A DNA stretch of 64,000 nucleotides. Source: Actinomycetota bacterium (GTDB lineage Bacteria; Actinomycetota; UBA4738; JACQTL01). A program made the position numbers and the translations under genes. The stretch's first letter is position 1. Each line of letters starts with the position of its first letter. Below are positions 1 through 64,000 of this stretch, in pieces. A model generated the notes under the pieces. That model ran no database searches, was not told the origin of the DNA, and was given only the letters and a program-made list of their open reading frames with translations. The stretch spans positions 5,126-69,125 of the forward strand of contig JBHELK010000075.1 in assembly GCA_046263085.1 (NCBI GenBank), in the 5' to 3' direction.

Positions 1-421
1 ATCGGCGGCCCTGGCCGACCGGCAGCTCGTCGAGGGACTGGCATCCTTCTTCGGCGATGCGTTGGCGGTCGCCGTCGAGGTGGAGAACGGCTGGATCCGT
101 CCGCGTGGCGGCGCGGAGGTGGACCTGCCGCTCGAGGACACGATCGCGTGGCTGCAGGCCTCCGGGGTCGCGCGGTTCATCCACGTCGCCGTCGACCGGG
201 TCGGCGAGATGGTCGGGCCCGATCTCGACGGGGTATCGCGGCTCGCGTTCGCCACGCAGCGGCCGGTGATCGCCTCCGGTGGCATCCGATCCGCGGAGGA
301 CGTGGCCTCGATCGCCTCGCTCGGACCACTCGTTCAGGGCGCGATCCTCGGACGGGCGCTGTACGGGGGCGGGCTCAGGGTGCGCGACGCGATCCGGGCT
401 GCGATGACCGCCCGGGCCTGA
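1..421 (+). CDS. HisA/HisF/PriA-family TIM-barrel protein, C-terminal part (5' end outside window), divergent
   Basis: Frame is open from the window start (SAALADRQLVEGLASFFGDALAVAVEV...); GPD and PVIASGGIRS...GAILGRALY motifs typical of HisA; lies upstream of trpC. Confidence 0.8.
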   Translation, partial: SAALADRQLVEGLASFFGDALAVAVEVENGWIRPRGGAEVDLPLEDTIAWLQASGVARFIHVAVDRVGEMVGPDLDGVSRLAFATQRPVIASGGIRSAEDVASIASLGPLVQGAILGRALYGGGLRVRDAIRAAMTARA

Positions 422-448
422 CGCGGGTCGACCGTACGCCGCGAACCC

Positions 449-454
449 TACAAT
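449..454 (+). promoter_or_regulatory. -10 element (TACAAT) 7 nt before the trpC ATG, probable leaderless promoter
   Basis: TACAATcacgtggATG; no Shine-Dalgarno before the start. Confidence 0.6.
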
Positions 455-461
455 CACGTGG

Positions 462-1277
462 ATGGGGTTCCTCACCGACCACGTCGAGCGGGTGCGCGAG
501 GACCTCAAGCGCAACCCTCCCGACGAGTCGGCCCTCATGGCGCGCGCACTTGCCACGCCGCCGCCGCGCGATTTCGCCGCGGCGCTCCGCGGTGAGCGTC
601 CGGCGGTGATCGCGGAGATGAAGCGCGCGTCACCGTCCGCCGGTGAGATCGCCGACCTCGACCCGGGCGCCACTGCGGCATCGCTCGAGCGCGCCGGGGC
701 AGCAGCGCTCTCGGTGCTCACCGAGCCGCATCATTTCGACGGATCCCTCTCGGATCTGCGCGCCGCCCGGCTGAAGTCGAAGCTCCCCATCCTTCGCAAG
801 GACTTCCTCGTTCATCCGGCCCACGTGATGGAGGCCCGAGCCGCCGGCGCGGATGCCGTGCTGCTCATCACGGCGTGCCTCTCGTTGAGCGAGCTGCAGT
901 CGATGATCGAGACCGCCACCGATCTCGACCTCGCTCCGCTCGTCGAGACGCATTCCGAGGAGGATCTCGAGCGGGCCCTTGCCGCCGGGGCCTCCATCGT
1001 GGGTGTGAACTCCCGCGATCTCGAGTCACTCGAGGTCGACGAGCATCGCGCGCTCACGCTCGCCGGCCGTGTGCCCGTGGACCACACCGTGGTCTTCGAG
1101 AGCGGCATCTCCACCCGAGCCCAGGTGGAGCGGGCGCTCGAGGCCGGTGCGCACGCGATCCTCGTCGGCGAGGCCCTGATGCGGGCCAAGAATCCCGCGG
1201 CCAAGCTGCGGCAGCTGCGGGGGGAGTTCGCATCCGTCGCCGGGATCTCCGCCCATGACCAGGAGTCCGGGCCGTGA
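462..1277 (+). CDS. trpC: Indole-3-glycerol phosphate synthase
   Basis: [36 protein letters not shown] and FESGI motifs. Confidence 0.96.
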
Positions 1278-2464
1278 GCACTCCCGGCGCGGTGGTCGAG
1301 GAACGCGGCCGGTTCGGGACGTTCGGCGGGCGCTACGTTCCCGAGGTCCTGATCCCGGCGCTCGAGGAGCTCGCGGCGGCGTGGTTCGAGCTGCGCGAGG
1401 ACCCATCGTTCCGCGGCGAGCTGGACGCGCTGCTTCGCGACTACGTGGGCCGGCCGACGCCGCTGACGTTCGCGTCGGGCCTCTCGCGGGAGACCGGGTA
1501 TCGCGTCTGGCTGAAGCGCGAGGACCTCGCGCACACCGGCGCCCACAAGATCAACAACACCGTCGGGCAGGTGCTGCTGGCGAAGCGCCTGGGGAAGCGA
1601 AGGATCATCGCGGAGACCGGCGCGGGCCAGCACGGGGTGGCCACCGCCACGGCGTGCACGCTCTTCGACCTCCCGTGTGTGGTGTACATGGGCGAGGAGG
1701 ACATGGAGCGCCAGGCCGTGAACGTGGCCAGGATGCAGCTCCTCGGCGCCGAGGTCGTGGGTGTCTCCTCCGGCTCCCGGACGCTGAAGGACGCCATCAA
1801 CGAGGCGTTGCGCGACTGGGCGGCCTCGGTGCGCGACACACACTACGTCGTGGGATCCGTTGTCGGCCCCCACCCCTTCCCGGTCCTGGTCCGGGACCTC
1901 CAGCGCGTGATCGGCGACGAGGCCCGGCGACAGTTCGAGCAGGCCGCGGGCGGTCTGCCCGACGTCGTGCTCGCGTGCGTCGGCGGCGGGAGCAACGCGC
2001 TGGGGATGTTCACCGCCTTCGTCAGCAGCGGCAGCAGGCTGATCGGTGTGGAGGCGGGGGGGCGCGGCGACCGCGACGGGGAGCACTGTGCATCGCTCTC
2101 GGTCGGGAAGCCGGGCGTACTGCATGGGGCGATGTCCTATCTGCTCCAGGACGACGCGGGGCAGGTCCTGCCCACCCACTCGATCTCCGCGGGCCTCGAT
2201 TACCCGGGGGTGGGGCCGGAGCACAGCTATCTGAAGGACGCGGGGCTCGCCGAGTACACGACGGCCACCGACGTGGGCGCGCTGGAGGGGTTCCAGGCCC
2301 TGGCGCGGCTGGAGGGGATCCTGCCCGCGCTCGAGCCGGCGCACGCGATCGGATGGTTGCTGAAGCGTCCGCTGCCGGAGGGGCAGCGAGTCGCGATTTG
2401 CCTCTCGGGCCGTGGAGACAAGGACCTGGAGACCGTCCGCCGGGCGCTCGGTCTTGAGGTCTGA
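1274..2464 (+). CDS. trpB: Tryptophan synthase beta chain
   Basis: [15 protein letters not shown] (PLP lysine), [28 protein letters not shown] and LSGRGDKD; GTGA overlap with trpC. Confidence 0.98.
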
Positions 2465-2472
2465 TCGGCCGC

Positions 2473-3240
2473 GTGACCGACCTCGAGCACGAGCTGCGCA
2501 ACCGGATCGCCTCGGGCGGCCACGCGTTCGTCCCGTACGTGACGGGGGGCCTGCTCGGGGTCGACGCCGGTCTGCTGCAGGAGCTGGCCGGCGCCGGCGC
2601 GGACGCGATCGAGGTGGGGATCCCGTTCTCGGATCCGGTGATGGATGGGCCGGTGGTTCAGGAGGCCTCGAAGCGAGCGCTCGATGCCGGGGCCACCCCG
2701 GAGCGGGTGATGGCAGTCGTGGCCGACGCCTCGGTGGGGGCGCCGGTCGTGTTGATGACCTACCTGAATCCCGTGCTCGCGGCGGGGTTCGATCGGTTCC
2801 TGGGGATGGCACGGGAGGCGGGGGTGGCCGGTGTGATCGTCCCGGACCTGCCGGTGGACGAGGCGGATGAGTGGGCCAGCGCGTGCGAGGGGGCGGGCGT
2901 GGCGTCGGTGCTCCTCGCTGCGCCGGGGACATCGACCGAGCGTTTGCAGAGGATCGCGACGACCTCGCGGGGGTTCGTGTACTGCGTGTCGACGTACGGG
3001 GTGACGGGAGGGCGCCAGGCGCTGGCCGGGACGGCGAAGGAGCTGGTGGAGGCACTGCGGCCGTTCACACGGACGCCGCTGCTCGTCGGCGTCGGGATCG
3101 GGACGCCCGATGCGGCGAGAGCAGCGTGCGTGTTTGCCGACGGCATCGTGGTGGGGAGCGCACTGGTCCGTCCATTGCTCGACGGCGACAGACGCGCAGC
3201 GTTGACGCTCGCGAAGGAGTTCCGCGCAGCCATCACTTGA
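2473..3240 (+). CDS. trpA: Tryptophan synthase alpha chain
   Basis: IEVGIPFSDPVMDGPVVQ, LMTYLNPV, IVPDLP and YGVTG; follows trpB. Confidence 0.96.
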   Translation: MTDLEHELRNRIASGGHAFVPYVTGGLLGVDAGLLQELAGAGADAIEVGIPFSDPVMDGPVVQEASKRALDAGATPERVMAVVADASVGAPVVLMTYLNPVLAAGFDRFLGMAREAGVAGVIVPDLPVDEADEWASACEGAGVASVLLAAPGTSTERLQRIATTSRGFVYCVSTYGVTGGRQALAGTAKELVEALRPFTRTPLLVGVGIGTPDAARAACVFADGIVVGSALVRPLLDGDRRAALTLAKEFRAAIT

Positions 3241-3275
3241 GCGTACGGCGTGCTTGGTGCCGTAGACTGAGGTTG

Positions 3276-3360
3276 GCCCGGGTGGCGAAATCCGGCAACC
3301 GCGATGGTTTCAAAAACCATTGGGCGCAAGCCCTTGTGGGTTCGAATCCCACCCCGGGCA
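3276..3360 (+). tRNA. tRNA-Leu(CAA)
   Basis: Acceptor stem GCCCGGG/CCCGGGC plus discriminator A; anticodon arm ATGGT-TTCAAAA-ACCAT; long variable arm GGGCGCAAGCCC; T arm GTGGG-TTCGAAT-CCCAC; CCA not fully encoded (CCG); TAGACT -10 box at 3263-3268. Confidence 0.95.
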
Positions 3361-3433
3361 CCGTTCCCCTCAGTTGCTTGAACCGACCCTCGTCGGCGCC
3401 TACACTCCGACCCCCAACGCAGCGGGTATCGCC

Positions 3434-3712
3434 ATGGATGCATCCGACCCCCACATCGAGAACGCGATGGAGCGCCTCCACGCCGAGATCGGCGCTCTTC
3501 GGGAACGCCTCGCCGAGAGCGCCCGGGACGTCGAGGCCCGGAGCCAGGGCATGCTCCTGGCCGAGACCCCCATCGCCGACCACGAGCTCAGGCTGGCCCG
3601 GGAGCGCCACGAGCGGATCCGGATCCGCCTGGGCGAGCTCGAGGCCGAGCTCGGGGCGCTGATCCTGGACCGGGAGTCGAACCGGTCCACCGGCACCCGC
3701 AGGGCCGGGTAG
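3434..3712 (+). CDS. Small coiled-coil hypothetical protein (92 aa)
   Basis: ATG at 3434, GC-rich third positions, heptad-like helical sequence with an ETPIA motif. Confidence 0.65.
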   Translation: MDASDPHIENAMERLHAEIGALRERLAESARDVEARSQGMLLAETPIADHELRLARERHERIRIRLGELEAELGALILDRESNRSTGTRRAG

Positions 3713-3858
3713 CCGAACCGGCCAAACCAGACCCCGTCCGGAATCCGTACAACTGAACGGCGGTCCGCCGCGGAAGGAGGTCTGGGGGTTTCATCGAGCA
3801 GGGCATTTGTGGTAGGAACCCACCCTGCAAGGGGCCAGAGGACCGAAAGGAGAGGGGT

Positions 3859-5211
3859 TTGTCTCGGAAGATATCGCTAAGGATGTTCGCGATGGCGGCT
3901 GTATTCGCCATCGTCGCAGCTGCATGTAGCAGCAACGATAACGGGACCAGCAACAACAACAACGGGGAAGGGCAAGGCAACAAGGCCGACTGCTCCGAGC
4001 AGTTCGGCTGCGTCACCTACAAGAAGGGTGAGCCGATCAAGATCGGCACGCTCCTCGCCATCTCGGGTGACACGGCCAGCCTGGGCCTCGACAGCCAGCA
4101 CGGCGCCGCGCTCGCCATCGACCACCTCGACGGCAGCTTCGACGGCACCGACGGCCAGCTGCTCGGCCACGCCGTCCAGCTCGTGAACGAGGACGACGGC
4201 TGCAGCGCCGACGGCGGCCAGGCCGGAGCCACGAAGCTCGCTGCCGATCCCACGATCCTGTCGGTGATCGGGACGAGCTGTTCGAGCTCAGCGCTCGGCG
4301 TCGCGGACAAGATCTTCTCCGACAAGGGGATCCTCCTGATCTCCCCGTCGAACACGAACCCGAACCTGACGGCCGAGGGCACGCACCAGCCGTTCTACCT
4401 GCGCACGGCGCACAACGACACGATCCAGGGCGCCATCGTCGCGGACTACGCGGCGCAGAAGGTCGGCGCCAAGACGGCGGCCACGATCCACGACGAGAGC
4501 CCGTACGCGGACGCGCTCGCCGCGGTGTTCCGCCAGGTGTTCGAGCTCAACGGCGGCAAGATCGTCGGTGACGAGGCCATCCAGAGCACCGACACCGACT
4601 TCAAGCCCCTGCTCACCACGATCGGCCAGAACAAGCCGGACTTCCTGTACTACCCGGACTTCAACCCGGCCTGTGGTCTGATCGCGAAGCAGGCAGTCGG
4701 CGTGGCCGGCCTGGAGAACACGCAGCTCGGCGGCTCCGACGGTTGCGGCGCTCCGGACTACTCGGAGATCGGCGGACCCGGTGCCGACGGCACGTTCATC
4801 TCGGGCCCGGACCTCTCGGCGTTCACGCAGGGCGACTTCTACCAGAACGAGTTCCTGCCGGCGTACCAGGACCAGTTCGGCACCAAGCCGACCGCGTCCT
4901 TCCACGCGCACGCCTACGACGCCATGAACATCCTGTTCGACGCGATCAAGGCCGTGGCCGTGGAGAACGACGACGGGTCCATCACGATCCCACGGGACAA
5001 GCTGCGGGAGGCGATCTTCTCGACGAACGGGTACGACGGCGTGACGGGAACGATCACCTGCACACCGCTCGGTGACTGCGCGACCGACGTCACCATCGGC
5101 GTGTACATCGTTCCGAACGACCCGTTCACGGGCAGTTCCCAGAACGCGAAGCCCGTGTTCAGCGAGACCAAGGTCCTCGCAGACGTCCAGGCGCAACTGA
5201 GCGGCGGATAA
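3859..5211 (+). CDS. Branched-chain amino acid (Liv-type) ABC transporter substrate-binding lipoprotein
   Basis: AAAGGAG SD, TTG start, lipobox AAAC, PIKIG...SGD, DDGCS, IGTSCSS and LISPSNT motifs. Confidence 0.9.
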   Translation: MSRKISLRMFAMAAVFAIVAAACSSNDNGTSNNNNGEGQGNKADCSEQFGCVTYKKGEPIKIGTLLAISGDTASLGLDSQHGAALAIDHLDGSFDGTDGQLLGHAVQLVNEDDGCSADGGQAGATKLAADPTILSVIGTSCSSSALGVADKIFSDKGILLISPSNTNPNLTAEGTHQPFYLRTAHNDTIQGAIVADYAAQKVGAKTAATIHDESPYADALAAVFRQVFELNGGKIVGDEAIQSTDTDFKPLLTTIGQNKPDFLYYPDFNPACGLIAKQAVGVAGLENTQLGGSDGCGAPDYSEIGGPGADGTFISGPDLSAFTQGDFYQNEFLPAYQDQFGTKPTASFHAHAYDAMNILFDAIKAVAVENDDGSITIPRDKLREAIFSTNGYDGVTGTITCTPLGDCATDVTIGVYIVPNDPFTGSSQNAKPVFSETKVLADVQAQLSGG

Positions 5212-5234
5212 GAAGCGAGGCGGGAACGAGGAGA

Positions 5235-5275
5235 GCTGCGGGTGAGCCGGAAGGCTCACCCGCAGCCTTTTCTTT
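5235..5275 (+). terminator. Intra-operon hairpin with U-tract after the Liv binding-protein gene
   Basis: Perfect 14-bp stem GCTGCGGGTGAGCC/GGCTCACCCGCAGC, GGAA loop, followed by CTTTTCTTT. Confidence 0.85.
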
Positions 5276-5299
5276 CACTCCGAACGAATCGGTGAGGGA

Positions 5300-6412
<1,113 letters not shown>

Positions 6413-6413
6413 C

Positions 6414-8198
6414 GTGGAGGGCCGCAGCCTGACGCGCCGGATCGTGGCCGCCGGGATGGTCGGCGGTGTCGTGCTGATCTATCTCGCGGCGGTTGGGATG
6501 ATCGAGAAGTTCGATCCCCGCAACCTCATCAAGGACATCGTCACGCTCTCCCGCGTCATGCTCGGCGTCCCACCGTTCTTCGCCGCATATCTCGCGCTTC
6601 GACCGAGACTTCGCCGGGGCGCGATGGAGGAGATCCGTCCGGCGCAGGCGGTCGTGGGCGGAGCGGCGATCGGGTTCCTGTCCTCCGGCCTCCTGACCGC
6701 CGGCATCGCGTTCTGGTACCTGTTCAACCCCCTGACCGTCCGGGAGATCTTCGTGTCGCTCTCCGAGGACCTGATCCAGATCATGACGTTCAACCAGGGG
6801 CTCATCGGGGGGTCGATCATCCTGCTGGTCGGGGGGACGCTGCTCGGCGCGGCCGGCGGCGCCATGCGGATGATGCCGGAGCGGTATCGCCGGCCGTTGT
6901 GGACGGGCCTCGGCACCACGTTCCTGTTCGCCCTGATCCAACGGATCATCCCCACGGCGTTGCACCAGCTTGGTCTCGCCACGGACTGGCTGTACAGCCC
7001 GATCTTCGGGGGGCTCACCATCGTGGGGGCGATCGCGGTGTTCGTGATCTCGACGGCGCTGGCCTGGCTGTGGCGCGAACGCCGTGACAGGGTCCGCACG
7101 CAGATCAAGGAGCTCTCGCCCGCCCAGCGCAAGTCGCTGAACCGTGGCGGCGCGGTCATCCTCGTCGTGCTCGCCGCGCTCCTCCCGCAATTGCTCGGAT
7201 CGGTGCTGTCCCAGATCCTCGGGACCGTCGGGATCTACGTGCTGATGGGCCTGGGACTGAACATCGTCGTGGGGTACGCCGGACTTCTCGACCTCGGCTA
7301 CGTCGCGTTCTTCGCCGTGGGCGCCTACATGGCCGCCATCCTGACCGGCGCCACGCTCGTGACCTCGCTCGGTGCCAACGCCAGCCCGGCGTTCCACCTG
7401 AACCTGACCTTCTACGCGGCGCTCCCGCTGGTGATCATGGCGGCGGCCTTCATCGGCCTGTTGATCGGAGCCCCCGTCCTGCGTCTCCGGGGCGACTATC
7501 TCGCCATCGTCACGCTCGGGTTCGGCGAGATCGTCAGGCTCCTCATCACGTCCGACGCCCTGAGGCACTTCGTCGGCGGGGCGCAGGGGGTCCGGGACGT
7601 CACCGATGCGCACATCGGCAGCTTCGGCTTCCGGGATCCCCAGCACTTCTTCTATCTCGTGCTGGCCCTCGTGGTCATCGCCATCTTCGTCTCGTACCGG
7701 CTGTCCAACTCCCGGGTCGGACGAGCCTGGAACGCCATGCGTGAGGACGAGCAGGTCGCCGAGGCCATGGGGATCTCCACCATCAGGTACAAGCTGCTCG
7801 CCTTCGCCATGGGCGGCGCCATCGGCTGTCTCTCCGGCGCGCTCTTCTCGGTGCAGATCGGCTCCCTCAACGTGCGGAGCTTCAACATCCTCGTCTCGAT
7901 CACGGCCCTGGCCGTGGTGATCCTGGGCGGCATGGGGAGCATCCCCGGCGTGATCGTGGGGGCCATGGCGCTGATCGGGATCCCGGCTCTGCTCTCCGAG
8001 TTCGAGGAGTTCAAGTTGCTGATCTACGGCGGGGTCCTCGTCGCGATCATGATCCTGCGCCCGCAGGGATTGATCCCGAACGTCCGGCGGGCCCAGGAGC
8101 TCACCGACGAGGAACGGCTCCAGGACCAGTGGGCCAAACAGGCCCAACCGGGATCGGAGCCTCCGACCGTGGCGGTGGGGAGCACCGAGACCCCATGA
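6414..8198 (+). CDS. livM: Liv-type ABC transporter permease (LivM-like) with extra N-terminal TM helices
   Basis: LGLNIVVGYAGLLDLGYVAFFAVGAY, LRLRGDYLAIVTLGFGEI and GRAWNAMREDE. Confidence 0.9.
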   Translation: MEGRSLTRRIVAAGMVGGVVLIYLAAVGMIEKFDPRNLIKDIVTLSRVMLGVPPFFAAYLALRPRLRRGAMEEIRPAQAVVGGAAIGFLSSGLLTAGIAFWYLFNPLTVREIFVSLSEDLIQIMTFNQGLIGGSIILLVGGTLLGAAGGAMRMMPERYRRPLWTGLGTTFLFALIQRIIPTALHQLGLATDWLYSPIFGGLTIVGAIAVFVISTALAWLWRERRDRVRTQIKELSPAQRKSLNRGGAVILVVLAALLPQLLGSVLSQILGTVGIYVLMGLGLNIVVGYAGLLDLGYVAFFAVGAYMAAILTGATLVTSLGANASPAFHLNLTFYAALPLVIMAAAFIGLLIGAPVLRLRGDYLAIVTLGFGEIVRLLITSDALRHFVGGAQGVRDVTDAHIGSFGFRDPQHFFYLVLALVVIAIFVSYRLSNSRVGRAWNAMREDEQVAEAMGISTIRYKLLAFAMGGAIGCLSGALFSVQIGSLNVRSFNILVSITALAVVILGGMGSIPGVIVGAMALIGIPALLSEFEEFKLLIYGGVLVAIMILRPQGLIPNVRRAQELTDEERLQDQWAKQAQPGSEPPTVAVGSTETP

Positions 8199-8974
8199 GC
8201 CCCCTGCTGGACATCCGCGGCCTCACGAAACGCTTCGGCGGGCTGGCCGCCGTGAACGGCCTCGACCTGCACATCGAGGCGGGGGAGATCGTGAGCGTCA
8301 TCGGCCCGAACGGCGCCGGCAAGACCTCGCTGTTCAATCTCGTGACGGGCATGATCGAGCCGGACGACGGCCTCATCCAGTTCGGCGACCGCAGCCTCGT
8401 GGGGCTGAAGCCGAACCAGATCACGAGACGCGGCGTCGCCCGCACGTTCCAGACCGTCCACCTGTTCCCCAACATGACTGTGCTCGAGAACGCCATGGTC
8501 GGGCAGCACTGCCGGGGCAAGGCGGGCCTCCTCGGCGCGGTGCTGCGCCTCCCGCCGACGAAGAAGGAGGAGGAGCGAATCCGGGAACGGGCCAAGGAGG
8601 CGCTGGGCTTCTTCGGGCCCCGCCTGTCAGGCTACCGGCTCCACCAGCAGGCCTCGGTGCTGTCGTACGCGAACCGCCGCCGTCTGGAGATGGCGCGGGC
8701 CATGGCCACCGACCCCCAGCTGATCCTCCTCGACGAGCCGACCGCGGGGATGAACCCGACGGAGACGGGCGAGCTCACGACGCTCATCGCCAGGATGCGC
8801 GACCACGGGTACACGGTCCTCGTCATCGAGCACGACATGCGAGTGGTGAAGGGCGTCTCGGACCGGGTCGTTGCGCTCGATTACGGACAGAAGATCGCCG
8901 AGGGCAGCTACGACGAGGTCGCGAACGACGAGCGCGTGATCGAGGCCTATCTCGGAAGGAAGGCGACGGCATGA
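8195..8974 (+). CDS. livG: Liv-type ABC transporter ATP-binding protein (LivG-like)
   Basis: ATG overlapping the livM stop; GPNGAGKT and LLDEPTAGMN. Confidence 0.9.
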   Translation: MSPLLDIRGLTKRFGGLAAVNGLDLHIEAGEIVSVIGPNGAGKTSLFNLVTGMIEPDDGLIQFGDRSLVGLKPNQITRRGVARTFQTVHLFPNMTVLENAMVGQHCRGKAGLLGAVLRLPPTKKEEERIRERAKEALGFFGPRLSGYRLHQQASVLSYANRRRLEMARAMATDPQLILLDEPTAGMNPTETGELTTLIARMRDHGYTVLVIEHDMRVVKGVSDRVVALDYGQKIAEGSYDEVANDERVIEAYLGRKATA

Positions 8975-9723
8975 GCGACGCCGACCAGCCCGCGAGTCCC
9001 GGCGACGGACAGCCCGTCCTGGAGCTCGACGGCGTTAGCACGCACTACGGGCTCGTCAGCGTGCTTCGAGACGTCAACGTGACGATCAACGCCGGCGAGA
9101 TCGTGTGTCTGCTCGGCGGGAACGCGAGCGGCAAGACCACGACCCTCAAGACCATCCTCGGCATGGTGACGCCGAGCGAGGGGGAGGTCCGCCTCGACGG
9201 CGAGCGGGTGAGCGGTCTTCCGACGAGGGAGGTCGTCCGCCACGGCATCTCGATGGTGCCGGAGAACCGGCGGCTCTTCTCCAAGATGACGGTGCGGGAG
9301 AACCTCGAGCTGGGTGCCTACCAGCGCACCGACAAGGAGGCCATCGCCTCCGACATGGAGCGCGTGATGACCGTCTTCCCGCGCCTTCGCGAGCGCATCA
9401 GCCAGAAGGCGGGGACCCTGTCCGGCGGCGAGCAGCAGATGGTGGCCATGGGGCGAGCGCTCATGGCGCAGCCCAAGATCCTGTTGATGGACGAGCCGTC
9501 CATGGGACTCGCGCCGGTGCTGGTGGAGCAGGTGTTCACGATCATCAAGGAGATCAACGAGCTCGGAACCACGATCTTCGTCGTGGAGCAGAACGCCAAC
9601 ATGGCCCTCTCGATCGCCGACCGGGGCTACGTGCTGCAGACCGGCGAGATCGTGATGGCCGACTCGGCGCAGGCCCTGCTGAGCAATCCCCTGATGCGGG
9701 AGGCGTACCTGGGGGAGCTGTGA
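8971..9723 (+). CDS. livF: Liv-type ABC transporter ATP-binding protein (LivF-like)
   Basis: GGNASGKT, LSGGEQQM, MDEPSMGLAP and VEQNA. Confidence 0.9.
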   Translation: MSDADQPASPGDGQPVLELDGVSTHYGLVSVLRDVNVTINAGEIVCLLGGNASGKTTTLKTILGMVTPSEGEVRLDGERVSGLPTREVVRHGISMVPENRRLFSKMTVRENLELGAYQRTDKEAIASDMERVMTVFPRLRERISQKAGTLSGGEQQMVAMGRALMAQPKILLMDEPSMGLAPVLVEQVFTIIKEINELGTTIFVVEQNANMALSIADRGYVLQTGEIVMADSAQALLSNPLMREAYLGEL

Positions 9724-10649
9724 GCGGACCGGTGCTGATCGATCCCGAGGAGCTCCGAGCGGCACTTCCGATGGAGGCCGCCATCGACGCGCTCGAGTCC
9801 ACGTTTCGCGAGGGCCGCATCCCGCACGCCCCGCCGCGCACCGTCGTCGATCTGGACCACGGGGAGCTTCTGGTGATGCCGGCCGTCGGCGAGGCGGGCG
9901 CGGGGGTGAAGCTCGTGACGGTTGCTCCCGGCAACCCCGCGCGGGGCCTGCCCCTGATCCACGCGGCTTACGTGCTCTTCGACGCGGGTTCTCTGGAGCC
10001 GAGCGCGATGATCGACGGGGGGGCGCTCACCGCCCTGCGAACGGCGGCGGTGTCCGGAGTCGCCACACGGCACCTGGCCCGTGACGGCGCCGAGCGCCTG
10101 GTGCTCTTCGGCGCCGGGGTCCAGGCCACCGCGCATCTCGAATCGATGCGTGCGGTGCGACCGATCCGGGAGGTCGTGGTGGTGGGAAGGAGCCCCGAGC
10201 GGGCCGCAGCCCTCGTCGACGCGGCCCGGGCCGGCGGGCTCCAGGCCAGAAGCGGCGGCCCGGACGCCGTCGCCGGGGCCGACATCGTGTGTGCGTGCAC
10301 GACGAGCGCCACCCCGCTCTTCGACGGCGGGCGTCTCCCGCCGGGCGCGCACGTCAACGCGGTGGGCTCGTACCAGCCGCACACTCGAGAGCTCGACGAC
10401 GAGACGATCCGTAGGGCCAGGATCGTGGTGGAGACACGCGACGCCGCGATGTCGGAGGCGGGCGACCTGTTGATCCCGCTCGGGGCCGGGGTGATCTCGG
10501 CGTCGGCCATCGCCGCCGATCTCGCCGAGCTCGTGGGGGGCGCGCGCGTCCGGCGGGACGCCGAGGATGTCACGGTGTTCAAGTCCGTGGGTGTGGCGTT
10601 CGAGGATCTCGTGGTGGCCGGCGCGGCCGTGGCGGCGATGGCCCGATGA
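9720..10649 (+). CDS. Ornithine cyclodeaminase/mu-crystallin family protein (possible imine/ketimine reductase)
   Basis: GTGA overlap with livF; [29 protein letters not shown] and [10 protein letters not shown]. Confidence 0.9.
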
Positions 10650-11803
10650 CGGCCGAGACCGTCGATGTGGTCGTGGTGGGCGGGGGAGCGGTCGGCACGA
10701 GCGCGGCCTACCACCTGGCCGCGGCGGGCGCCGGCTCCGTCCTGTTGCTCGAGCGGGAGGGCACGCTTGGTGCCGGCTCCACTGGGCGGTGCGCGGGCGG
10801 GTTCCGCCACCAGTTCTCGAGCCGCATCAACGTCCAGCTCTCGATCGAGAGCATCCGGATGATCAGGTCGTTCGCCTCCGATCACGAAGTCCCGCTGGAC
10901 GTCGACGTGCACGGCTATCTCTTCCTGGTCCGGAGCGAGGCGTCGTGGGCGGAGTTCGTGGCCGGCGCCGAGCTCCAGCGATCGCTGGGCGTGGACGTGC
11001 GCCTTCTCTCGGCCGACGAGGCCCTGGCCCTCGTCCCCGGGATCGAGACGGCGGGCGTGATCGGCGCGACGTTCTGTCCCGACGACGGCATCGCCGACCC
11101 CTCCGGCCTCACCCTCGGCTACGCCACGGCCGCCCGGCGGGCCGGCGCGCGCATCCGAACCGGAGAGGACGTCCGCTCGATCGACGTCGTCGCCGGACGG
11201 GCCACCGGCGTCACGACCTCGGCCGGAACGGTGCGGGCGGGCGCGGTGGTGAACGCAGCGGGGCCCTGGGCCGGTGTCCTGGCGAAGACGGCCGGTGTGC
11301 GCATCCCCCTCGATCCGATCCCGCGGCACGTCGTCGTGACGGCGCCGTTCGACGGCGCTCCGCCGCGCCGGACGCTCGTGGTCGACGCCGAGACCTCCTT
11401 CTATTTCCACCGGGAGGGCGGCGGCATGCTGATGGGGATGGCCGCCCCGGAGGAGCGGCCGTCCTTCGAGACACGGGTCGACGACGCCTTCGTCTCCGAG
11501 CAGCTCCTTCCGACGGCCATACGCGTGTTCCCACCACTGGAGCAGGCCGGCCTGGCGCACCGCTGGGTGGGTCTCTACGAGATGACCCCGGACCGCCATC
11601 CCGTGATCGGGCCGGCGCCGGGGGTCGAGGGCCTGTACCTCGCGAACGGATTCAGTGGCCACGGGTTCCAGCACGCCCCCGTGGTGGGAAAGCTCCTGGC
11701 CGAGATGATCACGGAGGGTGGGGCCCGCACCGTGGACGTCGCACCGCTCGCGCTGGAACGCTTCGCGTCGGGGGGCGTCACCAGGGAGGCGCACGTCGTA
11801 TGA
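10646..11803 (+). CDS. FAD-dependent oxidoreductase, DAO family (sarcosine oxidase beta / proline dehydrogenase beta-like)
   Basis: VVGGGAVG Rossmann motif, [15 protein letters not shown] and [12 protein letters not shown]. Confidence 0.88.
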
Positions 11804-11810
11804 GGCACGC

Positions 11811-12854
11811 ATGACCACCGACGCGGACGTCGTGGTCGTCGGGGCCGGCGTGATGGGCGCGGCCACCGCCTGGTCGCTGTCACGGCGAGGACGCGAGGTG
11901 CTCGTCCTGGAGCGATTCGAGGTCGGCAATACGCACGGGTCCAGCCACGGCGACTCGAGGGTGTTCCGGCTGTTCTACGACGACCCCTGGTATGTCAGGC
12001 TCGGGCTGGAGGCCGTCCCGCTGTGGCGGCGGATCGAGGAGGAATCCGGCGTCCGTGTCCTCTCCCTGTTCGGAGGGCTCGACCTCGGCGCCCGCGCCAC
12101 GGCGAACGCCAAGGCGCTCGAGGTGTGCGGCGTGGACTTCGAGGTCATGGACGGCGCCGAGGTCGAGCACAGGTTCCAGGGAGTCGCCGCGCCGGCCGGC
12201 GACCCGGTCGTGTTCCAGCGCGACGCCGGTATCGTGCACGCGGAGGCCGCCGTTCGGGCGTTCCTCGACGCCGCGACGAGCCGGGGTGCCGAGGTCCGGG
12301 AACGGACCCCGGTGCTGGAGCTGACGCCGGGCGACGCGCAGGTGGAGCTTCGCACCGGGGGCGAGACGATCCGGGCCCGAACCGCCGTGGTCACGGCCGG
12401 GGCGTTCGCCCGGCCCCTGCTGGCCACGGGCGGCATCGACCTGCCGGTGACCCCCACCCGGGCCACCGTGGCCTACTTCCAAAAGCCCGGCATGGACGAA
12501 CTGTGGCCTCCGATCATGATGGAGTGGGTGGAGCCCCCCTTCTACGCGTTGCCGAGCCCCATGCACGGCCTGAAGGCGGCCCAGCACCACGCCGGCCCCG
12601 TGACCGATCCGGAGGAACCGGGTGTGGTGAGCGAGGAGTCCGTGGCCAAGCTCTCGGCCTGGGTGGCGGAGCGGTTCCCCGCCGCCGATCCGCGGCCCCA
12701 CCTCGCGGAGACCTGTCTGTACACCGACACCGTCGACGAGGGCTTCATCCTCGAGCGGCACGGCTCCATCGTGGTCGGGTCGCCGTGCAGCGGACACGGC
12801 TTCAAGTTCGCCTCCGCCATCGGAGAGCGCCTGGCCGATCTCGTGCCCGCCTAA
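11811..12854 (+). CDS. Monomeric sarcosine oxidase / N-methyltryptophan oxidase (SolA)-like flavoprotein
   Basis: [22 protein letters not shown] (candidate covalent-FAD Cys) and CSGHGFKF. Confidence 0.85.
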
Positions 12855-13288
12855 CCGCGGTCGATCCGAACCACGGCCTCCGTCGATCCGGCGTCGACGG
12901 AGACGGTGTCGCCGTCGGAGATCAGCGCGTAGCCGTCACGATCGAGGACCACGACGGGGAGCTCCGTCCCGTAGAGCTCGCGAGCGACGACCGCCCCCAG
13001 CAGGATGATGGGATCGGCTCGGGCCAGGAGGATTGCCGCGGGGCCGGTGCGGGCCCGGACGGACTCCGCGAGCACGCTGCTGCTCGAGCTCGAGCCGCGT
13101 CCCGATGGCATCACCACGATGCGACCCGTCATCGAGGCCCCGGTCTGCGGATGGCGGGCGTCGATGATGCGCCCGGTGCCCGTGTCGACGCCGCCCCAGA
13201 ACGACAGCGGCTCCTCCAGCACGAGCGCCCGCCCCGAAGCGGTGCCGGGGGAGAGCGCCCTACCGGTCAGACCAGAGCCGCTCGTCAC
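12851..13288 (-). CDS. Aconitase X small (swivel) subunit, DUF126
   Basis: EPLSFWGGVD..TGRIID.RHPQ.G and GRGSSSSSSVL motifs. Confidence 0.88.
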   Translation of the reverse strand: MTSGSGLTGRALSPGTASGRALVLEEPLSFWGGVDTGTGRIIDARHPQTGASMTGRIVVMPSGRGSSSSSSVLAESVRARTGPAAILLARADPIILLGAVVARELYGTELPVVVLDRDGYALISDGDTVSVDAGSTEAVVRIDRG

Positions 13289-14522
13289 GCCGCACCCCTC
13301 CCGCCGCCGCCGATCGCAGGCATTCCTCCAGACTGCCGAACACGACGCGAGCGCCGATGTTGCCGGGCGCGTAGTAGGCCCACTTCGCCGAGTCGGTCAT
13401 GACCACGGCCCCGGTGCCCGGGATGATCCGCGTCACGTACGTGCACGTGTCCACGAGGAGCCGCAGGCCGGCGTGCTCGAAGACCGGAAGCCACCCCCGC
13501 GCCTCGGCCGCGGCGAGCGTGTCGCGCCCCATCGACGCGTACACCTGCACGTCGGGGTGGAACCGCACCCCGTCGAGGAGCTCGACGAGGCGCTCCAGCT
13601 CGCGGATCGAGAGGTGGGGGGTCCCGATGCTCACCGCGTCGAGGCGGTCGCCGCTCGCCGTGCTCAGCGAGTCGCGGGCCTCGCGCAGGTCACCTGCAGT
13701 GATCGAGAGGACGTCGGCCGGCTCGCGTCCCCCGAACGCCACCTCCAGCGAGGGGGCCTCCGGGGTGGCACCGACCGCGTGGAAGAGGGCCACGGAGCCG
13801 GAGGAGGCGGCCGCGGCGCCGAGGGCCTTGAGGTCGTCCTCGTCGGCGCTCGAGGGCAGGCCGTCGATGACCGGGACGCGTGCGCCCGTTCGAGCCCCCA
13901 CGACATGACCGACGAGGGGGAAGAGGACCCGATCGGCGAGCAGCCGCTGCGGGATCCCGTCGAGCCGGAAGAGGATCTCGCCGGCCCGGTGCTCCGAACG
14001 GTGAAGCCCTGCATCGGGCACCCGGCCCGTGATCGCGGCGCAGATGTCGATGAAATCGCCGTAGCGTTCGGTCCGCGCTCCGAGCACCGAGTTGGCGAAG
14101 ACGATCGCGTTCGACTCCGCCCAGGCCACGTGCTCGCCGAACGCCGGCCGGGTGGGCAGCTGATAGGGGGCGCAGGTGAACGTGGGGCGGCACCCCATCC
14201 CCACGTAGAGCTCCATCAGGCGGCGCCCGCGATGGGCGGTTTCCTCGTCTCCCCGGAACAGCTCGGGATGGATGAGGTCGACGGATCCCACGTTGAGCGT
14301 CGTGGGGATCCGGACCCGCCCGCCGGCCTCGGCCAGGCGCTCCGCGAAATCCAGGCTGACCTGTCCGTGATACAGGCACCCGTCGACGTGCGCGGAGCCG
14401 ACGTCGATGAGGCGATCGGCCCCGGTGGCCCCCCCGAGGGCCACAACGAGGCGCATGGCCAGTGCGGCGCCCTCCCCGCCCCCGCCCCCCAGGACGTCCC
14501 GATCCGCCGCCGTGAGCTCCAT
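13260..14522 (-). CDS. Aconitase X large (catalytic) subunit, DUF521
   Basis: Start set at MELT; AHVDGCLY, PTTLNV, TCAPY, WAESNAIVFANSVLGART, LFHAVGATPEA and TDSAKWAYYAP. Confidence 0.9.
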   Translation of the reverse strand: MELTAADRDVLGGGGGEGAALAMRLVVALGGATGADRLIDVGSAHVDGCLYHGQVSLDFAERLAEAGGRVRIPTTLNVGSVDLIHPELFRGDEETAHRGRRLMELYVGMGCRPTFTCAPYQLPTRPAFGEHVAWAESNAIVFANSVLGARTERYGDFIDICAAITGRVPDAGLHRSEHRAGEILFRLDGIPQRLLADRVLFPLVGHVVGARTGARVPVIDGLPSSADEDDLKALGAAAASSGSVALFHAVGATPEAPSLEVAFGGREPADVLSITAGDLREARDSLSTASGDRLDAVSIGTPHLSIRELERLVELLDGVRFHPDVQVYASMGRDTLAAAEARGWLPVFEHAGLRLLVDTCTYVTRIIPGTGAVVMTDSAKWAYYAPGNIGARVVFGSLEECLRSAAAGGVRRDERLWSDR

Positions 14523-14611
14523 CGAGACGAGGCTGGAGAGGCGGCCCAAGGAATGCAAGCCGAGGCCGTTGACCCTAGACTCCACCGATCTGGACCGAAA
14601 GGGAGGAATCC

Positions 14612-15457
14612 ATGCGTATCAGGAGGAAGAGGGCGGCCGCCCCGTTGATCCTGGCCATCGCGGCGAGCCTGGTGCTCGGCGCCTGTGGCGGAGGGGGAGG
14701 GGGCGGGGGCCTCACCATCAAGGAGGGGACGCTCACCGTCGCCTCGGACATCCCGTACCCGCCGTTCGAGTTCAACGAGGGCCAGAAGCTGACCGGCTTC
14801 GACGTGGAGGTCATCGATGAGATCGCCAAGCGTCTCGACCTCGAGACGAACTGGGTGAACACCGACTTCACCACGATCTTCACCAAGCTCTCCACCGGCG
14901 ACTTCGACGTGATCGCCGCCGCCGTGACCGCGTACGCGCCGAAGGGCTCACCCGCGTACACGAAGGTGACCGATCGACGGAAGATCGTGGCCTTCTCGAA
15001 GCCGTACTATCCCTCGCTGCAGTCGCTCGCCGTCAACACCGACAACCGAGCGGACATCACGGGGGTCGACAGCCTGAAGAGCGGGGACCGCATCGCCATC
15101 CAGAGCGGCACCACGGGCGCGTTCTATGCCGAGGAGAAGCTCAAGCCAATCGGTGTGGATCTCGTCTCCTTCGGCAAGTCCCCCGACATGTACGTCGCTC
15201 TGGATGCGGGCCAGGTGGACGGGGTGTTCAACGACCTTCCCGTGTCCGAGGACGCCGAAAAGGCGCACCCGAACCTGAAGATCGTCGAGCAGGTCGACAC
15301 CGGTGAGCAGTACGGGTTCGCCGTGAACCAGGACAACACCGAGCTGCTGGACAAGCTGAACGCGGGGCTCCAGGACATGTTCGACGACGGGACGTACGCG
15401 AGCATCTACAAGAAGTACTTCCCGACGCAGGAGCTCCCCCCGTACGCGAAGTCGTAA
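14612..15457 (+). CDS. Polar amino acid ABC transporter substrate-binding lipoprotein (SBP_bac_3)
   Basis: GGAGG SD, lipobox LGAC, ASDIPYPPFEF, GFDVE, QSGTTG and EQYGFAV. Confidence 0.92.
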   Translation: MRIRRKRAAAPLILAIAASLVLGACGGGGGGGGLTIKEGTLTVASDIPYPPFEFNEGQKLTGFDVEVIDEIAKRLDLETNWVNTDFTTIFTKLSTGDFDVIAAAVTAYAPKGSPAYTKVTDRRKIVAFSKPYYPSLQSLAVNTDNRADITGVDSLKSGDRIAIQSGTTGAFYAEEKLKPIGVDLVSFGKSPDMYVALDAGQVDGVFNDLPVSEDAEKAHPNLKIVEQVDTGEQYGFAVNQDNTELLDKLNAGLQDMFDDGTYASIYKKYFPTQELPPYAKS

Positions 15458-15473
15458 TTCCAGGGATCGTGCG

Positions 15474-15510
15474 AAGCCCGCGCTCTCCGAGGGCGCGGGC
15501 TTTCGCTTTC
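15474..15510 (+). terminator. Intra-operon hairpin after the polar amino acid binding-protein gene
   Basis: 13-bp stem AAGCCCGCGCTCT/AGGGCGCGGGCTT with one G-U pair, then TCGCTTTC. Confidence 0.65.
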
Positions 15511-15521
15511 GAGGAGGCGAC

Positions 15522-16595
15522 ATGGTGACCGAACAGGCGGTCCCCCCGAAGCGGGGCTGGTCGTGGATCCGACAGGAGAGCACGCCACTGGCCGCGGCGG
15601 TCGTGATCCTGGGAGCGATCGCGGTCGCGCTGGTGATCGGCGGCACCATCGGCGTCCTGGCCGCACACGGTCTCATCCCGTATCAGGACGTCGTCCGTGG
15701 GCTGACGTCGGTGCAGCTTCGTGGCGTTGAGCTCACCGGGATCGGCCTGGGGATCGTGGCGGCCGTCCTCGGATGGGGTTCCTACCGGCGGATGCCCACG
15801 AAGGTCTCCCGCGAGGAGGCCATCGCCGGGGCGGTCCTCGGCGTGCAGGCGTCCGTGCTCGCCGTGATCCTCCTCGGGTTCAGCTTCGGCAATGTCGAGA
15901 CGTTCGCGAAGAACGTGGCCGATTTCGGACCGGTTCGCGACCAGATCGGCGCCTTCGTGAAGGGTGCTCGGAACACGGTGGTTCTCGCTGTGGCGGGGGA
16001 GTTCTTCGGCATCCTGATCGGCCTGGGCCTCGCTGTGTTCGCCGTGTCGAGCCGGGCGGTGGTCCGGGCGCCGGCTCGGGCCTACATCAATTTCTTCCGG
16101 GGGACGCCGCTCGTGTGGCAGCTCCTGTTCACGTCCGTTGTTCTCCCTCTCGGCTTCAACCTGCACATCCAGACGTACTACGTCGCGATCATCGTCCTCA
16201 GCGTCAACACGGGGGCCTACGCGGCGGAGGTCTTCCGGGCCGGCATCCAGTCCATCGAGCGAGGCCAGCTGGAGGCCGCCAGGAGTCTGGGGATGTCGTA
16301 CTTCCAGGCATTGCGCTACGCCATCGTGCCCCAGGCCGTTCGCCGGGTGATCCCCCCGCTGATGAACGAGTTCGTCATCCTGATCAAGGACACGTCGCTC
16401 GTCATCGTCCTCGGGCTGAGCGAGAGCCAGTACGAGCTCATGTCCGTGGGAAAGAACGGCTTCGGGAACACGTTCAACGCCACGTTCTTCGTGGCGACGG
16501 CCATCGGCTATCTGGCGGTGAGCCTCCCGGCCATCCGGCTGGTCAATATCCTCGAGCGTCGGCTCCGGAGCGGGCTGGTGGGGGTCACGGCCTAG
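15522..16595 (+). CDS. Polar amino acid ABC transporter permease
   Basis: [31 protein letters not shown] and LIKDTSL. Confidence 0.92.
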
Positions 16596-17371
16596 TGAGC
16601 AGCACCTACAGCAAGGAGCCGGGAGCGCTCGGGCCCTCCGACCGGGCCCTGGTTCGCCTCCACGGCATCCACAAGTGGTTCGGGTCGAACCACGTCCTTC
16701 GGGGGATCGATTTCGAGCTCGACCAGGGAGACGTGCTCGTGGTCATCGGGCCGTCGGGCTCCGGCAAGTCGACGCTCCTGCGGTGCGTGAACCTGCTGGA
16801 GGAGCCGACCGAGGGGCAGGTGTGGTTCGAGGGGAATGAGATCACCGACGTGCGGACGGATCTCAACGCGGTCCGCACCAGGATGGGGATCGTGTTCCAG
16901 GCCTACAACCTGTTCCCCCACAAGACCGCACTGCAGAACATCACCCTGGCCCTCCAGAAGGTGCTGGGCCTCAAGCCGGAGGAAGCGAGGGAGCGGGCCA
17001 CCCAGGAGCTGCGACACGTCGGGCTGGAGGAGAAGGGGGACTCCTACCCGTCGCAGCTCTCAGGGGGCCAGCAGCAGCGGGTGGCGATCGCGAGGGCCCT
17101 GGCCATGCGGCCCAAGCTCATGCTCTTCGACGAGGTGACCTCGGCCCTCGACCCGGAATTGGTGGGGGAGGTGCTCGACGTCATGAAGGGACTGGCGGAG
17201 GAGGGGATGACGATGATGGTCGTCACCCACGAGATGGGATTCGCGCGGGAGGTCGGGAGCCGGATGATCTTCATGGACGAGGGTCTCGTCATGGAGGAGG
17301 GTGATCCCCGCCAGATGTTCCGCGACCCACAGCACGAGCGAACCAAACAGTTCCTGTCGAAGGTGCTGTAA
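16595..17371 (+). CDS. Polar amino acid ABC transporter ATP-binding protein (GlnQ-like)
   Basis: [37 protein letters not shown] and VTHEMGFA; exact start uncertain. Confidence 0.92.
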
Positions 17372-17603
17372 GTAATAGACGGGCCGAGGGACCTTTGGAG
17401 CCGCTCACGCCTTCCCCAAACGTGAGCGTTGTCTACTCGGTCCCTCGACCCGCCAAACAGATGGTCCCAAGCAACCCGGTCGATCGGCGGGCGGCGGTTC
17501 AGTTGACCGGGTTCGGTGTCGTCGTCGGAAGCTTGCGCCTCCTTCATCGACTCCTTGCCCGGGGCCTCACCGAGCCTTCCGATCCCTGCGGCCGCTTGGG
17601 ACC
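17372..17603 (-). ncRNA. Putative ~230-nt structured non-coding RNA of unknown family
   Basis: Own promoter (17611-17640); the 5' GGUCCCAAGC pairs perfectly with GCUUGGGACC (10 bp) and encloses two hairpins; second domain is a 16-bp stem plus 8-bp inner stem; lies between convergent genes. Confidence 0.65.
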
Positions 17604-17610
17604 GGGGCGA

Positions 17611-17640
17611 AGAGTAGCGAGGGCCTCTGTTGCCTGTCAA
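17611..17640 (-). promoter_or_regulatory. Sigma70/SigA-type promoter TTGACA-N18-TACTCT
   Basis: Minus strand: TTGACA (17640-17635), TACTCT (17616-17611); the first paired G of the structured RNA follows 7 nt after the -10 box. Confidence 0.7.
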
Positions 17641-17759
17641 CGAGCTCGAATGCGATGCGCCGCAAGCGGTTCCAAGCGTCACCGCAGGTAGGACCAAGCG
17701 TCCGGTTCGTGGAGAAAGAGTGACAAGACGACACGTGGCGTGCGAACGCTGCGATGCGA

Positions 17760-18215
17760 TCACGGAGCCGGCGGCAGCGCCTCGCGGATGGCGAGTGTCA
17801 GCCGCGACGCGGCGATGAGCCGGCCGCCGTCGTCGGTGACGCGCATGTCCCACACCGCCGTGGTACGCCCGACGTGCAACGGGACGCCAGTCGCCGTGAC
17901 GGATCCTGTCGTCACCGCGCGGAGGTGGTTGATGTTGAGCTCGATGCCGGTGACGCGCTTCTCGGCGCCGACGCGGACCGCCGTCCCCACCGACGCCACC
18001 GTCTCGCACAGCGCGGCGGTCGCGCCGCCGTGCAGGATCCCGTAGGGCTGCACGTTGCCCGCAACGGGCATCCGGGCCACCACTCGGTCCGCGGCGATCT
18101 CCAGCCACTCCATCCCGAGTCGCTCGGCGAGCCCGGCGCGCATGTGCTCGTTGGCGAGTCCGGCCGCGGCGGTCGGGGAGAGCCCTTCGAAGGAGGTCGG
18201 TTCCGTGGCTGCCAT
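17760..18215 (-). CDS. PaaI-family hotdog thioesterase
   Basis: NVQPYGILHGGATAALCET, GIELNINHLRAV and GRTTAVW. Confidence 0.92.
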   Translation of the reverse strand: MAATEPTSFEGLSPTAAAGLANEHMRAGLAERLGMEWLEIAADRVVARMPVAGNVQPYGILHGGATAALCETVASVGTAVRVGAEKRVTGIELNINHLRAVTTGSVTATGVPLHVGRTTAVWDMRVTDDGGRLIAASRLTLAIREALPPAP

Positions 18216-18252
18216 GCCTCGGAAAGCCTACCGGCGAGCGCCTGCCGGGGCC

Positions 18253-19074
18253 CTACAGGCCGGCGCCGGCCAGGACCAGCTCGGTGGTGAACCCCACGAT
18301 GAACCCCGCCGCCACGCCCCACAGGGTGGCGTCCCAGGAGAGGCGCCGGCCGGCGTTGAACAGCTCGCCGACCACGTACAAGATGGCGCCGGCGGCCAGG
18401 GCCAGGAACCCCACGAAGACGTACTCGGAGCTGACCGAGGTCCCCAGGAGCGTGCCGAGGAACGTGGGACCGCCGCCGATCAGCCCGGCGGCGATGAGCC
18501 ACCGCCACGAGGCGCGGACGTTGGCCGCCACGAGCGGTCCGGCGATGCCGAAGCCCTCGGTGGCGTTGTGCAACCCGAACCCGATCACGAGCAGCAGCGC
18601 GAGTGAGATCTGATCGGTGTTCGCAGCCTGTCCGATGGCGAGCCCCTCGGAGAAGTTGTGCAGCCCGATGCCCGTGGCGATCGCCATCCCGAGGTTGAGG
18701 GCCTCGTGCCGGGGATGGACCTCCGCCGCCTCGGCCACGGCCATCGCCCCTGGACCGATGCCCGCGGGGATGGACCTCCGCCGCCACATGCGGCTCACGT
18801 ACAGGAGCCCCAGCAGCCCCGCGCCGATCCCCCCCGCGAGCAACGGCCCCATGCCGGCGACCGTTCCCCACCGGCCGTCCACCACGGCCTCCTCGAGGGG
18901 CTCGAAGGCGTGCTCGAACACCTCAACCAGGAGGAACAGCAGGACGCCCGCGGAAACCCCGTTCAGGAAGGTCCGTACCCAGCGCCCGCCGCCGCGCATC
19001 CGCGCCATCGGCAGTCCGAGGAAGATGGTGAAGCCCGCGACGGCGCCGAGGAGGACGGTTTCCCAGGTTGTCAT
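18253..19074 (-). CDS. ZIP (ZupT-like) family divalent metal transporter
   Basis: IGLHNFSEGLAIG and GLHNATEGFGI motifs, multiple TM helices. Confidence 0.9.
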   Translation of the reverse strand: MTTWETVLLGAVAGFTIFLGLPMARMRGGGRWVRTFLNGVSAGVLLFLLVEVFEHAFEPLEEAVVDGRWGTVAGMGPLLAGGIGAGLLGLLYVSRMWRRRSIPAGIGPGAMAVAEAAEVHPRHEALNLGMAIATGIGLHNFSEGLAIGQAANTDQISLALLLVIGFGLHNATEGFGIAGPLVAANVRASWRWLIAAGLIGGGPTFLGTLLGTSVSSEYVFVGFLALAAGAILYVVGELFNAGRRLSWDATLWGVAAGFIVGFTTELVLAGAGL

Positions 19075-19185
19075 TGACGCTGTTCTCCCAGGTCGGACGG
19101 GTGTTCGCGGAGCGGCGCCATCGTACCCAATGGCAAGCGGTCCAAGCCCGGATGGGGGCGTGTCGGGCGCTCAGTAGAATCCACG

Positions 19186-21831
19186 GTGGTGGGCGATCCA
19201 TCTCGCAGGCGACTCTTCCTCCTCGACGGGCACAGCCTGTCGTTCCGAGCGTACTTCGCGCTTCCCCCGTCGCTCGCCACGTCCACGGGGCAGATCACGA
19301 ACGCCGTCTACGGGTTCACGTCGATGCTCATCAAGCTGCTCGCGGAGGAGAAACCCGACCTCCTGGCCGTGGCCTTCGACATCGGCAGGCCGACCGTTCG
19401 CCTCGAGAAGTACGCCGACTACAAGGCGGGGCGCGCGGAGACCCCCGACGACTTCCGCGAGCAGCTGGGGCTCATCCGCGAGGTGCTCGAGACGCTCAGG
19501 GTGCCGATCGTGGGGATCCAGGGCCACGAGGCCGACGACGCCATCGCCACGCTGGCCTGCCGGGCGGAGGACCAGGGGATCGACGTCACGATCGTCACCG
19601 CCGACCGCGACTTCTTCCAGCTCGTCCGTCCGGGCATCACGGTGATGTTCAACCGCAAGGGGATCTCCGACATCGTTCGCTACGACCAGGAGGCCGTCAC
19701 GGAGCGCTTCGGACTGCCTCCCGAGAAGTACCTCGACTTCGTGGCGCTCAAGGGCGACGCCTCCGACAACATCCCCGGCGTGCCGGGGGTGGGGGAGAAG
19801 ACCGCGTCGCAGCTCATCCAGCAGTACGGCTCGGTCGAGGAGCTCCTGGAGCACACCGATGAGCTGAAGCCCCGGGTCAAGGCCGGGATCGAGGAGGCCG
19901 GAGACCGGCTCCTTCGGAACAAGGAGCTGGTGAAGCTGGAGTGCGACCTCGAGCTGCCGGTGAGGGTCGAGGACTGCGTGATCGGGGAGTGGGATCCGGA
20001 CGCCGTCCGTCGCCTCTTCACGTCGCTCGAGTTCCGGACGCTCCTGGAGCGGCTCGAGGAGCTCGGCACGGCGCGTCCGGCCGTCGAGCGCGTCGAGCTC
20101 GAGCTCGAGGAGGTGTCCGTCGCGGCCCTGAAGAAGGCGCTCGGGGGCGGGGATCCGCGGGCCGTCCGCGTGCTGGCCGACGGCCACGTCGGCGGCCTCG
20201 CCGTCTCGAGGGGAGGCGGCCGCGCCGTCTTCGCCCCGACGACGGACGAGGAGGCGGGCGCGCTGCTGTCGGACCCTCGAGTCCCGAAGTGGGTTCACGA
20301 CGCCAAGGACCTCGAGACGGTGGTGCTGAAGCGCGGGGGCCGGGTCGAGGGGGTCGAGTTCGACACCCTCATCGCCGCGTACCTCCTCGATCCCGCGGAG
20401 CAGGGATATCCGCTCGAGGAGCTGGCCAGGAAGTACCTGGGAACCGACGTCCTGGAGCCCGCGGACGAAGAGGAGGAGGAGACGGGCGACGGGCAGCTGT
20501 TCGGAGGCACCTCGTGGCGCCGCGTCGCGGCCGAGGCCGCCGCCGTCGCCCTCCTGGCGCCGGCGATGCGCCCGCGTGTGGAGAAGGCGGGGCTCGCCGA
20601 GCTGTTGCGCGACGTGGAGATGCCCCTGTCCGCCGTGCTGGCGCGCATGCAGGCTCGCGGTGTGGCGCTCGACATCCCGTACCTCGAGGAGCTGTCCGCC
20701 TCGGTCACGGGCAGAATGGAGACGCTGCGACGGGAGGTGTTCGCGGCGGCCGGCGAGGAGTTCAACCTGAACTCCCCGCCGCAGCTTCGGGCCATCCTCT
20801 ACGACAAGCTGGGCCTCTCGCCGGGGAAGAAGACGCCGAAGGGCCAGTTGTCCACCGACGCATCGGTGCTCGAGAAGCTCCGCGACCAACACCCCATCAT
20901 CGACGCGCTGCTCCAGTGGCGCGAGCTCGACAAGCTGAACTCGACGTACCTCGTGGCGCTCCCGCGGCTCGTCGATCCCGAGACGGGGCGCGTCCACACC
21001 ACGTTCAACCAGGTGGTGGCGGCAACCGGCCGGCTCTCCTCGACGAACCCGAACCTGCAGAACATCCCCGTGCGCGGCGAGGAGGGACGGCGCATCCGCA
21101 GGGCGTTCGTCCCCGGCTCGAAGGGCGAGCTGCTGCTCGTGGCCGACTACTCGCAGATCGAGCTGCGCATCCTCGCCCACCTCTGAGGCGACGAGGGCCT
21201 CGCCGAGGCCTTCGCCTCGAACACCGACATCCACACGGCGACGTCGGCGAAGGTGTTCGGCCTGCCGGAGGATCAGGTCGATCCGTCGATCCGGAGCCGG
21301 GCCAAGATGATCAACTACGGCCTGGCGTACGGCATGAACGCCTTCGGGCTCGCGTCGAGGCTCGGCATCGCGCCCGACGAGGCCCAGGAGTTCATCGACG
21401 CGTACTTCGAGGGGTTCCCGAAGATCCGCGAGTACCTCGACCGGCAGGTGGCGCGCGCCGCCGCCGAGGGATTCACGGAGACCCTCCTCGGCCGCCGGCG
21501 CTACATCCCCGAGCTCCAGGCCGCGAATCCCCGGGTGCGCGACCTCGGCCGGCGCATGGCCCTCAACGCGCCGATCCAGGGGAGCGCCTCGGACGTGTTC
21601 AAGCTCGCCATGATCCGCGTGGACCGGGCGCTCGAGGCCTCGGAGATCGACTGCCGGATGCTGCTGACCGTGCACGACGAGCTGGTGTTCGAGGTCGAGG
21701 CCTCACGGGTCGAGGACGCCGCGAAGCTCGTGAAGGACGAGATGGAGGCGGCATACGACCTCACCGTGCCGCTGCGAGCGGATCTCGGCTGGGGAGCGAA
21801 CTGGGCGGAGGCCGCCCCGGCCGGGCACTGA
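19186..21831 (+). CDS. polA: DNA polymerase I, interrupted by one in-frame TGA at 21184-21186
   Basis: 5'-3' exonuclease motifs (LLDGHSL, EADD, LKGDASDNIPGVPGVGEKTA), motif A ADYSQIELR; after the TGA the same frame continues GDEGL...AKMINYGLAYG...TVHDEL. Confidence 0.93.
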
Positions 21832-21890
21832 CCCGGACCGGGACAACCTCGTCGCATACCCGAGTTTCGAGGCTCGGGGTCTGGCTCGTC

Positions 21891-22508
21891 CTAACGCTTC
21901 CCGGCCAACATGTGTGACTGCAGGAGCCGTTGTGTGATGCGCGACGCCACTGATGAGGACGACGAGAAGCAGAGGCCGTACACGTACCACTGCGCCGCCG
22001 CACCGCTCACGGTCACGCTGAGTGGCGATCCCGAGAAGACCCCTCCGTCCATGGTGTCGTTCAGGTGCCCGCCCGAGGGAACCGTGCCCTGCCAGATGGG
22101 ATCGCCTCCGGCACCGTCACTGTTCGTGTCCCCCGCGATGGAGACGGTCGAGTTGGCCGAGGCGGTGTTGTCGACCACCACCCCCGAGACGATGCTCGAG
22201 TTCGCGCATGCCGACCCGTTGCTGCTCGTTCCCTGTGCGATGAGGAAGTTTCCGCCGGCCTGTTGGAACACGTAGCCCAGATCCACGGAGGTCAGGATCG
22301 TCTTGCCGCTGAAGAGGATGCCGGCAGGCTCGGTATCGGCCTCGGTATCCACCGCGGCTCTGCCTCCGGACACCTTCAGCTGGCTCGAGCTCTTGCCCGA
22401 TGCGATCCGGATCGCGCTGGTCCCGGCCTGGACGATGGGGGGACCCAAGACGTAGCCGGCAACGCCCATCGCGAGCGCGAGGGCGATGATGGCGCTCATT
22501 CGTTTCAT
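21891..22508 (-). CDS. Secreted Ser/Gly-rich hypothetical protein
   Basis: GGAGGAG SD before ATG at 22508; signal peptide MKRMSAIIALALAMGVAG...VQA; beta-rich mature part with two Cys. Confidence 0.75.
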   Translation of the reverse strand: MKRMSAIIALALAMGVAGYVLGPPIVQAGTSAIRIASGKSSSQLKVSGGRAAVDTEADTEPAGILFSGKTILTSVDLGYVFQQAGGNFLIAQGTSSNGSACANSSIVSGVVVDNTASANSTVSIAGDTNSDGAGGDPIWQGTVPSGGHLNDTMDGGVFSGSPLSVTVSGAAAQWYVYGLCFSSSSSVASRITQRLLQSHMLAGKR

Positions 22509-22735
22509 TGCATCTCCTCCTTCGGGTCCATGCGGACCCATCATCGACGTGGGAGCCGACGAAACAGCAAACGAGGGGCATCGGTCAAGGAGCCCGCCCT
22601 CGGGCCACGGGCCGGGTCTTTACGGTTTTCGTCCGTCATTCGTACAATGCATCGACCCACACCCGGGTCAGGGGGTCGACCATTCGAGGAACCGCCTCAG
22701 AGCGCCAGGACGCCGCGACGGCGTCTGCGAGAGAA

Positions 22736-23449
22736 GTGGTCGAGGATGTCATTGCCGGGCAGGAAGCGAGCCGCCGGCGCGATGACGATGCGAAGGACCG
22801 CTTCGGGAGCGTCATTGCCCACCTGATCGTCGTCGCGTCGATCGCGAGCGCCGTCGTTTCGTGGCAGGCCTCCGTGTTCTCGAACAGCGCCTCGGATCTC
22901 GACCAGGCAGCCAGCCAGCAACTCGTGCAGCGCGAGCAGCTCCTCGCGTGGCACCGGGGCGATGTCAACGAGGACCTTCGTCTCGTGTCGACGTTCCAGG
23001 AGCACGTGCGAAACTGGCGAGTCCTGCAGGCGCAGAGCCGACGCATCTCGGATCCCGCGCAATCCGCGAGGTTGCGGCGCCAGGCCGACACCGAGCTGGC
23101 GACGGCTCGTTCCCTTCAACGATTCTTCGTGGTCAACGGTGTCGGGCTGAACCAGAGCCGGTCGGGTGACGTTGCCTACTCGCCCCGCCAGGCGATGCAG
23201 CGCGTCATATCCCAGGATCTGGTGCTGCAGGCCCTCACGCCGCAGGCCACCGATGTGGAGGCCGGACGGGCACACGCGGACACGGTGCGTCTGGAAGGGA
23301 TCGCCGCGATCGAGGTCCTGTCCCTGTTCTTCCTGACGATCGCCCAGATCGGACGGCGCCGGATCCGCGACGTGTTCTCGGTGGTCGGGTCGGTCGTGCT
23401 CCTGGCCGGCGTGGGGCTGTTCGCGGCGGTCGAGATGAGCGCTCGATGA
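22736..23449 (+). CDS. Membrane protein (1 TM, long helical loop, 2 TM; DUF4337-like topology)
   Basis: Hydrophobic segments VIAHLIVVASIASAVVSW and two C-terminal helices; ATGA overlap with the next gene; start uncertain. Confidence 0.7.
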   Translation: MVEDVIAGQEASRRRDDDAKDRFGSVIAHLIVVASIASAVVSWQASVFSNSASDLDQAASQQLVQREQLLAWHRGDVNEDLRLVSTFQEHVRNWRVLQAQSRRISDPAQSARLRRQADTELATARSLQRFFVVNGVGLNQSRSGDVAYSPRQAMQRVISQDLVLQALTPQATDVEAGRAHADTVRLEGIAAIEVLSLFFLTIAQIGRRRIRDVFSVVGSVVLLAGVGLFAAVEMSAR

Positions 23450-25641
23450 GCGATCGGGACGGAACCACGGCTGAGACCGGCAACGACGGCGCGTCCCTCC
23501 AGTTCGACACCGCCTCCGAGGAGCTGTGGGGCAAGACGATCACCGCCCTGATCGTGGCGGCGACGCTCCTCGCCGCCTTCGTGGGCTACCTTCTGACGGC
23601 AGCCTCGCGTGAGGGGACCGCGGTGAGCTTGAAGGCCGAGCGCCTCGCGAGCCGCTCGATGAGCACACTCCTCGACTCGCAATCGACCGCGCAGGTCTCC
23701 TACGAGGCATTCGTGAAAACGGAGGAGCAACGGCAGCATGCGGCCAATGCCCTCCAGTCGTGGTTGCTCTCCAAGGGCCGAGCACGCCGCAACGATCGAC
23801 TGGTGTGGAGCCGGTGGACCCAGCTCGCCTCGAGCACCCAGCGCCGGTCGAGCATCGACGAGCGAGGGCCCGACGGCCCTGAGAACGACAAACTCTTCCC
23901 GCAGCGATTCTTCAATCGCGCGACGTTCCCTGCCCTTCGCATGGGTGCCGAGCAGGACGCGGCCAACGAAGCGAACAACAACTGGGAGCGGCACACCGCT
24001 CCGTACACAGCCATCCTGGCGCTCCTGGCGATCTCCCTCTACATGCTGGGCTTCGCCCTCGCGATGTCGGCGGCGGTCAAGCGGCTGTTCATGACCACCG
24101 GCATCTGCCTACTGGCCCTCGGGTCGGTCTGGGCAGCGATCGTGTGGGCGTCGCCGGTGCGTGCGGCGCCGGACAGCTCCGCACGGGAGTTCGCGGCGGG
24201 GCTCGTCGCCAGCAAGACAGCCACGGACCGGGCGGGGTTCCAGGCCGCCGTCCGGGACTTCGATCGCGCGATCGAGTTGCGCCCCACGTTCGCCCGGGCC
24301 TATGTCGAACGCGCCTTCGCCCGGTTCCTGGTGGGTTCCCCGCAGAAGTCCGCGTACCGAAGCCTCACGACGCGGCACGCGCTCGAGGGCGCCATCGACG
24401 ACTTCGAGACCGCCGTGGACCTCGGCGCCAACGACTTCCGGGTCCTGTGGAACCTGGGCTTCGACCAGTACCTCCTCGGCCTGCAGGAGAGTCGGCCCGA
24501 TCTCATCGAGGAGGCCATCGCGACCACGCAGCTCGCCATCGAGAAGGCGCCGTACGAGCCGAACCTTCGATTCAACCTGGGGGTTGCCCTCCTCGCTCAC
24601 GGCCAGCCCGCCGCGGCCCGCTCCGCCTATCGCGCCGGGGTGTTCCGGACCGTGTACACCGATGTGGCGAAGCGAGTGCCTCGGAACGACCGGCAGGACG
24701 AGGAGGACATCGTCGCCGGAGCCTTGACGGACCTTCAATTCCTCGTCGACAACCGCCCCGACCTCGCCCCGGAGGTTCGAAGCCTGAAGGGGTACGTGGT
24801 GGGCTCTGTGGCCGGAGGGGCCGCGATGTCGGGGCCGATCCCGACCCTCGAGGGAAGGGTCCACCTGTACCCGAGCGGCATGTGGATCACCTCGCCGTCC
24901 TTCCTGGACGGGATCTCGAGCGGGGTCGCGGTCTCCGTCCAGTGGTACTACCGCGATCCGCAGAAGCTGGGGTGGTCGATCCTCCCATCCGTGTCGTCCC
25001 TCGGTCCTCGCCGCGGCGGCGACGACGGCGCCATCGGTGACTTCAGCTCCCTCCTCGCGTCCGCCGGGGACTGCCTGAACCACGGCAGCACGTATCGCGC
25101 CGAGGTGTATGTCGGCGGGCAGCTCGTCACGCCCTCGCTCGAGCAGGTCTGGCACGGTCCCGACTCGGTCCCGCTGATCTCGCCCGTCGTGAACACCGCG
25201 CTCTGCTTCTCGAACGGATGGACACGACCCCGATCGATCGAGCCGGTGCGGGGCGCCGTCGACGGCTTCACGGACGCGGAGGCCCACCGCGGCGTGTACG
25301 TGATCCGCGCCAACCTTCCGATTTCGGAGATGAGGGCACATGGCTGGCGGAGGACCGCCCGGATGGCCGAGCTCGCCCTGCGTCGGCTGCGGCCCTACAT
25401 CCACGTCGGCGCGCCACTCGCTGCGCCCGTCGCCGCCGGCAATTTCATCGCCGATGTCGCCGCCGGCACCTCGAGGTATTTCGCGTACGGGCACGGGCTC
25501 GCGTACGTCGATGCCGGGACCACGCGGGACGATGGTCTCGAGATGATCGTGGTCGTGGGCCCGCGCTCCGACTTCCCGTCGGGCGCGAGCCGGATCCTCG
25601 AATCCGCACAGATCTACGAACGCACGGGTCTCGCGAGGTGA
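23446..25641 (+). CDS. Membrane protein with TPR repeats and uncharacterised C-terminal domains
   Basis: Three TM segments, then TPR-like AVRDFDRAIELRPTFARAYVERAFAR and LRFNLGVALLAHGQPAAARSAY. Confidence 0.8.
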   Translation: MSDRDGTTAETGNDGASLQFDTASEELWGKTITALIVAATLLAAFVGYLLTAASREGTAVSLKAERLASRSMSTLLDSQSTAQVSYEAFVKTEEQRQHAANALQSWLLSKGRARRNDRLVWSRWTQLASSTQRRSSIDERGPDGPENDKLFPQRFFNRATFPALRMGAEQDAANEANNNWERHTAPYTAILALLAISLYMLGFALAMSAAVKRLFMTTGICLLALGSVWAAIVWASPVRAAPDSSAREFAAGLVASKTATDRAGFQAAVRDFDRAIELRPTFARAYVERAFARFLVGSPQKSAYRSLTTRHALEGAIDDFETAVDLGANDFRVLWNLGFDQYLLGLQESRPDLIEEAIATTQLAIEKAPYEPNLRFNLGVALLAHGQPAAARSAYRAGVFRTVYTDVAKRVPRNDRQDEEDIVAGALTDLQFLVDNRPDLAPEVRSLKGYVVGSVAGGAAMSGPIPTLEGRVHLYPSGMWITSPSFLDGISSGVAVSVQWYYRDPQKLGWSILPSVSSLGPRRGGDDGAIGDFSSLLASAGDCLNHGSTYRAEVYVGGQLVTPSLEQVWHGPDSVPLISPVVNTALCFSNGWTRPRSIEPVRGAVDGFTDAEAHRGVYVIRANLPISEMRAHGWRRTARMAELALRRLRPYIHVGAPLAAPVAAGNFIADVAAGTSRYFAYGHGLAYVDAGTTRDDGLEMIVVVGPRSDFPSGASRILESAQIYERTGLAR

Positions 25642-25683
25642 GCGCGGGTCACCGGCGACGTCTCTTGAACCACCGCTGTGCTG

Positions 25684-25923
25684 CTAGTGGGGCGGCGGCG
25701 GCGCTCCCACCTTGGGCTTGTTGATGGGGCGGTGCGCGTGGTTCGGCGAGCCCTTCTTGTAGTTGCTCGAGGAGACGGGGGTCGGGCCGGTTGGACCCTC
25801 GTGCAGGCGATGCGCGGCGTGCGCATCACTCGCCCGAACGGCTGCAGTTGCTTGCTCCGCCGTGCCCATGATCCCGAGAACGGCCCCCAGGAGCAGGACG
25901 ACGATCGTCTTCCGGCGACGCAT
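25684..25923 (-). CDS. Small secreted hypothetical protein (79 aa), possibly a remnant
   Basis: MRRRKTIVVLLLGAVLGIMGTAEQATA signal peptide followed by a short His/Pro/Lys-rich tail. Confidence 0.5.
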   Translation of the reverse strand: MRRRKTIVVLLLGAVLGIMGTAEQATAAVRASDAHAAHRLHEGPTGPTPVSSSNYKKGSPNHAHRPINKPKVGAPPPPH

Positions 25924-26050
25924 GAGTCTCAAGTGAAGCCCCCCTGACTCGCCCGCCCGGCCGACACCCCGGCGGAACGTGGCCACAGAATCCGGCAGGA
26001 ACAGCTGTCTGTCAAGAGCCGTATTTCGCAATCGTCCCTCAGCCACCGCA

Positions 26051-26080
26051 TTGACGGCCTTTTTCCTGGGCCTCTAAGAT
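26051..26080 (+). promoter_or_regulatory. Sigma70/SigA-type promoter of rpsA (TTGACG-N18-TAAGAT)
   Basis: TTGACG at 26051-26056 and TAAGAT at 26075-26080, upstream of a ~100-130 nt leader. Confidence 0.7.
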
Positions 26081-26214
26081 GACCGCCGGCCGCGTGGCCG
26101 GCTTCTGCTTCACGTCTCCCTTCTGGACGCGCGGGGCCGTGTTCTCGGCCGAGCGACACCTTGACGGATAGGAGCTGATCGACCATCGACGAGCGGGATA
26201 CCGCCACCCAGGCG

Positions 26215-27612
26215 GTGCAGGACGATTACACGCCCGAGGAGCTGGCTCGGGCCATCGAGGAGAGCCTCACCGACTTCAAGGAGGGCGACATCCTCGAGGG
26301 CCAGATCGTGAAGGTGGACCGCGACGAGGTCCTGGTCGACATCGGCTACAAGTCCGAGGGCGTCATCCCCTCGAAGGAGCTCTCGATCCGCCAGGACGTC
26401 GACCCCTCCCAGGTGGTCGAGATCGGCGAGCAGATCGAGGCCCTGGTCCTGCAGAAGGAGGACAAGGAGGGCCGCCTCATCCTCTCCAAGAAGCGCGCGC
26501 AGTACGAGCGGGCGTGGGGACGGATCGAGGAGATCATGCACGGCGGCGGCACCATCACCGGGCCGGTCATCGAAGTGGTCAAGGGTGGGCTCATCCTCGA
26601 CATCGGGCTGCGGGGGTTCCTGCCCGCCTCGCTGGTCGACCTGCGCCGCGTGCGCGACCTGCATCCATTCGTTGGTCAGGAGCTCGAGTGCAAGATCATC
26701 GAGCTCGACCGCAACCGGAACAACGTGGTGCTCTCCCGCCGGGCGTTCCTCGAGGAGTCGCAGAGCGAGGGGCGCAAGAAGTTCCTGGAGTCGCTGCAGA
26801 AGGGGGAGCGCCGAAAGGGCGTGGTGTCCTCCATCGTCAACTTCGGGGCCTTCGTGGACCTCGGCGGCGTCGACGGGCTCGTGCACGTGTCCGAGCTGTC
26901 GTGGAAGCACGTCGATCATCCCTCCGAGGTCGTGGCGGTCGGCGAGGAGGTCGAGGTCGAGGTGCTCGACGTCGACCTCGAGCGGGAGCGGGTGTCGCTG
27001 TCGCTGAAGGCCACGCAGGAGGATCCCTGGAAGGAGTTCGAGCGCAAGTACCGGGCCGGCGAGATCATCACGGGCCAGGTCACCAAGATCGTGCCGTTCG
27101 GCGCCTTCGTCCGCGTGGCGCAGGGCATCGAGGGGCTCGTCCACATCTCCGAGCTCTCGAACACCCACGTCGAGTCGCCGGAGTCCGTGGTGAACGTGGG
27201 CGACGGGGTCCAGGTGAAGGTCATCGACGTCGACGTGCCGCGGCGGCGCATCTCGCTGTCGATGCGGCAGGTCGCCGAGGGCGAGGTCCCGCTTCCGGAG
27301 CCGGAGATCGAGGCGGAGGCCACGGAGGACCTGGTCCACGAGGTCACGCCGGAGGTCAGCGCGGAGACCGAGAAGGTGCTCGCCGACGCCGCAGAGCGCG
27401 CCGACGAGAGCACCCCCGAGCTCCTGGAGGCCATCGTCGAGCCAGAGGCCATCGCCCCCGAAGAGGCCGCGATGCACGAGGTTGCGGAGCCCGAGCCCGC
27501 GACGGAGGCCGTCGCCGACGCCACGCGCGCGGAGGAGGCCGAGGAAGAGGAGGACGTCTCGCTCGAGTCGATCCTCGAGGACCTCAAACGCCGCGAAGGC
27601 CGCAGCGAGTAG
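26215..27612 (+). CDS. rpsA: 30S ribosomal protein S1 with acidic C-terminal tail
   Basis: Four S1 domains (VDIGYKSEGVIP, GLRGFLPASLV, FGAFVDLGGVDGLVHVSELSW, FGAFVRV..GIEGLVHISEL); start may lie ~10 codons upstream. Confidence 0.97.
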   Translation: MQDDYTPEELARAIEESLTDFKEGDILEGQIVKVDRDEVLVDIGYKSEGVIPSKELSIRQDVDPSQVVEIGEQIEALVLQKEDKEGRLILSKKRAQYERAWGRIEEIMHGGGTITGPVIEVVKGGLILDIGLRGFLPASLVDLRRVRDLHPFVGQELECKIIELDRNRNNVVLSRRAFLEESQSEGRKKFLESLQKGERRKGVVSSIVNFGAFVDLGGVDGLVHVSELSWKHVDHPSEVVAVGEEVEVEVLDVDLERERVSLSLKATQEDPWKEFERKYRAGEIITGQVTKIVPFGAFVRVAQGIEGLVHISELSNTHVESPESVVNVGDGVQVKVIDVDVPRRRISLSMRQVAEGEVPLPEPEIEAEATEDLVHEVTPEVSAETEKVLADAAERADESTPELLEAIVEPEAIAPEEAAMHEVAEPEPATEAVADATRAEEAEEEEDVSLESILEDLKRREGRSE

Positions 27613-27613
27613 C

Positions 27614-28210
27614 GTGCTCCTCGTCGGGCTCACCGGCGGGATCGGTTCGGGGAAATCCACCGTCTCTCGCATGCTCGCCGAACGAGGGGCGGTCATCGTC
27701 GACGCAGACGACCTGGCGCGCCGGGCCGTCGAGCCGGGCACACCGGGGCTCGCCAAGGTGGCCGAGACGTTCGGAGCGGAGCTCCTGCGGACCGACGGCT
27801 CCCTCGACCGGGAGGCGCTCGCGGCGCGGGTGTTCGCCGACCCGGAGGCCAGGAAGACTCTCGAGTCGATCACCCATCCTGAGGTGTTCCGCTTGTATCA
27901 CGAGGAGCTCGACCGCTACCGCGACACCGATCGCATCCTGATCTTCGATGCCCCGCTCATCGTCGAGACCGGCGCCCACGAGGGCTTCGACGTGTTGATC
28001 GTCGTCTCGGCATCCGAGGATGAGCAGGTCAGGAGGCTCGTGGCCGACCGCGGCATGAGCGAGGCGGATGCACGGGCCAGGATCCGGGCGCAGCTCCCGC
28101 TCGAGGAGAAGGAGCGGGTGGCCACCCACGTGATCCGCAACGACGGCGGCATCGAGGACCTCGAACCGCAGGTCCAGGAGCTCTGGCGAGACTTGACCGC
28201 TACGAGGTGA
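27614..28210 (+). CDS. coaE: Dephospho-CoA kinase
   Basis: VGLTGGIGSGKSTV, VDAD, LDREAL, ITHP and RIRAQ; follows rpsA. Confidence 0.96.
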   Translation: MLLVGLTGGIGSGKSTVSRMLAERGAVIVDADDLARRAVEPGTPGLAKVAETFGAELLRTDGSLDREALAARVFADPEARKTLESITHPEVFRLYHEELDRYRDTDRILIFDAPLIVETGAHEGFDVLIVVSASEDEQVRRLVADRGMSEADARARIRAQLPLEEKERVATHVIRNDGGIEDLEPQVQELWRDLTATR

Positions 28211-31154
28211 CCGTCGATGACGGCTCGGCGTTGGTCTCGCCGTGGTTGTCGACGACGTTGTGCGGGGCCACGAAGGCCGAGTCGCCCGGACGCAGGACCA
28301 CCTGCGTGTGGTACCGGCCGTCGGCTCCCAGCGTCGCCGGCGCGAGCCTGACGCCGCCGCCTGCCTGGCGGATCGTGACGAGCGCAAGCGCGACCCGCCC
28401 GGTGTCGGCCCACGGCCGAAACGAGCAGGGGAAGCAGTACCACTCGAACCGGTTGGGGTCGTCGGGCGCCGCGGGGTCCCGCATGAAGGTCCGGTCGTTC
28501 CGCAGGAACGGCAGGTCGACACCGTCCGGCACCGAGTAGGTGTCGGGATAGTCGATGGGCCCAACCGTCGCCGTCAGGGTTCCCTTGCCGTCGGCGGTGG
28601 AGACGTCGAAGCTCGAGGTCGGACCCACCGCGAAGCTGACCGTGCCGTTGGGCTCGACCCGGATGTCCGGCACCGTGATGCCGTCCCACCGGTCGACGGT
28701 GAACGGCTGCGACTCGAGGTGATACGGGGTCACGTCCCCGGACTTCCGCTGCATGCCGTCCACCACGAACCGGTAGACGCCCGCGGGGGTGACGCCGGGC
28801 CGCGCGCCGAGGTTGGACACGTCGGAGTCGAAGGCCTCGAAGTCGGCCGACCACTCCCACGTTCGCTGACCGGCAGCCCACGAGGCCACGGATGCGGGGT
28901 CGTCGCGCTGCGGGAACCGGAGGGACACGACGATCTCGCCGGACATGTCCGCGTACGTCTGCCAGGTCTTGTCGCGCAGTCTCTCGACCCGCACCTTGGG
29001 GTCGTCCGTGTAGTTGTCGCCGCCGATCCACGAGAGGAACGCTGCCGAGAACCGCCTGATGTCCTTCGGCTGGCGCGTCACGGAGGCCGTCCCGGCGTCG
29101 TCGGGCAGCACGGCCTCGTAGGCCGGCACCGCGACGCGCGCCAGCTCGCCGATGGCCTCGGCGCGGGCGTCCGCGGAAGCCTGGTCCGGCGGCATCTTCA
29201 GCGCCAGGAGCTCGTCGGAGTCGTCCCCGATCCTGTAGCTCGGGTCCTTGAGGTTGCCGCCCATCTGCATCAGGCGGGTGGCCATGTAGTCGGAGGAGTG
29301 CGCCCCCCACCCGGTGAGGGCCTTGCGGTAGTGGTCGCCGCGCTGGTACTCGCGGTACGTCGCGATGTAGCCGTTGTAGTCGTTGGCCATGCCGATGGTC
29401 ATCGTCATGCCGTAGCCGAGCGACGGGGGGAGCTCGGTGTGCGTGTAGTTGCCCTTGATGTCGTCGGGGTTCACGGGCTCGGACTCTGCCCAGTGGACAT
29501 ACGCTGGGTCGTTCCACCCCGCGGCGTCGTTCTCGACCTGCGCCTTCATCCGGCGGAACCTCAGATCGCTGATCGGGGGAAGCGTCTTCGACGTGTTGCG
29601 GGGATCGGGACACGTCCACGTCGTGTTCTCGTTCTTCGTGCACTGCAGCGACCAGTCGTAGCCGACCCACTCGTTCCCCTGGATCGTGTCGGTCCGGGTC
29701 TTGACGTTGCGGGTCTGGTCCGACCACTGCTCGCACGAGCACACCGTCACCAGCAGATCGCCGAGGCGGATGGCCTGCAGGTGGACGCCGAGGGTCTCCT
29801 GCAGGCTGCCGAAGGACGGGGCGCCGTAGTTCTCGGGGATCGGCACGCCCGCCCCCTCGAGCGTGTCGGTGCTCACGCCGGGATCCTGTGGCCAGGACGT
29901 GCCGGGTCCGGTGCAGTCGGGGAGGCCGATGACCGGGGCCTGCGGATCCCCGGCGAAGACCCGGTCGGTGCGGCAGTTCGAGACGCTCGGGTAGGGATGC
30001 GACAGCGGGCCCGGGAAGAACCGGTTGACCATGGCGACCGGGAACCCCGTGCGGTAGGGAAGGACCCGCACCCCGGCCGGCGGCGGGGCCTTGGTCCCGG
30101 CAGCGAACCAGGCGCCCTCGATGACGTCGGCCATCATCCTGGCCCCCCGCTCGGCCTGTGCGTACTCGCGGTGGGAGAACTCCAGGCGTTCGTGCATCGA
30201 GTGGAACGCGCTGCGCTCGGGCTCCGCGGTGCCGGTCGAGCCCTGGCTCCAGATGAGGGTGGCGCCCGTCTCGCGGTCGATCATCCGCTGGAGCGGCCCG
30301 ACGTAGTCGGCGGTGAGCAGGTCGTTGCCGTTCAGGAACTCGGGGTGCTGGCCGAAGTTCGCCAGGATCGCGAGGGGCTTCGGGCGCTGGGGGTCGGAGA
30401 TGTCGTCGAAGCGCGCGATCATCATGTCGTGGTCGTTGTCCGACCACGGGTAGCCGGACGGCGTGCCGTCGTCGGCGACGCCCGGGCCCATCGAGTTGCG
30501 CTGCGTCTTGTCGAAGTATGAAACCGCCGCGCCCATGCGCACCGGGACGAGGTGCTGCGCAGCGATCTCGATCGCCTTCGCCATGCGCTCCGCGTAGTAC
30601 TCGAAGAACCGGAGATCGAAGGAGTCCTGGAACGCCCACGGCCCCCAGGTGGAGGACGAGTAGTAGGGCGACGAGTGGTCGTGACTGGACATGACCGTCA
30701 GGTGGTCGCGATCGATGCCGGAGGCGCCGTCCTCCTCCAGGATCTGTGCGGTCCGGCGCCACAACACATCCTGCGGGATGTACAGGTCGTTCTTCACGAG
30801 CGCCACCCGCGTGCCGTCCGGCCCCTCGATCACGAGGGCCCGAGCCTCGAGCCGCGACTGGATGCCGTAGGAGGCGGCCCGTCTGCCGTGGAGGAGGTAG
30901 GGGTCGACGCCGTGGCTGGCCGGGTCGAAGAACTCGCTGCAGTCACCGCCGCAGGCGTCGACGGTCGAGCCTGCGTACTGGCCGGCGGAGGCGCCCACGT
31001 GCCAGGTCACGTCCACCACGCCCACGCCGGCCCTGGTCACCGTGCTCGCAGAGGCGGCGGGGCCAGACGCGGCCAGCAGGCCGAGGACCAGGGTGAGCCC
31101 CAGGGTGAGCCCCAGGGTCCCGGCGATCGCTCGACGTGAGATGGCGTTCCGCAT
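28200..31154 (-). CDS. Large secreted neutral/alkaline ceramidase-family (N-acyl amidohydrolase-like) protein
   Basis: Signal peptide MRNAISRRAIAG... (possible Tat); RLEARAL, SSHDHSSP, NFGQHPE and GMANDYNGY resemble neutral ceramidase motifs. Confidence 0.7.
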   Translation of the reverse strand: MRNAISRRAIAGTLGLTLGLTLVLGLLAASGPAASASTVTRAGVGVVDVTWHVGASAGQYAGSTVDACGGDCSEFFDPASHGVDPYLLHGRRAASYGIQSRLEARALVIEGPDGTRVALVKNDLYIPQDVLWRRTAQILEEDGASGIDRDHLTVMSSHDHSSPYYSSSTWGPWAFQDSFDLRFFEYYAERMAKAIEIAAQHLVPVRMGAAVSYFDKTQRNSMGPGVADDGTPSGYPWSDNDHDMMIARFDDISDPQRPKPLAILANFGQHPEFLNGNDLLTADYVGPLQRMIDRETGATLIWSQGSTGTAEPERSAFHSMHERLEFSHREYAQAERGARMMADVIEGAWFAAGTKAPPPAGVRVLPYRTGFPVAMVNRFFPGPLSHPYPSVSNCRTDRVFAGDPQAPVIGLPDCTGPGTSWPQDPGVSTDTLEGAGVPIPENYGAPSFGSLQETLGVHLQAIRLGDLLVTVCSCEQWSDQTRNVKTRTDTIQGNEWVGYDWSLQCTKNENTTWTCPDPRNTSKTLPPISDLRFRRMKAQVENDAAGWNDPAYVHWAESEPVNPDDIKGNYTHTELPPSLGYGMTMTIGMANDYNGYIATYREYQRGDHYRKALTGWGAHSSDYMATRLMQMGGNLKDPSYRIGDDSDELLALKMPPDQASADARAEAIGELARVAVPAYEAVLPDDAGTASVTRQPKDIRRFSAAFLSWIGGDNYTDDPKVRVERLRDKTWQTYADMSGEIVVSLRFPQRDDPASVASWAAGQRTWEWSADFEAFDSDVSNLGARPGVTPAGVYRFVVDGMQRKSGDVTPYHLESQPFTVDRWDGITVPDIRVEPNGTVSFAVGPTSSFDVSTADGKGTLTATVGPIDYPDTYSVPDGVDLPFLRNDRTFMRDPAAPDDPNRFEWYCFPCSFRPWADTGRVALALVTIRQAGGGVRLAPATLGADGRYHTQVVLRPGDSAFVAPHNVVDNHGETNAEPSSTVTS

Positions 31155-31258
31155 GGGTTGAAAGAGTTCGCGTTCCCGGCCGGGAGGTCCTGCAAACGAG
31201 GCAGCATCCCTCCGCTCCTGAACGGAAGCCGGGCCGGCGGCCGATATCATCCGGGCTC

Positions 31259-31957
31259 GTGCAGCTCCAGGCAGTGTTCTTCGATGCCGGCGAGACGCTC
31301 GTGCACCCCCATCCGTCCTTCCCGGAGCTCCTCACCACCGCGCTCCGGGAGGAGGGCCACGAGATCGATCCGGGCTTCGTCCGGGAGCGTCTGTGGGTCG
31401 TGTCCGACCGGTTCCTGCGGGCGTCCCGCGAGAACGAGCTCTGGTCGACCTCCGCGGAGCGCTCCCGCGCCTTCTGGTCCTCGGTGTACCGGACGTTCCT
31501 CGGCGAGCTGGGCATCGAGTGGACCGACCGGCTCGCGCAGCGCCTGTACGAGACCTTCACCGACCTCGCGAACTACCGCCTCTTCGAGGACGCCGTCCCC
31601 GCACTCGAGCACCTGGAGAGCTCGGGGTTCCAGCTCGGGCTCGTGTCGAACTTCGAGGATTGGCTGGAGCGGCTGCTCGACGCCCTCGACGTCACGCGCT
31701 TCTTCGACGTTCGCGTCATCTCGGGCGCCGAGGGTGTGGAGAAGCCGGACCCGCGCATCTTCGAGCTGGCCCTCGAGCGGGCGGGGGTCGAGCCGAAGGA
31801 CTCCGCGTACGTGGGGGACAACGTGCACTTCGACATCGAACCGGCGCAGGAGGTGGGGATGCTCGCGGTACTCGTCGACCGCCGCGGCCGGTATCCCGAC
31901 CATCCCGGTATCCGCATCACCTCCCTCGACGAGCTCCCCGGAGCGCTCGGCCTGTGA
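31259..31957 (+). CDS. HAD-IA family hydrolase
   Basis: FFDAGETL, LVSN, EKPDPRIF and YVGD motifs; TATCAT -10 box 8 nt upstream. Confidence 0.9.
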   Translation: MQLQAVFFDAGETLVHPHPSFPELLTTALREEGHEIDPGFVRERLWVVSDRFLRASRENELWSTSAERSRAFWSSVYRTFLGELGIEWTDRLAQRLYETFTDLANYRLFEDAVPALEHLESSGFQLGLVSNFEDWLERLLDALDVTRFFDVRVISGAEGVEKPDPRIFELALERAGVEPKDSAYVGDNVHFDIEPAQEVGMLAVLVDRRGRYPDHPGIRITSLDELPGALGL

Positions 31958-32340
31958 GCGAGCGGGCCGAAGGGGAGGAGCCGCGCTTCAGCGTCGAGCA
32001 GGCGAACGCCATGCTCCCGGACCTGGCTCCGGCTCTCGAGGCGATGCGTGGGGCTCGCCGGGTGGTCATGGAGTCGGCCGAGCGCGTCAAGGGCAACGTG
32101 GCCGGCAACGGCGGCGGCTCGGAGTCCGAGGGATATCGCGACGCCCTCGACCTCCTCCGACGAGAGACCGAGCGCCTGTCGACGGAGGGCGTGATCGTGC
32201 GCGACGTCGAATCCGGGCTGGTGGACTTCCCGTCGGAGCGTGACGGTGCCCCGATCTTCCTGTGCTGGCGGCTGGGGGAAGAGGAGGTCGGGTTCTGGCA
32301 TCCGCCCGACACCGGCTTCGGCGGTCGCCGCCCGCTGTAA
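31954..32340 (+). CDS. DUF2203 domain protein
   Basis: FSVEQANAMLP...GLVDFP...LCWRLGE...WH...GFGGRRPL; GTGA overlap. Confidence 0.85.
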   Translation: MSERAEGEEPRFSVEQANAMLPDLAPALEAMRGARRVVMESAERVKGNVAGNGGGSESEGYRDALDLLRRETERLSTEGVIVRDVESGLVDFPSERDGAPIFLCWRLGEEEVGFWHPPDTGFGGRRPL

Positions 32341-32383
32341 CGCGACCGCCCGTGCTCGGGTTGTCGGATAGGCTCTCGCCGCC

Positions 32384-33330
<947 letters not shown>

Positions 33331-33334
<4 letters not shown>

Positions 33335-34119
33335 GCGAGGCCGGGCTCACCGTCCGCCAGGTGGGATTCACGAACCGCGCCTTCTGGCGGAACCCTCCGG
33401 CGGCGTTCTTCACGTTCGCGTTCCCCCTGATGTTCCTGGTGATCTTCACGTCGCTGTTCAGCGACACGACCGATGTGGTCATCGGCGGTGTGCTCCTGCG
33501 GGACATCCCCACGGCCTCCTATTACATCCCCGCCATCGCCACGTTCTCGATCATCACGGCCACGTACACGAACCTGGCCATCTCGGTGACGTTCCTGCGA
33601 GAGCTGGGGATCCTGAAGCGGGTCCGCGGCACGCCGATGCCGGCCGGCACGTACCTGACGGCGCGGATCATCCACGCGGTGTTCCTCGCGATCCTCCTGG
33701 TTGTGATCGTCACGGTGTTCGGCGTGCTCTTCTACGACGCGAACGTGACGCTCCGGACCCTGCCGTCGTTCGCCGCCACCGTGGCCGTGGGCGCGGCGAG
33801 CTTCTCCGCCCTCGGGTTGGCCCTGACCTCGGTCATCTCGAACGCCGACGCCTCGCCCGCGGTGGTGAACGCGAGCGTGCTTCCGCTCCTGTTCCTGTCC
33901 GGCGTGTTCATCCCGCTGACGAGCTCCAACGCCTGGTACGTGTGGGTGGCGAAGATCTTCCCCATCTACCACTTCACCCAGGCCATGCTGAACACGTTCC
34001 TGGCCCCGACCGGGAGCGGGTTCCAGGGCTGGGATCTTCTGATCATGGGTGCGTGGGGCGTCGTCGGGTTGCTCCTCGCCATCCGATTCTTTACCTGGGA
34101 GCCGAGGAACAGCGCCTGA
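33331..34119 (+). CDS. ABC-2 type exporter permease
   Basis: RNPPAAFFTF, RE.GILKR..TP, FLSGVFIP and RFFTWEP; about six TM helices. Confidence 0.9.
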
Positions 34120-34138
34120 GGGTCGGGCGTCGATTTCC

Positions 34139-34160
34139 TGTCGCGAGCGGCCTCTAGACT
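34139..34160 (+). promoter_or_regulatory. PafBC/RecA-NDp-like promoter of uvrB (TGTCGC-N10-TAGACT)
   Basis: TGTCGC at 34139-34144, 10-nt spacer, TAGACT at 34155-34160, ATG 6 nt later. Confidence 0.6.
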
Positions 34161-34166
34161 GGCTGG

Positions 34167-36194
34167 ATGCCGCCGTTCAAGGTCGTCGCCGAGTTCGAGC
34201 CCCAGGGGGACCAGCCGTCCGCCGTCGACTCGCTGGCCGAAGGCGTCCTTCGCGGCGACGACTACCAGACGCTCCTCGGCATCACCGGCTCCGGGAAGAC
34301 CTTCACCATCGCGCACCTCATCGAGAAGGTCCAGAAGCCGACGCTCGTGATCTCGCCCAACAAGTCGCTGGCCGCCCAGCTGGCGAACGAGTTCCGGCGG
34401 TTCTTCCCGGAGAACGCCGTCGAGTACTTCGTGAGCTACTACGACTACTACCAGCCTGAGGCGTACGTCCCGCAGACCGACACCTACATCGAGAAGGACA
34501 GCTCGGTGAACGACGAGATCGAGCGCCTCCGCCACTCCGCCACCGCCGCGCTTCTGACCCGGCGCGACGTGCTCATCGTCGCCAGCGTGTCGTGCATCTA
34601 CGGCCTCGGGTCGCCGGAGGAGTACGAGGGACGCATCCTGCGGGTGCACCGCGGCGTGACGCTCGACCACGACTGGGCCATCCGCCGGCTCGTCGACATC
34701 CAGTACCAGCGCACGACCGGGCCGCTCACCCGCGGCCGGTTCCGCGTCGTGGGCGACACCATCGAGATCCATCCGGCGTACGAGGAGTCGATCGTTCGCA
34801 TCGAGATGTGGGGTGACGACATCGAACGCATCGCCATCGTCGACCCCGTGACCGGGGAGGTCCTGAAGGAGCTGAACGACGTCACCGTGTACCCGGCAAC
34901 GCACTACGTCGCCGGCGACGACACCATGAAGCGGGCCATATCGACCATCGAGGACGAGCTCCAGCACCGGCTGGCGCAGCTGGAGTCGGAGTCGAAGCTC
35001 CTGGAGGCCCAGCGCCTCCGGATGCGCACGAACTACGACCTGGAGATGATGCGGGAGGTCGGTTTCTGCAGCGGCATCGAGAACTACTCGCGGCACATCG
35101 ACGGCCGCTCGCCCGGCACGGCGCCGTACACGCTGCTCGATTACTTCCCGGAGGACTGGCTGTGCGTCATCGACGAGTCGCACGTCACGGTCCCGCAGCT
35201 GCACGGGATGTACGAGGGAGACATGTCGCGCAAGCGAACCCTCGTGGAATTCGGGTTCCGCCTGCCGAGCGCACTCGACAACCGCCCGCTGCGGTTCGAG
35301 GAGTTCGGCGAGCGGGTGCAGCAGGTCGTGTTCATGAGCGCCACGCCGAGCCCGTACGAGCTCCAGGTCTCGAAGCAGGTCGCGGAGCAGGTGGTCCGGC
35401 CGACGGGCCTGATCGATCCGGAGGTCGAGGTCCGCCCGACGCGCGGCCAGGTCGACGACCTCATCGAGGAGATCCGGCGCCGGGCGGAAGCCGGTGAGCG
35501 CGTGCTCGTCACCACGCTCACGAAGAAGATGTCCGAGGACCTCACCGACTACCTGATCGAGATGGGGATCCGCGTGCGGTACCTGCACTCCGAGATCGAC
35601 ACCGTGCAGCGCATCGAGATCATCCGGGACCTGCGCCTCGGGGAGTTCGACGTGCTCGTGGGCATCAACCTCCTGCGGGAGGGGCTCGACCTGCCGGAGG
35701 TCTCGCTCGTCGCCATCCTCGACGCCGACAAGGAGGGGTTCCTGCGGTCGGAGACGTCGCTGATCCAGACCATCGGGCGAGCGGCCAGGAACGTCGCCGG
35801 CAAGGTCATCATGTACGCCGACGCGGTGACCGATTCCATGAAGCGCGCCATCAGCGAGACGCAGCGCCGCCGCAAGATCCAGATGGAGTACAACACCGAG
35901 CACGGCATCGACCCGCAATCCATCCGCAAGGAGGTCTCGGACATCCTGCTCGGGATGGAGGAGGACCTCCTGGGCGGCGGCTCCCGGAAGGGGGCCACGC
36001 CGGAGAAGCGGCGACGCAGGCGCGAGCGTCCGGAGCTGCCGAGCGAGGAGCTGGAGCGGCTGATCCAGACGCTCGAGGAGGAGATGCACCAGGCCGCGAA
36101 GGATCTCCGGTTCGAGTACGCGGCCCGGCTCCGCGACGAGGTCAAGGACCTGCGCACCGAGCTCAACGCGATGCGACGGGCGGGCGTCCGATAG
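34167..36194 (+). CDS. uvrB: Excinuclease ABC subunit B
   Basis: [50 protein letters not shown] and C-terminal UVR domain. Confidence 0.99.
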
Positions 36195-37225
36195 CGGATC
36201 TCGCGGTCCGCGCGCCGCTCGGGTGGCTCGGGCCAGGCCGGGTGGTCGAGGACGTCGTCGTGGCGTTCGACCGGGGCCGGATCGAGTTCGCGGGGCAGGC
36301 CACGATCTCCGAGGACGTCTCCACGATCGACGTCGACGGGTTCCTGATGCCCGGTGCCGTCGACCGTCACGTCCACATCGGGCTGTCGGAGCCGGCGGCG
36401 GTGCTGGCCGGCGGCGTGGTGGCGGTCCGCGACCTGGGCTGGCCGCCCACCGAGATCCTGCCGCTCGCCGACGCGTCGGAGAGCCCCGGGTTCGAGGGCC
36501 CGTTGATCCGGGCCGTCGGTCCGATCCTCACGTGTCGCGGCGGGTATCCGTCTCGGGCCGGGTGGGCGCCGGCCGGCACCGCGCTGGAGGTCGGCGGTCC
36601 TGACCTGGCCGCCGCAGCGACGACCCGCGTGCTCGACGACACCGGTGTGCCGGTCGTGAAGGTCGCGCTGAACGCCGAGGCCGGCCCGACGCTGTCCGAC
36701 GAGGAGCTCGTGGCGATCTGCGACACGGCGCACCGGCGACAGGCCATCGTCACCTGCCACGTGGAGGGCCGGGCTCAGGTGGAGCGCGCGCTCGGAGCGG
36801 GCGTCGACGAGCTCGCCCACTGCCCATGGTCCGAGCCCCTGTCGGAGGACCTCGCCGCGGCCGTGGCGTCCCGGATGCGGATCGTCTCGACACTCGACAT
36901 CCATTCCTTCGGCGAGGACACGCCCGACCTCCGGCGGGCGACCGAGAACCTCAACCGCTTCCTCCAGGCGGGAGGGACGGCGACGTACGGCACCGATCTC
37001 GGCAACGGGGACATCCCGGCCGGCATCCACGTGGGGGAGGCGTGGCACCTCAGGCGAGCCGGCCTGTCGCCCGAGGGCGTGCTGGAGGCCATGACGTTCC
37101 GGCCGCTCGAATCGGGGGAGCCCGCCGACCTCATCGCGCTCGGCGGCGATCCCCTCGAGGACCTCGACGCACTGGGCGACGTGCGCCTGGTGGTCCGCTC
37201 GGGACGCATCGCGCTCCGGCGCTGA
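36191..37225 (+). CDS. Metal-dependent amidohydrolase
   Basis: [19 protein letters not shown] and YGTDLG motifs; start either ATA at 36191 (overlapping the uvrB stop) or GTG at 36242. Confidence 0.85.
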
Positions 37226-37383
37226 GGCGAGGGCGCGCCGTGTCGCCCCGCGGGGGTGGGGCGTTCATCGGCGAAGGCGGATCGCCCGGCCAGACCGGGG
37301 CGGACGCCGATGTCGCCTACCGCGTTAGCTCCGACCCCACCCGGGCCCTTGCGGATCATTCCACCTCGGCCCACCATGCCCGC

Positions 37384-38686
37384 GTGGACCGGCCGCAGAC
37401 TTCCTACGCCTGGAATGGCGGCGTCGCGATCGCCTATCAGGTAATCGGCTCCGGCAGTCGCGACGTCCTCCTCGCTCCGGGGTCGGTCACGCACCTCGAG
37501 CTGCAATGGGACGAGCCGCGAGCGCGGCGCTTCCTCGAGCGCTTGGCCGGGTTCTCCCGCCTGATCGTGATGGACCCCCGCGGGTTGGGGCTCTCCGACC
37601 GGCTCACCGAGATCCCTACGTTAGAGGAGCGGGCGGCCGACGTGCTGTCCGTGCTCGACGCAGCGGGCAGCGAGCGGGCGACGCTCTTCGGCAACGCCGA
37701 CACGGGACCGGCGTGCATCGCCGCAGCCGCGACCTACACCGATCGGATAGAGGCACTCATCCTGTTCGGCACGTACGCCAGGGTGGGTTGGACCGACGAG
37801 GATTGGGCGACCTTCGGCTCGCAGGTGAGGGAGTTGTGGGGTTCGACGTCGCTCATCGACGACGCCGCCCCGTCCCTGGCCGGAGACGAGGCGTTCCGCC
37901 AGTGGTACTCGACGCTCATGCGGGTCGGCGCGAGCCCGGGGGCCATCCTGCTCCTCGGCGAGATGACGAGGGAGGTCGACGTACGACCGCTGCTGCCGCT
38001 CGTGCTGGTGCCTACGCTCGTCGTGCACCGCAGTGGCGACCGGGTGAACCCCGTCGAGCTTGGCCGAGAGCTGGCCGAGAACATCCCCGGAGCCACGTGG
38101 GTGAAAGTACCCGGCGAGGACTTCGTCCTTTGGGCGGGCGACACCAACACGCTGCTCGACGAAGTCGAGGAGTTCCTGACGGGGGAGCCGCGGCGCCGCC
38201 GCGCCCACCAGGGTCGTCGCCACGGTGATGTTCACCGACGTCGTCGGCTCCACCGAACACCTCGGCTCTCTTGGCGATCGCGGCTGGGCCGATCTGCTGG
38301 AAACTCACGACGCTCGCGTGCGCGCCCAGCTCCGTCGATTCGGCGGACAAGAGATCGACACCGCGGGTGACGGGTTCTTCGCGTGGTTCCCCTCAGCCAC
38401 CGCTGCGATCCGCTGCGCCATAGCCGTGCGCGAAGCCGTCGTCGAGATCGGCGTGGAACTGCGGATCGGGATCCACACCGGCGAATGCGAGATCGTCGGT
38501 GACAAGCTGCGAGGGATGGCCGTGCACATCGGCGCACGCGTGGGATCGAAAGCGGGGGCGGGGGAGATCCTCGTTTCCCGGACGGTACGCGATCTGCTGA
38601 TCGGCTCGGCGTTCGTCTTCGAGGGCCGCGGCGAGCACCAGTTGAAGGGCGTCGGCGGCACCTGGCTGCTGTACGCGGTGGTCTGA
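37384..38686 (+). pseudogene. Alpha/beta-hydrolase plus class III adenylate/guanylate cyclase fusion, frameshifted by an extra G at 38181-38185
   Basis: N-part MDRPQTSYA..IAYQV...DPRGLGLSDR; removing one G gives EEFLTGSRGAAAPTRVVATVMFTDVVGST...TAGDGFF...RIGIHTGE...HIGARV...LKGV. Confidence 0.8.
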
Positions 38687-38697
38687 AGCGACGAGGC

Positions 38698-39849
38698 TCA
38701 GAGCAGGGCGCGAAGCTCACGGAACAGCCGGTCGACGTCGTCGTCGGTGTTGAAGAAGTGGGGGGACACGCGCAGGCCGTCGCCGCGATGGTCGGTGCAG
38801 ACGTCGCGCTCCAGCAGGGCGTGGCAGATCTTGCGGGCCTCCTCGCCGACCTTCACGTTCACGAGCCCGCCGCGGTGGTTCCGGTCCCGGAGCGTGCGGA
38901 TCTCGAGCCCGAGCTCGTCGGCTCCGGCCATCACGCGGTCGGTCAGCTCGCCGATGCGCTCCCGGATGGCCGCCGGCCCGACCTCGGTGATGATGTCGAG
39001 GCCCCCCTGGGCCAGGAACGCCACCGGCGCGGGGGGCGTGCCGTGCTCCAGGCGGCGCGCCGTCTCGTGGTAGTCGAGATGGGCGAGGTCGAACGAGAAG
39101 GGCTCCCGGGTCGCGAACCACCCGGTCACGGCGGGTTCCAGCGATGCCAGCAGGTCGCGCCGCGCGTAGAGGAACGTCAGCCCCGGTCCCCCGCACAGCC
39201 ACTTCAGCACGCCCGCCGTGTAGAAGTCGCATCCCAGGTCGTGCACGTCGACGGGGATGACCCCCGCCCCGTGGAAGTCGTCGACGATGGACCACGCCCC
39301 CGCCCGGCGCGCCATGTCGCAGATGGCCCTGGCGTCGATCAGCGTGCTCGAGCGGTACAGCACGCGATTGATGCACACGGCGGCGGTCGTCTCGTCGATG
39401 GCGGCCTCGTACTCCTCGAGCGGGATGGTCAGGCCGTCGGGCGACTCCAGGATCACGACCTCCGCCCCGCGCGGGCGCTGTGCGAGGAACACGTGCCCGT
39501 CGGTGGGGAAGTCCAGGTCGGACAGGACGAGCTTGCGCCGCTCACCCGAGAAGTCGATGCACGACGTGATCGTCGACAGCGCCAGCGACACGTTCGTGGT
39601 GATGGAGAGCTCCTCGGGATCGGCCCCGACGAGACCGGCGAACGTTCGCTTCACCGAGCCCATGCGAGGGAAGACGTGCTCCTCCCACACCGGGTCCGGC
39701 GCCCCCTCGGTCCGCCACGCCTCGAGGTATTCCTGCAGGTATGCGTCGGCCCGGCGCGAGATCGGGCCGAGCGACGCGCTGATCAGATAGGCCTTGCGCT
39801 CCGTGATCGGGAACTCCTCCCGATACCGGAGAAGATCCGGAGCGGTCAT
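38698..39849 (-). CDS. PLP-dependent class V aminotransferase-fold enzyme (kynureninase-like)
   Basis: DFPT, VDDFHGAG, GVLKWLCGGPG, GWFA, HGTPP and RVSPHFFN; ATGA overlap with the peptidase gene. Confidence 0.85.
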   Translation of the reverse strand: MTAPDLLRYREEFPITERKAYLISASLGPISRRADAYLQEYLEAWRTEGAPDPVWEEHVFPRMGSVKRTFAGLVGADPEELSITTNVSLALSTITSCIDFSGERRKLVLSDLDFPTDGHVFLAQRPRGAEVVILESPDGLTIPLEEYEAAIDETTAAVCINRVLYRSSTLIDARAICDMARRAGAWSIVDDFHGAGVIPVDVHDLGCDFYTAGVLKWLCGGPGLTFLYARRDLLASLEPAVTGWFATREPFSFDLAHLDYHETARRLEHGTPPAPVAFLAQGGLDIITEVGPAAIRERIGELTDRVMAGADELGLEIRTLRDRNHRGGLVNVKVGEEARKICHALLERDVCTDHRGDGLRVSPHFFNTDDDVDRLFRELRALL

Positions 39850-41822
39850 CGGGGGGCCGGCATGTGCCGCTCGAACCAGTCCACGAGCCTCGTGCAGAAA
39901 TCGAGATACGCGGGGTACTTCCGGACGCCGTGGCCCTCGCCGGGATAGATCGCGAGGTCCGTCTCGATGCCGTGTTCCCGGAGGGCCTGATGGAACTCGA
40001 CGGCCTGGCCGGGCGGTGTGCAGCGGTCCTCGGTGCCCGCGGTGAGCAATGTGGGCGTCCGGACCCGATCGGCGAACATCACCGGGCTTCGCTCGAAGTA
40101 CGCCCCGCCGGGCCCGGGATCCTCGCCGAGGAACGTGCGGTCCCAGAACCCGATGTTGCTCGTCCAGTGCTGCGAGTAGTAGTCGGTGACGGGGGAGATG
40201 GCCACTGCGGCGGCGAACCGATCGGTCCGTGTCACCAACCACGCAGTCATGAAGCCGCCGTAGCTGCCGCCCATGACGCCCACGCGGGCCGGATCCGCGA
40301 TCCCGCGCTCGACCACCGCGTCGATCCCGGCGAGCACGTCGGCGGCGTCGGCCCCGCCCATGTCGCCGATCACGGCCTCCTGGAAGGCCTGGCCGCGCCC
40401 GGTGCTCCCGCGGGGATTGGCGAGCAGCACCGCGCACCCACGCGACACGAGCAGCGGTGTGGTCGCGTACCCCATGGACCACCGGTTCGAGTGCGCGCCG
40501 ATGGGGCCGCCGTGGACGTCCACCACCAGCGGATGAGGGCCGGGGCCGTCCGGGATCACCACGAACCCGTCGATCTCGACACCGTCCTGCGCCGTCCAGG
40601 ACAGCCGCTCCACCCGGCCCCCGCGCTCCGAGAGGAATCGGGTGCCGTCGTGCGCGAACGAGACGACGGTCTCCGGCTTCCCCTCGCGGAAGACCGCGAT
40701 CTCGGGAGGACGGTCGTAGCTCTCGAGGACCGCGACGAACCCGTCGTCCCCGATGGGTTCGCCGGTGCCGTGGCGGCCGCCGATGGCCTCTTCGCCCATC
40801 CACAGGTCGGTGACGGCCCCGGTCCGGGCGTCGACCTGGCCGCCCACCGACTCGCGCCGGCGCGTGCCGAGGAAGACGAGCCGGTCGTCGTCGCGCCACG
40901 ACACGAACGAGGCGTCCGCGCCGCGCGGGTCGATCTCGGTGACGGAGCCCGACTCCGGGTCGACGAGCACGACGTCACCCTCGAGGTAGCCGCGATCGCT
41001 CGCCACCGCCCGGACCAGGGCGAGGTGCGCCCCGGACGGTGCGGCGGCGACGAAGCCGAGCTGCCGGTCGGGGCGGCCCGTGCTCAGCAGGTCGCGGTCC
41101 CGTCCCGACCCGGCGTCGATCATGACGAGCCGCGCGGAGAACCAGGCTTCCTCGCTCGGATCGTCCGACACGATGGCGGCGATCCGGTCCGGCCCGCACC
41201 ACGCCGCCTCCCACACGGTCAGCCCGTCGCGGGAGACGACACGCACCTCCCGCGTCTCGATGTCGACGACGTGCAACCGGCGGCGTCCCTCGCTCTCGCG
41301 GACGATCGGGATCCAGTCGGGCAGGTCGTCGTCGGTGTCGATTCGCCCCGAGCCTTCGGCCACGCCGCGTTCGGCCCCCGGCTCGGCCACGCCGAGCAGG
41401 ATCCTGCGGCCGTCGGGGGAGAAGGCGTGATACTCGACCGAGCCCTCCATCTCCGGCATCGTCTCGGCCTCCCCCAGGAGATCGCGCGCCAGGACGAAGA
41501 GCTGGTTGCGGCCCTTCTTCGTGCGATCCGAGAGGAACGCCAGACGCCGGCCGTCCGGCGACCAACGGGGAAGGGAGTCGTCGTTGGGACCGTGGGTGAT
41601 CTCGGTGACCTCGCCGCTCTCCACGTCGGCCAGGCAGATCCGGGTGGTCGGGGACCCCTCGAGCTTCTCCAGCTTCGATCCCGTGAACGCCACGCGCAGC
41701 CCGTCGGGTGAGGGGGCCAGGTGGTCGGCCCCGGTGACGCGGCCGAAGCCCGGGCCCAGCCTGCGGGTGAAGTGCTCCTCGATCTCGCGGTAGAGCGGGG
41801 TGTCCCTGATGTCGCGTTTCAC
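39846..41822 (-). CDS. S9 family (acylaminoacyl/prolyl oligo-) peptidase
   Basis: PD40-like WSPDG repeats, VHGGP, NPRGSTGRG, GGSYGG nucleophile, DRC and EGHG. Confidence 0.93.
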   Translation of the reverse strand: MKRDIRDTPLYREIEEHFTRRLGPGFGRVTGADHLAPSPDGLRVAFTGSKLEKLEGSPTTRICLADVESGEVTEITHGPNDDSLPRWSPDGRRLAFLSDRTKKGRNQLFVLARDLLGEAETMPEMEGSVEYHAFSPDGRRILLGVAEPGAERGVAEGSGRIDTDDDLPDWIPIVRESEGRRRLHVVDIETREVRVVSRDGLTVWEAAWCGPDRIAAIVSDDPSEEAWFSARLVMIDAGSGRDRDLLSTGRPDRQLGFVAAAPSGAHLALVRAVASDRGYLEGDVVLVDPESGSVTEIDPRGADASFVSWRDDDRLVFLGTRRRESVGGQVDARTGAVTDLWMGEEAIGGRHGTGEPIGDDGFVAVLESYDRPPEIAVFREGKPETVVSFAHDGTRFLSERGGRVERLSWTAQDGVEIDGFVVIPDGPGPHPLVVDVHGGPIGAHSNRWSMGYATTPLLVSRGCAVLLANPRGSTGRGQAFQEAVIGDMGGADAADVLAGIDAVVERGIADPARVGVMGGSYGGFMTAWLVTRTDRFAAAVAISPVTDYYSQHWTSNIGFWDRTFLGEDPGPGGAYFERSPVMFADRVRTPTLLTAGTEDRCTPPGQAVEFHQALREHGIETDLAIYPGEGHGVRKYPAYLDFCTRLVDWFERHMPAPR

Positions 41823-41849
41823 GTCGCCCCCTTCGCCTCCAGCCTAGGG

Positions 41850-41871
41850 TGTCGGTGAGGGCCCGTACAAT
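41850..41871 (+). promoter_or_regulatory. PafBC/RecA-NDp-like promoter of uvrA (TGTCGG-N10-TACAAT)
   Basis: TGTCGGTGagggcccgTACAAT matches the mycobacterial TGTCGG-N10-TANNNT consensus. Confidence 0.75.
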
Positions 41872-41880
41872 GGTTGTCGT

Positions 41881-44772
<2,892 letters not shown>

Positions 44773-44801
44773 TCCATCGGTTGGATAGGATTCGCCTCGC
44801 C

Positions 44802-46352
44802 GTGTCTCGAAAGCATCTTCTTGGTCTGGTCGCGCTCGTCCTCGTCTCGTCCGCCTGTGCCTCCGCCGGGCCCGGGGGGCCGGGGACGGACCGCCGATGG
44901 GTGCCGGAGGCGGTCGACACGCTGTCCGACACCGGCCGCAGCCCCTCGATCGCGGTCGACGCCGACGGGCTGCCGCACCTCGCCTACCTCGGGCTCAACG
45001 AGAAGCTCGCGGAGGGGGAGATCCCGCCGGCCCGCCCGCTCACGCTCCCGATCATCCCGGCCGTCCTGACGGCGAACTTCAGCAAAGAAGGGCTCTGGGA
45101 CCACGGGTCGGTCGTGGCCACACAGAACACCGCCGATCCGCTGCCCCTCAAGAAGACCGATCTCGTGGCGATCGCCATCGACCCCCGCGGGAACCGCAGC
45201 GTGGCATTCACCGAGAAGGGGGAGCTGCACTTCGCCGTGGAGAGCGGGGGCGACTTCGGCGCGCCGGAGAAGATCGCGTCCGGATCGTTCACCGGACTGT
45301 CGGCGGCCGTCGACCCGAAGGGCACGCCGTGGGTTGCGTGGATCGAGGGTGGCAACCTCCGGGTGGCGACGAAGGCCGGCGACTCGTGGTCGATCGACAC
45401 CGTCGGCCCGGCCTCGAGCTCGCGCAGGCTCCCGGCGACCACCTCGATCGAGGCCAGCCGGTCCGGCCCGCTCCTCGCATACACGGGCCCCGGCGGCCAG
45501 GGCCCGATGCTCGCGAAGCGGACGGGCGGCGCATGGACCAGCGAGTCCATCGACTCCGGCGGCGGCGGGTACGGCATCTCCCTGGCGCTGGACGCCGACG
45601 GGTACCCCCACGTCGCCTACTACACGTCCCGGGGGGAGGTTCGCCACGCCCACTCCGTGGGGGCGCCGTGGGAGGTCACGCCGATCGCGCAGGCCGGCAG
45701 GACCCATCCGGCCGGTTGGTCGGCGTCGATCGCGCTCGACAAGAAGGGGACCCATTACATCGCGTGGTACGACGCGAACGACGATCAGATCAGACTCGCC
45801 ACGAACTCCAGCGGGAAGTTCAAGGAGATCCCCGTCACCGGCACGCAGCAGGGCGAGCTGCCGCAGGTGGCCGTGGCGCCCGACGGCTCCACGGTGTACG
45901 TGGCGTGGTACGACCACGTGAACGCCGACCTCTACGTGGGCCTCTACGGGGTCAACGGCCCGCTCGACGTGGGGCTCGCGGCCGTCCCCCCGCAGACGCC
46001 GCCCTCCGGACCGACCGGTGGGCCTTCCGGGGGGTGCTCGCCGGACGACAACGTGACCATCAACGCCCCATCGGGCGCCGCGGTCGGCGGGTTCAAGGAG
46101 ACGAGCGTCACGGCGCCGGCGAAGGGCGTGGCGATCTGCTTCGAGAACGACGACAGCGGCGTCGCGCACAACGTGGGGATCTTCTCCGCCGATCCTCTCC
46201 AGGACCCGAGCGCGAAGACCATCTTCACCGGCGACCTCGTCACCGGGTCCACGACCGTTGACTACGACGTGGGCGCGGTCCCGGCGGGGTCGTACTTCTT
46301 CCACTGCGACGTGCACCCCACGACGATGACCGGCACCCTCACCGTCAAATAG
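44802..46352 (+). CDS. Lipoprotein with repeat (propeller-like) domain and C-terminal cupredoxin domain
   Basis: GTG at 44802, lipobox VSSAC; repeats S(I/L)A(V/L)DxxGxPH(V/L)AY; C-terminal HNV...YFFHCDVHPTTM type-1 copper motif. Confidence 0.8.
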   Translation: MSRKHLLGLVALVLVSSACASAGPGGPGTDRRWVPEAVDTLSDTGRSPSIAVDADGLPHLAYLGLNEKLAEGEIPPARPLTLPIIPAVLTANFSKEGLWDHGSVVATQNTADPLPLKKTDLVAIAIDPRGNRSVAFTEKGELHFAVESGGDFGAPEKIASGSFTGLSAAVDPKGTPWVAWIEGGNLRVATKAGDSWSIDTVGPASSSRRLPATTSIEASRSGPLLAYTGPGGQGPMLAKRTGGAWTSESIDSGGGGYGISLALDADGYPHVAYYTSRGEVRHAHSVGAPWEVTPIAQAGRTHPAGWSASIALDKKGTHYIAWYDANDDQIRLATNSSGKFKEIPVTGTQQGELPQVAVAPDGSTVYVAWYDHVNADLYVGLYGVNGPLDVGLAAVPPQTPPSGPTGGPSGGCSPDDNVTINAPSGAAVGGFKETSVTAPAKGVAICFENDDSGVAHNVGIFSADPLQDPSAKTIFTGDLVTGSTTVDYDVGAVPAGSYFFHCDVHPTTMTGTLTVK

Positions 46353-46425
46353 GCCGACACCCGTGGGGCGGGGCTCGTCCTCGCCGCTCCCGGGATCGGC
46401 TCGGACCGGCTCCTACAATGACGGG

Positions 46426-50299
<3,874 letters not shown>

Positions 50300-50300
50300 C

Positions 50301-51491
50301 TTGCAACTGCGGACGCTGGACGAGCTCGGCGACGTCGCCGGCAAGCGGATCTTCGTCCGCGTCGACTTCAACGTCCCGCTCGACGACGGGCGCGTGGCTG
50401 ACGATTTCCGTATCCGCGCGGTCCTGCCGACGTTGCGTGAGCTGCTGGAGCGCGACGCGTCACTCGTGCTCGGGTCGCACCTCGGACGGCCCAAAGGGGA
50501 GGAGCGCGACGAGCTCCGGCTGGCTCCCGTGGGGGACCGGCTCGCGGAGCTCCTCGAGCTGGATGTCCAGGCCGTGAGCGACGTGGTCGGCGAGGAGGCC
50601 GGGGCCGTGTGCTCCCACCTCGGTCCTGGTGAGGTGGTGCTCCTCGAGAACCTCCGGTTCGAGCCCGGGGAGGAGCGCAACGATCCGGGGTTCGTCGATC
50701 GGCTCGCCGGGCTGGCGGACGCCTACGTGAACGATGCCTTCGGCACGGCGCACCGCGCGCACGCGTCGGTGGTCGGCCTCGCGGAGCGGTTCGAGCAGCG
50801 AGCCGCCGGGCGTCTGCTGCAGCGAGAGGTGGAGGTGCTCTCCAAGCTGCTCGAGGACCCCGACGAGCCGTACGTCGCGGTCCTGGGCGGAGCCAAGGTC
50901 TCGGACAAGCTCGCCGTGATCGAGGGACTGATCGAGCGCGTCGACGCGCTGCTGATCGGCGGCGCGATGGCGTTCACCTTCCTGGCCGCCGAGGGCGTCG
51001 AGGTGGGCCGGTCCCTCGTGGAGGAGGATCGCTTCGACGACGTCCGGCGAGCAGCCAAGCTGGCGGGTGATCGCGGCGCGCTGCTGCAGCTCCCCGAGGA
51101 CGTCGTCGTCGCGCCCGAGGTCAGCGCGGATGCCCGACACGAGACCGTCGGCGTCGACGCCATCGCGCGCGACCGGATGGGTCTCGACATCGGGCCACGC
51201 ACGGTCGAGGAGTTCGCCCGCACGATCGCCGACGCCAGAACCATCCTCTGGAACGGGCCGATGGGTGTCTTCGAGCTCGAGCCCTTCTCCGCGGGCACGC
51301 GCGGGGTCGCCACGGCCATCGCCGGTGCCGGCGCCGACGCGTTCACGGTCGCCGGCGGCGGCGACTCCCTCGCCGCCGTGGCCAGGTTCGGGCTCGCGGA
51401 GGGCTTCGATCACCTCTCCACGGGCGGTGGCGCCTCGCTCGAGTTCCTGGAGGGCAAGGAGCTGCCGGGGATCGAGGTGCTGAGCCGATGA
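50301..51491 (+). CDS. pgk: Phosphoglycerate kinase
   Basis: RVDFNVP, SHLGRP, NDAFGTAHRAHAS, GGAKVSDK and STGGGASLE. Confidence 0.98.
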   Translation: MQLRTLDELGDVAGKRIFVRVDFNVPLDDGRVADDFRIRAVLPTLRELLERDASLVLGSHLGRPKGEERDELRLAPVGDRLAELLELDVQAVSDVVGEEAGAVCSHLGPGEVVLLENLRFEPGEERNDPGFVDRLAGLADAYVNDAFGTAHRAHASVVGLAERFEQRAAGRLLQREVEVLSKLLEDPDEPYVAVLGGAKVSDKLAVIEGLIERVDALLIGGAMAFTFLAAEGVEVGRSLVEEDRFDDVRRAAKLAGDRGALLQLPEDVVVAPEVSADARHETVGVDAIARDRMGLDIGPRTVEEFARTIADARTILWNGPMGVFELEPFSAGTRGVATAIAGAGADAFTVAGGGDSLAAVARFGLAEGFDHLSTGGGASLEFLEGKELPGIEVLSR

Positions 51492-52261
51492 GTCCCGCTC
51501 GCCGTCCCGTCATCGCCGCGAACTGGAAGATGCACATGACGCATCTGGAGGCCATCCAGGCGGTGCAGAAGCTCTCCTACCTGCTGAGCAAGGAGGATGC
51601 CGAGCACGTCGAGGTCGTGATCTGTCCCCCGTTCACGGCCCTGCGATCGATCCAGACCCTGATCCAGTCGGACCGGCTCCCGTACGGCCTCGGCGCGCAG
51701 AACGTCCACTCGGAGGCGAAGGGTGCCTTCACCGGAGAGATCGCCCCCGCCATGCTGCAGGCACTGAGTTGTTCCTACGTCATCGTCGGACACTCCGAGC
51801 GCCGGCAGTTCTTCGGCGAGACCGACGAGACGGTGAACAAGAAGGTGAAGGCCGTCTTCGGGGCCGAGATGATCCCGATCATGTGCGTCGGGGAGTCGCG
51901 GCAGGAGCGGGAGTCGGGAGCCACCGATGCCAAGATCGAGGGGCAGGTGCGGGGAGGCCTGGCCGGCGTCGCCGCCGAACAGGCGAAGGAGCTCGTTGTC
52001 GCCTACGAGCCCATCTGGGCCATCGGCACGGGGCTCAACGCCGAGCCCAACGACGCCGGTCAGGTCGTCTCGCTCATCCGGAAGACGCTCGCCGACCTCT
52101 ACTCGAGGGAGGTCGCCGATGCCGTCCGGGTCCAGTACGGCGGGAGCGTGAAGGCGGGCAACATCCGCGACTTCATGGCCCACCCCGACATCGACGGGGC
52201 ACTGGTGGGCGGGGCCAGCCTCGATCCCGAGGACTTCGCGCTCATCGTGAAGTATCGGTAG
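51488..52261 (+). CDS. tpiA: Triosephosphate isomerase
   Basis: ANWKM, GHSERR, AYEPIWAIGTG, YGGSV and LVGGASL. Confidence 0.98.
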   Translation: MSPARRPVIAANWKMHMTHLEAIQAVQKLSYLLSKEDAEHVEVVICPPFTALRSIQTLIQSDRLPYGLGAQNVHSEAKGAFTGEIAPAMLQALSCSYVIVGHSERRQFFGETDETVNKKVKAVFGAEMIPIMCVGESRQERESGATDAKIEGQVRGGLAGVAAEQAKELVVAYEPIWAIGTGLNAEPNDAGQVVSLIRKTLADLYSREVADAVRVQYGGSVKAGNIRDFMAHPDIDGALVGGASLDPEDFALIVKYR

Positions 52262-52305
52262 ATCCGGGAGGAATCGCGGCCCCCCGCCGCGAAGCCAAGG
52301 AGAGG

Positions 52306-54027
52306 ATGAACCGTCTGCTCCTCTTCGCTCTGCTCGTGGTCGGTCTGCTCGCCGCGGCCACGTCCGTCTCGGCAGGGGCCGCCGGTGACGCGGCGGCACC
52401 CCCGAACCCGTCCTGTCGCCCACCCGACGGTGAGCCCGTGACCGGCTGCCTCCCCGGTGGACTCGGGCTCTCCGGCGTCGCCGCCGCGACCGCCCCCTCG
52501 ATCCCTTCGGTCCTCGACCATCCGGCGGGTGCCTGCACGCCCGTCCAGGGAACCGACGACCGGTGTGAGGCGTGGACGGCCACGTACGACGACCCCGACG
52601 TGGCCACCGGATCGCACCAGTTCCCGAGCGGGCTCGCGCTGTCCCCGGACGGCCGCGTCGCGTACGCGGCACTGATGGATACGGCATTCGACGCCGGGAA
52701 CCCGTACGACACGAAGAGCAGGTGGGCGGTGGTCGCGACGGACGTCGCGACCGGCGAGCCTCGGTGGGTGGCGCGGTGGGGTGCACCCGACGCGTACAGC
52801 TTCCCGGCGGCCGTCGCGGTGTCACCCGACGGAGCCACGGTCTACGTGGCCGGATCGACGCGACCGGCGCAGGGCGACATCGACTCGCACCTCCGCGTGA
52901 TCGCCTTCGCCGCCTCAACGGGAGACGTTCGCTGGATCGGAACCTATGACGGGCCCGGCGGCGGTGTCGACAACGCGATGGGGCTCGTGGTGAGCGCGGA
53001 CGGCGCGCGCGTGTTCGCCGCCGTGGTCAGCGACTCGAACCCCGGGATGAACGGGGAGTACCCGGCGGAGGACCTGGACATCGCAGTGGTCGGGTACGAC
53101 ACGGCGACCGGAGCCCAGGTGTGGGCCTCCCGTTACGCTGGGCCGAAGAAGGACGGGGTCGACTCGCCGTTCGGCTTCGGCATCAGCCCCGACGGCACCG
53201 CCGTCTTCGTCACCGGTTGGAGCTACATCGGGGACGACTACGACGTGGACTACGCGACCATCGCCTACGACGCCGCCACGGGGAAGCAGCGGTGGGTGGC
53301 TCGCTACGACGGCGTGGGGATCCACGGCGCCGACGAGCCGTTCGGCCTCGCGGTCTCCTCGGACGGCCGCCGTGTGTACGTGACCGGCATGTCGAACGAC
53401 GGGACCGTGCCGTTCGCCGTGAACTACCGCTACGGGACCGTGGCATACGACGCCGCGACCGGCGCGCAGCTGTGGGAGGCGAGCTACCATCCCGCGGGCT
53501 GGAGCTTCAGCTCACCGTTCCAGATCGTGGTGAGCCCAACCGGCGATCGGGTGTTCGTGACGGGAGAGCTGTCGAGCTCTCAGGTGCTCGTGGGGACGCC
53601 CAGGGTGGGGACCGCCGACACGAACTTCGGGACGGTCGCCTACGACGGCGCCACCGGACACCAGCTGTGGTCCGCGGAGTTCGGGACGCCGCAGTTCGAC
53701 TTCGAGTTCGGGATCGACGTCGCCTCCAGCCCGGACGGCGGCACCGCCTACGTCACGGGTGTGTCGAGCAGCTCGAAGTCCCAGTACGCGCTCCTGGGGT
53801 CGGGCCAGCTCGCGGACCAGGTCACGTTGGCGTACGACGGCGCCACCGGCGCACAGCGGTGGGTGGCCCGATTGAACATGACGGGCTACGACTTCGACAT
53901 CGGCAAGGGTGTGGCGGTGACGCCGGACGGCGGAACCGTGGTGACGCTCTCGGAGCTCGACCACCAGATCGCCCAGAACGACAACACGTACGACGTGGGC
54001 CTCGCCGCGTACCGAACCGCGGGCTGA
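52306..54027 (+). CDS. Secreted PQQ-like beta-propeller repeat protein
   Basis: AGGAG SD, signal peptide; about seven repeats of SPDG..(V/A)YVTG and YD(A/G)ATG.Q.W. Confidence 0.85.
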   Translation: MNRLLLFALLVVGLLAAATSVSAGAAGDAAAPPNPSCRPPDGEPVTGCLPGGLGLSGVAAATAPSIPSVLDHPAGACTPVQGTDDRCEAWTATYDDPDVATGSHQFPSGLALSPDGRVAYAALMDTAFDAGNPYDTKSRWAVVATDVATGEPRWVARWGAPDAYSFPAAVAVSPDGATVYVAGSTRPAQGDIDSHLRVIAFAASTGDVRWIGTYDGPGGGVDNAMGLVVSADGARVFAAVVSDSNPGMNGEYPAEDLDIAVVGYDTATGAQVWASRYAGPKKDGVDSPFGFGISPDGTAVFVTGWSYIGDDYDVDYATIAYDAATGKQRWVARYDGVGIHGADEPFGLAVSSDGRRVYVTGMSNDGTVPFAVNYRYGTVAYDAATGAQLWEASYHPAGWSFSSPFQIVVSPTGDRVFVTGELSSSQVLVGTPRVGTADTNFGTVAYDGATGHQLWSAEFGTPQFDFEFGIDVASSPDGGTAYVTGVSSSSKSQYALLGSGQLADQVTLAYDGATGAQRWVARLNMTGYDFDIGKGVAVTPDGGTVVTLSELDHQIAQNDNTYDVGLAAYRTAG

Positions 54028-54059
54028 GCGCCCGCGCACCTCTGATAACGTCGCCCGCA

Positions 54060-55325
54060 GTGAACCGATTGCTGTACGTGTGTCTCGACGGGCTCGGCGA
54101 CGATCCCATCCCGGAGTTCGGCGGCCGCACGCCACTCGAGGCGGCGCACACACCGGTTCTCGACTCGCTCGCGCAGCGGGGGAGACTGGGTAGCGTCACG
54201 ACGGTCGGGCGGGGCATCGCGCCGGAGTCCGACATCGCGGTGTTCGCCATCCTCGGGTACGACCCCCGCGGCGAGCATCCCGGCCGGGGCGTGGTCGAGG
54301 CCGTCGGCACGGGAATGGAGTTCCGCGACGGCGACGTCGCGTTCCGTGTCAACTTCGCCACCTGCGAGTGGCCCACGATCATCGACCGCCGGGTGGGCCG
54401 CGATCTCTCCTCCGACGAGGCCCGGGCGCTGGCGGAGGAGGTCAACCGGGAGCTCGAGCTCCCCGGCGCGTCCTTCGAGCTCCGGGCCACCGTCGAGCAT
54501 CGCGGTGTGCTCACGATCCGCGACGCCGGTGGGCCGCTCTCGGCCGAGGTCACGAACACCGACCCCGCCTACCGCAAGGAGGGTTCGCTCGGCGTGGCCC
54601 TCGAGACGTTCGACAGCACCGTGGCCACCAGCGAGCCGATCGGGGGCGCGCCCGAGGCCGGGCGTGCGGCGGAGCTCACGAACGCGTTCGTGCGGGGATC
54701 CCACCGGATCCTCGACACCTCCGACGTGAACGCCCGGCGCCGAGCTGCCGGCAAGCACGTGGGCAACCTCGTGCTCACCCGCGACGGGGGCGACCACATC
54801 CCCGAGCTCCAGCCCATCAAGGACCGGTTCGGCCCGTCCTGGGGGTGCTTCGTGGAGATGCCGGTCGAGCGAGGGATCGCCCTGCTCCTGGGGATGGACG
54901 AGGTCACCGCCCCCCGCCTGACGGGGGACGACGAGTCCCTGGCCCGGTGGGCGGCCCTCGCCGCCGAGGCCCTGGAGGGATACGACGCCCTGTACGTCCA
55001 CATCAAGGGCCCCGACATCCCGGCGCACGACGGCCTGGCCGAGGACAAGCGGGACGTCATCGCGGCGATCGACCGGGCCTTCTTCGCCGAGGTCCTGCCG
55101 GCCATCGATCCGGATCGGACCATCGTGGCCGTCACGGCCGACCACTCGACGTCGTGCCCCCGCAAGGCGCACACCGACGACCCGGTTCCGCTGCTGGTCA
55201 CGGGCCCGGGCGTCTCCTCGGACGGGCCCACGGAGTTCGGGGAGCGTGCCTCCCGTCGGGGCTCGCTGGGCGCGCTGGGCGGCGTGGAGATCGTCCCGGC
55301 CCTGGTCGATCTGCTGAAGGGCTAG
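54060..55325 (+). CDS. apgM: Cofactor-independent phosphoglycerate mutase, ApgM (archaeal-type) family
   Basis: LDGLGD, TPLEAA.TP, PESDIA, GRGVVEA.G, AFRVNF, HIKGPDIPAHDG, TADHST and HTDDPVP. Confidence 0.85.
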   Translation: MNRLLYVCLDGLGDDPIPEFGGRTPLEAAHTPVLDSLAQRGRLGSVTTVGRGIAPESDIAVFAILGYDPRGEHPGRGVVEAVGTGMEFRDGDVAFRVNFATCEWPTIIDRRVGRDLSSDEARALAEEVNRELELPGASFELRATVEHRGVLTIRDAGGPLSAEVTNTDPAYRKEGSLGVALETFDSTVATSEPIGGAPEAGRAAELTNAFVRGSHRILDTSDVNARRRAAGKHVGNLVLTRDGGDHIPELQPIKDRFGPSWGCFVEMPVERGIALLLGMDEVTAPRLTGDDESLARWAALAAEALEGYDALYVHIKGPDIPAHDGLAEDKRDVIAAIDRAFFAEVLPAIDPDRTIVAVTADHSTSCPRKAHTDDPVPLLVTGPGVSSDGPTEFGERASRRGSLGALGGVEIVPALVDLLKG

Positions 55326-55462
55326 CCGGGCCGGATCGAACCAGCACAATCCCGGCTCCGCCTCGGCCTCGTATACAGCTAATGGACAATGGATGTTGAT
55401 TGGTGTCATCTGGGCGTCTGCCATAGACTTCGGCCCGTTCCTGGGGTAGGGGAGTCGGGCCC

Positions 55463-56479
55463 ATGAGTCAGGTCGTCGCTGAGCCGACGGCGCCGGATGC
55501 GATCGCAGTCGCCGCGGGTGAGGTCGTCGGACGCACCCCATGGCAGATCTTCTGGGGCCGTTTCAAGAAGGACAAGGTCGCCTTCGTGGGGGCCGGGTTC
55601 ATCATCCTCCTCGGCCTGGTGGCGATCCTCGCGCCCTTCATCGCCAACCACATCATCCATCACGGGCCGAACCAGCTCCTGGGGAGCCCGAACTCCAGCA
55701 CGGGGGAGCCGGCCGTCCTGCCCAACGTGCTGTCGCCGATCGGACTGCCGACGGGCCCCTCCGGGAAGCTGTGGTTCGGGGCCGATCAGTCGGGGCGCGA
55801 CCTGTTCGTGCGCGTGATCTACGGGGCCCAGACGTCGCTCACGGTGGCCCTTCTGGCGACCGGGATCTCCGTGCTGATCGGCGTCATCCTGGGGGTCGTC
55901 GCGGGCTTCACCGGTGGGATCATCGACACCGTCATCGCCCGGACCATCGACATCGTGATGTCGCTGCCGATCCTGCTGTTCGCCATCGGCATCGCCGGCG
56001 CGTGCTCGATCAGTCCGCAAGGCTGCACCATCGGGTTCCTCCATCTGGAACCGGGCCGAAATCTGGTGGTGTTCATCATTGCGCTGGTCAACTGGACCTA
56101 CATCGCCCGCATCGTCCGCGGACAGACGTTCTCGCTGCGCGAACGGGAGTTCGTGGAGTCGGCGCGCGCCCTCGGCGCTCCCGGCAGGCGCATCATGTTC
56201 CGCGAGATCCTCCCGAACCTCGTGGCGCCGATCATCGTCTACGCCACGCTCATCATCCCCAGCAACATCATCTTCGAGGCGTCGCTTTCGTTCCTGGGCG
56301 TGGGCATCCCGCAGGACACGCCGTCGTGGGGGCGCATGCTGTCCGATGCGACCCAGCTGTTCCGGGTGGCGTGGTGGATGATGCTCTTCCCCGGCCTGTT
56401 CCTGTTCCTGACCACATTGTCGTTCAACCTCCTCGGTGACGGCCTGCGCGATGCGCTGGACCCGAGGAGCGGCAGGTAG
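55463..56479 (+). CDS. Oligopeptide/dipeptide ABC transporter permease (OppC/DppC-like)
   Basis: FGADQSGRDLFVRVIYG, EFVESARALGA and EASLSFLGVG. Confidence 0.92.
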   Translation: MSQVVAEPTAPDAIAVAAGEVVGRTPWQIFWGRFKKDKVAFVGAGFIILLGLVAILAPFIANHIIHHGPNQLLGSPNSSTGEPAVLPNVLSPIGLPTGPSGKLWFGADQSGRDLFVRVIYGAQTSLTVALLATGISVLIGVILGVVAGFTGGIIDTVIARTIDIVMSLPILLFAIGIAGACSISPQGCTIGFLHLEPGRNLVVFIIALVNWTYIARIVRGQTFSLREREFVESARALGAPGRRIMFREILPNLVAPIIVYATLIIPSNIIFEASLSFLGVGIPQDTPSWGRMLSDATQLFRVAWWMMLFPGLFLFLTTLSFNLLGDGLRDALDPRSGR

Positions 56480-56548
56480 ACCAGAAAGGAGGAAGGGTTT
56501 CTCTCGACCAATCGCACGACCTGTAGCCAATCTCCCGAAGGGGGTAGC

Positions 56549-58471
56549 GTGACGAAGAAGAGATATCTGAAGGTCCTCGCACTGGCCGCCATCCTGTCCA
56601 TTACCGCGGCCGCTTGCGGCGGCGGCGGTGGGTCGTCGAACAAGACGAACCCGCCCGCGACGAGCGGCGCTCCGAGCCTCGCCGGCGGCACGTACCGGAC
56701 GGCCATCGAGGACTTCGGCTTCACCGGGGCCTTCGACCCCACCGGTGAGTACCTCGGCAACGCATGGGGCCTCTACAGCGACCTGCTGCTGCGGACCCTC
56801 GTGACCTACAAGCACGTGCTCGGGCTGGCCGGCGACGAGATCGTCCCCGACCTCGCCACGGACACTGGCCAGGTCTCGTCCGACGGGCTCACGTACACGT
56901 TCCATCTCAAGGACGGCATCAAGTTCGCGCCGCCCGTCAACCGTGAGATCACGTCGGCGGACGTCCTCTACGCGTTCCAGCGCATCGACTCCAAGGCACT
57001 GGTCGCGCAGTACGGCTCCTACTACGACGGCACGGTCGAGGGGATGGATGCCCCGGTGGCCAAGCCCGCCGAGGGGGTCACCATCTCCGGCATCAAGACC
57101 CCGGACGACAAGACGATCGTCTTCACGCTCCAGCAGCCGACCGGTGACTTCATCTACCGGCTGGCCATGCCGGCCACCGCGCCGGTGCCGCCCGAGGTGG
57201 GCAAGTGCTTCACCAAGGCGGGCGACTACGGCCGCGACGTCGTCTCGTCCGGTCCGTACATGATCCGGGGAGCCGACAAGATCGACATCTCGAGCTGCGG
57301 CGCGATCAAGCCGATGTCCGGCTTCGACCCGACGAAGCGCCTGATCGTCGTTCGCAACCCGAACTACAACGACGGGAAGCCGGGGGCCGACCCCTCGGAT
57401 GACCCCGCCGTGCGTGAGAACAACGTCGACGGCATCTCCATCACGATCAACACGAACACCAACGACATCTTCGACAAGGTGTCGGCCGGAGAGCTCGACG
57501 GAACGTGGGCCAGCATCCCGCCCACCGAGATCCTCCAGAACTACCTGACCGACCCGAACCTCAAGGACAAGCTGCACGCGGACCCGGGTGACCGAACCTG
57601 GTACATCACGATGAACACCCTGGTGCCGCCGTTCGACGACATCCACGTCCGAAAGGCCGTGAACTACGCGCTCGACAAGGCAGCGATGCTCCAGGCGGTG
57701 GGTGGTCCGACGTTCGGAGAGATCGCCACGCACATCATGCCGCCGTCGGTCCTCGACTTCGGAGGCGAGACGTACGACCCGTATCAGTCTCCCAACGAGG
57801 CCGGTGACATCAAGGCGGCGCAGAACGAGATGTCGCAGTCGAAGTACGACAAGAACCACGACGGCAAGTGCGACGATCCCGTCTGCCAGAACCTGCTGTT
57901 CGTCAACCGGAACTACGACCCCTGGACCAAGTACACGCCGATCATCCAGAACAACCTCTCGGCGCTCGGCATCACCGTGAAGCCCAGGGAACTCGACACC
58001 GGTACCGCGTACACCACGATCCAGACGGTGAAGAACCTGGTTCCCATCGCGGCCAACGCCGGTTGGGGCAAGGACTACGCCGACCCGTTCACGTTCGCCG
58101 ACCTGCTGTTCGGCTCGGGCGGGATCCTGTGTACCGGCCAGGTCAACTACTCCGAGGCAGGCATGACGCAGGACCAGGCCAAGGAGTGTGGCGTGGAGTC
58201 CCAGTGGAACGCGACGCACCCAGACCAGTGGAGCACCGATGCAGACATCGACCACTGTGAGGGCCTCGCCGACCAGGAGCGGACGGACTGCTGGGTTCAG
58301 TACGACAAGAAGATGATGGAAGAGGTCGTGCCGTGGGTTCCCTACCGCTGGGCCACGAACATCACGGTCGTCGGTGACTCGGTCACGAAGTACGAATTCG
58401 ACCAGTTCGCCGGCGCCATCTCGTGGTGCCACATCGCGGTCGACAACAACGTGGACCCGAACACGATCTAG
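56549..58471 (+). CDS. Oligopeptide/dipeptide ABC transporter substrate-binding lipoprotein (SBP_bac_5)
   Basis: Lipobox AAAC, IVPDLA, DGLTYTFHLKDGIKF, SSGPY and PFDDIHVRKAVNYALD. Confidence 0.92.
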   Translation: MTKKRYLKVLALAAILSITAAACGGGGGSSNKTNPPATSGAPSLAGGTYRTAIEDFGFTGAFDPTGEYLGNAWGLYSDLLLRTLVTYKHVLGLAGDEIVPDLATDTGQVSSDGLTYTFHLKDGIKFAPPVNREITSADVLYAFQRIDSKALVAQYGSYYDGTVEGMDAPVAKPAEGVTISGIKTPDDKTIVFTLQQPTGDFIYRLAMPATAPVPPEVGKCFTKAGDYGRDVVSSGPYMIRGADKIDISSCGAIKPMSGFDPTKRLIVVRNPNYNDGKPGADPSDDPAVRENNVDGISITINTNTNDIFDKVSAGELDGTWASIPPTEILQNYLTDPNLKDKLHADPGDRTWYITMNTLVPPFDDIHVRKAVNYALDKAAMLQAVGGPTFGEIATHIMPPSVLDFGGETYDPYQSPNEAGDIKAAQNEMSQSKYDKNHDGKCDDPVCQNLLFVNRNYDPWTKYTPIIQNNLSALGITVKPRELDTGTAYTTIQTVKNLVPIAANAGWGKDYADPFTFADLLFGSGGILCTGQVNYSEAGMTQDQAKECGVESQWNATHPDQWSTDADIDHCEGLADQERTDCWVQYDKKMMEEVVPWVPYRWATNITVVGDSVTKYEFDQFAGAISWCHIAVDNNVDPNTI

Positions 58472-58494
58472 AGGAAGGAACGGAAAGAGGACGG

Positions 58495-58528
58495 CTGACG
58501 GGGTCGCTCGCGAGGGCGACCCCGTCAG
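58495..58528 (+). other. Intra-operon stem-loop after the Opp binding-protein gene
   Basis: 15-bp stem CTGACGGGGTCGCTC/GGGCGACCCCGTCAG with a GCGA tetraloop; no U-tract. Confidence 0.7.
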
Positions 58529-58558
58529 GGTCCACAAGAGTAGAGTGGGCGAGGAGCG

Positions 58559-59527
58559 ATGGGCCGATACATCATCCGACGGCTGATCTGGGTGGTCTTC
58601 GTGCTGCTCCTGATCACGCTGATCACGTACATGATCTTCTTCCTCCTCCCGCCCGGCGATCCTGCCGTGCGCTTCGCCGGCAAGCAGCCCACACCCGAGC
58701 TGGTCAAGGAAGTCAAGAAGCAGTTCGGGCTGGACAAGTCGATCCCCGCGCAGTACGGGCTCTTCGTCCGTCACATCTTCCTTGGCGACCAGTACGGCTG
58801 GCCGGGGTTCGGCAAGTCGTTCAACACGCGATCGCCGCTCAAGCCGATCCTGCTCGACCGGATGATCATCACGGCCCAGCTCGCGCTGGGCGCCGCGCTG
58901 GTCTGGTTACTCCTGGGCATCCCGATCGGGGTCCTCTCGGCGTTACGGCCCCGCTCGACGGGGGACCGGCTCGCCATGGGCTTCGCCCTGTTCGGTGTGT
59001 CGGCGCCGGTCTTCTGGCTGGGGCTGATGTTCCTGTACATCTTCTGGTTCAAGCTGGGGGTGGCGGCTTCCTCTGGATATGTATCCATCGGAGACGGCGG
59101 CTTCTTCACGTGGTTGAACCACATGATCATGCCGTGGGTGGTGCTGGCCTTACTCTTCGCCGCGTTCTACGCGCGCATGTCGCGCGGGAACCTCATCGAG
59201 ACGATGACGGAGGACTACATCCGCACGGCCCGGGCCAAGGGGCTCTCGGAGTCGCGCGTCGTGTTGAAGCACGGGCTCCGGGCCAGCCTGACGCCCGTGG
59301 TCACCATGTTCGGCATGGACCTCGGCACGCTGCTCGGCGGCGCGATCATCACCGAGACGGTGTTCAACCTCCAGGGCATCGGGAACCTCGCCGTGCAGTC
59401 GGTGTTCAGCTTCGACCTGTACGCGGTCGTCGACGTGACGATCATCGCGGCGTTCTTCGTGACGCTCTCGAACCTCGTCGTCGACGTCGTCTATGCCTAT
59501 CTCGACCCCCGCGTGAGGTACACTTGA
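58559..59527 (+). CDS. Oligopeptide/dipeptide ABC transporter permease (OppB/DppB-like)
   Basis: YIIRRL, PGDPA, DYIRTARAKGL, GAIITETVF and YAYLDPRV. Confidence 0.93.
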   Translation: MGRYIIRRLIWVVFVLLLITLITYMIFFLLPPGDPAVRFAGKQPTPELVKEVKKQFGLDKSIPAQYGLFVRHIFLGDQYGWPGFGKSFNTRSPLKPILLDRMIITAQLALGAALVWLLLGIPIGVLSALRPRSTGDRLAMGFALFGVSAPVFWLGLMFLYIFWFKLGVAASSGYVSIGDGGFFTWLNHMIMPWVVLALLFAAFYARMSRGNLIETMTEDYIRTARAKGLSESRVVLKHGLRASLTPVVTMFGMDLGTLLGGAIITETVFNLQGIGNLAVQSVFSFDLYAVVDVTIIAAFFVTLSNLVVDVVYAYLDPRVRYT

Positions 59528-59575
59528 TCAGGACGCCCGGTCGGGCGTCCGTTCCCGTCTCGGGGGGAAGCGCCC

Positions 59576-60589
59576 ATGGCTGAGCCGCTGCTCGAGGTCA
59601 AGGACCTCAAGGTTCACTTCGACACCGAGGACGGTCTGGTCAAGGCCGTCGACGGCGTCTCGTTCTCCATCTCGCCGGGGGAGACGCTCGGCGTGGTGGG
59701 CGAGTCCGGCTCCGGCAAGAGCGTCACCTTCCTTACGCTGATGGGTCTCATCCGCAGCAAGAACGTCCGCCTCGAGGGGCAGGCGATGTTCCAGGGACAG
59801 GACCTCCTGCACCTCCCCCAGGACGAGCTGCGTCACATCCGCGGCAGCAAGATCTCCATGATCTTCCAGGACCCCATGACGTCCCTTCACCCCTTCTACA
59901 AGGTGGGCGAGCAGATCTCCGAGGCCATCCTCACCCACCAGCACATCTCGAAGAAGGAGGCCGCCGCGCAGGCGGTCGCGATGCTCGAGCGCGTGGGCGT
60001 CGCGCGTCCACAGGAGCGCGCCAAGCAGTATCCGCACGAGTTCTCGGGCGGCATGCGGCAGCGCGCCATGATCGCCATGGCGCTGTCGCTCAACCCCGAC
60101 CTGCTGATCGCCGACGAGCCGACCACGGCGCTCGACGTCACGGTCCAGGCGCAGATCCTCGAGCTCATCGACCGTCTGAAGCAGGAGTTCGACGCCGCGG
60201 TGGTCATCATCACGCACGACCTCGGGGTGGTCGCCGAGCACTGCGACGACATCATGGTGATGTACGCCGGGCGGCCCATCGAGTATGGCGTGGCGAACGA
60301 CATCTACTACAACGCCCACCACCCCTACACGTGGGGGCTCCTGCAGTCGATCGCCCGCATCGACCAGGACCGGTCCGAACGGCTGCGGCCGATCAAGGGG
60401 CTGCCTCCGTCACTGATCTTCCTGCCACCGGGGTGTCCGTTCCATCCCCGGTGCCCGTACGTCATGGACGTGTGCAAGACCGACGTGCCGCCGCTGCTGC
60501 CCGCCGACGGGCATCACGCCTCGGCGTGTCATCTCACGCTCGCCGACAAGGAGCGGATCTTCCGCGAGGAAGTGGCGGTGCACGGATGA
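59576..60589 (+). CDS. Oligopeptide ABC transporter ATP-binding protein (OppD-like)
   Basis: GESGSGKS, FQDPMTSL, YPHEFSGGMRQR and GCPFHPRC. Confidence 0.94.
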   Translation: MAEPLLEVKDLKVHFDTEDGLVKAVDGVSFSISPGETLGVVGESGSGKSVTFLTLMGLIRSKNVRLEGQAMFQGQDLLHLPQDELRHIRGSKISMIFQDPMTSLHPFYKVGEQISEAILTHQHISKKEAAAQAVAMLERVGVARPQERAKQYPHEFSGGMRQRAMIAMALSLNPDLLIADEPTTALDVTVQAQILELIDRLKQEFDAAVVIITHDLGVVAEHCDDIMVMYAGRPIEYGVANDIYYNAHHPYTWGLLQSIARIDQDRSERLRPIKGLPPSLIFLPPGCPFHPRCPYVMDVCKTDVPPLLPADGHHASACHLTLADKERIFREEVAVHG

Positions 60590-61635
60590 GCGTGCAGGTG
60601 CGGGAGCGGGCCGAGCCCGACACCAGCGAGACGCGCACGCCGCTGGTGAAGATGATCGGGGTCAAGAAGCACTTCCCGATCAGCCGCGGCATCATCTTCC
60701 AGCGCAAGATCGGCGCCGTGCACGCCGTCGACGGAGTGGACCTCGAGATCTATCCCGGCGAGACCCTCGGGCTGGTGGGGGAGACCGGCTGCGGGAAGTC
60801 CACCACAGCCAGGTTGCTCGCGAAGCTCCATCCGACGACCGCCGGGCAGATCGTCTTCGACGGCCAGGACATCACGAAGCTGTCGGCGCGCAAGATGCGC
60901 CCGTTCCGCCGGGAGATCCAGATGATCTTCCAGGACCCCTACGCGTCGCTGAATCCGCGCAAGACGGTGGGCTCCATCATCGGCGACCCGTTCAGGCTGC
61001 ACAAGACGATCCCCAGGGGGAAGATCAAGGACGAGGTCCGTCAGCTCATGGAGCTCGTTGGGTTGAACCCGGAGCACTACAACCGGTATCCACACGAGTT
61101 CTCCGGCGGGCAGCGGCAGCGGATCGGGGTGGCCCGGGCCCTCGCCCTGCGCCCTCGGCTGATCATCTGCGACGAACCGGTCTCCGCGCTCGACGTGTCG
61201 ATCCAGGCCCAGATCATCAACCTCCTGGAGGATCTCCAGCAGGAGTTCAAGCTCACGTACCTGTTCATCGCGCACGACCTCTCGGTCGTGCGACACGTGA
61301 GCGATCGCGTGGCCGTGATGTACCTGGGGCGGGTCGTGGAGATGGCGCCCGGCGACCAGCTCTACCGCAACCCCAAGCACCCGTACTCGGGTGCGCTGCT
61401 GTCGGCGGTGCCCATCCCCGACCCGCGGTTGGCGGCGCACAAGAAGCGCATCATCCTCGAGGGGGACGTGCCTTCGCCGATCGACCCGCCGTCGGGCTGC
61501 CGGTTCCACCCCCGCTGCCCCCGGGCCCAGTTCCCGTACTGCAAGGAGAACGACCCGGAGCTGTATCCTTTCCACGAGGGCCAGGTGGCCGCGTGCCACT
61601 TCCCGCTGCAGGACCGGGCCGTCATCCAGGAGTGA
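60586..61635 (+). CDS. Oligopeptide ABC transporter ATP-binding protein (OppF-like)
   Basis: ATGA overlap; GETGCGKST, FQDPYASLNPR, YPHEFSGGQRQR and GCRFHPRC. Confidence 0.94.
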   Translation: MSVQVRERAEPDTSETRTPLVKMIGVKKHFPISRGIIFQRKIGAVHAVDGVDLEIYPGETLGLVGETGCGKSTTARLLAKLHPTTAGQIVFDGQDITKLSARKMRPFRREIQMIFQDPYASLNPRKTVGSIIGDPFRLHKTIPRGKIKDEVRQLMELVGLNPEHYNRYPHEFSGGQRQRIGVARALALRPRLIICDEPVSALDVSIQAQIINLLEDLQQEFKLTYLFIAHDLSVVRHVSDRVAVMYLGRVVEMAPGDQLYRNPKHPYSGALLSAVPIPDPRLAAHKKRIILEGDVPSPIDPPSGCRFHPRCPRAQFPYCKENDPELYPFHEGQVAACHFPLQDRAVIQE

Positions 61636-61719
61636 CGGCGGCCTCGTAGGAAGTCGAGCCGGGCTCGCCCCCGGTGGTTGGTAGGCCGGGGCTCTTCCCC
61701 GGCCGGAAGGAGCTCTGAG

Positions 61720-61944
61720 GTGTTCAACGCGTTCGTGCTTGCGATTACGGTGGCGTCGTCGCTGTTCCTGGTGATCTTCGTGCTGCTGCACTCGGGCAAG
61801 GGGAGCGGGCTCTCCGACATGTTCGGCGGCGGTGGCGGGCTCTCCGGCGGAACGTCCATCGAGCGCCGCCTGGACCGGATCACGGTGGTCACCGCGATCC
61901 TGTTCGGCCTCGGCGTGTTCTGGCTGTCCTGGAAGTGGCACTGA
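61720..61944 (+). CDS. secG: Preprotein translocase subunit SecG
   Basis: AAGGAG SD, GTG at 61720; VLLHSGKGSGLSDMFGGG...ERRLDRIT. Confidence 0.93.
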   Translation: MFNAFVLAITVASSLFLVIFVLLHSGKGSGLSDMFGGGGGLSGGTSIERRLDRITVVTAILFGLGVFWLSWKWH

Positions 61945-61945
61945 G

Positions 61946-63883
61946 CTGAAGCCACGGCGAGCGCTCGTCGCGGCGTTCGCCCTGCTGGCAGCGGCGTGCG
62001 CCTCCGGGCGTGTGCCGACAGCAGCCCCCGCGGCGCCGGCGTTCGTCCGTGTCAATCAGGTGGGCTACGACGCGAGGGCGAGCAAGACGGCATACCTCCT
62101 CTCGGCGCAGGACGCCTCCGGCGAAACCTTCCGTGTGGTGGACGAGGCCGACGGCGCCGACGCGCTGTCGGCGACGGTTGGCCCGGACCGGGGCCGGTGG
62201 AACGCCGAGTTCGGGCACGTCTACGACCTCGACCTCACCTCCCTGGATACACCTGGCACGTACCACGTCACCGTGGACGGCGCCGTGTCCGCGGACTCGC
62301 CGCCCTTCGTGGTCGCGACGGCCGGGGACCTGTACGGGCCCCTGGCGCGAGACGGCCTCCTCTTCTTCCAGGCCCAGCGCGACGGCCCGGACGTCGTCGG
62401 CTCCGTCCTGGACCGGAAGCCGGCGCACCTCAACGATGCGCGGGCCCTGATCTACGCCACCCCGCAGTACCGGGGTTCCACCCTCGTTGGGAAGCTTCGT
62501 CGCGTGGGCGGGCCGGTGGATGTCTCCGGCGGCTGGTTCGACGCCGGGGACTACCTCAAGTTCACCGTCACCACCACGTTCGCCGTCGCGATGCTGCTCT
62601 CGGCGATCCGTGACGAGCCTGATGTGCTCGGATCGGATCGGTCGGCGTTCGAGGACGAAGTGGCGTTCGGCCTCGACTGGTTGCAGAGGATGTGGGACGG
62701 GAGGCGACTGCTCATCCAGGTCGGCATCGGTGAGGGTGACGGGTGCCGCCGCACGTGCGCGGACCACGATCTGTGGCGCCTCCCCGAGGACGACGACACG
62801 TTCGGGGGCACGAAGTCGCGCTTCCCGTTCATCCGCCATCGGCCGGTGTTCCAGACCGGAGCGAACGGCGCGCCCCTGTCGCCGAACCTGGGCGGCCGTC
62901 TCGCCGCCGACTTCGCACTGTGCTTCCAGGTGTTCCGGACCTCCCGTCCGTCCTATGCGGCGGACTGCCTCCAGGAGGCCGAGGCCGTCTTCGACCGGAG
63001 CGACCACTGGTGGAAGGCGAAGAGGCCCGTCACGGCCGCGCGGTGGGCCTACTACCAGGAGCAGGAGTGGCGAGACGACCTCGAGCTCGGGGCGGCGGAG
63101 CTCGCGCTGGCGCTGCAGGGCGCGGACGGAGCGATCCCCGGGAGCCTGCCCCATCCGGATCCGGCGTTCTACGTCCAGAAGGGCGCGGCGTGGGCGAAGG
63201 CCTACATCACGGGGCCCCACGACGACGGATCGGAGTCGTTCACGCTCTACGACACGAGCGGGCTCGCGCACGCCGAGCTCGCGATGGCGATGCAGAACGC
63301 AGGCTCCCCCGGCGGGCTCGCGGTCTCGCAGGACGACCTCGTGACCGACCTGGAGCAACAGGTCGCCGCCGGGGAGGAGCGCTCGGCCCACGATCCGTTC
63401 CGAAACGGGTTCCCGCTCAACTACGGCGTGGTGCCCCACGTCCTCGGGCTGTCGATCGGAGCGGGGCTGTACGACCGCCTGACCGGGACGACACGATTCA
63501 CCGAGTTCGCGGAGCGCCAGCTCGACTGGGCGCTCGGGGCGAACGCGTGGGGGACGTCGTTCGTGATCGGAGCGGGCTCGACCTTCCCGCACTGTCCGCA
63601 GCATCAGATCGCGAACCTCTCCGGGAGCCTCGACGGGACGCCGCCGGTGCTGACCGGCGCGACGGTCGCCGGGCCGACCGCGACCGGCGACTTCCGCGGC
63701 CTGGAGGGGGACGTCGGAGGCCGGACGTGCCCCGCCGACGGCGTGGACCGGTTCCGACGCTTCTCCATCCCGGGGGTCCGCTACGTCGACGCCGTGTGGG
63801 CGTGGCCGAGTGTCGAGCCGGCGCTCGACTACTCGGTGATCGCGCTGGTCGCGTTCGCGCGCGCGGCCGCCGGGCTCACGTAG
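61946..63883 (+). CDS. Glycoside hydrolase family 9 lipoprotein with N-terminal Ig-like domain
   Basis: Lipobox LAAAC; VRVNQVGY; [15 protein letters not shown]; [12 protein letters not shown]; YVD...EPALDY; probable CTG start. Confidence 0.88.
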
Positions 63884-64000
63884 GCGCGGGATAGCGCTTC
63901 TCGCCGGCCTCGATCCGCACGGGCAGCCGGTTGGTCGGCTGGGCCAGCACGCAGGTCGCGTAGGGAGTGAACACGCAGGCCGGGTTGTACGCGCGGTTGA
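63876..64000 (-). CDS. DUF1684 family protein, C-terminal end (truncated by window)
   Basis: Minus-strand translation [40 protein letters not shown]. Confidence 0.8.

What the first reader, a model, noticed from the sequence alone, without database searches (positions are those of the whole stretch)
17372..17640. Unannotated ~230-nt structured ncRNA gene with its own strong promoter, between two convergent genes
Seen: a 388-bp gap between convergent genes, where neither gene needs a promoter. On the minus strand there is TTGACA-N18-TACTCT. Seven nt after the -10 box, GGUCCCAAGC (17603-17594) pairs perfectly with GCUUGGGACC (17472-17463). This closes a three-way junction with arm UCGGAAG/CUUCCGA (17582-17576/17531-17525) and arm AACCCGGUC/GACCGGGUU (17513-17505/17481-17473). 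A second domain follows: a 16-bp stem GGCGGGUCGAGGGACC/GGUCCCUCGGCCCGUC, whose two imperfect pairs are G-U only on the minus strand, with an internal loop and inner stem CGCUCACG/CGUGAGCG, ending in UAUUACUU. Two marginal pairs in the inner arms would instead be G-U on the plus strand, so orientation rests mainly on the promoter. I see no hallmarks of RNase P, tmRNA, SRP, T-box or tRNA. Inference: a stand-alone regulatory RNA, possibly an RNAP-binding Ms1/6S-like RNA or a new class.
Basis: partly seen in the sequence, partly recalled or inferred. Interest (0 to 1): 0.85.

Follow-up and report, generated by a model that had tools for sequence, protein, structure and literature searches.

The report
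New conserved actinobacterial small RNA gene
This is a real, separately transcribed structured RNA gene of about 230 bases from a small-RNA family that is in no curated RNA library; the family sits near the DNA polymerase I gene in several groups of Actinomycetota, and its job is unknown but probably involves binding a protein.

Summary
On the minus strand, window 17640-17611 carries TTGACA-N18-TACTCT. Seven nt later an RNA of about 232 nt (17603 to about 17372) begins. It folds far better than shuffles (z -8.05).

It is single copy in its genome. Homologues were found in 50 of 61 relatives by DNA search and in 148 of 151 genomes of the class by covariance model. All 30 homologues inspected keep the promoter.

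The closing stem P1 and the 3' hairpin are conserved and covary.

The core of the family is the 3' hairpin of about 75 nt. Its internal loop is invariant (AGUAGA-N-AAC opposite CGG-NN-CCAAA) and its apical loop is G-rich. Shorter RNAs of 87-173 nt carry the same hairpin in other Actinomycetota, including Streptosporangium, Actinomadura and Spirillospora. They usually lie beside polA and often beside a hotdog thioesterase gene.

A second, shorter paralogue exists in this genome. There is no Rfam match, and the RNA is not Ms1, 6S, 6C or SRP RNA. Function is inferred only; protein binding is the most likely mechanism.

The parts
17683..17691 (-). Upstream conserved DNA element CTACCTGCG (an ACCTGC motif). 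It is a possible regulator site.
   Evidence: An ACCTG-type motif lies within 130 nt upstream in 19 of 30 homologues. In another family of the phylum (f14) it forms a palindrome GCAGGTG-N-CACCTGC. A regulatory function is inferred.
17655..17665 (-). Upstream element TTGC-N3-GCAA-like (TTGCGGCGCAT here), about 13 nt before the -35 box. It is a possible transcription-factor site.
   Evidence: It is visible by eye in most of the 30 order homologues and in the f14 loci. I did not count it by script. The arms are conserved in sequence while the spacer varies, which points to a DNA site rather than an RNA helix (inference).
17611..17640 (-). Promoter: -35 TTGACA (17640-17635), an 18-nt spacer, and -10 TACTCT (17616-17611).
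   Evidence: Read. TTGAC-N17/18-TAnnnT ends 6-8 nt before the RNA's first conserved base in 30 of 30 homologues. Promoters of the same type precede the hairpin in other lineages. That TAnnnT is the actinobacterial -10 consensus is recalled. The E. coli-type scan did not call this promoter.
17372..17603 (-). The whole predicted RNA (RNA-1, about 232 nt). The 5' end near 17603-17605 and the 3' end near 17370-17375 are predicted, not mapped.
   Evidence: Fold z -8.05. Single copy. Homologues in 50 of 61 relatives. Homologue lengths from the conserved 5' motif to about 11 nt past the hairpin are 221-300 nt.
17591..17603 (-). P1, 5' strand (GGUCCCAAGCGGC).
   Evidence: Pairs with 17475-17463. 99.5% of 390 cells are paired. 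A-U changes to G-C at one pair (16 AU, 12 GC, 2 GU) and U-A/U-G/C-G alternate at another. G-U occurs in 30 of 30 at one pair.
17476..17590 (-). Variable interior of the 5' domain, predicted to be an irregular rod. It contains a GNRA-capped hairpin GGAGGC-GCAA-GCUUCC at 17542-17527.
   Evidence: 5' domain length is 123-202 nt across 30 homologues. A GNRA hairpin with a stem of at least 4 bp occurs in 19 of 30. A long-range helix P2 is only weakly supported (mean z -1.05; 7 of 30 with z < -2).
17463..17475 (-). P1, 3' strand (GUUGCUUGGGACC).
17455..17462 (-). Linker between the 5' domain and the 3' hairpin (AUCUGUUU).
   Evidence: U-rich and variable in homologues.
17378..17454 (-). Core 3' hairpin module.
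- Basal 16-bp stem: 17454-17439 with 17393-17378.
- Internal loop: GAGUAGACAA (17438-17429) opposite GCUCCAAA (17401-17394).
- Inner 9-bp stem: 17428-17420 with 17410-17402.
- Apical loop: UUGGGGAAG (17419-17411).
   Evidence: Model R1 finds it in 148 of 151 genomes of the class and 35 of 151 of the phylum sample. In 65 of 65 hairpins the letters AGUAGA, AAC, CGG and CCAA never change. GGGGAAG is present in 51-53 of 65.
17370..17377 (-). Tail UAUUACUU after the hairpin. This is the probable intrinsic termination point, and it overlaps the stop codon of the convergent ABC gene by 2 nt.
   Evidence: Read. Across 65 hairpins, a mean of 3.3 of the 8 bases after the stem are U. Some lineages have U5-U6. 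The terminator scan did not call it.
17760..18215 (-). Upstream neighbour: a hotdog-fold (4HBT) thioesterase of 151 aa.
   Evidence: Pfam 4HBT at 3.7e-18. NCBIfam TIGR00369 at 105 bits. The match is MenI/EntH/PaaI-like but below those families' cut-offs. A similar gene lies in the flanks of 18 of 30 order loci (one only partial) and of 6 of 6 Streptosporangiales loci.
15773..17371 (+). Convergent downstream neighbour: the ATPase of an amino-acid ABC transporter. The ORF as listed is probably over-extended at its 5' end.
   Evidence: ABC_tran domain. GlnQ-like match over residues 294-531 only. Found in the flanks of 20 of 30 order loci.

Best explanation
The region is a genuine, independently transcribed small non-coding RNA gene on the minus strand (RNA-1, about 232 nt, 17603 to about 17372). 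It is driven by a housekeeping-type promoter with conserved upstream DNA elements. It ends at a long hairpin that also serves as its terminator.

It belongs to a small-RNA family that matches no Rfam 15 family and turned up in none of my four paper searches. The family's functional core is the 3' hairpin of about 75 nt:
- two covarying helices frame an invariant asymmetric internal loop (AGUAGA-N-AAC opposite CGG-NN-CCAAA);
- in the polA-linked members, the apical loop is an invariant G-rich sequence (GGGGAAG).

In other Actinomycetota the RNA is little more than this hairpin (87-173 nt). In this order a rod-like 5' domain of 120-200 nt, closed by the 13-bp P1, has been added. A second, shorter paralogue (RNA-2) carries the same internal loop.

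The most likely mechanism is inferred, not shown. The invariant internal loop is a sequence-specific three-dimensional docking site for a protein. The RNA would then act as the RNA part of a small ribonucleoprotein, or as a decoy that titrates that protein. The apical loop and the 5' domain would add lineage-specific contacts.

My odds by sub-claim: a real sRNA gene of a new family, about 0.9; working through protein binding, about 0.45. The confidence value given for this explanation is that of the whole statement, mechanism included.
For: Gene and strand:
- The promoter is kept in 30 of 30 homologues and in other lineages.
- Fold z is -8.05 against -4.81 for the other strand.
- There are 161 G-U against 15 A-C cells in the paired columns of 65 hairpins.
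- The RNA is single copy, and exactly two copies of the module exist in the genome.

Conservation:
- 50 of 61 relatives match by DNA search.
- 148 of 151 genomes of the class and 35 of 151 of the phylum sample match model R1.
- The pattern scan of genome contigs returned 119 or more records, including Streptosporangium, Actinomadura and Spirillospora.

Structure:
- Hairpin: 97.7% paired, 21 of 25 pairs with changes on both sides, 0 of 500 shuffles as good. Slid controls score at most 0.146 against 0.679.
- P1: 99.5% paired.

For protein binding (all inference):
- Both strands of the internal loop are invariant in 65 of 65 hairpins while the flanking helices covary freely.
- RNA-2 keeps the internal loop but replaces the G-rich apical loop with a tetraloop, and has no conserved single-stranded stretch.
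- The shortest family members are a single hairpin with a leader of about 10 nt, which leaves little free RNA for antisense pairing.
- The AGUA with flanking purines resembles a bulged-G (S-turn) motif, a common protein-recognition element. That resemblance is recalled, not tested.

Other housekeeping RNAs are found elsewhere in the genome: SRP RNA, RNase P RNA and tmRNA.
Against: - No expression data: no RNA run was listed for this sequence, so the transcript ends are predictions.
- No partner protein is identified. Hfq was found in only 1 of 151 phylum genomes and in none that carry the RNA.
- P1 covariation is thin: 2 of 13 pairs change on both sides, and on two of the measures the shuffles often reach the observed value.
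- An invariant internal loop could equally be a small-molecule pocket.
- The invariant G-rich apical loop could be an antisense seed.
- The consensus scans called no promoter or terminator.
- The alignment used for the pair counts was fitted to the model, which favours the structure. It also contained 2 reverse-strand rows.
- Related genomes are not independent observations.
Confidence: 0.45

Rival explanations
1. Trans-acting antisense sRNA. The invariant G-rich apical loop (GGGGAAGG) is a seed that pairs, kissing-loop style, with C/U-rich sites in mRNAs or in another RNA. The hairpin body only presents and stabilises the seed.
For: The apical loop GGGGAAG is kept in 51-53 of 65 hairpins across lineages. 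The phylum lacks Hfq (1 of 151), so loop-presented seeds are plausible. By recall, 6C RNA uses loop seeds in this phylum.
Against: RNA-2 lacks the loop yet keeps the internal loop. This model does not explain why the internal loop is invariant. The complement CCTTCCCC is not enriched in the genome: 265 sites found against about 242 expected. No 6C RNA was found in the genome as a possible partner. No target was identified.
Confidence: 0.2
2. Ligand-sensing RNA (an orphan aptamer or attenuator). The internal loop is a small-molecule pocket. Ligand binding would modulate termination at the hairpin, and so read-through into neighbouring genes such as the hotdog thioesterase.
For: An internal loop of about 18 near-invariant bases framed by covarying helices is typical of aptamers. 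In family f18 the order is promoter, hairpin, U-tract and then a 4HBT thioesterase gene on the same strand, in 3 of 5 loci tested. Linkage to a 4HBT gene recurs in three lineages in two different gene orders.
Against: In this window, and in 6 of 6 Streptosporangiales loci, the RNA lies downstream of the thioesterase and faces a convergent gene, so there is nothing downstream to regulate. The leader is too short for an alternative antiterminator structure. RNA-2 has a different context, between an amidohydrolase gene and lnt.
Confidence: 0.12
3. RNA polymerase-binding regulator analogous to 6S or Ms1. The rod-like 5' domain of this order's version would occupy RNAP.
For: The genome has no detectable 6S or Ms1. 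RNA-1 is 221-300 nt in this order, similar to Ms1 at about 300 nt (PMC11077062, passage read). It has a strong promoter and a rod-like 5' domain.
Against: No model match: Ms1 gives 10 bits against a cut-off of 162. The ends do not pair and there is no large bubble. The conserved core is only a hairpin, and it occurs in genera reported to have Ms1 (PMC9130861). The synteny differs. By recall, 6S and Ms1 are conserved in shape rather than in loop sequence.
Confidence: 0.1
4. Not an RNA gene. The element is only a bidirectional terminator hairpin shared by two convergent genes, plus a fortuitous promoter-like sequence.
For: The hairpin abuts the ABC gene's stop codon. It also folds on the plus strand, z -4.81. 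A U-rich tail follows it.
Against: The promoter is conserved at a fixed distance in 30 of 30 homologues. Loop sequences are invariant across the phylum. G-U asymmetry is 161 to 15. The distance to the convergent gene varies from about 35 to about 400 nt in homologues. The 5' domain of about 140 nt has a conserved P1.
Confidence: 0.03

Closest known systems
Ms1 RNA (Rfam RF02566), the RNAP-core-binding sRNA of Actinobacteria
   Same: Same phylum, similar size to the long form here (221-300 nt against about 300 nt), structured, stand-alone gene with its own promoter.
   Different: No model match (10 bits against 162; none in the genome). Different neighbours: HAD hydrolase and oxidoreductase for Ms1 (PMC9130861), against polA, thioesterase and ABC here. 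The core hairpin is found in Streptosporangium, Actinomadura and Spirillospora, genera in which that paper reports Ms1. RNAP binding is untested.
6S RNA (Rfam RF00013)
   Same: Probably abundant, promoter-driven, largely double-stranded RNA. No 6S was detected in this genome.
   Different: No match. The 5' and 3' ends do not pair, there is no central bubble, and conservation is in loop sequence rather than overall shape.
6C RNA (Rfam RF01066)
   Same: A small actinobacterial hairpin RNA with a conserved homopurine or homopyrimidine-rich apical loop and a strong SigA-type promoter (PMC5014011, abstract seen in the listing).
   Different: The loop here is G-rich, not C-rich, on the transcribed strand. 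There is no model match on either strand. There is one conserved hairpin with a large internal loop, rather than two C-loop hairpins (the latter recalled).
Small SRP (4.5S) RNA
   Same: As a working analogy: a hairpin RNA of about 100 nt whose conserved internal loops and apical loop dock a protein.
   Different: The true SRP RNA is elsewhere in the genome (76 bits). Model R1 does not match that locus.
raiA motif and other orphan structured ncRNAs of Actinobacteria (Weinberg et al. 2017, PMC5737381)
   Same: A conserved structured RNA of unknown function with recurrent but not strictly cis-regulatory gene neighbours (passages read).
   Different: No Rfam match to raiA or to any other motif. 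The architecture and neighbours differ.

Membership tests
Ms1 RNA (RF02566) | Match to the family covariance model at or above 162 bits | tested here: not met
   10 bits, E 3.5 in one lax scan. Absent in a second scan. No match in the whole genome.
Ms1 RNA (RF02566) | Conserved neighbours: HAD hydrolase / phosphoserine phosphatase and oxidoreductase (PMC9130861) | tested here: not met
   The immediate neighbours are a 4HBT thioesterase and an ABC ATPase, with a ZIP transporter and polA further out. Only these genes were examined.
Ms1 RNA (RF02566) | Binds the RNA polymerase core | not testable with these tools
   Needs RIP or gradient experiments.
6S RNA (RF00013) | Match to the family model | tested here: not met
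   No match in the genome or the region. The control rang in only 5 of 14 known genomes, so sensitivity is limited.
6S RNA (RF00013) | 5' and 3' ends form a closing stem around a large central bubble | tested here: not met
   The MFE has the 5' end pairing about 130 nt downstream, a separate 3' hairpin, and internal loops of about 5 nt or less per side.
6C RNA (RF01066) | Model match and C-rich hairpin loops | tested here: not met
   No match. The loop is G-rich on the strand fixed by 161 G-U against 15 A-C.
Bacterial small SRP RNA (RF00169) | Model match | tested here: not met
   The genome's SRP RNA is on another contig at 76.2 bits. There is no SRP match in the region.
Dispersed repeat (REP/MITE) | Many dispersed copies in the genome | tested here: not met
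   One full-length copy. The core motif occurs exactly twice in 2.95 Mb, both strands searched.
Plain intrinsic terminator | GC-rich hairpin followed by a U-tract at the end of a gene, with no other constraint | tested here: inconclusive
   The hairpin and a U-rich tail are present (mean 3.3 U of 8), and the hairpin probably does terminate the RNA. However, the invariant loops, the dedicated promoter and the 5' domain go beyond a plain terminator. The scan tool did not call it.
The family proposed here (polA-linked hairpin sRNA) | Own TTGAC/TTGCnn-N17-18-TAnnnT promoter, and a terminal hairpin with AGUAGA-N-AAC opposite CGG-NN-CCAAA | tested here: met
   Window sequence. R1 score 120.3 bits. 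Promoter in 30 of 30 homologues. Motif invariance in 65 of 65 hairpins.

The most novel reading that the evidence does not exclude
A previously unrecognised small RNA class, widespread but patchy in Actinomycetota, forms a ribonucleoprotein with a still-unknown protein. The docking site would be an invariant S-turn-like internal loop. The RNA has conserved transcriptional control (shared upstream DNA elements) and a functional tie to the polA / hotdog-thioesterase neighbourhood. In this order it has been duplicated and enlarged with a GNRA-capped rod domain, which could give it a second activity such as RNA polymerase binding in a lineage without detectable 6S or Ms1.
Probability: 0.4. Interest if true: 0.78.

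Novelty: new variant of a known kind. Interest (0 to 1): 0.62.

Why it matters
Actinomycetota lack Hfq, and few of their conserved small RNAs are understood; 6C, Ms1 and the recently reported CoRP are the main examples. Here a hairpin RNA keeps about 18 loop bases unchanged, and keeps its promoter architecture, across several families and at least two classes of the phylum. Carriers include cultivable Streptosporangiales and very abundant uncultured soil lineages. That pattern points to a specific molecular partner that nobody has looked for.

The family gives a concrete, testable entry point (pull-down, RIP-seq, deletion in a cultured carrier) into RNA-based regulation in this phylum. It would also be a straightforward addition to RNA family libraries, improving annotation of thousands of genomes.

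Tried and rejected
- Rfam at gathering and lax thresholds on the window, on the RNA-2 loci and on the Streptosporangiales loci gave only chance-level hits: miRNA models, HTT-AS1, F6 and Ms1 at 10 bits.
I built a model of the 3' domain only, so the 5' domain was never searched as a profile.
- The look-up of sequencing runs listed no RNA holder for window 16800-18400.
- Hfq as a partner was rejected: 1 of 151 phylum genomes.
- 6C RNA as a pairing partner: none found in the genome.
- A target search for the loop complement showed no enrichment: 265 sites against about 242 expected.
- Four paper searches found no description of this RNA. They used Ms1/6S/Actinobacteria terms, loop motifs as text, polA/thioesterase/small RNA terms, and Streptosporangium/Actinomadura/sRNA terms. 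Supplements were not available and could hold candidate lists.
- A small-ORF reading was rejected by inspection only. An SD-AUG occurs in this genome's 5' domain, but the interior varies from 123 to 202 nt and is not alignable among homologues.
- The long ORF 17044..18108 on the minus strand that covers the region is taken as a high-GC artefact.
Full report
**What is in the sequence**

Window 17372-17759 is the 388-bp gap between two convergent ORFs. One is the + strand ABC ATPase ORF, ending at 17371. The other is a - strand 151-aa hotdog (4HBT) thioesterase ORF, ending at 17760.

On the minus strand I read:
- TTGACA at 17640-17635, an 18-nt spacer, and TACTCT at 17616-17611;
- seven nt later, GGUCCCAAGC... 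starting at 17603;
- its perfect complement at 17472-17463;
- a long second hairpin at 17454-17378;
- the tail UAUUACUU at 17377-17370.

The 235-nt minus-strand stretch folds to -136.9 kcal/mol (z -8.05; 0 of 200 shuffles as good). The plus strand reaches -118.5 (z -4.81). The simple E. coli-type scans called neither a promoter nor a terminator. The -10 box matches TATAAT in only 3 of 6 positions, although it fits TAnnnT, which I recall as the actinobacterial consensus.

**It is a conserved, single-copy element**

The 361-nt stretch occurs once in its own genome (2.95 Mb, 127 contigs, 94.7% complete). That excludes a dispersed repeat. A DNA search of 61 genomes (G000 plus 60 relatives) found it in 50.

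In all 30 fetched loci (G000's own, L001, plus 29 relatives) the conserved 5' motif GG(U/C)CCC(A/G)AGCGG is present. It is preceded by TTGAC-N17/18-TAnnnT ending 6-8 nt upstream (30 of 30). RNA lengths, from the 5' motif to about 11 nt past the hairpin, are 221-300 nt.

**Structure and strand**

Alignment A1 holds 30 sequences.
- The closing helix P1 is 13 bp (17603-17591 with 17475-17463).
- 99.5% of 390 cells are paired.
- One pair alternates A-U (16), G-C (12) and G-U (2). Another alternates U-A (19), U-G (9) and C-G (2). One pair is G-U in 30 of 30.
- 8 of 13 pairs never vary, so covariation support for P1 is real but thin. On two of the five measures the shuffles often reach the observed value.

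For the 3' hairpin I built covariance model R1 from 16 sequences. I aligned 67 matches with it. Of these, 65 are true hairpins and 2 are reverse-strand matches that slipped under the threshold.
- On all 67 rows (66 distinct), 97.7% of 1618 cells pair.
- 21 of 25 pairs show changes on both sides, in 358 cells.
- No shuffle out of 500 reaches any of the five measures.
- Sliding the partner by 1-3 columns drops the covariation score from 0.679 to at most 0.146.
- This alignment was fitted to the model, which favours the structure.

After dropping the 2 reverse-strand rows, the paired columns hold 1396 Watson-Crick, 161 G-U, 15 A-C and 21 other cells. The G-U excess fixes the transcribed strand as the window's minus strand. 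That agrees with the promoter and the U-rich tail.

- The arm AACCCGGUC/GACCGGGUU is strong in this genome (-17.5 kcal/mol, z -4.7). It has no counterpart in the other 29 homologues (mean z -0.16; 1 of 30 below -2). It also uses bases that otherwise extend P1.
- The arm UCGGAAG/CUUCCGA shares its 3' strand with a local hairpin, GGAGGC-GCAA-GCUUCC (17542-17527). RNAfold prefers that hairpin. RNAalifold picks up three of its pairs with compensatory changes. A GNRA-capped hairpin with a stem of at least 4 bp occurs in the 5' domain of 19 of 30 homologues. I did not test this arm formally.
- Individual MFE folds of the 30 5' domains (123-202 nt) mostly give an irregular rod closed by P1, with extra branches in the longer versions.
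- A long-range helix P2 just inside P1 is only weakly supported (mean z -1.05; 7 of 30 below -2).

The three-way junction is therefore not supported. The interior of the 5' domain is the variable part of the RNA.

**The core of the family is the 3' hairpin**

R1 matched 148 of 151 genomes drawn from the class, all of which were labelled as the same order. It matched 35 of 151 genomes drawn from the phylum at E <= 1e-5:
- 11 of 11 genomes from this order (G000 included);
- 10 of 10 from family f14;
- 6 of 10 from f18;
- 4 of 5 from f31;
- 1 of 1 each from f11, f23 and f40;
- 1 of 10 from f9;
- none in the remaining families sampled.

Most were Actinomycetota MAGs. Named isolates of Streptosporangium (3), Spirillospora (2) and Actinomadura (1) were also hit, and R1 confirmed these at 43-62 bits.

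Across the 65 hairpins:
- AGUAGA, AAC, CGG and CCAA never change (65 of 65);
- the following A is kept in 62 of 65;
- the apical GGGGAAG is present in 51-53 of 65;
- both helices vary freely.

Every lineage inspected has a promoter of the same type in front. It is TTGAC(A/C/G/T)-N16-18-TAnnnT in the 19 loci from other families of the phylum that I inspected. By eye it is TTGCnn-N18-TAnnnT in the Streptosporangiales. Predicted RNA lengths are:
- 87-90 nt in f18 and Streptosporangium;
- 115-129 nt in f14;
- 146 nt in f31;
- 173 nt in f40.

The 230-nt RNA of this window is therefore an order-specific enlargement of a hairpin sRNA of about 90 nt.

**A paralogue**

Some R1 matches lay at a second place in the genome. 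I fetched ten such loci, plus the one in this genome (G000 contig C90, 28169-28268, + strand, 41 bits). They show a second sRNA gene, RNA-2, of about 100-110 nt. It has its own TTGACA-N17-TAnnnT promoter, a small variable 5' hairpin, and the same basal stem and internal loop. The inner stem, however, is capped by a tetraloop.

In this genome RNA-2 lies between an Amidohydro_3 gene and an lnt-like gene. The motif AGTAGA-N-AAC occurs exactly twice in the genome, at RNA-1 and RNA-2. All 11 order genomes in the phylum sample had a second-place match. I inspected the sequence in two of those 11 (G000 and G020), and in nine further genomes from the class search.

**Neighbourhood**

In the window the gene order is polA (+, from 19186), then ZIP transporter (-), 4HBT thioesterase (-) and RNA-1 (-), facing the convergent ABC ATPase (+).

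Within the 1.5-kb flanks of the 30 order loci (own locus L001 included), tblastn found:
- the ABC protein in 20;
- the thioesterase in 18 (one only partial);
- the ZIP protein in 10;
- polA in 8.

Outside the order, polA lies in the fetched flank of 15 of 25 loci. That includes 6 of 6 Streptosporangiales loci, where the order polA / thioesterase / RNA / convergent ABC is the same as here.

In f14, a small HATPase_c_2 gene (anti-sigma-kinase-like) sits between the RNA and polA in 5 of the 6 loci where I tested an ORF.

In f18, the RNA lies directly upstream of a 4HBT thioesterase gene on the same strand. This held in 3 of 5 loci tested. In the other two, the downstream ORF had no Pfam match.

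The RNA and a hotdog thioesterase gene are thus linked in three lineages and in two different gene orders. That suggests more than inherited position, but I could not test a functional link.

Upstream of the -35 box two DNA elements recur:
- TTGC-N3-GCAA about 13 nt before the -35 box (17665-17655 here). I saw it by eye in most order loci and in f14 and did not count it.
- An ACCTGC element (17691-17683 here), present in 19 of 30 order loci. It is a full palindrome in f14.

Both suggest a shared regulator.

**What it is not**

- No Rfam 15 family reaches its threshold in the window apart from a tRNA at 3276-3360.
- Lax scans of the region, of the ten RNA-2 loci and of the six Streptosporangiales loci give only chance-level hits.
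- The genome's SRP RNA, RNase P RNA and tmRNA are on other contigs.
- 6S, Ms1 and 6C models find nothing in the genome. The 6S control rang in only 5 of 14 known genomes, and the 6C control rang in 1 of 14 without reaching the family cut-off.
- Ms1 is reported next to HAD-hydrolase and oxidoreductase genes, and is reported in Streptosporangium, Actinomadura and Spirillospora (PMC9130861; passages read). The RNA described here is therefore found in genera that the paper lists as Ms1 carriers, and it has different neighbours.
- The RIP-seq study of RNAP-bound RNAs (PMC11077062; passages read) describes 6S, Ms1 and CoRP, none in this context.
- Four full-text searches found no description of this RNA.

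**How it most likely works (inference)**

- The only features shared by all family members are the promoter, the long hairpin with a U-rich tail, and the invariant internal loop.
- The shortest members have a leader of about 10 nt and no other free RNA.
- RNA-2 lacks the G-rich apical loop.
- An internal loop is unchanged on both strands over lineages in which the flanking helices have turned over completely. That indicates a defined three-dimensional motif read by a partner.
- The AGUA with flanking purines opposite an A-rich strand recalls the bulged-G (S-turn) class of protein-binding motifs. This is recalled and was not tested.

I therefore favour a protein-docking RNA, either an RNP component or a decoy, at about 0.45. 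The hairpin would also act as the terminator and protect the 3' end. The rivals are:
- an antisense seed in the apical loop (0.2);
- a ligand pocket or attenuator tied to the thioesterase (0.12);
- RNAP binding through the order-specific rod domain (0.1);
- a mere terminator (0.03).

Hfq is not the partner (1 of 151 genomes). The loop's complement is not enriched in the genome (265 sites against about 242 expected). No RNA run was listed for this sequence, so expression and transcript ends remain predictions.

**Caveats**

- Related genomes are not independent observations.
- Several tallies and five alignment rows come from genomes marked unpublished. Rows L004 (G001), L010 (G040), L018 (G033), L020 (G034) and L026 (G052) are in A1, A2 and A4, and L004 and L018 are in A3. 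G001, G021, G031, G033, G034, G040, G049, G052, G069, G115, G122 and G148 enter the counts. Nothing from them should be published without the depositors' permission.
- The organism's class could not be named. Homologous contigs are titled only Actinomycetota or Actinomycetes bacterium, and the atlas search gave no finer taxon.

**Verdict**

This is a real small RNA gene and a member of a conserved family that matches no Rfam 15 family and that my searches did not find described. It is not Ms1- or 6S-like by any feature I could test. Its mechanism is unknown, and protein binding is the best-supported guess.

Noticed in passing
G000 contig C90, 28169-28268 (+), outside the window; locus L225 about 2637-2775: A second small RNA gene (RNA-2, about 105 nt). 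It has its own TTGACA-N17-TAGCAT promoter and the same basal stem and internal loop, but a tetraloop instead of the G-rich loop. It lies between an Amidohydro_3 gene and an lnt-like gene. Second-place matches occur in 11 of 11 order genomes of the phylum sample.
   Followed up: partly
window 17655-17665 and 17683-17691 (minus strand): Two conserved DNA elements lie upstream of the -35 box: TTGC-N3-GCAA-like and CTACCTGCG. They recur in front of the homologous RNA genes in other families. In family f14 the second is a full palindrome, GCAGGTG-N-CACCTGC. They are probably binding sites of an unknown regulator.
   Followed up: partly
loci L207, L208, L222 (family f18): Here the hairpin RNA lies directly upstream of a 4HBT thioesterase gene on the same strand. 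This is the reverse of the order in the window (thioesterase then RNA). The recurrence of this pairing in both gene orders hints at a functional tie.
   Followed up: partly
loci L205, L213, L217, L219, L220 (family f14): A small HATPase_c_2 gene (anti-sigma-factor-kinase-like, about 140 aa) sits between the RNA gene and polA, divergent from the RNA.
   Followed up: no
window 15773-17371 (+): The 532-aa ORF matches GlnQ-type ABC ATPases only over residues 294-531, and it overlaps another + strand ORF (15522-16595). Its listed start is probably too far upstream.
   Followed up: no
window 17044-18108 (-): A 354-aa open frame runs across the whole RNA region and into the ABC gene's antisense strand. 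I take it as a high-GC artefact (genome GC 69.5%), not a gene.
   Followed up: no
window 3276-3360 (+): A tRNA gene, the only Rfam match in the window at gathering threshold.
   Followed up: no
window 17547-17556 (minus strand): An AAGGAG followed four bases later by AUG occurs inside the 5' domain of this genome's RNA. It is not conserved in the homologues I looked at, so a small ORF seems unlikely, but I did not test this formally.
   Followed up: no
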